A stretch of DNA of 34,931 nt from a bacterium (GCA_040752695.1 JBFMGO010000057.1:1-34931); one strand, 5' to 3'. Shown: positions 1 through 34,931, counted from the stretch's first letter. Notes: generated by a model not told the origin, from the letters alone. A program made the numbers and translations.

Positions 1-405
1 CCGAGCGAATTTAAAAAGACCAAATACATGAGTCACAGCCACCTGGTGCTGAAGCCCTTTTATGGGAAAGATGCGGTCTGGAACCGCAGCATTCTGAATC
101 ATGAGGGATACTTTTTCCTCGGCGGGGGACTGGTCAGTTATGAATGCCAGCCGGACGGAAATACCGAGAATGTCCTCTCGGCCAGCTTTGGAATCGGCAC
201 CAGGTATTTTATCCATGAGCATTTATGCGTGAATCTCGAGGTTCGGGATCTTTTGAATTTCAAGGATGAAGGCATGGAGAATATTCTCGGCTTCGGTCTT
301 GGCCTGGGATTCCGGTTTAACCTGTCTGCGAGGAAAACTGCCGGAGGCGAAACCATCGAGAGCCTGCAGCACTACCTGAGGGGAGAGGACAGGGAAAAAC
401 CATGA
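1..405 (+). CDS. Outer-membrane beta-barrel protein, myxobacterial GltA/B/H (NfsA/B)-like; 5' partial
   Basis: The frame is open from base 1 (PSEFKKTKYMSHSHLVLKPFYGK...). It has alternating amphipathic strands (YFFLGGGLV, FGIGTRYF, LGFGLGLGFRF) and a 'P-F-YGK' motif recalled from Glt-type barrels. The stop overlaps the next ATG (ATGA 402-405). Confidence 0.7.
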   Translation, partial: PSEFKKTKYMSHSHLVLKPFYGKDAVWNRSILNHEGYFFLGGGLVSYECQPDGNTENVLSASFGIGTRYFIHEHLCVNLEVRDLLNFKDEGMENILGFGLGLGFRFNLSARKTAGGETIESLQHYLRGEDREKP

Positions 406-2036
406 AACGGTCGGCAAAACAAATGGCCACACAAGCGGTGAAAAAAACGGTGATTGGCTTTACTGCGATCGTATTCTTTTTGCTGGCCTGTGCAGGAGGG
501 AAAAGCCATGCAGTTCAGCAGGATTCGGACGGCCAGGTTCCCGTAAGTGACCAGACCTCCGTAAGTGACCATGCCCCCGGCAGTGACCAGGCTCCCGAAA
601 GCGGCCCTGCCCCTGCCAATGACCGGGTGACGGTGAAGGAGAGGGACGCCTTTGCCAGAGGATACCGGCTCTTTGAAAAAAAGGAGTATCAAAAGGCAGC
701 CCCGTATTTATACCGTTTCCTCAACAAGAATTCACCGGATGCGGATGATTATGAATGGGCGGAATTTTTCTTCGGGATCTGTTTAAATAAGTGCGGTCTG
801 TCTCATGGTGCGGTTGATACGCTCACGCACCTCGTGACCAGAAAACCGAATCCCAGGATCATTTCCTATTGCCTTGAACTCTTTGAGGAGATCACCCGCA
901 CTATTCCCTTCGATCGTGATTTGCTCATCAATACTGTTATCTGCGATCAGGAGTATGGCCTTTTGGAAAAAGATATGGCTGATTTCATCAACTATTATCA
1001 AGGGGTTTTTGATTGGGAACAGGGATTTTTCCAGTGGGGGAACGATCATTTTCAAAAGATCAGCCCAAAGAGCTATTATTTCTCCAAGTACCTCTTCCAA
1101 AAAGCACTCTTGCGGGTTTATCAGGACAGGATCGATGAGGCCGTAGCCATAAGCCGGGATATCCTGGAAAGCCCTGGCAGCGGGCGACCGGATGCCGGCC
1201 GTGCCGAAGCGGATGAGCTCAGCGGGCTCAAGGATGAAGTGGCTGTAACCCTGGCCCGGCTGCTCTATGAAAAGGGCAGGTTCGAGGAGGCTGAAGGCAT
1301 GTATCAGAAGATCCGGAAACCCCTTTTAGAGCAGGCTCAGAATCTTTTCGAGAGGGCATGGACCAACTATCGAATGGGAAACCTGGAAAAGGCCATGGGG
1401 CTTTTGTATGCTTTCGAGGCTCCCAGCTTTCAGGATTATTTTACCCCTGAATATTATATCCTCAAGTCTCTCATCTATAAAGATGTGTGTCATTATCAGC
1501 GTGCCCTGGCCGTAGTAAATGAATTTAAAACCCGATATGGCTGCTCCCTTCAATTAATCTATGGCCGGGGCACGGCTTCGGATGACACCGGACTCCTTTT
1601 ACTTCTTTTGAACAAAAAGAAGATCAATGAGAGCTGGGAGTTTTTAAAGCTTCTGGACCGGGAAAAAGAAAAGAGCAGGGGCTTTCTCGATAAGCCTCTT
1701 AAGGAGTACCTGGAGAGGGTGTATACCCTCGAGATCGAGAAAATAACCGGGGTTTTCAGAAAGCAGATCGAGGATGAATATGAAAAAATGGCCAATGAAC
1801 TGCTGAAGTTCGAAGAACAGGTCAATCTCATGGAATACGAGATCGGACTCGACATGTACCAGAGAGTCTATCAATACCACTACCGCAAGGAAAGCCAACT
1901 GGCCCAAAAACCCGCCCAAGGGGTAGCCGTCTATCCTTTCCAGGGTGAGTTTTGGAATGATGAACTGGATGATTATACGGTAACTTTGCCTGATAAATGC
2001 AACTGTATCGAAGAGTGGGATATATTTTTCAAATGA
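402..2036 (+). CDS. Exported TPR protein, GltC/NfsC-like
   Basis: N-terminal signal/lipobox-like segment (FFLLAC), TPR helices (LARLLYEKGRFEEAEGMYQKI, LFERAWTNY), and a C-terminal 'YPFQGEFWNDELDDY...C' motif that I recall as typical of GltC-family proteins. Confidence 0.7.
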   Translation: MKRSAKQMATQAVKKTVIGFTAIVFFLLACAGGKSHAVQQDSDGQVPVSDQTSVSDHAPGSDQAPESGPAPANDRVTVKERDAFARGYRLFEKKEYQKAAPYLYRFLNKNSPDADDYEWAEFFFGICLNKCGLSHGAVDTLTHLVTRKPNPRIISYCLELFEEITRTIPFDRDLLINTVICDQEYGLLEKDMADFINYYQGVFDWEQGFFQWGNDHFQKISPKSYYFSKYLFQKALLRVYQDRIDEAVAISRDILESPGSGRPDAGRAEADELSGLKDEVAVTLARLLYEKGRFEEAEGMYQKIRKPLLEQAQNLFERAWTNYRMGNLEKAMGLLYAFEAPSFQDYFTPEYYILKSLIYKDVCHYQRALAVVNEFKTRYGCSLQLIYGRGTASDDTGLLLLLLNKKKINESWEFLKLLDREKEKSRGFLDKPLKEYLERVYTLEIEKITGVFRKQIEDEYEKMANELLKFEEQVNLMEYEIGLDMYQRVYQYHYRKESQLAQKPAQGVAVYPFQGEFWNDELDDYTVTLPDKCNCIEEWDIFFK

Positions 2037-5000
2037 TAAAAAAACTGCTTACTTCGAAAACTATCTTTATCCCTGTTTCCGTTTCCATCTTTATCCTGGC
2101 CTTCGTCTTTATGCCCCTGGTCTTGTTCTTCCTTTCCCCTGGTTTTTGCAGCCAGGCTGAAAGCCCCGGAGGTCATGGGTCTTCCATGGACCGGGGTAAT
2201 GGGGGAAGCGATGAAAGCAATGAATACGGAAAAAGCTATCAGCACGAAAAGAAGGCCGGGGAGGATCAGGCCAGGGAAAGACAACAGGTGATCTCCAAGC
2301 TCAGAGAGGATAAACAAAAGTGCGATCTGGCTATTGAAAATACCAAGCTCCTGATCGACCGGTCGAAGAACAAGCCCTACCTTCCGGAGATGTACCTGCG
2401 CCTGGCCGAGTTGTATATCGAAAAGTCCCGGCTGGTGTATTTCCTCCGCAAGGCCGAGTCCAGCGGCACTTCGGTCAAGTCCCTGGAGCAGCTCGAATCG
2501 AATGCCCTGAAGAATCAGGCTATCGAGCTTTACCTGCGCATCCTTACCAACTTTCCCGATTTCAAGGACCTTGATAAGGTGCACTTTTATCTGGCTCACG
2601 AATACCGGGAGCTTGGCCAGATCGATGCCATGATCACCCAGTACCGGGCCATTATCAGCGCCTTCAAGGATAGCCCGTATGCTGCGGAAAGCTATTTGCT
2701 TTTAGGGGATTATTTTTTCAATGCTCAGGATCTCGATATGGCCCAGAGGCATTACGAGGCGGTCTTGAATTATCCGCAAAGCTCAGGGCTGGCCATTGCC
2801 CGTTATAAGCTGGCCTGGTGTTACATTAACAGGGCGAATTTCCAGGAAGCCATCAAGCTCTTCGAGGAATCCGTCACCAGCCTCACCGATGCCGGGGAGC
2901 TTGATATCGACACCTACAAGAGGGTGGATGTCAGGATCGAGGCCCTGACCGATATGGCCTATTGCTACGGCGAGTGTTACAAAGAGAGTACGCCTTCCGA
3001 AGCCATAGCCTATTTTGAAAAGTATGCCTGGGCACGGCCTGTTTACACCCTGGCTCTTGAAAAACTGGCTAATCGCTACCTGATCAAGAACAAGTGGTCT
3101 CATGCCGCCGCCATCTACCGCAAGCTGTCAACCTTACGGCACGATACCGAAAAGCTGCTCGAATACAGCCGCAGGATCTTCGAATGCGTCCGGTCCATGG
3201 AGCATTTCGAGGATGCGGACCAGGATGTAGGGATCATGATTGCAGCGCTCAGGAAACAGAAGTACTCCGTCCATATCCCTGAGGAAGAGAAAAAGAAAAA
3301 CCTGGCCGATTTCGAGCTCTACGCAAGAGACATGATTACTCGCCTCCACCAAAAGGCCAGGGAGAAAAAATCGAAAGAGGATTTCATCCGGGCTGCTGAT
3401 TCGTATAAGGCCTATCTCGAATTTTTCGACTCAAGCCCAACCTACAGGGAGATGGAGGCAAACTATGCCGAGGCGCTTTTCGCGGCCCAACGGTATCTCG
3501 ATGCCGGAAAGCAGTACGAGAAGCGTGCCAGGGCCATTCCCCAAAAGAACAGGCAGAGAGAAGAGAGCCTCTACAGCGCGGTGCTCTCTTACTACAGCGC
3601 ACTCAAGCAGAGTAAGGACAGCCTCACTCCTTACCAGATCGCCTCAGCCAGAGGAGGGCTCAAAACGTGCGGCAAGGCGTATACCGATGATTTCCCGGCT
3701 TCTCCGCGGGTTTCCAATGTGCTCTTTAACGTGGCCTGGATCACCTACGACGAGGGAAAATATGATGAAGCCATAGCCGAATTTTCCCGGTTTGTCGACC
3801 GCTACCCGGGGGGTGAGGAGGCCAGAGCTGCGGTCCATCTCATTCTCGATGCCTATAACCTGAAGGAAGATTATGCCGGCTTGATGAAGTATGGGCAAAA
3901 GATCCTCAGGAGCCGGAAGATTCAGGACGCGGAATTTACGAATGAGATCCAGAAAATCGTGCAGGCTGCGGAAGCGAAGATCATCAGCTCGTTCACGGTT
4001 GCTGCCCTCAACGACTGGGACAAGAAAAGCGATTTTTCTTCCGGCGGCGGGGAAGGTTCGGCTGGCAGGGATGCCTCTTTGGGAGAATATGCTCTCTATG
4101 CCCTCCTTGCTCCGAGCAGGGAGAAAAAAGACCTTGGGACCCTCTTTACCTCCGGATCGCAGTTGATCGAACACTACCCGGGCTCGCCGAAGGTCGAAGA
4201 AGCCTTGAGTCTCATGGTCGATTCCTCACTGCGGATCGGTCAGTTCAGGCTCCTTGCCCAGTACCTCGAAGAGTATGCCAGTCGCTTTCCCCAAAAGAGC
4301 GGCAGCCTCGATTTTCTCTATCAGGCAGCCCGCATCAGAGAGGGGCTTGGTCAGTATGACCTCGCGAACAAGGACTACCAGGACTATCAGGGGCTTCTCG
4401 ATCGCGATGCAGGCCGGACAAATGACGCCCGGACCGGGAGCGGCCAAACCAGAGCGCAAATCCTGCTGGCTATGGCGGATAATGCCGGGCACAAAGGCGA
4501 TAATCCTGCTGCACTCAGGCTGCTGCAATCTTCCAGGGATCTTCTTCCGCCCCAGGATCAAATCGAAGTCGATGCCCGCATAGCCGATCTCTATGCAAAG
4601 GAGGGTGATTTTGACAAGGCCGTCGTCTTTGCCGCAAGAGCCAAAAAGGCATACAACCCCAAGTCTGCCAAGGCGGGCGGGGACCTTTCGGGGAATCTTC
4701 CGAGTGTCATGGCCGGGATGGAATATGACCTCCTGGAGCAGGACTTTAAAAAGTATATGGGGATTCAACTGAAAGGGAGCATCGATAACAAGCTCGTAGC
4801 AGCCAAGGCAAAGAGCCTTGAGGCACTGGAAAAGGGCTATCTTGCCGTTATTCAGTACCAGTCTCCTGAACGGGCTTTAGCTGCCTGCTATCGCTCGTAT
4901 GAAACCTACCGGGAGTTTGCCCGCTTTCTCAAAGAGTCTCCCCTTCCCGAATTAACACCTGAGGAGAAAGAGCAGTATCTTCAGCTTATTGATCAGCAGG

Positions 5001-5632
5001 CGCAAGGATACACCAAAAAGGCGGAGCAATACCGCAGCGCCTGTGTCGAAAAGGCCCATAGCTGGCTGGTGTGCGATCCTCACCTGGCACGATATTTCCT
5101 CGACTCTTCCACCCGGCCGGAAGGTTCAGGCTTTTCAAGGCCGGCATCCATGGCTGAAATAACCTCCCAATGCTTCAAGGATGAGGCATTGAGGGAGCTG
5201 CATCAAAAGCTCATGGAAAATCCGGACTCCCTTTCCACCATCCTGACTCTTTGCGAAACCTACCGGGAAAAGGGTGATGTGAGGCTTTCGATCCTCATAG
5301 CCCGGCAGGCACTCGATAAGGCAGGTTCTGTGGGTGATGGCAAGGGTCAGTCTCGATCATTGAAGGCCCGGAATTATAACGCCCTTGGCGTCTCCTATCT
5401 CACGATTGGTGAAGATCGACTGGCTAAGGATGCCTTTACTGCGGCCCTGGCCATCGATGCTCAAAATATCGCGGCAAGGGTCAATCTTGCCGCTCTCTAT
5501 CAGTACTACGGCCATATAGACCAGGCCAGGAGCATATATCAATCGCTTCCTGACCAGGGAAAGATCGAAGAAACAAAAGATGCGATCCATCCTAAAGCGC
5601 GGGAGTTCTACCATGCATACCTTCGAGGATAA
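2033..5632 (+). CDS. Large periplasmic TPR protein (1199 aa), GltD/AgmU/NfsD-like
   Basis: The ATG at 2033 overlaps the upstream stop (ATGA) and is preferred over the track start at 1997. Hydrophobic N-terminus followed by many TPRs (YLRLAELYIEKSR, YLLLGDYFF, ARYKLAWCYIN). Size and position after a GltC-like gene fit GltD. Confidence 0.7.
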   Translation: MIKKLLTSKTIFIPVSVSIFILAFVFMPLVLFFLSPGFCSQAESPGGHGSSMDRGNGGSDESNEYGKSYQHEKKAGEDQARERQQVISKLREDKQKCDLAIENTKLLIDRSKNKPYLPEMYLRLAELYIEKSRLVYFLRKAESSGTSVKSLEQLESNALKNQAIELYLRILTNFPDFKDLDKVHFYLAHEYRELGQIDAMITQYRAIISAFKDSPYAAESYLLLGDYFFNAQDLDMAQRHYEAVLNYPQSSGLAIARYKLAWCYINRANFQEAIKLFEESVTSLTDAGELDIDTYKRVDVRIEALTDMAYCYGECYKESTPSEAIAYFEKYAWARPVYTLALEKLANRYLIKNKWSHAAAIYRKLSTLRHDTEKLLEYSRRIFECVRSMEHFEDADQDVGIMIAALRKQKYSVHIPEEEKKKNLADFELYARDMITRLHQKAREKKSKEDFIRAADSYKAYLEFFDSSPTYREMEANYAEALFAAQRYLDAGKQYEKRARAIPQKNRQREESLYSAVLSYYSALKQSKDSLTPYQIASARGGLKTCGKAYTDDFPASPRVSNVLFNVAWITYDEGKYDEAIAEFSRFVDRYPGGEEARAAVHLILDAYNLKEDYAGLMKYGQKILRSRKIQDAEFTNEIQKIVQAAEAKIISSFTVAALNDWDKKSDFSSGGGEGSAGRDASLGEYALYALLAPSREKKDLGTLFTSGSQLIEHYPGSPKVEEALSLMVDSSLRIGQFRLLAQYLEEYASRFPQKSGSLDFLYQAARIREGLGQYDLANKDYQDYQGLLDRDAGRTNDARTGSGQTRAQILLAMADNAGHKGDNPAALRLLQSSRDLLPPQDQIEVDARIADLYAKEGDFDKAVVFAARAKKAYNPKSAKAGGDLSGNLPSVMAGMEYDLLEQDFKKYMGIQLKGSIDNKLVAAKAKSLEALEKGYLAVIQYQSPERALAACYRSYETYREFARFLKESPLPELTPEEKEQYLQLIDQQAQGYTKKAEQYRSACVEKAHSWLVCDPHLARYFLDSSTRPEGSGFSRPASMAEITSQCFKDEALRELHQKLMENPDSLSTILTLCETYREKGDVRLSILIARQALDKAGSVGDGKGQSRSLKARNYNALGVSYLTIGEDRLAKDAFTAALAIDAQNIAARVNLAALYQYYGHIDQARSIYQSLPDQGKIEETKDAIHPKAREFYHAYLRG

Positions 5633-7046
5633 GGGAAAAGGGGATAAGAGAAAAAGGTGCCGTCGGCTGATTTTCCTCCTGGCTCTTCTCTTTTTGAGTA
5701 TCTCGGCTGCCGGAGGATGCGGTGGAGGAGGTGGCGGCGGCGGGCGGGAAGACAGCGGCCAGCCTGATGAACAACCCTACAATATTCTGCAAATCAAATG
5801 GGGGCAGACCGCTTTGGCCCGGATCGAGGCCGGAGGTATGCTCAGCCCCCGCATCGAAGCTGCTTTCGACGGCAGCGGGAAAGTTCATCTTGCCTATTTC
5901 CAGGATGGTTCCGATACTCCTTACAGGATTCGCTATATGACGGCAGACGGGCAAGCTCCGCGCTCCCTTTCTCCCTCCGAGCCGGCAACGGTCGCAGGCA
6001 TCGATAACTGCGCGGCCCTCAGCCTGGCGCTTGGTCAGGATAACCTGCCGGTAATTGCCTACCGGGGAGGGATGATCCGGGAATGCGGGAGGGAGCAGCA
6101 GTCGGATGCCATGATCAGCCTGAAAAGCGACACCTGGGCTGAATACACGGGTGCCATCGGCGTGGTCGAGCGAAACCCGGTCTTTCACGATGGCCTGGCA
6201 GGCACCGAAATATCGGCAGTGGTTGACTCGCAAGGGAATGTCCACCTTGCCTATCAGTTTTTTTACGAGGGGTGCGATGCCATGAACCAGCGCTACCCCG
6301 ATCTTTGCTATGTCAGGAAGGACCGTTCGGCACTCGATGGAGCGGTTCCTGAAGAAACCGTGGAGGGGAATCAGTATGACGGGGACAATATCCAGAACAG
6401 TGTGGGCTACCACTGTGCTCTCACCCTGGATGGGGAGGAAAACCCGGTCATTTTCTATTATGCCGAACTTCCCGATCACACACAGGGGCTTCGCGTGGCC
6501 CGCAAACGCAACGGAGTGTGGGAGAAGGAATGGATCGAGGAAGGCTGTGTTGTCGGCTCGATTGCCTGCGCCCGGTGCGATGCGGGAGGTTTCCTGGGAG
6601 TAGCCTATTACGTAGAGGAATACAGCGATGGTTATGGTGATGGATACAGCGGTGGTCAGGTCGATTCTCATTGCCTGCGCTATGCTCAGGAAATCGCTTC
6701 ATCTTGGGAAGGTGCTTCGTCTCAGGGAGAGGGCTCATTCTGGCGCGTCCAGATGGTGGATAACGCTTCCTTTTGCGGAGACTATTGCAGTCTTGCCTAT
6801 GATGCCGAAGGGTCTGCGGCCATTGCCTACTATGAGCTGAAAAGCCACAGCGGGTATGACCTGAACAATCTGAAGCTGGCACGCTTTCAGCAAGGCGTAT
6901 GGAAGAGCGAAGTCGTTGCCTCGGAAGGGGACATCGGACTTTACAATACCCTCTGGTTTGATGGCAGCCAAAGGCCAGTTATCTGCTCGTACTCCAGGAC
7001 TGAAGATACGATTTTTCTCTTTTCCCCCTATTACGAAGAAGAGTGA
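5613..7046 (+). CDS. Lipoprotein with probable beta-propeller repeats and poly-Gly linker
   Basis: Basic N-region, hydrophobic core and lipobox AGGC followed by 8 Gly. Repeated blade-like motifs (AFDGSGKVHLAY, VVDSQGNVHLAY, LTLDGEENPVIFY, LAYDAEGSAAIAY). Start at ATG 5613 is inferred from the signal peptide. Confidence 0.65.
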   Translation: MHTFEDKGKGDKRKRCRRLIFLLALLFLSISAAGGCGGGGGGGGREDSGQPDEQPYNILQIKWGQTALARIEAGGMLSPRIEAAFDGSGKVHLAYFQDGSDTPYRIRYMTADGQAPRSLSPSEPATVAGIDNCAALSLALGQDNLPVIAYRGGMIRECGREQQSDAMISLKSDTWAEYTGAIGVVERNPVFHDGLAGTEISAVVDSQGNVHLAYQFFYEGCDAMNQRYPDLCYVRKDRSALDGAVPEETVEGNQYDGDNIQNSVGYHCALTLDGEENPVIFYYAELPDHTQGLRVARKRNGVWEKEWIEEGCVVGSIACARCDAGGFLGVAYYVEEYSDGYGDGYSGGQVDSHCLRYAQEIASSWEGASSQGEGSFWRVQMVDNASFCGDYCSLAYDAEGSAAIAYYELKSHSGYDLNNLKLARFQQGVWKSEVVASEGDIGLYNTLWFDGSQRPVICSYSRTEDTIFLFSPYYEEE

Positions 7047-7057
7047 GGTGATGATGT

Positions 7058-7891
7058 ATGAAACGCTCTCTTTCTCCTGTAGTCTTGATACTTTTCCTCG
7101 CTGTCCTGACTCTGCTTGTCCGGGGCCTTCCTGTTCAGGCCCAGGACTTTAATCCGAACGACTGGTTTGACGAATGCCCCGATGACCTGTGCGGTGCACC
7201 TCCATCCGGCGGTGTGGGCGGGGGTGGCGGAGGCGGCGGGCCTATCGTGGTCAATTACGATTTAGGGCCGCATTTCTCCCTTCAGGAAGATTACGATGCC
7301 GATGGCATGGTGGATACAAGGGACAACTGTCCCTATACTCCCAATGACCAGGAGAACCGTGATGGCGATGATCATGGAGATGCCTGTGACAATTGCCCCT
7401 CTGTGGCGAATAATGATCAGCTCGATACTGACGGGGATGGAACCGGGGATGTCTGTGATCAGGATCTCGATGGCGACGGCATCTTGAATCAGAGCGACAA
7501 CTGCCGCTCCATCTCTAATCCTTATCAGGAGGATTACGACCATGACGGCACCGGCGATGTCTGCGATGAGGATGATGACAACGACGGTGTCCCGGACAGC
7601 ATCGATAATTGCAGCAAGGTGTATAATCCTGGCCAGGAAAACAGCGATTATTACCTGATTGGCGATACCAGCGGTGATGCCTGTGACGAGGATTGGGACA
7701 ATGATGGCTTCCCGGAAACGGACGGCCCTGACAAAGACCTGTGCCCCAATTGTCGTACCTATGAAAACAATGACTTTGACGGTGATGGCATAGGTGATGC
7801 CTGTGACAATTGCCCCAAAATACCGAATCCCGGTCAGGCGGACCAGGATCAGGACGGAAGAGGAGATGTGTGCGATGAAGGGCAAAAGTAA
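7058..7891 (+). CDS. Secreted thrombospondin type 3 (Ca-binding) repeat protein, MtsC-like
   Basis: Signal peptide ending VQA. The N-terminal [25 protein letters not shown] segment resembles myxobacterial MtsC from memory. Many DNCP...N.DQ.D.DGDG.GD.CD repeats follow. Confidence 0.8.
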
Positions 7892-9536
7892 AAACAAGGG
7901 CAGGTGTGCGATCTTCCTTCTCCTTCTTTTTGTTCTCCTGACCGTACTGGGCTCAGGGTGCGGGGAAGGACCGGATCTTGAGAGAACTCAGGCCAGGCAG
8001 AAGGTGAGCCTTGAGGGCACCTTCATTACCGAGAGCCCTGACGAGATTCGATTTCCGGTCAAGGTGCTCTTTGCCATCGACTGCTCCCTGAGCATGGGTG
8101 ATACGGTCAACGGGCAACTGGCAGGATCTGATCCGCACTTTTTACGGATCGAGGCTGTGCGGGAGTTTGTTGACACCTATAACAGCAATGAAAACACCTC
8201 CTTTGAAATCATGCTCTGGAACAACGATGTCTTCGAGCGGACAAGGACCGTTGACGGCAAGGGGGGATTTACCAAAGATCCTGACGAGATCGACAGGGTT
8301 CTAAACCGTGTCGCCAACGATACCATGACCGATTACCTGGGCACCCTGGACGCCATGTATGGCGATATTGAACGGGATATCAACCGCGTAAAATCCGAAG
8401 AAGAGCAGAATCTCATTCGCACCAAGTACATCGTCGTCTTTTTGAGTGACGGCATGTCCAATGTGCAGGGAGGAAGGCAGTCGGACAGGGATATCTGGGA
8501 CCGGGTCGATGAGATGAATCAGATGGCGACCCAGGCAGGTGTGGGGTCTTTCAATTTTCACACCTTCCTCCTGCTCGGCAATTTTCCGCCGACCGAAAGT
8601 GGACAACAGGCCCAGCAGCTTGCCGAAGCTACTCTTCAGGGTATGGCGGACCGGGGATCGGGACAGTTCCGGCCCTTTGAAAATGCGGAGGCTATCGATT
8701 TTATCAACATCGTCGATATGCGCCTGACCGTCGAATATAAAATAAAATACCTGGTGGCGGTTAATTACAATGTCAGACCGGGACTTGAGCTCGTATACGT
8801 AGACAGTGACTGCGACGGACTGAACGATGAAGAGGAAACCGAATACGGCACCGATCCCAATTGCCGCGATACGGACAAAGACGGCCTCAGCGATTTTTTC
8901 GAGATCAAGGCAAGTTCGCCGGGTCATGAACTGAATCCCCTGGTAGCGGACAGCCCCTGCGACAGCATGCCTGATGGCATCTGGCCGGATTCTGACCGGG
9001 ATGGTTTGACGGATTGCGAAGAATTCGTCAAGGGAACCAACCGGCATATCGCCGATACTGACAAAGACGGCATCCCCGATGGCATTGAATTTTCCATGGG
9101 TACCAATCCCCTGCCCCAGGAGGGCCAGACCACCACGGATTGCGATTTTGATGGCGTAGAGGATTACCAGGAGGTCCAAAGGCATACCAATGTCACCTCG
9201 AACGATCCCAGGATAAGGGAAAAATACAGCTATCACTATGATATCAAGGACCAGGGACTGGTGCCCATTTCGCAGGGGTCATCCATGCAATCCTACGTTC
9301 GGCAGTACCATTTCCTGATTTCCAATATCGATATCATGGATACGAAAGGGCGCATCGGAGAGAATGGAGAATACTGGCGGCCGGGAGATAATCTCATCCG
9401 CTTCTATATTGCCGAGGTGCCGGAAGATAATCCATCCAGCACCCCCATTTTTCGGATGGCTGAGGTGGTCGTGAACAGTAATGACAAAAATAGACAGATC
9501 GTCCTCACCCCGCAAGATTTTATCCTGATTCAGTAA
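7875..9536 (+). CDS. vWA (MIDAS) domain lipoprotein with C-terminal Ca-binding DxDxDG repeats, MtsB/MtsD/CglB-like adhesin
   Basis: Lipobox [20 protein letters not shown] carries DxSxS, with further MIDAS candidates in MTDY and FLSDG. Repeats DSDCDGL, DTDKDGL, DSDRDGL, DTDKDGI. ATG at 7875 overlaps the upstream gene. Confidence 0.8.
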
Positions 9537-9559
9537 AGCAGTAAGAAGGGGGCTTCACC

Positions 9560-12136
9560 ATGATAATCACGAAAAATCAAACCTCGATCTATCGCACCAG
9601 GAGACATCGAGCCGCAAGACGCCGGGCCATGAGACATTGCGACCGGAAGCATCGCACTGTGAACATCGTGGTTCGATCCTTTTTTATTCTTTTTATCCTT
9701 TTCGCGCTGATATGGTTTGCCGCATGCAGTCAGACTCCATCCGGACAGGAGGACGGCCCTGTGGAGCTTTCCCTGCGCCAGAGAGTTTCCGGCACCATCT
9801 CCCGGCCTGGAGAGGTTGACTGGTATCACATAAGGGCAGTTGAAGCCAACAGTATCCTGAAGGTAAATTGCTCCTCCAACACCTATCGCTCCGATGAAGA
9901 GCTTCTGGTAACCGTTTACCAGATGAACGGCGATGGGTCCTGGGTAAGGCTCCTAGCTGAGCACGCGCCGGAGGGGAGCGAGGTACCGCCGGATATTACC
10001 ATGAATATTTCCATCGATACACCGAAAAATATCTATATCTCGGTACGGGATCTTATGGATGATGAATCCTCGAATAATCCCTATTACCTTACCATCGATT
10101 ATGCCCAAGGTCCTGAGGGGAATGAAAATTTCAGTCAGGCCACTCCCCTGGCAGTCGATGACCCGCAGAGTTGTCAGATCGATTGCATCGGTTCTATCGG
10201 TGATATCGACTGCTACCGGTTTACCGCAACAGAGGATGGCGTGTACGCCATACGTGTCGATTTTTCTCCATTTTCCGACGGAACTCCTGTGGAGCTCTCC
10301 CTCGATCTTTACGACAGCCAGGGGAACCTGACAGAATCCTTAAGGCATGGCCAGGGAAACGCCTATCACCTTCTCGCCTGTCTTGGTGCAGGGGATTACT
10401 ATGTGCTTATCAAAGATTATGGGATGGATGATTTCGATTCTGCCTCGACCTATCAAATCTGCCTGGAAACAGGTGCTGCCGATGAGCAGGGAGTCAATGA
10501 CACAAGACCGGGTGCCTCTCCCATGGAGTACGACAATGCGAGTCTCACCTTTTCGGCACATGGCTCCATTGACTATATGGAGGATCAGGACTGGTACGGA
10601 TTTTCCCTCAAGGACATTCCTGCCAAAGGGTGTAAGGTGCTCGCCATAAGCTTTGACGATGAAGGGCAGGGATTGCCTTTCACCTACCAGCTTGCCCTGG
10701 AAGTTGCATCAGGGGATGAAGGAGGGAATGATGCAGGGGATGGGGATGGCGCACAAGATGGAGTTTCAGGGGCTTCAGGAGGCAGGGTTTTGCTTTCCCA
10801 CACCTATCGAGGGGGATCGTCCCCCTATCGAAATGAGATCAAGGCAGGGGAGGAGGATTATTACCTCGTAATCCAGGCTGCACAAGACCAGATTATCACG
10901 CAAGGGGCCCCCTACCGGGTCTATCTGACAGTTCTGGACGTTGCCGATCCAGCCGAAGATGCGGTAAAAAGTATCGATCCCAATACCGGCACTCCTGCTG
11001 CCGTGGGGAACGATACCATCGATACGGCGGATCTTCTCGTCTCGGACAGCCCTGTCACGGCCATGATCGGGTACCGGGGAGATGAGGACTGGTACCGCAT
11101 CGAGGTTGAAGATACGGACAGCCCGAAGGTGCTCGAGGTGTTTTTGGATACCAACTCCCAGCCCTCATCCGTGAATTACTCCCTGAGTGTCATGCGGGAT
11201 GAGGTTGTCGGCAGGGCAGTTGACAGAAGCGGTGAAAACGGCCCGTGTGAATTAAAGATGGGGCTTTTAATCCCCGAGTCTGGATCTGTCCCCATCACGC
11301 CTGCCTCGTATTTTTTCAGGGTCTGCGATTACCAGGCAGATAATGGTGACGGCCTTACGCCGTACCGCATCCAGGCCAATATCAGAGAGATTCCAAAAAC
11401 CCTGCCCGCGGACCCTGCCATCGATCAAAACAGAGTCATCTACTACAGCGAAACCCGGGAGATCGGGGACAATACCACAACTTCCATCAAACTTGAGTAT
11501 ACATCCCTGATCAAGACAGAGTATAAGGTCAATACCGCTCTTTTTGACTTCCATGATCAAAACCGGGTGAGCGACAGCACCCAGGCAGCCGGCGATCCGA
11601 ATCTGACGGCAGGAATGAGCGCCGATATTATCATGGAAAAAGATGGTGACCAGACGACGATTTCCTTTCCCTGGATTGCGGGATATATCGATTATCAGGG
11701 AGACCAGGACTGGTTCGAGATTGACCTTGGACCTCTTGCCGATGCAAACCAGCCTGCTGACAGCAGTTGGTACTATGATATCAGTATCGATATGCATGCA
11801 GGTGCCCCTGGCTCCAGTGTGGAATATATCTGGAAATTATACCGCGACCGGAACCAGAACGGGATCATGGTTGACCGTCCGAGAGACTCCGATGGCTTCA
11901 TGGCCAGTGCAGGTGATCTCGGTACCGAGATACAACCCTTTGATGTCACCACACCGGCAGAGGGCACGGATCAGAAATTCTGGGTCGGGGATGCCTGGAA
12001 GGGGAAATTCTATCTGAGCATCAGTGATTTTAATTACGTTAACTCCGCACATCCGGACGACGACTGGGGATATACCGGCGCTCCTTATTACGTCCGGGTA
12101 ACCCTGAAGTACCATAAAGGGCAGTCTTATCCTTAA
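9560..12136 (+). CDS. Large lipoprotein with about 5 PPC-like beta-sandwich repeats (possibly MtsF-like)
   Basis: Lipobox WFAAC. Repeated motif I...G/E-D/E-.-D-W/C-Y/F (ISRPGEVDWY, IGSIGDIDCY, IDYMEDQDWY, IGYRGDEDWY, IDYQGDQDWF). Very acidic. The exact start is uncertain. Confidence 0.65.
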   Translation: MIITKNQTSIYRTRRHRAARRRAMRHCDRKHRTVNIVVRSFFILFILFALIWFAACSQTPSGQEDGPVELSLRQRVSGTISRPGEVDWYHIRAVEANSILKVNCSSNTYRSDEELLVTVYQMNGDGSWVRLLAEHAPEGSEVPPDITMNISIDTPKNIYISVRDLMDDESSNNPYYLTIDYAQGPEGNENFSQATPLAVDDPQSCQIDCIGSIGDIDCYRFTATEDGVYAIRVDFSPFSDGTPVELSLDLYDSQGNLTESLRHGQGNAYHLLACLGAGDYYVLIKDYGMDDFDSASTYQICLETGAADEQGVNDTRPGASPMEYDNASLTFSAHGSIDYMEDQDWYGFSLKDIPAKGCKVLAISFDDEGQGLPFTYQLALEVASGDEGGNDAGDGDGAQDGVSGASGGRVLLSHTYRGGSSPYRNEIKAGEEDYYLVIQAAQDQIITQGAPYRVYLTVLDVADPAEDAVKSIDPNTGTPAAVGNDTIDTADLLVSDSPVTAMIGYRGDEDWYRIEVEDTDSPKVLEVFLDTNSQPSSVNYSLSVMRDEVVGRAVDRSGENGPCELKMGLLIPESGSVPITPASYFFRVCDYQADNGDGLTPYRIQANIREIPKTLPADPAIDQNRVIYYSETREIGDNTTTSIKLEYTSLIKTEYKVNTALFDFHDQNRVSDSTQAAGDPNLTAGMSADIIMEKDGDQTTISFPWIAGYIDYQGDQDWFEIDLGPLADANQPADSSWYYDISIDMHAGAPGSSVEYIWKLYRDRNQNGIMVDRPRDSDGFMASAGDLGTEIQPFDVTTPAEGTDQKFWVGDAWKGKFYLSISDFNYVNSAHPDDDWGYTGAPYYVRVTLKYHKGQSYP

Positions 12137-12169
12137 GGCCAGGTATTGAATGGCAGGCATTTCCCGGAA

Positions 12170-12213
12170 GATCCCCCATTTTCTCCCTTTACAAAGAGGG
12201 AAAAAGGGGGATC
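12170..12213. repeat. Inverted repeat / hairpin after the operon (terminator-like or REP-like)
   Basis: gatccccc-attttct-ccctttacaaagaggg-aaaaa-gggggatc: the arms are complementary, and there is no U-tract. Confidence 0.55.
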
Positions 12214-12244
12214 GGGCACCATGTAACAGAAGGAGAAGTTTTAT

Positions 12245-13216
12245 ATGGTGAACACATCCATCAGTTTAACCCGGTTAACAATCATGGTAAGGAATGTAAG
12301 CAAGGCTAAAAAAGGAGGCAATAGAGCCCGATTCGCTGGTGCAGCCGGTGAAACTTTCCTGCTCTTTGCAGCCATGATTTTTTTGACTGCTCAAGTTTGC
12401 TCAGCCGAGGTGAATCCCTATAGCTTTCCGGACGGTCCACGAGGCCTTCATTATAACCTCAATATTATAAGTAAAAAAGCAGGGTTTATCTGCCCTAAGC
12501 TGACCTATGAGGAAAACGGAAATTCCATCGGTGATAATGCTGTTTTTGTTCCGGATGATGGAATAGGCTTCAGGATCTCCATGCAGTATGAAAAGGGAGA
12601 GGGGGCAGAGGGAGAGAGGACAGCGGAAGTTACTGGTGGGCGTCGGGTTTCTTATCCATATGCGGGCATTGATGGAAATGACGTCCTTATTCAACTGCCC
12701 ATGAATGAAGCCGGATACCGGGTATATGCCAAGGCCTTGACGAAACCCGCAGATAACCCTGATGTCACGGTGATTCCTGCTCTGATGGCAGTCAAGGATG
12801 AAAGCGGAAATGACCTCGTATATCTTGGGCTGATCACCGAAAGCGGAGTTGAAACATCATACGAGTCCAGCTCAATTGTCTGTCAGAAAGACAAATCCAG
12901 GGCTGTTGACATTACCGCTCTCTTTCGCTGGAGCGGCACGGTATGCTATCTCTACGAACCGGAAGAATACCAGAACAAAAGAGATTTGTGCTGTGTTGAT
13001 CTGGACTTTGACGGTGTTTACGATGAATGGTATGATGCTGTGGAAGATCCGCTTACGAACCTGCCGCCCTGTTCCGAAGGTTACTCTTTCGTTACTGCAT
13101 ACTGCAAGGAATATGCAGACGAATGGGTATTTAATATTACCGATTTCGCTCCTTATCTATGGAGAACTGATAAAAACGGGATGAAATCGCTCCAGGTTCG
13201 ATTCTATCCGAATTAA
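12245..13216 (+). CDS. Secreted Cys-containing hypothetical protein
   Basis: RBS aaggag upstream, signal-like segment FLLFAAMIFLTAQVCSA, motif GLHYNLNIISKK, a Cys-rich C-terminal region with DLDFDG, and end LQVRFYPN. Confidence 0.7.
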   Translation: MVNTSISLTRLTIMVRNVSKAKKGGNRARFAGAAGETFLLFAAMIFLTAQVCSAEVNPYSFPDGPRGLHYNLNIISKKAGFICPKLTYEENGNSIGDNAVFVPDDGIGFRISMQYEKGEGAEGERTAEVTGGRRVSYPYAGIDGNDVLIQLPMNEAGYRVYAKALTKPADNPDVTVIPALMAVKDESGNDLVYLGLITESGVETSYESSSIVCQKDKSRAVDITALFRWSGTVCYLYEPEEYQNKRDLCCVDLDFDGVYDEWYDAVEDPLTNLPPCSEGYSFVTAYCKEYADEWVFNITDFAPYLWRTDKNGMKSLQVRFYPN

Positions 13217-13345
13217 GGGGAGGGGGGCGGCTTTCTGATTCCTCTTCTGGTGCCTGGTCGCTTATACCTGGACGCATTTTTTTGGTACAGGCATTCTTCA
13301 TTATACGGCCAGTTACCCCCCTCGGCCTTTGCCCTCCCCTCTTCC

Positions 13346-14698
13346 TTAATGCCTGAGTATCTTTCTCAGGACTCTTTTTCGCCTCATTCTCCTGCCCCTT
13401 TTCTTCCGTGGATCACCCGATGTGTAGCCCAATTTCTCCCAATTCAGCAACCTGCGGCCGGTCTTGCCGTGACAGTCCGTACAGGCAGGAACTTTATCAG
13501 TGGATACGATGGAGTGGCTCAGATTGAAAGTAATCTCTCTGGTTATTGCTGTTGCATCGGGATAGTCTGGTTCCGAATCCGCATCGCCGGGGTCATCATA
13601 GGCTCGCATGTCGGCCTCTGTAGTAACGAGCGGGGAAGAGGGATCTTGCGGATCAACAGGTTTGCCTGCGGCCTTGACCTTTTTGGCAATAATAATGTCA
13701 TCCAGTTCCGAGCCTTCCGATTTGATAAACCAGGTAACAGTGATTACGTTGAAAGGATATATCTTTGCTCCGGGAAAGTCTTTCCTTTCCGCATAGTCGA
13801 GAATTGGTACATATTTATGATCCGGCGATGGGCCGGCAGCATCATACCATTTGTACTGCGGCACCCATCCGGCCTCATGGTAGCAGGTGAGCGGCTTTCC
13901 GCCGATGAATTGTGTCCAGTCCCTCTTAAGCATGGCCTGGTCCGACCTGCTTCGGGTGTCGGTATGACAGGTTTCACAGGCAACCTTCTTACAGTGCTGG
14001 TCAAGCCTGTTTGCTTCGGCAATAATCTTTCCATCCTCGACCGCCCTTTGGTGGGGTGTGGATGGATGACAACCGCTCATGGTGCAACTGACCACGGGAT
14101 CGGTCATGGTTGGCTCACTGGTATCGAGCGCCTCACCTTTGGCTATCTGGTGGTTTTGGGCTGGATGGCAGTATTGGCAGCCACTTTGATAATGAACGGC
14201 AAGGTGAATATCACTGCCGGGATCAAAGAGGTCTCCCCTTTTTTCCGTTTCCTTTTCGTGGCACGTATAGCATTTCTGGATTGTCGGTGCCACGACTACA
14301 TAATCCAAGCTGCTGACCTGGTTAACCTCCGGGTGGCAACTCAGGCAGTTGACCTGTGGCTTATTCGGGTTCCACCTTGCTCCGATGTGACATTCGTCAC
14401 ACCCCCGGCTGATCCAGCCGTCAATGCCTCCCTCTTCACTGAATTTGAAATAAGACAGGGGGCACCATTTATCAACCATACCAAGCCCTGTACCATAGCC
14501 AATCTGCCCGTGGTATGACTGCTCGACCTCTTCATAGAGATCGAAATCTTGCATAAAAATATTTTCAATACCTTGAGCCCTGATACTCTCAGAGCCCTGA
14601 GCCCTGACATTTTCGATGCCCAGGCAGGCAATCATGCTGATGAGCAAAAATATGCCTGCGTATAATCCGATAGATACTCTTTTCCTTGGAGTAATCAT
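13346..14698 (-). CDS. Periplasmic multiheme cytochrome c (7 heme motifs), OTR/MmcA-like
   Basis: Signal/TM helix. Motifs CDECH, CLSCH, CYTCH, CQYCH, CTMSGCH (CX4CH), CETCH, CTDCH. The segments HQIAKG, H.KKVACETCH, PQYKWYD and AKIYPF resemble the octaheme tetrathionate reductase/MmcA family. Confidence 0.85.
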   Translation of the reverse strand: MITPRKRVSIGLYAGIFLLISMIACLGIENVRAQGSESIRAQGIENIFMQDFDLYEEVEQSYHGQIGYGTGLGMVDKWCPLSYFKFSEEGGIDGWISRGCDECHIGARWNPNKPQVNCLSCHPEVNQVSSLDYVVVAPTIQKCYTCHEKETEKRGDLFDPGSDIHLAVHYQSGCQYCHPAQNHQIAKGEALDTSEPTMTDPVVSCTMSGCHPSTPHQRAVEDGKIIAEANRLDQHCKKVACETCHTDTRSRSDQAMLKRDWTQFIGGKPLTCYHEAGWVPQYKWYDAAGPSPDHKYVPILDYAERKDFPGAKIYPFNVITVTWFIKSEGSELDDIIIAKKVKAAGKPVDPQDPSSPLVTTEADMRAYDDPGDADSEPDYPDATAITREITFNLSHSIVSTDKVPACTDCHGKTGRRLLNWEKLGYTSGDPRKKRGRRMRRKRVLRKILRH

Positions 14699-14932
14699 TA
14701 TCTCCCTACCTCTCTCTTTTTTCTCTCTCCATCCCTACTTCTCCCTGAGTTTTGAATGCATCTGCCATGATGCTGTATCTCACTTGAATGCTGTGTCTTA
14801 TTTGAACGCTCCGCCTTGGCTGAATGCTATAAATCTCACCTGAGTACCGTCCTCTTCTCACCTCTTTACCAATTGTATCGGAAATAGATTAAAGCCTTAT
14901 ATCAGTGTCAAAAGGAAATTGACAACGAGATA

Positions 14933-14972
14933 AAAAAAGGGCAGAGCCGCTAGAGCGGCTCTGCCCTTTTTT
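14933..14972. terminator. Intrinsic terminator, bidirectional-type
   Basis: Perfect 18-bp inverted repeat aaaaaagggcagagccgc-taga-gcggctctgccctttttt, about 90 nt downstream of the minus-strand methyltransferase stop. Confidence 0.85.
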
Positions 14973-15063
14973 CATGTTGTCGAGATATTGGAATGCAATT
15001 CAAGGTTTCATCATTACTTATACCTGTGAACCTTGGACGTCAATTATTGAGTTATGGTGCATT

Positions 15064-15858
15064 TTAAGCTTCTGCCTGCTCGTTCACCAGAACATAATAG
15101 AGCGGGCCGAGTTCGCCGGTAATCTGGCTATCCAGGGGAACCTCGCGGTACTCCTGGTTATAGATTGCCCGCACACTGAACCCCGCCTCGTGGGCAAGCC
15201 TTTTGAAATCCTCGAAAAACCAAAGCCTCAGGGCATCTTTCCATTCATGCACAAATTGCCTGCCTTTATCCTCGCCTTCAAGCCTGGCGCCTATGTGCCT
15301 TACCTTACCTTGCAGGTCGTAGTGTTCAGCTCGCCAAGTCATCTTCACTCTCGTCCCGTCCCTTTCATCAAGCCAGGTATCGGACGGTCCCCACTCGTCT
15401 TTTACGTCGTTCCAGGCGCAGGTGAACTCGACGATATAAACCCCTCCTCTGCGGAGCGATGCGGACATGGTTCTGAAGTGTCTCAGGATATCATCATCAG
15501 AAAGGCAATATCCGAGGCTGTTGATGGGGTTGAATGCGGCGTCGAATCTGGGGTTGAATTTCAACGTCTTCATATCGCCAAAAAGAACCCTGGCCTGTCC
15601 ACAACACCCTGCCTGCTCGATTTTCTCCTGGGCATAGGAGACCATTTTCGTGCTGATATCATAGCCGGTGGCATGATACCCATTCTTTGCAAAAGACACC
15701 AGATACATGCCGCTGCCGCAGGCTGGCTCCAGAATATTTTTGACTTCAAAAGCAGCGTATTTCTGAAAACAATCGATAAAAAACTCTACCTCCCTGGAGA
15801 CATCCCGCGAGAAGGCAATATCATAATACAATGGCAAATTATAGAAAGAAGTATCCAT
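15064..15858 (-). CDS. Class I SAM-dependent methyltransferase
   Basis: Motif I ILEPACGSG, GYDIS, GDMK and NSLGY. RBS aaggagg precedes ATG 15858, so the ORF-track extension to 16089 is probably spurious. Confidence 0.9.
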   Translation of the reverse strand: MDTSFYNLPLYYDIAFSRDVSREVEFFIDCFQKYAAFEVKNILEPACGSGMYLVSFAKNGYHATGYDISTKMVSYAQEKIEQAGCCGQARVLFGDMKTLKFNPRFDAAFNPINSLGYCLSDDDILRHFRTMSASLRRGGVYIVEFTCAWNDVKDEWGPSDTWLDERDGTRVKMTWRAEHYDLQGKVRHIGARLEGEDKGRQFVHEWKDALRLWFFEDFKRLAHEAGFSVRAIYNQEYREVPLDSQITGELGPLYYVLVNEQAEA

Positions 15859-16082
15859 AGTAACACAGTCCTCCTTAAAAAACAGCCATCTTAACAATGA
15901 ATATCCTGGTAAAGCCTTTGATTTTAGGTGCCATAACATATCGCATCTGGCCGAAGAGGTCAAGAGATTTCGCGAAGAGGCCAGGAGATTTTCGGCTCTG
16001 GTCGTTGTTTGGGCCGTTTGAAGCCGGAAATCGGAAATAGCAGAGGAATTAGATTCAATTTTATATACAATAATTTTTATTA

Positions 16083-16111
16083 TTGACAATATACTATATT
16101 ATCTATATAAT
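16083..16111 (+). promoter_or_regulatory. Perfect-consensus sigma70 promoter
   Basis: TTGACA (16083-16088), 17-nt spacer, TATAAT (16106-16111), with an AT-rich UP-like region upstream. Confidence 0.85.
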
Positions 16112-16146
16112 ATAAATAAGCTGATAAAAGAAAAGTATTATACCAT

Positions 16147-16239
16147 TTTCACTCGATCTACTCTTCCCGCCAATACGCAGGTATTTTTCAGGATAAAACA
16201 CCTTGCCGGATCAGCCCAGGGAAGATCCATCGAGTGGAA
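16147..16239 (+). other. Long rod-like hairpin in the predicted 5' leader
   Basis: tttcactcgat pairs with atcgagtggaa, tcttccc pairs with gggaaga, and the inner gcaggtatttt pairs with aaaacaccttgc. Confidence 0.55.
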
Positions 16240-16347
16240 CAACCAAAAAGGAGGAATGAAAAGAAGATATCAAATCCGGTGACGCGGCCTTTTTGATGAG
16301 GAAACGAACAGTGACCAGATAACAAAATAGAGCAAGGAGATAAAAAT

Positions 16348-16719
16348 ATGAGACCGTACAAAAAGTATGGAATGGTTTTCAGTTTGATAGCCGTGAGCGT
16401 ATTTTTCCTGAGTGTAGCCTCGCATGGCGGCATAGGCACCTCGCCAGGTGAGCTTGTCCCTTGTGGCATAGCTACCTCGCCAGCCGTTATAGCCCCTTGT
16501 TACGATTCAATACCTCCGTTGTATACCGCCAGCCTGCCATCCAAAGGCAGAGGGGGGTTATGGCCCCCGGTTTGGCTCGATTTTCATGCTCTTTACCCCC
16601 CGATGTGGCCCTATTACCCCGAGGGGAAGTCCGATTCCACGACGTCCGCACCCTCTGATTCCGGCCAGTCTGAGCCCGTTCAACTGTTGACGGTGAGGCA
16701 AGTCCTCCCCATTATTTAA
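16348..16719 (+). CDS. Small secreted Pro/aromatic-rich hypothetical protein
   Basis: RBS aaggag, signal peptide (MRPYKKYGMVFSLIAVSVFFLSVASHG), two Cys, and a LWPPVWLDFHALYPPMWPYYP segment. Confidence 0.65.
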   Translation: MRPYKKYGMVFSLIAVSVFFLSVASHGGIGTSPGELVPCGIATSPAVIAPCYDSIPPLYTASLPSKGRGGLWPPVWLDFHALYPPMWPYYPEGKSDSTTSAPSDSGQSEPVQLLTVRQVLPII

Positions 16720-16778
16720 CTGGTGATACTATGGTTAAAAGTTATGGTTAAAAGATAAAGTATTGCACTTTGAACAAC

Positions 16779-16827
16779 CCATTTTCCGCAGAGGGTACTC
16801 TTTTAGGGTATCCTCTGCTCAAAATGG
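16779..16827. terminator. Hairpin between convergent genes, probable terminator
   Basis: ccattttccgcagagggtactc-tttt-agggtatcctctgctcaaaatgg imperfect inverted repeat. Confidence 0.55.
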
Positions 16828-16864
16828 CTCCCTCGTGCCGCTCTTTCCATTTTTTGCTTTTTCG

Positions 16865-18949
16865 TCAGCGCCGCTCTTCGAGAAACCTGATGAATTCATC
16901 TTCACTCATAATGGGGATGCTGCGCTTTTTAGCTTCATCACGTTTTGATCCGGCTCCCGGCCCGGCTACAAGGTAGTCTGTTTCACCGCTCACGCTGGCT
17001 GCGGCCCTGCCGCCCATCGATTCAACGAGACGCTTTGCCTCATCGCGGGTCCAGCGCTCCAGCTTGCCGGTAAAGACAAAGGTGAGCCCGGAAAGCGGCA
17101 GTTTTTCCTCCTTCCTGTACAACGGATTAGGAAGAGCAAGTCCTGCTTCGAGCATTTCCTCGATCACTGCGCGGTTTTCCTGATCAGAGAAGAACGCGAT
17201 AATACTACGGGCCAGGACAGGGCCGATCTCGGCAATCATTCGCAGGTGCTTTTGAAAGGTTTCTTCCGGTGTCTCATCGAGAGCAGCCAAAAGATCCTCT
17301 ACAGTGGCAAAATGCCCGGCCAGAACCCGGGCCAGGTGCTCGCCGACCAGAGGAATGCCCAAAGCGTAAAGAAAGCGGGACAGCGGCCGGTCCTTGCTGT
17401 TTTCGATTGCCCGCACGAGATTATCCGAAAGTTTATCACCCATTCTCTCCAGGGTGAGAAGATCGTCTTTTCTCAAGCGGTAAATTGATGAGATCCGCCT
17501 GACCAGGCCACGGTCAACCAGATGCCCGGCCATTTTCTCGCCAAGGCCCTCGATATCCATACCGGCTTTAGAGGCAAAATGGACAATGCGCTTTCGTATC
17601 TGAGCAGGGCAGGTCAGCCGTGGGCACAGGGCAGCCTTTTTGTCTTCCGTCATGATCACTTCGGAACCGCAGATCGGGCAGTGTGCAGGAAAGTGAAACA
17701 CCCTCTCCGATCCGTCCCTCGCCTCCTTGATCGGCTTGACCACATAGGGAATCACATCTCCTGCCCGCTCTACCAGGACCCTGTCTCCCAGGCGGATGTC
17801 TTTGCGCTCGATCTCGCTCTGGTTATGAAGGGACGCACGTTTGACCTCCACTCCGCCAATGCGGACCGGATCGAGTGCAGCCACAGGAGTGAGAAGACCG
17901 GTTCTGCCCACCTGAACCCTGATGTCCCTGATCCTTGTGGTCATCTGGCGGGGCGCGAATTTATACGCCAGGGCCCATCGCGGATCATGGGTGCGAAAGC
18001 CCAGCCTTTCGCGGTCAGCAAGGCGGTTGACCTTAATAACCACACCGTCAAGATCGTATTCGAGTTCATCGCGGACTTTCTCAAGCTGCTGATGGTATCT
18101 GAGCGCATCTTCGAGAGTAAGGCAAAGCCTGACATGGGCCGTATCGACCTTGAGGCCCCATCCTGGGAGGGTATGCAAAACCTCCCAGTGGGTCTTGAAT
18201 TCGTAACCTTCAGACTGAATCGCCTCGTACAGGAAGATATGCAAAGGCCTTCCGGCAGTGACCTTAGAGTCCAGTTGGCGAAGCGAGCCTGCTGCCGCAT
18301 TCCTGGGATTGGCAAAAAGGTTCATTTCCGCCTCCATCCGCTGCTGGTTCAGCCTCCTGAACTCATCCTTGCGCATGTAAACCTCGCCGCGCACAACCAG
18401 ATAGAAGGAAGGCACCTCTCCCTCACGGCCGTGTAAAAGGGGCGTAACTTCCCTGATCGTTTTGATATTGGCAGTGATATCCTCGCCTGTCTGACCGTTC
18501 CCCCTGGTCGAGGCCGTAACAAGGCGCAAATCCCTGTAAACGAGCTCGACAGCCAGGCCGTCGTACTTGGGTTCAACGACATACTCCACCTGTTCACGGT
18601 TGAGCTCCTGACGGCAGTTCTTATCGAAGTTCCTTACCTCCTCCTCACGATAGGCAGATTTTAAGCTGAGCATGGGAATGGGATGCTCGACCGTGCCAAG
18701 CTCGGTCCGGACCTCCCCACTGACGCGCATGGTTGGCGAGTCCGGGCTCTTGAGGTCGGGAAACCTCTCTTCGAGCGCCCGCAGGCGGGCCATGAGCTTA
18801 TCGTATTCCGCGTCCGAGATAACGGGGTCATCGAGGACATAGTAGCGGTAATCGTGATAGCGGACCTCTTCGATCAATTTCCTGATGGCAGCCTTTGCCT
18901 CTTTCCGTTCTTTGGATTCCATAATCAGTGCCCCCTTTTTCCGGCTCAT
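16865..18949 (-). CDS. ligA: NAD+-dependent DNA ligase
   Basis: YYVLDDPVISDAEYD, adenylation motif EPKYDG, NPRNAAAGSLRQ, OB-fold QVGRTG, Zn finger CPIC..C...C, HhH repeats and a C-terminal BRCT domain (FVFTGKL...GAGSK). An alternative start at 18922 is possible. Confidence 0.97.
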   Translation of the reverse strand: MSRKKGALIMESKERKEAKAAIRKLIEEVRYHDYRYYVLDDPVISDAEYDKLMARLRALEERFPDLKSPDSPTMRVSGEVRTELGTVEHPIPMLSLKSAYREEEVRNFDKNCRQELNREQVEYVVEPKYDGLAVELVYRDLRLVTASTRGNGQTGEDITANIKTIREVTPLLHGREGEVPSFYLVVRGEVYMRKDEFRRLNQQRMEAEMNLFANPRNAAAGSLRQLDSKVTAGRPLHIFLYEAIQSEGYEFKTHWEVLHTLPGWGLKVDTAHVRLCLTLEDALRYHQQLEKVRDELEYDLDGVVIKVNRLADRERLGFRTHDPRWALAYKFAPRQMTTRIRDIRVQVGRTGLLTPVAALDPVRIGGVEVKRASLHNQSEIERKDIRLGDRVLVERAGDVIPYVVKPIKEARDGSERVFHFPAHCPICGSEVIMTEDKKAALCPRLTCPAQIRKRIVHFASKAGMDIEGLGEKMAGHLVDRGLVRRISSIYRLRKDDLLTLERMGDKLSDNLVRAIENSKDRPLSRFLYALGIPLVGEHLARVLAGHFATVEDLLAALDETPEETFQKHLRMIAEIGPVLARSIIAFFSDQENRAVIEEMLEAGLALPNPLYRKEEKLPLSGLTFVFTGKLERWTRDEAKRLVESMGGRAAASVSGETDYLVAGPGAGSKRDEAKKRSIPIMSEDEFIRFLEERR

Positions 18950-20682
18950 ATCCTTTTCAGCAGCTTTTGAAGCTCAGGCCAGCTTCGGGTATTCAGCACA
19001 TCTGCTGGCTCGAGCCAGCCTCTGCGGGCCTGGCCTATGCCGAAGCGCATATAATCAAGATGGGTCAGGCTGTGAGAATCCGTAGAGATCGCCACCTTCA
19101 CCCCCATTTCCTTAGCCATTTTGCAGTGAATATCGTCAAGGTCCAGCCGGTCAGGGTGGGCGTTCAGCTCCATGAAGCACCCCCTGGCCCTGGCCGCCTC
19201 GATCAGGTGACCCATATCCACCTCATAAGCCCTGCGCTCGTTGATCAGTCTTCCGGTGGGGTGGGCCAGGATATTGAACCAGGGATTGTCCATAGCCCGG
19301 ATAATCCGCTCGGTCTGCTTATCTGCGGGCAGATTGAAATGGTAGTGCACCGAGCAAACCCGGAGGTCGAGGAGCCTGAGCACCTCATCCGGCAGGTCCA
19401 GGGAACCATCCTCCAGAATATCCAGTTCCACTCCCTTGAGAACGGTGATCGAGCCTCCGAGTTTTTGGTTCAGGCGGTCGATGGCATCGATGTGCTGGAG
19501 CATCCGCCTGGCATCGAGGCCATGAGCCACGGTTACGTGCTGGGAGTGATCGGTAATGGCCACGTACCGATACCCTTTCTCACGGGCCGCTCCGACCATT
19601 TCCTCCAGACTGAAGCGGCCATCGGTGGCTTTGGTGTGGGTGTGCAGGTCCCCTTTGATATCCCTTAAGGTTATCAGCTCAGGAAGACTGCCTTTTTGGG
19701 CAGCCTCGATTTCTCCCCGGTCCTCCCGCAATTCCGGCTCTATGAAGGGGAGGCCAACCGAGTGGAAGATTTCTTCCTCTTCTTGTCCTGCTATCAGCTC
19801 TTCGTTTCTGAAAACTCCGTATTCGTTGATCTTAAGACCTCTTCTGATACCCAGCTTCCTGATAGCGATATTGTGGGCCGAAGAGCCGGTGAAGTAGTGC
19901 AGGGCAGCGCCATAGCTCTTTTTAGCCACTACCCGAAGGTCAACTTGAAGCCCTGAGCGGAGTAAAACCGTGGTGCGGGTTTCTCCTTTCGATACCACTT
20001 TTGCCACATCTTCATATTCTATAAATTTCTGCATGACAGGGGATTCGTAGTGAAGTCCTGGCCTGACTGTAGCCAGAATGTCCAGATCGCCCACGGTTTC
20101 CATTCTGCGGCGGTAGCTGCCTGACACCACAACGTCCCCTATCCCTTCGATCCTTTGCAGGTAATCCACGAGCGAGCGTGCGACCTCCTCGGCCTCTGCC
20201 AGTTTGATGCGCATCTTTTTCTCTTTCTTCTCTTCTATCTCCTCGAGGATCTTACTCTCCGTTTTTGGACCAAAGCCGGTTAAGGACCTGATTTTTCCCT
20301 CTCTTGCTGCCTTCTCCAACTCATCCAGACTGCTGATATGCAGCTCCTTGTGAATGGCCTGGACCCTCTTTGGCCCTAAAGAGGGTATCTTCATGAGAAG
20401 ACTCAGGTCCGGTGGGAGGCTGCGCTCGATTTCCGCAAGTTGGGAAAGCGTTCCTGTCGCGACAATCTCTTTAATTTTCCCTTCCAGGTCCCTGCCAATG
20501 CCAGGCAGCTTGGGCAGATCATGATGCTCGGCCAGGATGTCTGCCACGCTGAAGGGAAGGCTGGCTATGGTGCGGGCGGCATTGCGGTAAGCACGGACCC
20601 GGAATACATTAGCCCCCTCAATCTCCAATAGATCAGCCACCTTGCTCAGGACTGCGGCAATATCGGCATTATGAACCGGCAT
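18946..20682 (-). CDS. polX: DNA polymerase X with PHP (3'-5' exonuclease) domain
   Basis: FRVRAYRNAA, GSYRR..ETVGDLD with an intact catalytic DxD, VDLR, YFTGS, and PHP motifs HTHT, TDHS, AHP, DSH. Confidence 0.96.
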   Translation of the reverse strand: MPVHNADIAAVLSKVADLLEIEGANVFRVRAYRNAARTIASLPFSVADILAEHHDLPKLPGIGRDLEGKIKEIVATGTLSQLAEIERSLPPDLSLLMKIPSLGPKRVQAIHKELHISSLDELEKAAREGKIRSLTGFGPKTESKILEEIEEKKEKKMRIKLAEAEEVARSLVDYLQRIEGIGDVVVSGSYRRRMETVGDLDILATVRPGLHYESPVMQKFIEYEDVAKVVSKGETRTTVLLRSGLQVDLRVVAKKSYGAALHYFTGSSAHNIAIRKLGIRRGLKINEYGVFRNEELIAGQEEEEIFHSVGLPFIEPELREDRGEIEAAQKGSLPELITLRDIKGDLHTHTKATDGRFSLEEMVGAAREKGYRYVAITDHSQHVTVAHGLDARRMLQHIDAIDRLNQKLGGSITVLKGVELDILEDGSLDLPDEVLRLLDLRVCSVHYHFNLPADKQTERIIRAMDNPWFNILAHPTGRLINERRAYEVDMGHLIEAARARGCFMELNAHPDRLDLDDIHCKMAKEMGVKVAISTDSHSLTHLDYMRFGIGQARRGWLEPADVLNTRSWPELQKLLKRI

Positions 20683-20979
20683 GGGGGGTATCCCTCATAT
20701 GACCTGATCTTTGAGGTCTTTTTGTCCAAGATTCTCTCTCCTTACTACAGTTACCGGAATTTTTTTTCTCTCTCTCTCATCGGTAAAGTTGCCATCTTAC
20801 GCTGTACTTCGATTACACGCCGCTCTCAATACACGTCGCTTCTTCACCCCTTGATACAGCGGCATACGGCGTTTCTGCCAGTGCGAACGTCAGTGCAGGC
20901 AACCGGCTTGAATAATGACGGCGATATATGTCGCGCTGAAAAGAGCCGGTCCCAAAACCCCGGCAGCGTAAAATGCCGC

Positions 20980-21011
20980 GTAGAGGGCACCCCTTAAAGG
21001 GCGTGCCCTAC
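20980..21011. repeat. REP-like GTAG palindrome
   Basis: gtagagggcaccccttaaagggcgtgccctac is a GTAG...CTAC-bounded GC-rich imperfect palindrome. Single copy in this window. Confidence 0.5.
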
Positions 21012-21273
21012 AACATAGAGTTTGTGTTCTTCCCTATACGCGGCTGGAATTTCGACTTTTCATACCTTTATGAATACCCTGTGAGATGGTAAGGGTAATC
21101 TTCGTTCTGCTGCTAAAAACTCCTCCCCTCCCCCTCCTGTCGTAAGATAAGGAGAATAACGAGTTCCCCGAACGAAGAACCCGTCCTTTGTCATGACGCC
21201 ATAACCCTATCATTCCCCCCCCGCAAGCAAATAATGATAGAGCAAATAATGATAGAACTATCCAAAAGAAATG

Positions 21274-21681
21274 CTAATTGGAAATTTTAGGTTCAAGTTT
21301 TTTAGCCTGTTCTATCCACCTCTGGACAACATGGGGTGAAGGATTAATTTTAGACAGTCTCTTTCTCAAATTTACATTATGGAGTCTCTGAGAAAGATCT
21401 GTTGCATCCTGGTCGCGGAGTTCCCTCGTAGTATTTACTCCCGTAGCTTCCAGCAGTTGGCTGGTCTGCCTGCCGATTCCGCGTATCCGGAATAAATCCG
21501 CAGTGCTGGTCCATTTGAGTAGAGTATCTGCATCGATACCTATCTTGCCGGCTAGTTCATCTCGTTCTTCTTTGCGTCCACACATATTGAGCAAATCATC
21601 GGTAGTATCTATTCCTACCTGATGGAGCTTTTCAGAATAGGATGGACCGATTCCTTCAATCTCATCAATTCTGTTTGCCAT
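21274..21681 (-). CDS. DUF4332 family helix-hairpin-helix protein
   Basis: IDEIEGIGPSYSEKL...GIDTTDDLL, ADLFRIRGIG and P....V.RWIEQAK. RBS aaggagg. Confidence 0.85.
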   Translation of the reverse strand: MANRIDEIEGIGPSYSEKLHQVGIDTTDDLLNMCGRKEERDELAGKIGIDADTLLKWTSTADLFRIRGIGRQTSQLLEATGVNTTRELRDQDATDLSQRLHNVNLRKRLSKINPSPHVVQRWIEQAKKLEPKISN

Positions 21682-22175
21682 AATTATTCCTCCTTAATCA
21701 TAATATTTATAACACAAAATACAATTGTAACAACCTCTTTTCGGTTATTTTATAAACTATAATTTCAGTTACCGAGATAAGAAATAGGAAATAAAGGCAT
21801 CTTCCGACCTGATAATCCTCTTTACCCCTTTCTTTACCATGTTCGTCCCTTTCATCATTTTTACCCTCATCTATTATTCTGATCCTCTCATCTATTCATC
21901 TATTATTTTGATCCCGTTTGTATGGTATGGGGTCCAGATCCCTCACTTTGCCAGTCTGGCAAAGTGGTTGAGGCAAGAAGGAGGTATTTTGTGTTCCTTA
22001 CTATTCCCTGTCCTGTTCGGCATGGAAGGGATTCGACTTGAGTTCGCCCTGTTTCAAAAGCTGGACCAAAGCCCAAAGAGCACGCAGAAAGGGAAGTTGG
22101 CGACAACCGGCCTTAAAGGGAAAATCATCTACTTGTACAGATGGGTGCAGAAGGTCAGATAGAGGGTTTAAAGCT

Positions 22176-23258
22176 TTAGAAAGAGACTGTTACCCTGAAA
22201 AGCCACCCCTTGCGCTGCAGCCTGACTTCGTCGAGCTGAGATTCACCTTTTTCACCGGAGTAATAGTAGGTGGTATCTGAGCCATTTTCAGCAGACAGGA
22301 AAAGGTATTGCCAGCCCAGCTCAAGACCGACTGGCGGAAAGGGGCAATAAGTGACCGAGAATTCGGCACCTAATCCATATCCATAGGCCTTGTGGCGGAA
22401 GCTTGGGTCTTGAGCAAACTCTTCCTTGAGGTTCCATATTCCTTCACCAAGGTAATGAGCCACCAAGGGCGTAATTTTCCCTCCGATCGCCAGAGAATAG
22501 CAAAAGGGAAAAGAGTCTGGGATGACATCCCAGGTTGATTTCACACCGATTTTGATGGCATCCCAGATAAAGGTGTAGTGAGAATCGAGCCATGCAAAAG
22601 ACTCATCCTGATCGGATGACTGCAATTCCTCCCGGAAACTTTCTTCCCCGCTGTCTCCTGATCCGCTTCTTGCTCTGTTGTCTTCCCCGCCTCCTGACCA
22701 CGACCGGGCGATGGGTTTTCCATCATACATGCGCAGGCTGTCCTGGTAATGCTGTACGCCCACAATCCAATGCCATTGCCAGGATAAAAGCGGCTTTCCG
22801 GTCTTTTTCCTGAATAAAATCAATGGCTGGCGGGTCAGGGGCAAAAGTCCCTCCAGACTCCACAGATCAACCCTTCCGTCAACGGGATTCCGGGACTCTG
22901 AAGATTTGATGGAATTTTCAAAGTCAGTGTCCTGAGACCTCCCCTTGGTGATTGGGGCTACGCCGAAGAGAAAATTCAAACCAAACCGAGGGGCAGAGTG
23001 CACGATATCAATTTCAAGCGAAAAGATGCCGGCATCAAGGTCATGATAGTTCAGTTTGGAGATACAATTACCTGTTCCGCAGGGGAAGGATGTCTGCCAG
23101 GATGCCTCTGCACTGCTTTTCCAGTAACCAGTCCAGAGGCGGATTTCGCTGCCGCCTCGATCGGGGATGTTTTGTCCCATTCCCTGGCTGCAGCAGGTAA
23201 GTATAAAGATTCCAATCAGAAGGATGAGTACCCCTTCAAACGTTGAGAGGTTTTTCAT
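22176..23258 (-). CDS. Outer-membrane beta-barrel protein, omptin-like fold
   Basis: Signal peptide, amphipathic strands, a QDPSFRHKAYGYG segment and a C-terminal Phe (FRVTVSF, BAM signal). Confidence 0.65.
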   Translation of the reverse strand: MKNLSTFEGVLILLIGIFILTCCSQGMGQNIPDRGGSEIRLWTGYWKSSAEASWQTSFPCGTGNCISKLNYHDLDAGIFSLEIDIVHSAPRFGLNFLFGVAPITKGRSQDTDFENSIKSSESRNPVDGRVDLWSLEGLLPLTRQPLILFRKKTGKPLLSWQWHWIVGVQHYQDSLRMYDGKPIARSWSGGGEDNRARSGSGDSGEESFREELQSSDQDESFAWLDSHYTFIWDAIKIGVKSTWDVIPDSFPFCYSLAIGGKITPLVAHYLGEGIWNLKEEFAQDPSFRHKAYGYGLGAEFSVTYCPFPPVGLELGWQYLFLSAENGSDTTYYYSGEKGESQLDEVRLQRKGWLFRVTVSF

Positions 23259-23401
23259 AGGTGTTTAATGTTCTGGTACTTTTTTGGCGTCTGAAAACCA
23301 ATCGTTCGATAAGTGAATTGAATAATAAGACCTAACCTTATCGGTCAGGTTGTGAAAAATAAGCTCATGGGCACTGATTTTTAACTTTTTCTGAAAGCCC
23401 C

Positions 23402-23430
23402 TTGATTTTTTGTATTGTTAATACTATGAT
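23402..23430 (+). promoter_or_regulatory. Probable sigma70 promoter upstream of the greA leader
   Basis: TTGATT (23402-23407), 17-nt spacer, TATGAT (23425-23430). Confidence 0.55.
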
Positions 23431-23801
23431 AAAAATCTTCCTGGAATGAGCTTGTGAAAGGTGCAATTATCCAGGTTGTCAGGTTCAAGGTCAAAGTACA
23501 AGGACGATGTCCACGATCAGTCGCCGGCGCTGGTCACACTTGATGGTTCAATGAGTGCGCCAGTTATTGAGAACTGCTATTTCCAAACCGTTTCATTTTT
23601 ACCATTCTAACCCTGACTCTGAACCGGGAACCTGAATTGGTTACGACAGAGGCTGAAAATACTTCCTCTTCTCTTTTTCTAAAAGGTGATGGGGATTTTT
23701 TAACACAGCGGTTCTCTTTTTAAGATAGGTTCAAAGGTTCCAGATACTGATGCACAACCATGGAGGACGCCAGATACTGATGTAACAATGGAGGACAATT
23801 G

Positions 23802-24278
23802 ATGAGCGATAAAGAATATATGCTCGAGAAAGACTATGATCGATTGATGCAAGAGTTGGAAAAATTGAAGAAAAAGGAACGACCCGAAGTCATAGCAAGA
23901 ATCGCCGAAGCCAGGGCATTTGGAGATCTTTCGGAGAATGCGGAATACGATGCTGCACGAGAGCACCAATCGTTTATTGAGGGAAGAATCCTTCAACTGG
24001 AAGATCGCCTGGCCAAGGCTACTGTCATCAATCCGGACGAGTTACCCAAGGACAAGATTGTCTTTGGCAGCCGGGTCGTACTCTATGATCTGGATCAGGA
24101 TCGGGATGTGGAATATATCCTGATGGGAAAGGATGCAGATTACAGTAAAAAAGAGATTTCGGTTTACTCTCCAATCGGGCGGGGATTGTTAGGCAAGCGA
24201 GAGGGAGACGTGGTAGAAATCAAAGTGCCTGCCAGAATCCTCCGTTATGAGGTGCAAAAGATCAATCCGGATGATTAA
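23802..24278 (+). CDS. greA: Transcription elongation factor GreA
   Basis: AEARAFGDLSENAEYDAA and ISVYSPIGRGLLGK. RBS ggagga before ATG 23802. Confidence 0.97.
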   Translation: MSDKEYMLEKDYDRLMQELEKLKKKERPEVIARIAEARAFGDLSENAEYDAAREHQSFIEGRILQLEDRLAKATVINPDELPKDKIVFGSRVVLYDLDQDRDVEYILMGKDADYSKKEISVYSPIGRGLLGKREGDVVEIKVPARILRYEVQKINPDD

Positions 24279-24290
24279 CCTCACTTATGT

Positions 24291-24423
24291 GCGAGTTGTA
24301 GGTGAGTTGCAGGCTATCTGCCTGCGGGTTGCCGGTAAGTGTGGGTTACGGGTTACGAGTTTTGGGTTATGGTTGAAGTATCAGCCTGCTGTCAACCCTC
24401 AACACGCAACCCATAACCCGCGC
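24291..24423. repeat. Inverted pair of degenerate heptamer tandem arrays
   Basis: Left units gcgagtt/gtgagtt/gcgggtt/gtgggtt/acgggtt/acgagtt; right units aaccctc/aacacgc/aacccat/aacccgc are of the reverse-complement type. Confidence 0.7.
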
Positions 24424-24480
24424 GTCTTAGAATTTTGCTTGTTATGCAAAATTTCACCAGGCCTGATTCCTGCCCCTTAA

Positions 24481-24540
24481 GGACCTCTGCCCCCTGATTT
24501 CGGACTTCTGCCTCCTGACGTCCGACACCTGACACCTGAA
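24481..24540. repeat. Degenerate heptamer tandem array (TGACNYC type)
   Basis: ggacctc tgcccc tgatttc ggacttc tgcctcc tgacgtc cgacacc tgacacc tgaa. Confidence 0.7.
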
Positions 24541-24839
24541 CGTCTCACCCCGGCCATGCAACAAGCATACGAGCATGCAACAAACATGCAACAAGCATAC
24601 GAGGAGATGGAATGGATGAGGATCGTTTTTTGTTTCTTGCTGCCGGTCAGGCACTTTTGGCCGGTCCGGTCTGCTCCTTCTACACACGGTTTCTTTTCTA
24701 TCATGGAAATTATCCATACTTGCCGATAAGCTTATTTTCCGAATCATACTTACCGGTAAGCCTGTTTTTCCAAAAATGAAGACCAGAGAAAAGAAAATAC
24801 CGGCATCAAATATCGAAGGAGATACCGGTACCGTATTCG

Positions 24840-25337
24840 ATGAAGAAACAAAAGAGAAACAGATACGTGATCCTCAAAAAGAATAGATACCTGTGGCTGG
24901 TATTGGTGAGTATTATTTGTCTTAGTGCTTTCCCGGCTCTTCGGTGCTCCGTGGCCCAAAAGAGCCTGCCTGGTAGCCCAAAGGCCCTCGTCATTCAGGA
25001 AGAGAAAACCATAATCACTTTCACCAAAGAGGATGATGGAGGAGAATACCGGTTCCAGCCGGGGCAGGTATTTCAGGTTATTTTACCGGAAAACCCAACA
25101 ACCGGATACCGCTGGACAGGAGCCGAGCCTGCACCCTCATGCATTACCCTCATCCGGCAGGAGTATACCCCCAGTCGTCATGATCCTCGCCTGGCAGGGG
25201 CAGGCGGAGTCCGGACCATGACCTTCCGGACCGTGAGTAAAGGGTCAACGTATCTGGTACTTCTGCTGCGGCGACCCTGGGATACGGAAGGGGAACACGT
25301 GGACTCCTTCAATTTGAACCTGCACATCGAAGAATGA
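24840..25337 (+). CDS. Chagasin-family (I42) cysteine protease inhibitor, exported
   Basis: Signature loops NPTTGYRW, GAGG and RPW, plus an N-terminal signal/TM segment. Confidence 0.9.
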   Translation: MKKQKRNRYVILKKNRYLWLVLVSIICLSAFPALRCSVAQKSLPGSPKALVIQEEKTIITFTKEDDGGEYRFQPGQVFQVILPENPTTGYRWTGAEPAPSCITLIRQEYTPSRHDPRLAGAGGVRTMTFRTVSKGSTYLVLLLRRPWDTEGEHVDSFNLNLHIEE

Positions 25338-25479
25338 GATCATACCGAAGAGGGAAAGTATGCCCCATAAATGAGCGTATGTCGGAAAAACGGGAGTATA
25401 CTGCAAAACGAGAGTATGCCAAAAGAACCAAGTCAAAGGATAGAGCCTTTTCCCGGATAGAAAAACAGCCTTTACCGCC

Positions 25480-26598
25480 ATGAAAAACGAAAAGAAAACA
25501 CAGGATCGCAAACCCGGCCAATGGTTTCTTCTTTTGCTGCTCGCAGCAAGCATGTATCTAGCCTTTTCCCTGGTAAGGGTTTATATTCATTCCCTGATCC
25601 TGGCCGTACTCCTTGCCTCGGCCCTGTATCCGGTTCATGAGTGGATCAAAAGATGCCTGAGAGGGAAAAAGAACCTTTCTGCCTTTGCCTCCTGCCTTTT
25701 GGTTATTCTTTTGATCGTGCTGCCCCTTGTACTTATACTCATAGGCATGGTCAACCAGGGGATACGTTCGGTAAATGCAGTCCGTGGATGGCTTGAGCAG
25801 GGCAATCTGGAACGTCTCCTGCAATCTGATCACTGGACTTATCTTCATCGCGTGGGAAGCCGCTATCTTTCGTTTTTGCATCTTGAGATCGGCCGCTTTC
25901 AGGATTGGATGATCAGAGGGAGCCAATATATCGGGCAATTTCTGCTCAGCAAGGGAGGAACGCTGGTTTCCAACCTGGGTTCTCTCTTTTTACATTTCTG
26001 GATTATGATTTTCATCCTCTTCTATCTGCTGCGGGACGGGAAAAAATGGCTGGACTGGTTCCTCCACCTTTTCCCGCTTACCAAGAGACAGGAGAACATT
26101 CTCATCGACCGGCTTCGGATCGTGGGACGATCGGCCCTGATCGGGAGCCTTCTGACCGCGATTGCTCAAGGGGTGGTTGGCGGTATTGGGCTGTGGATAG
26201 TCGGTATTCCTCCCCTGTTTTGGGGAAGTCTCATAGCTGCGGCCTCATTCATCCCTCTTTTGGGAACCAGTCTGGTCTGGCTCCCGGCAGTAATTTATCT
26301 TTTCATTATCCAAAAAAACGGGCAGGCGATTTTCCTGCTTATTTACAGTGTCGCTATCCTGGGCTCCATCGATAACTTTTTGCGCCCTTACCTGATGCCG
26401 AAGCAAAAGGATATTTCCATGCCAAACCTGTTGGTATTTCTGGCAATTCTCGGCGGCATCCATGTTTTTGGCCTGGTTGGCGTCCTTTACGGGCCGATGA
26501 TCTTCGGGCTGTTATCCTCCCTTTTATACCTCTATGAGGTTGAATTTTCCTCCTTTTTAGACCAACAGGACCGATCCTCCGAAAAAGAGATCCGGTAA
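25480..26598 (+). CDS. AI-2E family (PerM/YdiK-like) transporter
   Basis: Multi-TM protein with FYLLRDG, A.AQG, FIPLLGT, IDNFLRP and GG...FGL.G..YGP motifs. Confidence 0.92.
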   Translation: MKNEKKTQDRKPGQWFLLLLLAASMYLAFSLVRVYIHSLILAVLLASALYPVHEWIKRCLRGKKNLSAFASCLLVILLIVLPLVLILIGMVNQGIRSVNAVRGWLEQGNLERLLQSDHWTYLHRVGSRYLSFLHLEIGRFQDWMIRGSQYIGQFLLSKGGTLVSNLGSLFLHFWIMIFILFYLLRDGKKWLDWFLHLFPLTKRQENILIDRLRIVGRSALIGSLLTAIAQGVVGGIGLWIVGIPPLFWGSLIAAASFIPLLGTSLVWLPAVIYLFIIQKNGQAIFLLIYSVAILGSIDNFLRPYLMPKQKDISMPNLLVFLAILGGIHVFGLVGVLYGPMIFGLLSSLLYLYEVEFSSFLDQQDRSSEKEIR

Positions 26599-26829
26599 CG
26601 ATTTCTCAAGGTCTTTTCTTCCAGCTTTCTTCTGCCGGTTTTCTTCCCCGGCGAAGAAGGAATGAGCGGTCAAGGCTTTGTGTATCAGTACTGCGCAGAG
26701 AGAATTCGCGTACTGAAAACCAGAAGAATAATAATTTTCCGACTAACCTACCGATAGGTGAGTAGATCATCAGATTGAGAATATCAGTGTATATAATCTG
26801 GTTGAAGACATAAATGGGGGTATTAAACA

Positions 26830-28347
26830 ATGAAGAAGCAATATTTTCAGATTATAAGGAACATAAGCTTGGTAGTTCTTCTTATCCTGTCCTTTGCCTG
26901 CACGAGGTTGCCGGCCAGGACAGAGTTGGGAGAGCCGAAAAGCGAGCTTTTCTATCCAACCAAGAGCATAATGGATCAGGCCGTCTCTGAGCGAGCTGAT
27001 GAATTTACTCCGGAAATATATAAGACAGCCGTAAAGGAGTATCTTGAAGCGGAAGATAAATTTGCCAAGGGAAAGGACAAGACCGTTATTCAGAAACACT
27101 TGAATGAGGCGGAAAGATTGGCCAAAAAAGCGATCGAAGTATCACAGTCCATGCAGAGCAACTTTCCTGAATTAATCTCCTGCAGGGATAAGGCTCTATC
27201 AGCCAACGCAGATCAAATGGATCTGGATTCCTATAAAAAAGCGGATAAACTCTTTTTGAATACCGCCTCACGGATAGAAGAGGGAAAGATGGAGGATGCC
27301 CGTAAGCGAGCTGACGAGGCCGTCAATAACTATCGCCTGGCTGAGCTCAAGGCTATTCAAGAAAATATGACCGCAGGGCTTAACAAGCAGATCAGGGAGG
27401 CCGAAAAAGATGGGGCTCGTGAATTGGCTCCGCAAACCTATCAGGAAGCCGTAAAGCTTCGGGATGACACGTTGCAGACTTTGGTCCAGGACCGGTATAA
27501 CGAGCAGTCGGCGCGGGAAAAGGCAGAAGAAGGTGAATACTATGCCCGAAAAGCCCAGTTTCTGGCCCAGAAGATCAAAGATACCACCGGAGACAGGTCC
27601 AATTGGGAGAGGCTCTTCCTTCAGAGGGAGGAGGATCTCAATAAACTTGCCTCATCAGTCGGAGTTGAGCCCGATTACAAAAAAGGTTACGAGGGAACAG
27701 TTTCCGAAATAGATCAGGCCATTAATGAATTGAAGAGAAGAGAACAGGCCTACTACAGGACCCTCAGCTCCAAAGATCAGGCCCTTGCACAGGCTGAGCA
27801 GCAGATCAGGGAGGCGGAAGAGGCAAGGGCCCGGGCCGAGGCACAAATCAAGGAGGCAGAGGAATCCAAGAGGAAGATTTCCTCCGAACTTGAGACAAAA
27901 GAAGGTGCCCTGGAGATGCAAAGAGCAGCGGAAGAAAAGGTGAGAGCGGTGCAAAAGATGTTCGTGCCCCAGCAGGCTGAAGTGAAACTGGACCCAGCCA
28001 ATAATATCACCATAGTACTGCGCGGCATCAATTTCGACACCAGCAGATCCACCCTGAAGCCGGAGCATTACCATTTATTGAGTAATGTTAAACAAGTTGC
28101 GGATTTGTTCCCGGAGCGGAATATGGTTATTTCCGGCCACACCGATTTTACGGGAAGCAGCGAGTTTAATAAGAAGTTATCTCTGGATAGGGCCAGATCC
28201 GTAATGGAATATTTGAGCTCACTGGGCGTTGATCCCAGGAGGATGGAAGCTATCGGTGCAGGAGAATCCAATCCTATAGCTCCTAACATTACCCCGGAGG
28301 GAAGAAGGCTGAACCGAAGAATCGAAGTAACCATTCTATCCCCCTGA
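26830..28347 (+). CDS. OmpA-family peptidoglycan-binding lipoprotein with long helical/coiled-coil N-terminal region
   Basis: Lipobox LSFAC and helical repeats. The C-terminal OmpA_C domain shows INFD, GHTD..G...N..LS..RA and GR..NRRIE. Confidence 0.9.
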   Translation: MKKQYFQIIRNISLVVLLILSFACTRLPARTELGEPKSELFYPTKSIMDQAVSERADEFTPEIYKTAVKEYLEAEDKFAKGKDKTVIQKHLNEAERLAKKAIEVSQSMQSNFPELISCRDKALSANADQMDLDSYKKADKLFLNTASRIEEGKMEDARKRADEAVNNYRLAELKAIQENMTAGLNKQIREAEKDGARELAPQTYQEAVKLRDDTLQTLVQDRYNEQSAREKAEEGEYYARKAQFLAQKIKDTTGDRSNWERLFLQREEDLNKLASSVGVEPDYKKGYEGTVSEIDQAINELKRREQAYYRTLSSKDQALAQAEQQIREAEEARARAEAQIKEAEESKRKISSELETKEGALEMQRAAEEKVRAVQKMFVPQQAEVKLDPANNITIVLRGINFDTSRSTLKPEHYHLLSNVKQVADLFPERNMVISGHTDFTGSSEFNKKLSLDRARSVMEYLSSLGVDPRRMEAIGAGESNPIAPNITPEGRRLNRRIEVTILSP

Positions 28348-28599
28348 GCTATATATGCCCTGAAAGGTATGCCTTAAAAGGTATGCCTTAAAAGGCATAA
28401 AGCATCAGACGGAAAGGGGGCATCATGGAGCAACAAGACCCAGCAAGCTTTGGCTTCATCTTTTCCTGAGCCGGCTATGCTGATTGATGCTTCCAGAAAG
28501 AGAGAAGCAAAGGTTTAAATTGGATTTCTTGCCTCTCTCCGTGTGAATTTCCGCGAAACCACTAGCCCCAGGTAGCGGATAGCAGGAAGAGGCACAGGA

Positions 28600-28656
28600 A
28601 GAAGAGGCACGGAAGGTGGAGAAGATATCCATGGATCAACCTCCCGTGCCTCTTCT
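28600..28656. other. Strong hairpin in a convergent intergenic region
   Basis: agaagaggcacgg...ccgtgcctcttct perfect 13-bp arms with additional inner pairing. Confidence 0.55.
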
Positions 28657-28793
28657 GGTTCTCTTTCTGTCTTTCTGGACACTTATGCACCCCTTTCGGC
28701 CTGTTTTTTCCCGCTTTTTTTCTCTTTCTATGGTTGTGCAGAAAATGAACGGCCTATTATCGGCAGCTTCCCGTCCACCTGACAGCGTTCGCT

Positions 28794-29648
28794 CTACGCG
28801 GCTTCTTTCCTTCCCCCAAAGAGGGCTAACTCGAAAATTTTAAAGAAGCAATCCACATCCCTGAAACCAATCTGGCGCAGCCACTCGCATTGAAGCTCGA
28901 CAGGAGCCAGGATATTCACTTCTTTATTGGGCCTGCCATGATACATTTCAGCGGTCCGCTCTCGCGTTATCGTTTTATCCAACAGCCGGTGGTATGTAAA
29001 AAGATGGTCAATGAAATATTCGTCAAAGAGCGATTCGGTCGCCTCGGTTGCCGGTGAAACATGTTCCAGATTGAGAAACAGTCCGCCAGGAGTCAAGAGA
29101 TTGAAGATCTCAGCGTAAAGCTCCCTCTTTCTCGTATCCGGTTGATGATGAATGGAGAATCCTGAAACGATCAGGTCAAACTTTCTCCTGGCCCTGGTTT
29201 GACCGGGCTGGTCAGGGTGAGCGGTTTGGTCAGGGTGATTGTCTTGGCCAGCGTGACCATGAAGTTGAGCCTGTTGGGCAGCGTGATCATGTCGGCTGGA
29301 TCGATCAGCTTGATCGAAAGACATGAGCCAGTCCGGTGTGCTGTAATCGGCCTTAACGATCTTTACTGAATCAGTTGTCTGAATTTTTTGCCGGGCGGCC
29401 TCTAACATGGAATCGGAAAAATCGATGAAAATGGCATGGATATCCGGAAACCGGTCCAGTACGGCACGGCCCAGGACTCCATCTCCACACCCAAGGTCAA
29501 TCATGCTTTTCGGGTCAGGGCAAAAGAAGCGAATAATCGCCAGCATTACCTCCAGTTGCTTGTCCGCCAGAGGAATGGCCCCCCGGACGCCTTCCAGATA
29601 GGCCTTGCTCATGGCTTCTGTTTGCCATCCACTGTTTTTTGTATTCAT
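28794..29648 (-). CDS. Class I SAM-dependent methyltransferase with a low-complexity insertion
   Basis: IDLGCGDG, IDFSDSML, FDLIVSGFSIHH and LTPGGLF. RBS agagga before ATG 29648. Confidence 0.9.
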   Translation of the reverse strand: MNTKNSGWQTEAMSKAYLEGVRGAIPLADKQLEVMLAIIRFFCPDPKSMIDLGCGDGVLGRAVLDRFPDIHAIFIDFSDSMLEAARQKIQTTDSVKIVKADYSTPDWLMSFDQADRSSRHDHAAQQAQLHGHAGQDNHPDQTAHPDQPGQTRARRKFDLIVSGFSIHHQPDTRKRELYAEIFNLLTPGGLFLNLEHVSPATEATESLFDEYFIDHLFTYHRLLDKTITRERTAEMYHGRPNKEVNILAPVELQCEWLRQIGFRDVDCFFKIFELALFGGRKEAA

Positions 29649-29717
29649 TTTTCTCCTCTGTATATAACCCGTCTGCTTTCTGTATCTGTCAGATTGCATT
29701 TCATCTTGAGCTATTCT

Positions 29718-30794
29718 CTAGTCGCCTTGGGCTGGTGTCTCTTTCCTCTGTCCGATTGACCATATCTTCTCGGCCTTTGTGCCGATGGCCCAAAAGCTGG
29801 CTGCCAGTATGGTGAAAAATACTGCCTTGTGGGTCACATCCCAAAAGTATTCAAAGAAGCGTGTGTAGAGGTTGATGAACAGAAAGGTCAGCCCGAAGCC
29901 CCTTGATATGTTGTCATCAGTCCTCAAGCCGTGGAAAATTGCCGCTCCTGCGGCAAGGGCAAATAAAACCGACCAATGGAACAGCTCATATTGTTTCACA
30001 GACCTCCATGCGCTCATATCTCCATAGTTTCCAAAAAGAGAGAGTATCCACAGCGCAATAAACAGGTAGAGCAATCCCATGACATATGTTGATTGGCTGA
30101 AAGAGTCGAGGTTTTTTACCAACCCGTAACTTTCCTTACTGCTCTTCACCACATGAAATCCATAGCTTAATCCTATCATTACACTGCCGAACAAGACAAA
30201 CCTGACCGGATAATTCATTCCGAGCCAGTATGCCCCCCATCCTGACACATAACCGGTTTCCGCACCAAACCAGCTCCCAAGCGAGAGAATGGCAAAGATC
30301 CAGACCAGTTTTAATGGAAACCACAAGCCCAATATGCCATAAACCACCGCGGCCAGAAGGAGCAGCAGCGAAAAGTGACCGCTGCCTGTATCGATTGCCT
30401 TTCCCAAAAAGGCAATCGATACTGCCACAGCGAGTATGCCGAGGAAAAAGATGGCCTCATTGCTGTAAATCCTGACAGGGTTCGCTGTACGCCTGCGAAG
30501 GCCAAGGAAGAAAAGTCCGCCAGCCAGTAATGCAAATACGGCACACCCCGCAAAAGGGGTGTTCCACAGTTTTTTGATTATTTCCGCAATATCCAGGAAT
30601 ACCGCACCTACGGCCTGGATGACGCAGATAATGGCAATCCAGAAGGAGTATTTTGCAAGCCGCTTCCAGTCGAAGGGTACGATCGCTATGCTTTTAAAAA
30701 GCCGGTCTGCATCCTCCGGTGATAAAAGGGCATCCTCTTTCCATTTTTGAATAACCGTTTGTACCAATTTACCACTTTTCTTGTTGAGCTTCAC
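29718..30794 (-). CDS. DUF2157-like polytopic membrane protein
   Basis: N-terminal I.KW..D.LLS...A..L motif followed by about 10 hydrophobic helices. GTG start. Confidence 0.75.
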   Translation of the reverse strand: MKLNKKSGKLVQTVIQKWKEDALLSPEDADRLFKSIAIVPFDWKRLAKYSFWIAIICVIQAVGAVFLDIAEIIKKLWNTPFAGCAVFALLAGGLFFLGLRRRTANPVRIYSNEAIFFLGILAVAVSIAFLGKAIDTGSGHFSLLLLLAAVVYGILGLWFPLKLVWIFAILSLGSWFGAETGYVSGWGAYWLGMNYPVRFVLFGSVMIGLSYGFHVVKSSKESYGLVKNLDSFSQSTYVMGLLYLFIALWILSLFGNYGDMSAWRSVKQYELFHWSVLFALAAGAAIFHGLRTDDNISRGFGLTFLFINLYTRFFEYFWDVTHKAVFFTILAASFWAIGTKAEKIWSIGQRKETPAQGD

Positions 30795-30821
30795 TCTTGA
30801 TCACTCCTTAATCCAGGGTTG

Positions 30822-31185
30822 TCAAGGACTACTATATAAAATTGATATGCGGTTCTCAGCATTCAGCCTTCTCAAACCTTTTAAGTTATACCAGGTTTAT
30901 AGAGATATCACAAGGGGTTGCGGTTCCCCTGATGATTTTTACCCAGAGACTCGGCCAAGTAACTGGGATTTCATTTATTGATTCTACGCCGCTTCAGGGT
31001 TTGCCACCCAAGAAGGATTCACTCTTATTAAGGTAATTGGAAGGTACGCCCAAAGAGGGAAAGCCTCAGTAACTGGTTCTATGGATTTAAACTCCACTTT
31101 GTCATTAATGATCAGGGAGATCTGCTGGCCTTTACCCTTACTCCGGACTCCGGGTATGTAGATGACCGAAACAGGGACGTTATTT
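30822..31185 (+). pseudogene. IS982-family transposase remnant (internal fragment, frameshifted)
   Basis: Joining frames gives KDYY...FSNLLSYTRFIE...TGISFIDSTPL / RVCHPRRIHS / K....AQRGKAS / WFYGFKLHFVINDQGDLLAFTLTP....VDDR, the IS982 DDE signature, with at least 3 frameshifts and no start or end. Confidence 0.88.
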
Positions 31186-31249
31186 ATAGGAAATGTAATA
31201 ACGCCATCTGCTTTTATTTTGGTATCAGTCCAATCCCGTTAAGGGCTGT

Positions 31250-31579
31250 TTAACAACCAAATTTTTTCTTACTCACGATCATTCCTATGACCCCAGGAAA
31301 GATCAGCCACAACGTAGCCGGAACAGGTACAGGAGCGGCCACCGGATTCCAAAGAACAGCGTGGTATTCCCCAGATGAGGCTTGTGCACGTCCGACAATT
31401 TGGCCTGCATCGTTGATTCCGTATGCCTCGGAATAGGCCCCACCAAGGGTGCCCAGGTCAACCATAGTATAAAATGTGGCATTTGCCTTCCCTGTGCCCC
31501 AATATACAATACAGCCCATTGTCAAGCTTATCAAACAAAACATCGCCCACTCCCTTACTAAGCCACAACATTTTTTCAT
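31250..31579 (-). CDS. Small exported protein with one HAF-type repeat and a PEP-CTERM/VPLPA-like sorting tail
   Basis: Signal peptide ending ANA, then YTMVDLGTLGGAYSEAYGINDAGQIVG...HAVLW, then the tail VPVPATLWL-TM-KKK. RBS gagga. Confidence 0.8.
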   Translation of the reverse strand: MKKCCGLVREWAMFCLISLTMGCIVYWGTGKANATFYTMVDLGTLGGAYSEAYGINDAGQIVGRAQASSGEYHAVLWNPVAAPVPVPATLWLIFPGVIGMIVSKKKFGC

Positions 31580-31716
31580 TATCTTTCCTCCGTTCGCTCA
31601 TATTCGCTCATATTTATAGGAGCGCCTCCGTTGTCATATTGTCACAGAAAAAACAGGCTCAGGAAGGCTTTGCAGGAGGCGCTTGGTTTGAGGAAAGGCC
31701 CTTTTGGAAACGGGCC

Positions 31717-32181
31717 TTATTCCTCAAACAGCTCTTGTGGCAAAAGAGACTTAAGGTGGGCTACTCCCACCTGTTTGAATTCCTCGAGGGGAAGGGACTG
31801 GTTGAGCTCATTGATTGCCTTGCGAACGGCGGGGGAAATACTGATCCGGCAGCGCTGCTGATCCTTGGTGCAGACAGCGGTCAGAGCGCAGTGGCCAGTA
31901 TTTTGAATGGTGAAGGCTGTGCCTTCGCCAAGTACGGAGCGCACTCCATCGCGGATGCACCCGGATTTCCCCTCCAGAATGATTTCAAAGGCTGCACGAT
32001 TAACGGGGTTAGTCGTCTGCATCCATTCGTTGATCCGCATGGCCAGGGATACACCATAAAACAGGCTCGGGCAGATATGGCCATGCAGTTTCCCAGCCAC
32101 CTCAAGCTGTGACAGCAGATGGCCATTTCCCCCCATTGTTTTTTCGCTCTGCACTTTCATCTTGTCATTCTGTTGAGCCAA
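31717..32181 (-). CDS. FmdE-like (formylmethanofuran dehydrogenase subunit E family) metal-binding protein
   Basis: HGHICP...G and C..DG motifs. TTG start with RBS aaggagg. Confidence 0.7.
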   Translation of the reverse strand: MAQQNDKMKVQSEKTMGGNGHLLSQLEVAGKLHGHICPSLFYGVSLAMRINEWMQTTNPVNRAAFEIILEGKSGCIRDGVRSVLGEGTAFTIQNTGHCALTAVCTKDQQRCRISISPAVRKAINELNQSLPLEEFKQVGVAHLKSLLPQELFEE

Positions 32182-32273
32182 TCTTCACCCTCCTTATATT
32201 GCAAGCACCGCTCATAGCATCCGCTATTGCTGGCACCGTTTATAGTATCCGCTGGTAAGTCTTTTGGTCAATC

Positions 32274-33728
32274 TCAATCGTTCCACTTGGAGCTTGGCTG
32301 TTTTACTTCCTTGATTTCGAACTGGTCGCCGTAGTCGTAATGAAGCTGGTAGCAGCGTCCCTTCAGTATGGTTTCCATCACTACCGGCCGGTTCCAGAGT
32401 CGATAAAGATAGCGCATGGTATGCTGTGCGTATCCCAGATCCAGTTCGCGGCCATCGTAGAGGTGGCTCAGGAGCAGTTTCTGCTGGTGCTCGTAATTGG
32501 CATCGATAATATGAATGACAGGCACCCGGTTCATGCCTATGTTGGTAATCAGGGTTTCCCTGATTTTTTCCCAGTTTTCCTCATCGGAGACTTTGGTAAT
32601 AACCCGGTCATTCCCCTGCTGCTCGTGCTGGAACAGGTCGAGTTCCTTCATCAGCTCCAGGGTCAGATATTGCCGCAGGAAGGATTGGTCCCGATCGGAT
32701 TCCCTGACCTGAAAAAGCTTTTTCAAGCCATTTCCTCCGGTCAGGCCCAATTCCTCCTGGTCTTGCCGTTCCGGGTTCTCCCATCGCTGGAAGATATTTT
32801 CAAAAATCTTGAAACCGAGGTGATAGGGATTCAGTCCGCCCACGTGGGGACAGATCACCTGGTTGTGGCGTTTCATGAATTCAAAATGCAGCCCCTGGGG
32901 CAGCTCCAGCCGGGTCAGGATCTGGTAGTGCCAGTAGCTGGCCCATCCCTCGTTCATGATCTTGGTTTCAATCTGAGGGAGAAAGTATTGATTCTCTTCG
33001 GCCACAATGGTCAAGAGATCTTTCTGCCAATCCTCGAGCAGCGAATTATAGTCCCGGATAAAGAGAATCAGATCCTCTTCCGGTTCGAGAGGGATCTTAT
33101 GAATATCCGGGGGAACATACGTCGATCTTTCCTTCAGGTTGTCGAAATCGTTATACCTTCTCTGTGCCCGGGCAAGGGCCTGAGTGCGCTGCTCCTGCAT
33201 GGAAAGCTTTCGAACCCTCAAATTTCGATGGCATTGATATTTCAAGGCATGGGCAGCATCGACAATCTCTTCCACCGCTCTCTCACCGATGCTGGGGTCC
33301 TCGATATATCGTCGGATGCGATTCGCATGAGACTTGAACATTTCTATGACATAGCTCGATGGAGTAAGGCTGAAGGTACTATTGTTCTTGAAAAAATCGT
33401 TATGCCCATAAACATGGGCTATGGTCAGGATCTGGAGCAAAAGGGTATTATCCTTCATCAGATAGGCCAGGCATGGATTGGAATTTATGACCATCTCATA
33501 GGGCAGGCCGCTGACTCCCAGCTTGTACATGGTTTTCTGGCGCTCGAACGCCTTGCCGAAAGACCAGTGTGGATAGTGGGAAGGCATGCCCGTATAGGCC
33601 ATGTAGCCGAGCATCTCGTTGTGATCGCAGATTTCGAATTCCTGCGGATAGCAATCCAGCCCGATCTCAGCCACTATCTTGAGGATTCGTTCGTTCCATT
33701 CCTCTAAGTCTTTGATTTGATAATTCAT
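32274..33728 (-). CDS. spoVR: SpoVR/YcgB family protein
   Basis: YPHWSFGK, YEMVINSNPC, AHVYGHNDFF, KIMNEGWASYWH and NPYHLG. Confidence 0.95.
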   Translation of the reverse strand: MNYQIKDLEEWNERILKIVAEIGLDCYPQEFEICDHNEMLGYMAYTGMPSHYPHWSFGKAFERQKTMYKLGVSGLPYEMVINSNPCLAYLMKDNTLLLQILTIAHVYGHNDFFKNNSTFSLTPSSYVIEMFKSHANRIRRYIEDPSIGERAVEEIVDAAHALKYQCHRNLRVRKLSMQEQRTQALARAQRRYNDFDNLKERSTYVPPDIHKIPLEPEEDLILFIRDYNSLLEDWQKDLLTIVAEENQYFLPQIETKIMNEGWASYWHYQILTRLELPQGLHFEFMKRHNQVICPHVGGLNPYHLGFKIFENIFQRWENPERQDQEELGLTGGNGLKKLFQVRESDRDQSFLRQYLTLELMKELDLFQHEQQGNDRVITKVSDEENWEKIRETLITNIGMNRVPVIHIIDANYEHQQKLLLSHLYDGRELDLGYAQHTMRYLYRLWNRPVVMETILKGRCYQLHYDYGDQFEIKEVKQPSSKWND

Positions 33729-34894
33729 CCTTCATTCCTCACCTTGGCCCGGTCCCTGCTCAGGAATTTCTTGAGGGCAGGCCATACATCCTCTTTACTG
33801 CGAATGCCAATAATAACAAAATTGTCGATAGCCAGAGGCTCGAATATCTTCATCATGGATCCCCAGGAAAAGGTATCGAAAGGCTTGATCTCGCCATAGC
33901 CGAACAGATTGCAGATCTGCTTGAGTTCTTTGGCATACCGGAGCGCTTCCTGGTTATCTTCGGTAAAGTTATCTCCGTCGGAACAGTGAAAGGCATAGAT
34001 ATTCCAGAGAGAAGGGTGATACCGCTCCTTGATTATCTCAAGTGCCTTCTTGTAGCCGGAGGAAATCATGGTTCCACCGGATTCGCCACGGTGGAAGAAT
34101 TCGTTTTCGGTCACTTCCTTGGCCTCGGTGTGATGGGCAACAAAGACAACCTCAACGTTCTGGTATCTGCGCCGGACGAACTGGTACAGAAGAAAGTAAA
34201 AACTTCTGGCCAGATATTTTTTGGTGATATCCATAGAGCCTGAGGTATCCATAATACAAAAGACGACAGCGTTTGAATGCTCCTTGATATCGACCACGAT
34301 CCGGTTATAGCGCAGGTCATTGTCGTGGAAAGGAAACCGCTCCTCTTCCTCGACATGGCTGGCGATCTTGCGTTTGATGTGTTCCTTCATGGTCCATCGT
34401 CGGTTCAGCCGTGGTCTGATGCCAAGGTGCTTGACGCCTTTCGGCTTCATGAGCCGTTCTGACTCAATGATATGGAAGCGCTTGCGCTCAAGATCGGGCA
34501 GTTCCAGATCCTCGAACAGGTAGCTGATAGCCTCTTCGAGAGTAATTTCCGTTTCGTAGACATCCTCTCCCGGACGATTGCCCGGCTCTGCCGGGCCAAT
34601 GCCTTCGTTCTGCGGGTTTCCCTTTTGTACTACATCTCCAGGCTTTGCCTGGCCATTGCCGGTGCCCACATCAGGATTATTGTGGCCGAAGATAAACTGA
34701 TATTCCTTAATCCCCCGAATAGGGATCTTGATCCGTTTATCACCGCTTTGGCCGATAATCGACTCTTCGGAAATGATGTTCTGGATGTTCTGCTTGATCG
34801 CTTCTTTTACCTTTTCTTTATGGCGCTTGCGATCTCTGGCGCTTCGATCACTTCCTCGGGAAGCACCTCGTTGAAATGTTCGAAATACCGTCAT
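33725..34894 (-). CDS. yeaH: YeaH/YhbH (DUF444) vWA-like protein
   Basis: DRKRHKEKV, IMDTSGSM, ESGGT..S and FHCSDGDN. ATG 34894 has an RBS, and the stop overlaps the spoVR start. Confidence 0.93.
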   Translation of the reverse strand: MTVFRTFQRGASRGSDRSARDRKRHKEKVKEAIKQNIQNIISEESIIGQSGDKRIKIPIRGIKEYQFIFGHNNPDVGTGNGQAKPGDVVQKGNPQNEGIGPAEPGNRPGEDVYETEITLEEAISYLFEDLELPDLERKRFHIIESERLMKPKGVKHLGIRPRLNRRWTMKEHIKRKIASHVEEEERFPFHDNDLRYNRIVVDIKEHSNAVVFCIMDTSGSMDITKKYLARSFYFLLYQFVRRRYQNVEVVFVAHHTEAKEVTENEFFHRGESGGTMISSGYKKALEIIKERYHPSLWNIYAFHCSDGDNFTEDNQEALRYAKELKQICNLFGYGEIKPFDTFSWGSMMKIFEPLAIDNFVIIGIRSKEDVWPALKKFLSRDRAKVRNEG

Positions 34895-34908
34895 GGGGAA
34901 TCTCTCCC

Positions 34909-34931
34909 TTAATCTTTCCAAAGGTTATTAG
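34909..34931 (-). CDS. prkA: C-terminal end of a PrkA/YeaG serine kinase (partial)
   Basis: The minus strand reads ...N-N-L-W-K-D-stop, a C-terminus I recall for PrkA-family proteins, in the expected prkA-yeaH-spoVR position. Only 23 nt are visible. Confidence 0.6.

Follow-up and report, generated by a model that had tools for sequence, protein, structure and literature searches.

A Glt-type envelope gene set joined to Mts-like adhesin genes in one operon of a non-myxobacterial bacterium

The stretch of DNA analysed here (the window, 34,931 nucleotides) is one entire contig of a bacterial genome, and its first gene is truncated by the contig start. Seven open reading frames, all on the + strand, occupy positions 1-12136 (Table 1). 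Two ATGA overlaps, at 402-405 and 2033-2036, can be read directly in the sequence, and elsewhere neighbouring genes are separated by 11 or 23 nt or overlap by 26 to 52 nt. The original prediction described seven tightly packed, co-oriented genes encoding an outer membrane (OM) barrel, two TPR proteins, a TSP3 protein and three lipoproteins. The ORFs and their junctions are as it proposed, and the content is confirmed by TIGR04565, by PF02412 (133 bits) and by a leader with a conserved cysteine (C47, C32 and C56) in each of the lipoproteins. It had also placed the host outside the myxobacteria, which agrees with a genomic GC of 0.481 (~48%; 0.49-0.55 in 2-kb windows of the contig), with membership of a separate phylum, within which 20 species (genomes) were compared, and with a LigA protein closest to those of MAGs labelled 'bacterium'.

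Table 1. Genes of the operon, in the window and on the upstream contig C90
Feature	Location	Strand	Evidence
ExbB/TolQ-type channel	C90, outside the window		PF01618 98.8 bits; TolQ best match, 75.7 bits
Two ExbD/TolR proteins	C90, adjacent to the ExbB/TolQ gene		PF02472 40.0 and 34.7 bits
GltF/CglF-like small ORF, 169 aa	C90, precedes the GltG-like gene		
GltG-like protein, 1003 aa: FHA, membrane anchor, AgmX/PglI (TonB-C-like) C-terminal domain	C90		
OM beta-barrel (OMP_myx_plus type), C-terminal 134 aa of ~236 aa	1..405	+	TIGR04565 52.6 bits, 5'-open
GltC-like periplasmic TPR protein, 544 aa	402..2036	+	NF033756 (GltC) E 4.6e-32
Large TPR protein, 1199 aa, with leader	2033..5632 (alternative start 1997)	+	TPR families
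Beta-propeller lipoprotein, 488 aa, lipobox Cys47	5580..7046 (alternative start 5613)	+	
Secreted TSP3 protein, MtsC-like, 277 aa	7058..7891	+	PF02412 133.3 bits
vWA-TSP3 lipoprotein, 556 aa: MIDAS DxSxS vWA, five TSP3 repeats, C-terminal domain	7866..9536	+	
Multi-domain beta-sandwich (PPC/collagen-binding-domain-like) lipoprotein, 858 aa, Cys56	9560..12136	+	

The seven genes make up the last two thirds of an operon with 12 genes and a length of ~18 kb, which extends upstream onto contig C90 with five further genes. When reverse-complemented, C90 terminates in the first part of the barrel gene that is found at position 1 of the window; the start of C90 (− strand) codes for the barrel's N-terminal 94 aa, and ~18 aa are missing between the contigs. 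The first half of the operon encodes, in order, the ExbB/TolQ channel, two different ExbD/TolR proteins, the GltF/CglF-like small protein, the GltG-like protein and the OMP_myx_plus barrel. The GltC-like TPR protein, the GltD-sized TPR protein, the propeller lipoprotein, the TSP3 protein, the vWA-TSP3 lipoprotein and the PPC-repeat lipoprotein follow in the second half, and the last three are referred to below as the adhesin trio. Promoter-like sites (15, against 11.0 +/- 3.4 in shuffles) and terminator-like sites (16, against 13.8 +/- 3.5) show no excess, so the word operon here denotes close packing and conserved order.

It had been proposed that the upstream sequence be inspected for aglRQS-like motor genes and for gltE, gltF, gltG and gltJ. 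The motor genes are indeed on C90. They are placed at family level, and comparison with AglR, AglQ and AglS rests on PF01618 and PF02472. The search for glt genes was successful in part: GltG-like and GltF/CglF-like genes are present, whereas GltE was not found in the cluster. Going by the gene content of the operon, none of its products is recognised as GltE, GltI, GltJ, GltK or AglZ; the GltE model is uninformative, matching 12 of 14 control genomes and reaching only E 0.03 in C57. For homologues of the 169-aa ORF, the CglF model (NF033764) is the best match in 10/10 and the sole match in 7/10, with scores of 16.8-36.5 bits (E 4e-9 to 5e-3) that are all below its cut-off of 90. CglF and GltF are described as the same protein (PMC4488436). 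The 1003-aa protein passes NF033768 (105.5 bits, cut-off 40) and the FHA family PF00498 (31.6 bits, cut-off 20.7). Its score with the GltG equivalog model (E 8.8e-33, 113.7 bits) is below the cut-off of 650, and it is best regarded as a homologue of GltG, not an orthologue.

The barrel is the one match to TIGR04565 in the genome, and its full-length orthologue of 236 aa in the same genus scores 86.1 bits (cut-off 60). The operon encodes this single barrel, which is placed at the level of the OMP_myx_plus subfamily. The GltC-like protein scores 111.5 bits with NF033756 and so misses the equivalog cut-off of 450; the next-best place for this model in the genome reaches 24.4 bits (E 2.3e-5). By these scores it is a specific relative of GltC and not GltC itself. 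Its family is large, with 543 representative clusters matching at E<=1e-10. Among 20 sampled representatives, 16 match the GltC model at E<=1e-10 and one also matches a second family more weakly; none of the 20 exceeds the GltC cut-off, the best scoring 249.8 bits. An N-terminal cysteine of the GltC-like protein is not conserved, and the same-genus orthologue carries a plain signal peptide.

Besides TPR families, the 1199-aa protein has weak YbgF/BamD-like matches. GltD of M. xanthus is listed with 1191 aa, TPR and a signal peptide (PMC3169522, Table 1). Over 370 aa the protein is 36% identical to the product of a TPR gene that adjoins a GltC-like gene in an mts-linked metagenome locus (L097). 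It is a candidate for a periplasmic shaft, GltD-like by size, TPR content, leader and position. Its Atlas neighbours include ~1000-aa TPR clusters from Myxococcota and Bdellovibrionota, which we note as a lead only. Taken with the barrel orthologue, the upstream motor and the GltG-like and GltF/CglF-like proteins, the GltC match supports and extends the Glt-like reading of the envelope genes. All protein-level Glt and Mts matches lie below the NCBIfam equivalog cut-offs, and only NF033768 (a domain) and TIGR04565 (a barrel subfamily) are passed.

The propeller lipoprotein belongs to no family in Pfam or NCBIfam, with one sub-threshold match (NF058595, 22.2 bits, cut-off 37). Its AF2 model (pLDDT 81.6, pTM 0.80) is closest among PDB folds to the Photorhabdus PLL/PHL propeller lectins (E 1e-11, TM 0.64-0.71 by target) and then to sialidases. 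Cys47 is invariant in 28 homologues. The 858-aa lipoprotein, in which Cys56 is invariant in the homologue alignment, matches ColG collagen-binding domains by profile (5iku, E 3.2e-6), and Foldseek with its AF2 model (pLDDT 81.9) returns CUB, reelin and ColG CBD domains. The fold matches of both proteins are at 8-15% identity and are uninformative on ligands.

The TSP3 protein scores 227.8 bits with the MtsC model (NF047638, cut-off 350), aligning to positions 6-229 of 428. It has a signal peptide, with no C-terminal hydrophobic tail, sorting tag or visible anchor. The vWA-TSP3 lipoprotein (TSP3_bac 47 bits) reaches 134.4 bits with the MtsD model (NF047639, cut-off 800) and 45.9 bits with that of CglD (NF033765, cut-off 400), the latter match being confined to the TSP3 repeats. 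A 22-sequence alignment shows near-invariance of the MIDAS residues D72, S74 and S76 and full invariance of T155 and D195; the lipoprotein cysteine C32 is nearly invariant in the homologue alignment. The original prediction had compared the vWA protein with CglB. This comparison is not supported, as NF033757 has no match at E<=0.1 in the genome, although the model is equally silent in 14/14 controls and so of unproven sensitivity. CglD is the better comparison. It is described as a Ca2+-dependent surface lipoprotein with TSP/COMP repeats (DxDxDG) and a vWA MIDAS that works with Glt (bioRxiv 10.1101/2023.10.19.562135); the protein studied here is half its size, with the domain order reversed. 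CglB is one lipoprotein with a beta-propeller and a vWA domain, whereas the propeller and vWA lipoproteins are here encoded by separate genes. They might be likened to a split CglB, as an analogy of fold class only.

The mts genes were reportedly defined by Zhang et al. in 2007. Four metagenome loci are bona fide mts loci, with genes above the Mts cut-offs. L106 (MtsC 571.7 bits, MtsD 851.9) and L100 (428.5 and 873.4 bits) exceed both cut-offs, and L097 and L095 exceed that for MtsC (541.1 and 447.8 bits respectively). In L106 and L100, genes 10-11-12 of the operon are colinear with mtsC, (mtsD), its paralogue and a 776-aa gene. Using hhalign, the vWA-TSP3 lipoprotein aligns end-to-end with the product of the gene after mtsD (L106:5693-7525; probability 100, E 3.3e-42, 510 columns), and the 858-aa lipoprotein aligns over 204 columns with that of the gene two after mtsD (probability 96.9, E 1.7e-10). 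Rather than being MtsD, the vWA-TSP3 lipoprotein is homologous over its full length to the paralogue whose gene comes right after mtsD. With sub-cut-off matches to MtsC and MtsD and a trio colinear with mts genes, the Mts-like reading of the original prediction is supported.

These mts loci also carry Glt-type genes. A GltF-like/GltG-like pair lies within ~0.5-7 kb of mts genes in each of L097, L100 and L106; the shorter of these distances are approximate, as read off ORF and tblastn coordinates. In L097 the pair is accompanied by a barrel gene, a gene for a GltC-like protein and a TPR gene. The only Glt-type gene of L095 is an ExbB-like gene ~9 kb off, and L109, outside the scan with the Mts models, has the GltF-like/GltG-like pair. 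The Glt-mts neighbourhood is found on Myxococcota-type contigs too and is therefore not peculiar to the host organism. Glt 'core complexes' outside the Myxococcales were already published in 2011 (PMC3169522).

The synteny survey that had been suggested gave a positive result, as the gene order is kept in three relatives and across metagenome loci. G003, from the same genus, has all twelve genes uninterrupted and in the same order, G007 preserves the order to its contig end, and G012 has genes 1-9 in order with the trio on a different contig. Among the 20 genomes of the phylum, the same 5 carry the GltC-like protein, the 1199-aa TPR protein and the vWA-TSP3 protein. The 20 genomes are related and non-independent, and 7 of the 15 negative ones are <90% complete. 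The cluster is accessory. Its absence from 15/20 genomes, including a 96%-complete genome of the same genus, indicates that it is not housekeeping. Desulfobacterota MAGs carry vWA-TSP3 homologues that are 58-82% identical, and the cluster may have been exchanged with that phylum.

Metagenomes gave 61 loci at >=40% identity to the vWA-TSP3 lipoprotein, and the denominators that follow are informative loci. A TSP3 homologue immediately precedes the vWA gene in 41/42, and a homologue of the PPC lipoprotein lies downstream of it in 34/35. The propeller is present in 24/34, the 1199-aa TPR protein beside the trio in 17/29, the GltC-like protein and barrel in 11/20 and the GltG-like protein in 11/18. 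The trio lacks the upstream TPR gene in 12/29 loci, nine of these twelve coming from one sample series. Linkage of the Glt-type and adhesin modules is not obligatory. It recurs in rearranged form, with the trio ahead of the motor in L081 and a divergent arrangement in L097.

Several known systems resemble the operon. The Agl-Glt and Nfs systems (M. xanthus aglRQS, gltA-K) likewise have a TolQ/ExbB-type channel with two distinct ExbD/TolR proteins, and the order gltF-gltG-gltH of Agl-Glt cluster G1 is that of the gltF-like, gltG-like and barrel genes. A GltG-type FHA/anchor/AgmX-PglI protein, a GltC-like TPR gene beside the barrel and a ~1200-aa TPR protein like GltD are found in both, and the vWA and Ca2+-repeat lipoprotein adhesins that form the output of Agl-Glt (CglB, CglD) have comparable counterparts here. 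Yet Agl-Glt has GltA, GltB and GltH barrels where the operon has one, and its genes lie in three clusters rather than in a single operon that includes the adhesin genes, in a non-myxobacterial host. Its equivalog models are all missed (GltC 111 of 450 bits, GltG 114 of 650). Closer in layout is the 'core complex' of 2011, given as aglR, Q, S and gltC, D, E, G in Gamma- and Betaproteobacteria, Fibrobacter and Geobacter (PMC3169522). Both are compact single-locus Glt-type sets outside the Myxococcales with signs of horizontal transfer, but in the present cluster GltE is not found and four surface-protein genes are added. It also has a barrel and a GltF-like gene, types confined to Myxococcales and Bdellovibrionales in the 2011 paper (PMC3169522). 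With mts of Myxococcus (cohesion, S-motility and development) the operon shares gene order, a TSP3 protein matching the N-terminal half of MtsC, and PPC-type repeats in the 858-aa lipoprotein and the gene two after mtsD. It differs in having no MtsD orthologue proper and no MYXO-CTERM tag, and in missing the MtsC and MtsD cut-offs. Lastly, Tol-Pal and TonB-ExbBD have the same MotA/ExbB and ExbD motor families, a C-terminus of the TonB-C type like that of the GltG-like protein, and TPR proteins of the YbgF/CpoB kind that those of the cluster weakly resemble; TolB, Pal and a TonB-dependent receptor are missing from the operon, and its distribution is accessory.

By analogy with Agl-Glt, the operon would encode a Glt-type complex that is powered by protons and acts on Mts-like adhesins, a reading to which we assign a probability of roughly 0.6. 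The motor would use the proton-motive force to pull on the GltG-like protein, and the force would pass through a shaft of the GltD-like and GltC-like TPR proteins to the OM barrel and the propeller lipoprotein. At the OM it might expose, anchor, move or release the Ca2+-dependent vWA/TSP3 adhesins. The outcome would be energised adhesion between cells or to surfaces, short of full gliding. We infer, as did the original prediction, that the adhesins are displayed on the barrel platform. Given that no GltE was found in the cluster (with an uninformative model) and that there is one barrel and not three, the complex would be much simpler than the gliding machine.

Alternatively, the machine might serve for export, with a Tol/Ton-like motor and a TPR-barrel conduit moving the TSP3 and vWA proteins, which would later be free or matrix-bound adhesins without mechanical coupling. 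The TSP3 protein, with its signal peptide and no anchor, fits such a role. Myxococcus MtsC is reported to have a MYXO-CTERM tag and other export routes (PMC11980579, PMC12475490), so that a different route would be needed outside the Myxococcota. We nevertheless consider this unlikely, since a lone barrel of 236 aa seems too small to let proteins through, the invariant or nearly invariant cysteines of the three lipoproteins among the four downstream proteins argue for retention in the membrane, and the trio occurs without an adjacent Glt module in 12/29 loci.

That the operon is a true gliding machine of the Agl-Glt kind in a non-myxobacterial host seems improbable, even though it brings together a motor, GltF-, GltG-, GltC- and GltD-like genes, a barrel, and vWA and Ca2+-repeat adhesins. 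In the M. xanthus model, GltG uses its FHA domain to bind GltI, a cytoplasmic scaffold (PMC11761067). However, Luciano et al. (PMC3169522) describe the core genes as insufficient for motility and gliding as undocumented in most carriers. GltE was not found in the cluster (its model being promiscuous), and a CglB match is absent from the genome. The myxobacterial counterpart, mts, is tied to cohesion and S-motility in the sources cited (PMC12475490, PMC11980579) and not to gliding, and a mutant in the gltD homologue of M. xanthus cluster G5 is reported to glide normally (PMC3169522).

A role in handling polymer, as in Nfs, is equally hard to credit. The complex would then move or compact extracellular polysaccharide or matrix, and the propeller and beta-sandwich proteins would bind glycan and not cells. 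Nfs, a paralogue of Glt, is reported to wind spore-coat polysaccharide (PMC3858216, PMC12288465), the propeller fold resembles fucose-binding lectins and sialidases, and the 858-aa protein resembles collagen- and ligand-binding beta-sandwiches; but fold similarity at such low identity says nothing on ligands, and neither the window and G003 nor the loci inspected have polysaccharide synthesis or export genes within or adjoining the operon. Polymer handling and motor-driven adhesion would be compatible if the ligand of the adhesins were a glycan.

A Tol-Pal-like envelope-integrity system next to functionally unrelated adhesin genes is very improbable: TolQ is the best match of the motor and the TPR proteins weakly match YbgF/CpoB and BamD, but a genuine TolB (379.6 bits, cut-off 343) sits elsewhere in the genome, on C143, which indicates that the cluster is not the housekeeping Tol-Pal system, as does its absence from most of the phylum, while both modules share one phyletic pattern and their linkage recurs in rearranged forms.

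Returning to the motor-driven handling of adhesins, we put forward tentatively, at less than even odds, a broader proposal. The combination of a Glt-type motor with Mts-type adhesins might be an ancient, horizontally mobile 'motorised adhesin' system of several phyla, its ancestral task being proton-driven control of Ca2+-dependent adhesion between cells or to surfaces. If so, the still-unexplained Glt 'core complex' would acquire a function in adhesion control, the orphan G5 paralogue of M. xanthus would supply the mts cohesion proteins with their platform in the envelope, and gliding and spore-coat winding would have arisen later as specialisations of an adhesion machine. In M. xanthus, MtsC is listed as MXAN_1334 (PMC12475490) and the gltD homologue of the G5 cluster as MXAN_1327 (PMC3169522).

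The window is the whole of contig C57, which comes from a 6.05-Mb assembly of 239 contigs with 48.1% GC. Positions 1-12136 carry seven ORFs on the + strand, mutually overlapping or at most 23 nt apart, with ATGA overlaps at 402-405 and 2033-2036. ORF, Pfam and NCBIfam scans bear out the inventory of the original prediction, i.e. seven closely packed, co-oriented genes with ATGA overlaps, and the kinds of protein that they encode. Genes 4, 6 and 7 each encode a hydrophobic leader followed by cysteine, which in alignments of homologues is invariant in 4 and 7 and nearly so in 6. Simple scans for promoters and terminators gave results no better than shuffled sequence. Two + strand ORFs beyond gene 7 were considered as operon members and dropped, as they have no family match and no counterpart in G003, a genome of the same genus; the second is the opposite strand of a real cytochrome gene.

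Coordinates and matches of the operon genes and of other features of the contigs and loci
Feature	Contig or locus	Position	Strand	Matches and remarks
Gene 1	C57	1-405, 5' end open	+	Outer-membrane barrel family TIGR04565 OMP_myx_plus, 52.6 bits
Gene 2	C57	402-2036	+	TPR protein; GltC model E 4.6e-32, 111.5 bits (cut-off 450)
Gene 3	C57	2033-5632	+	TPR protein, 1199 aa
Gene 4	C57	5580-7046	+	No family above any cut-off (Pfam, NCBIfam)
Gene 5	C57	7058-7891	+	Thrombospondin type-3 (TSP3) repeats, 133 bits; MtsC model 227.8 bits (cut-off 350)
Gene 6	C57	7866-9536	+	Bacterial TSP3 repeats; MtsD model 134.4 bits (cut-off 800); CglD 45.9 bits
Gene 7	C57	9560-12136	+	No family (Pfam, NCBIfam)
ExbB/TolQ	C90	start of contig	-	PF01618, 98.8 bits
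Two ExbD proteins	C90	start of contig	-	PF02472
Small ORF, 169 aa	C90	start of contig	-	
GltG-like, 1003 aa	C90	start of contig	-	FHA domain; AgmX/PglI C-terminal NF033768 105.5 bits (cut-off 40); GltG E 8.8e-33
ORF	C57	12245-13216	+	No family match
Shadow ORF of cytochrome, 422 aa	C57	13250-14518	+	No family
Multihaem c-type cytochrome	C57	13346-14698	-	TIGR04314 methanogenesis multihaem cytochrome 103.6 bits, below cut-off; octahaem tetrathionate-reductase family 48.6 bits
PolX-type polymerase and LigA	C57	16865-20682	-	Pol beta-like palm and thumb plus PHP; NAD-dependent DNA ligase
Pom-like porin	C57	22176-23258	-	Weak
Peptidase inhibitor I42	C57	24840-25337	+	Chagasin family, 77.7 bits
OmpA-domain protein, 505 aa	C57	26830-28347	+	
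SpoVR and DUF444/YeaH	C57	32274-34921	-	505 and 409 bits; cut by contig end
ExbB, then FHA protein	C30	1-1968	-	FHA protein cut by contig end
ExbD, 588-aa protein, lipoproteins	C40	37452-42087, contig end	-	588-aa protein with AgmX/PglI C-terminal domain, 87.5 bits
Sigma-54 activator	L095	16-1284	+	N-terminus FHA-like by eye

The cluster is unbroken in G003, on a 155-kb contig, where five genes precede the barrel: one ExbB-like, two ExbD-like, a short one and one of 843 aa. The original prediction proposed looking upstream of base 1 for motor and GltG genes, and in the host genome ExbB/TolQ, two ExbD and GltG-like genes are present on contig C90. The C90 cluster terminates with the N-terminal 94 aa of the barrel and the window opens with its last 134 aa; by comparison with G003 about 18 barrel residues are absent between the two contigs. 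Since the C90 genes adjoin the start of the barrel as in the unbroken G003 cluster, the full unit comprises 12 genes over ~18 kb: three motor genes, GltF-like, GltG-like, barrel, GltC-like and large TPR genes, and four surface proteins. In the 169-aa ORF the C-terminal 70 residues are conserved. CglF, which is the same protein as GltF (PMC4488436), is the best NCBIfam match for all ten small-ORF homologues tested and the sole match for seven, with E values of 4e-9 to 5e-3 and all scores under the cut-off of 90. The order GltF-like, GltG-like, barrel mirrors the gltF-gltG-gltH order described for cluster G1 of M. xanthus (PMC3169522).

The GltC model matches gene 2 with 97-111 bits, compared to 24 bits at the next best place in the genome. 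A HMMER search of 1.84 billion representatives found 1641, 543 and 109 relatives of gene 2 at E ≤ 1e-3, 1e-10 and 1e-30 respectively, mostly ~470-540 aa in length and matched nearly from end to end. We picked 20 representatives (the longer ones plus a spread). Sixteen match GltC at E ≤ 1e-10, one of them also matching a second, weaker family, yet none of the 20 passes the GltC cut-off (best 249.8 bits). Because the matches are significant but all fall under the cut-off, gene 2 is best placed by its sequence in a sister family of GltC, not in GltC proper. The full-length barrel orthologue passes TIGR04565 (86.1 bits, cut-off 60), and the barrel is the sole match to this family in the genome. 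We infer that gene 3 is the GltD counterpart from its length (1199 aa, against 1191 for GltD), TPR content and export leader, a comparison of general features rather than with a GltD sequence or model. Thus the predicted Glt character of the cluster is upheld by the GltC-specific match of gene 2, the TIGR04565 barrel and the motor and GltG-like genes upstream, while the proposed likeness to CglB is not supported, as the CglB model has no match in the genome. The GltE model proved promiscuous and hence uninformative, and a single-sequence search for GltC-like loci returned merely two irrelevant Bacteroidota loci via a 30-residue TPR stretch. A Bat (aerotolerance vWA/TPR) operon was also considered and rejected; just BatC matched, at E 0.004-0.007, and MoxR, DUF58 and membrane vWA genes are absent.

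With the gene 6 alignment as query, 78 metagenome loci were retrieved. Several distant loci of high GC content (0.61-0.72) are bona fide mts loci by the NCBIfam cut-offs of 350 for MtsC and 800 for MtsD, the respective scores being 571.7 and 851.9 for L106, 428.5 and 873.4 for L100, 541.1 and 684.9 for L097, and 447.8 and 220.2 for L095. L106 and L100 both begin with a vWA/TSP3 paralogue and continue with mtsC, mtsD and a second vWA-TSP3 paralogue, followed in L106 (the only locus scanned for it) by a ~776-aa gene without a family. The gene 6 family aligns with the second paralogue from end to end (hhalign probability 100, E 3.3e-42, 510 columns), spanning lipobox, MIDAS, repeats and C-terminal domain, and the gene 7 family aligns with the ~776-aa gene (probability 96.9, E 1.7e-10), here across 204 columns that hold PPC-type repeats. 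Genes 5-6-7 are thus homologous to part of the mts locus and colinear with it, in agreement with the Mts likeness originally predicted. They differ from it in having neither an MtsD orthologue nor a MYXO-CTERM tail. Papers citing work on the mts locus describe it as required for cell-cell cohesion, S-motility and development (PMC11980579, PMC12475490). Two other families examined, NF047637 (lipo_CC0125) and NF047640 (AgmC_N), are not Mts families. The sigma-54 activator in L095, a Myxococcota-type mts locus, lies ~7 kb upstream of mtsC and is a possible regulator of that locus.

The link between the Glt module and the adhesin trio of genes 5-7 is conserved. GltC-like, 1199-aa TPR and vWA-TSP3 genes each occur in the same 5 of 20 genomes of the phylum (the host itself, G003, G007, G012 and G013), which are related and so not independent; 7 of the 15 negative genomes are under 90% complete. 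All 12 genes are in order in G003, and in G007 the order is kept as far as the contig reaches. In G012 the genes from the motor to the gene 4 lipoprotein are together and the trio lies separately on another large contig, while in G013 the cluster is fragmented over three short contigs. We counted neighbours in the 61 metagenome loci whose identity to gene 6 is 40% or more, using for each neighbour only loci of sufficient length. The TSP3 gene lies upstream of the gene 6 homologue in 41 of 42 informative loci and the PPC lipoprotein downstream in 34 of 35. The fractions are 24/34 for the gene 4 lipoprotein, 17/29 for the large TPR gene, 11/20 for the GltC-like gene and barrel, and 11/18 for the GltG-like gene. 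The synteny survey suggested at the outset therefore finds an association that is kept in relatives and metagenome loci and is not obligatory. Nine of the 12 loci lacking the TPR gene come from one low-GC sample series. These nine distinct contigs (L041, L044-L048, L064, L065 and L092; GC 0.35-0.40) carry the trio only, with no Glt genes in 6-10 kb upstream, and represent either a population with the trio alone or one with the Glt module elsewhere.

The association survives in rearranged loci. In L081 (GC 0.64) the trio comes first, followed by motor, GltF-like, GltG-like, barrel, GltC-like and TPR genes; in L097 the Glt genes are divergent from the mts genes; and in L100, L106 and L109 a GltF-like/GltG-like pair lies within ~7 kb of vWA-TSP3 genes. 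In M. xanthus MtsC is MXAN_1334 (PMC12475490), and MXAN_1327 is the homologue of gltD in the orphan G5 cluster (PMC3169522). With tag numbers seven apart, the two may be neighbours. For tags MXAN_1326 and MXAN_1328-1337 the sole mention found in the literature is that of MtsC as MXAN_1334.

The folds and domains of the four surface proteins make all of them look like extracellular binding proteins. At relaxed thresholds the sole Pfam matches are VWA_2 for gene 6 (E 0.13), PPC for gene 7 (E 0.05) and BNR_4 for gene 4 (E 0.024). Gene 4 is modeled as a beta-propeller (28-sequence alignment, pLDDT 81.6, pTM 0.80). Among PDB structures it is closest to the Photorhabdus PLL/PHL lectins (E 1e-11, target-normalised TM 0.64-0.71, 12-13% identity), and sialidases are next. 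Gene 7 is predicted to be a string of beta-sandwich domains (34 sequences, pLDDT 81.9, pTM 0.66). Its sequence profile matches the collagen-binding domains of clostridial collagenase, which are Ca2+-dependent (5iku, E 3.2e-6). Foldseek finds CUB, neuropilin, reelin and ColG CBD domains; the global TM scores are low, as is to be expected of a chain with several domains. Gene 6 has an N-terminal vWA domain, then five DxDxDG repeats and, at the C-terminus, another conserved domain. Among 22 homologues the MIDAS residues T155 and D195 are invariant, and D72, S74 and S76 nearly so. Many relatives carry PF00092 in precomputed Pfam annotation, the VWA_2 match being the best for the window copy, and the family profile has no match at E ≤ 0.01 among PDB sequences.

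In the structural model of Agl-Glt the AglRQS channel energises GltG and GltJ, whose TonB-C-like domains grip a GltD pillar; GltF bridges GltG and GltC, and barrels docked by GltC hold the lipoprotein adhesin CglB, with a beta-propeller plus vWA (PMC11761067). The surface lipoprotein CglD, which combines TSP/COMP repeats with vWA, is described as a Ca2+-dependent complex stabiliser (bioRxiv 10.1101/2023.10.19.562135). The present operon has one counterpart per layer, with the adhesins in the same predicted transcription unit. Given that counterparts of every Agl-Glt layer are encoded together with adhesins, we put at about 0.6 the probability that a proton-driven Glt-type complex exposes, anchors or moves Mts-like Ca2+-dependent adhesins, which would lead to cohesion or attachment. 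The propeller lipoprotein is found with the Glt module in G012 and with the trio in L052 and L056, and as it travels with either it is a plausible adaptor between them. Next in order to the handling of adhesins comes a device purely for secretion, then true gliding, and then the handling of a polymer in the manner of Nfs. An unrelated Tol-like system fares worst: a true TolB lies on another contig (379.6 bits, cut-off 343), and the cluster is therefore not housekeeping Tol-Pal.

Glt core complexes outside the Myxococcales have been in print since 2011 (PMC3169522), and the function of these and of the M. xanthus paralogues G4 and G5 was stated to be unknown then and again in 2020 (PMC3169522; bioRxiv 10.1101/2020.07.22.216333). 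What we class as new is that a phylum outside the myxobacteria has a Glt-type machine into which an Mts-type adhesin module is built. The literature found, excluding subscription journals, figures and PDF supplements, contains nothing tying mts to Glt paralogues or describing such an operon; Figures 1B and S1 of PMC3169522 could bear on this. The conserved genetic link to Mts-type adhesins offers a concrete, testable answer on core-complex function, and points to a machine that may serve the Myxococcus proteins for mts cohesion.

The host is not myxobacterial, as predicted: its GC content is 48%, its phylum has 20 species in the GTDB set used, and the LigA of the window is nearest to MAGs labeled only 'bacterium' (69-76% identity), with at most ~65% to anything else. 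The nearest named LigA matches are Anaerolineae, Chloroflexota and Bipolaricaulaceae (60-63%). Gene 6 is 58-82% identical to the 119 relatives listed, of which those named are Desulfobacterales, Desulfosarcinaceae, Desulfomonilia and Candidatus Magnetomorum, a multicellular magnetotactic bacterium. Identity is 75% to a protein attributed to Desulfuromonas sp. and 61% to one that NCBI attributes to Candidatus Magnetomorum. With adhesin relatives in such Desulfobacterota, the system could play a part in the aggregation of anaerobic consortia. For gene 2 the identity to proteins from Desulfobacterota is 49-66%, and one GltC-like homologue is attributed to Desulfatiferula olefinivorans. The patchy phyletic pattern and somewhat raised GC over 2-12 kb (0.52-0.55) give only a hint of horizontal exchange with Desulfobacterota. 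The genus has two other genomes, G003 and G002; in G002, which is 96% complete, none of the three tested components is present. The cluster is therefore accessory, and recently gained or lost.

Elsewhere in the genome, the ExbB on C30 is 57% identical to that of the operon, and the Tol/Ton-like paralogues on C30 and C40 may be two ends of one second system. In the window, LigA lies directly downstream of the PolX-type polymerase with a 4-nt overlap, possibly a repair gene pair. SpoVR adjoins DUF444/YeaH, presumably as part of the usual PrkA-YeaH-SpoVR stress module.
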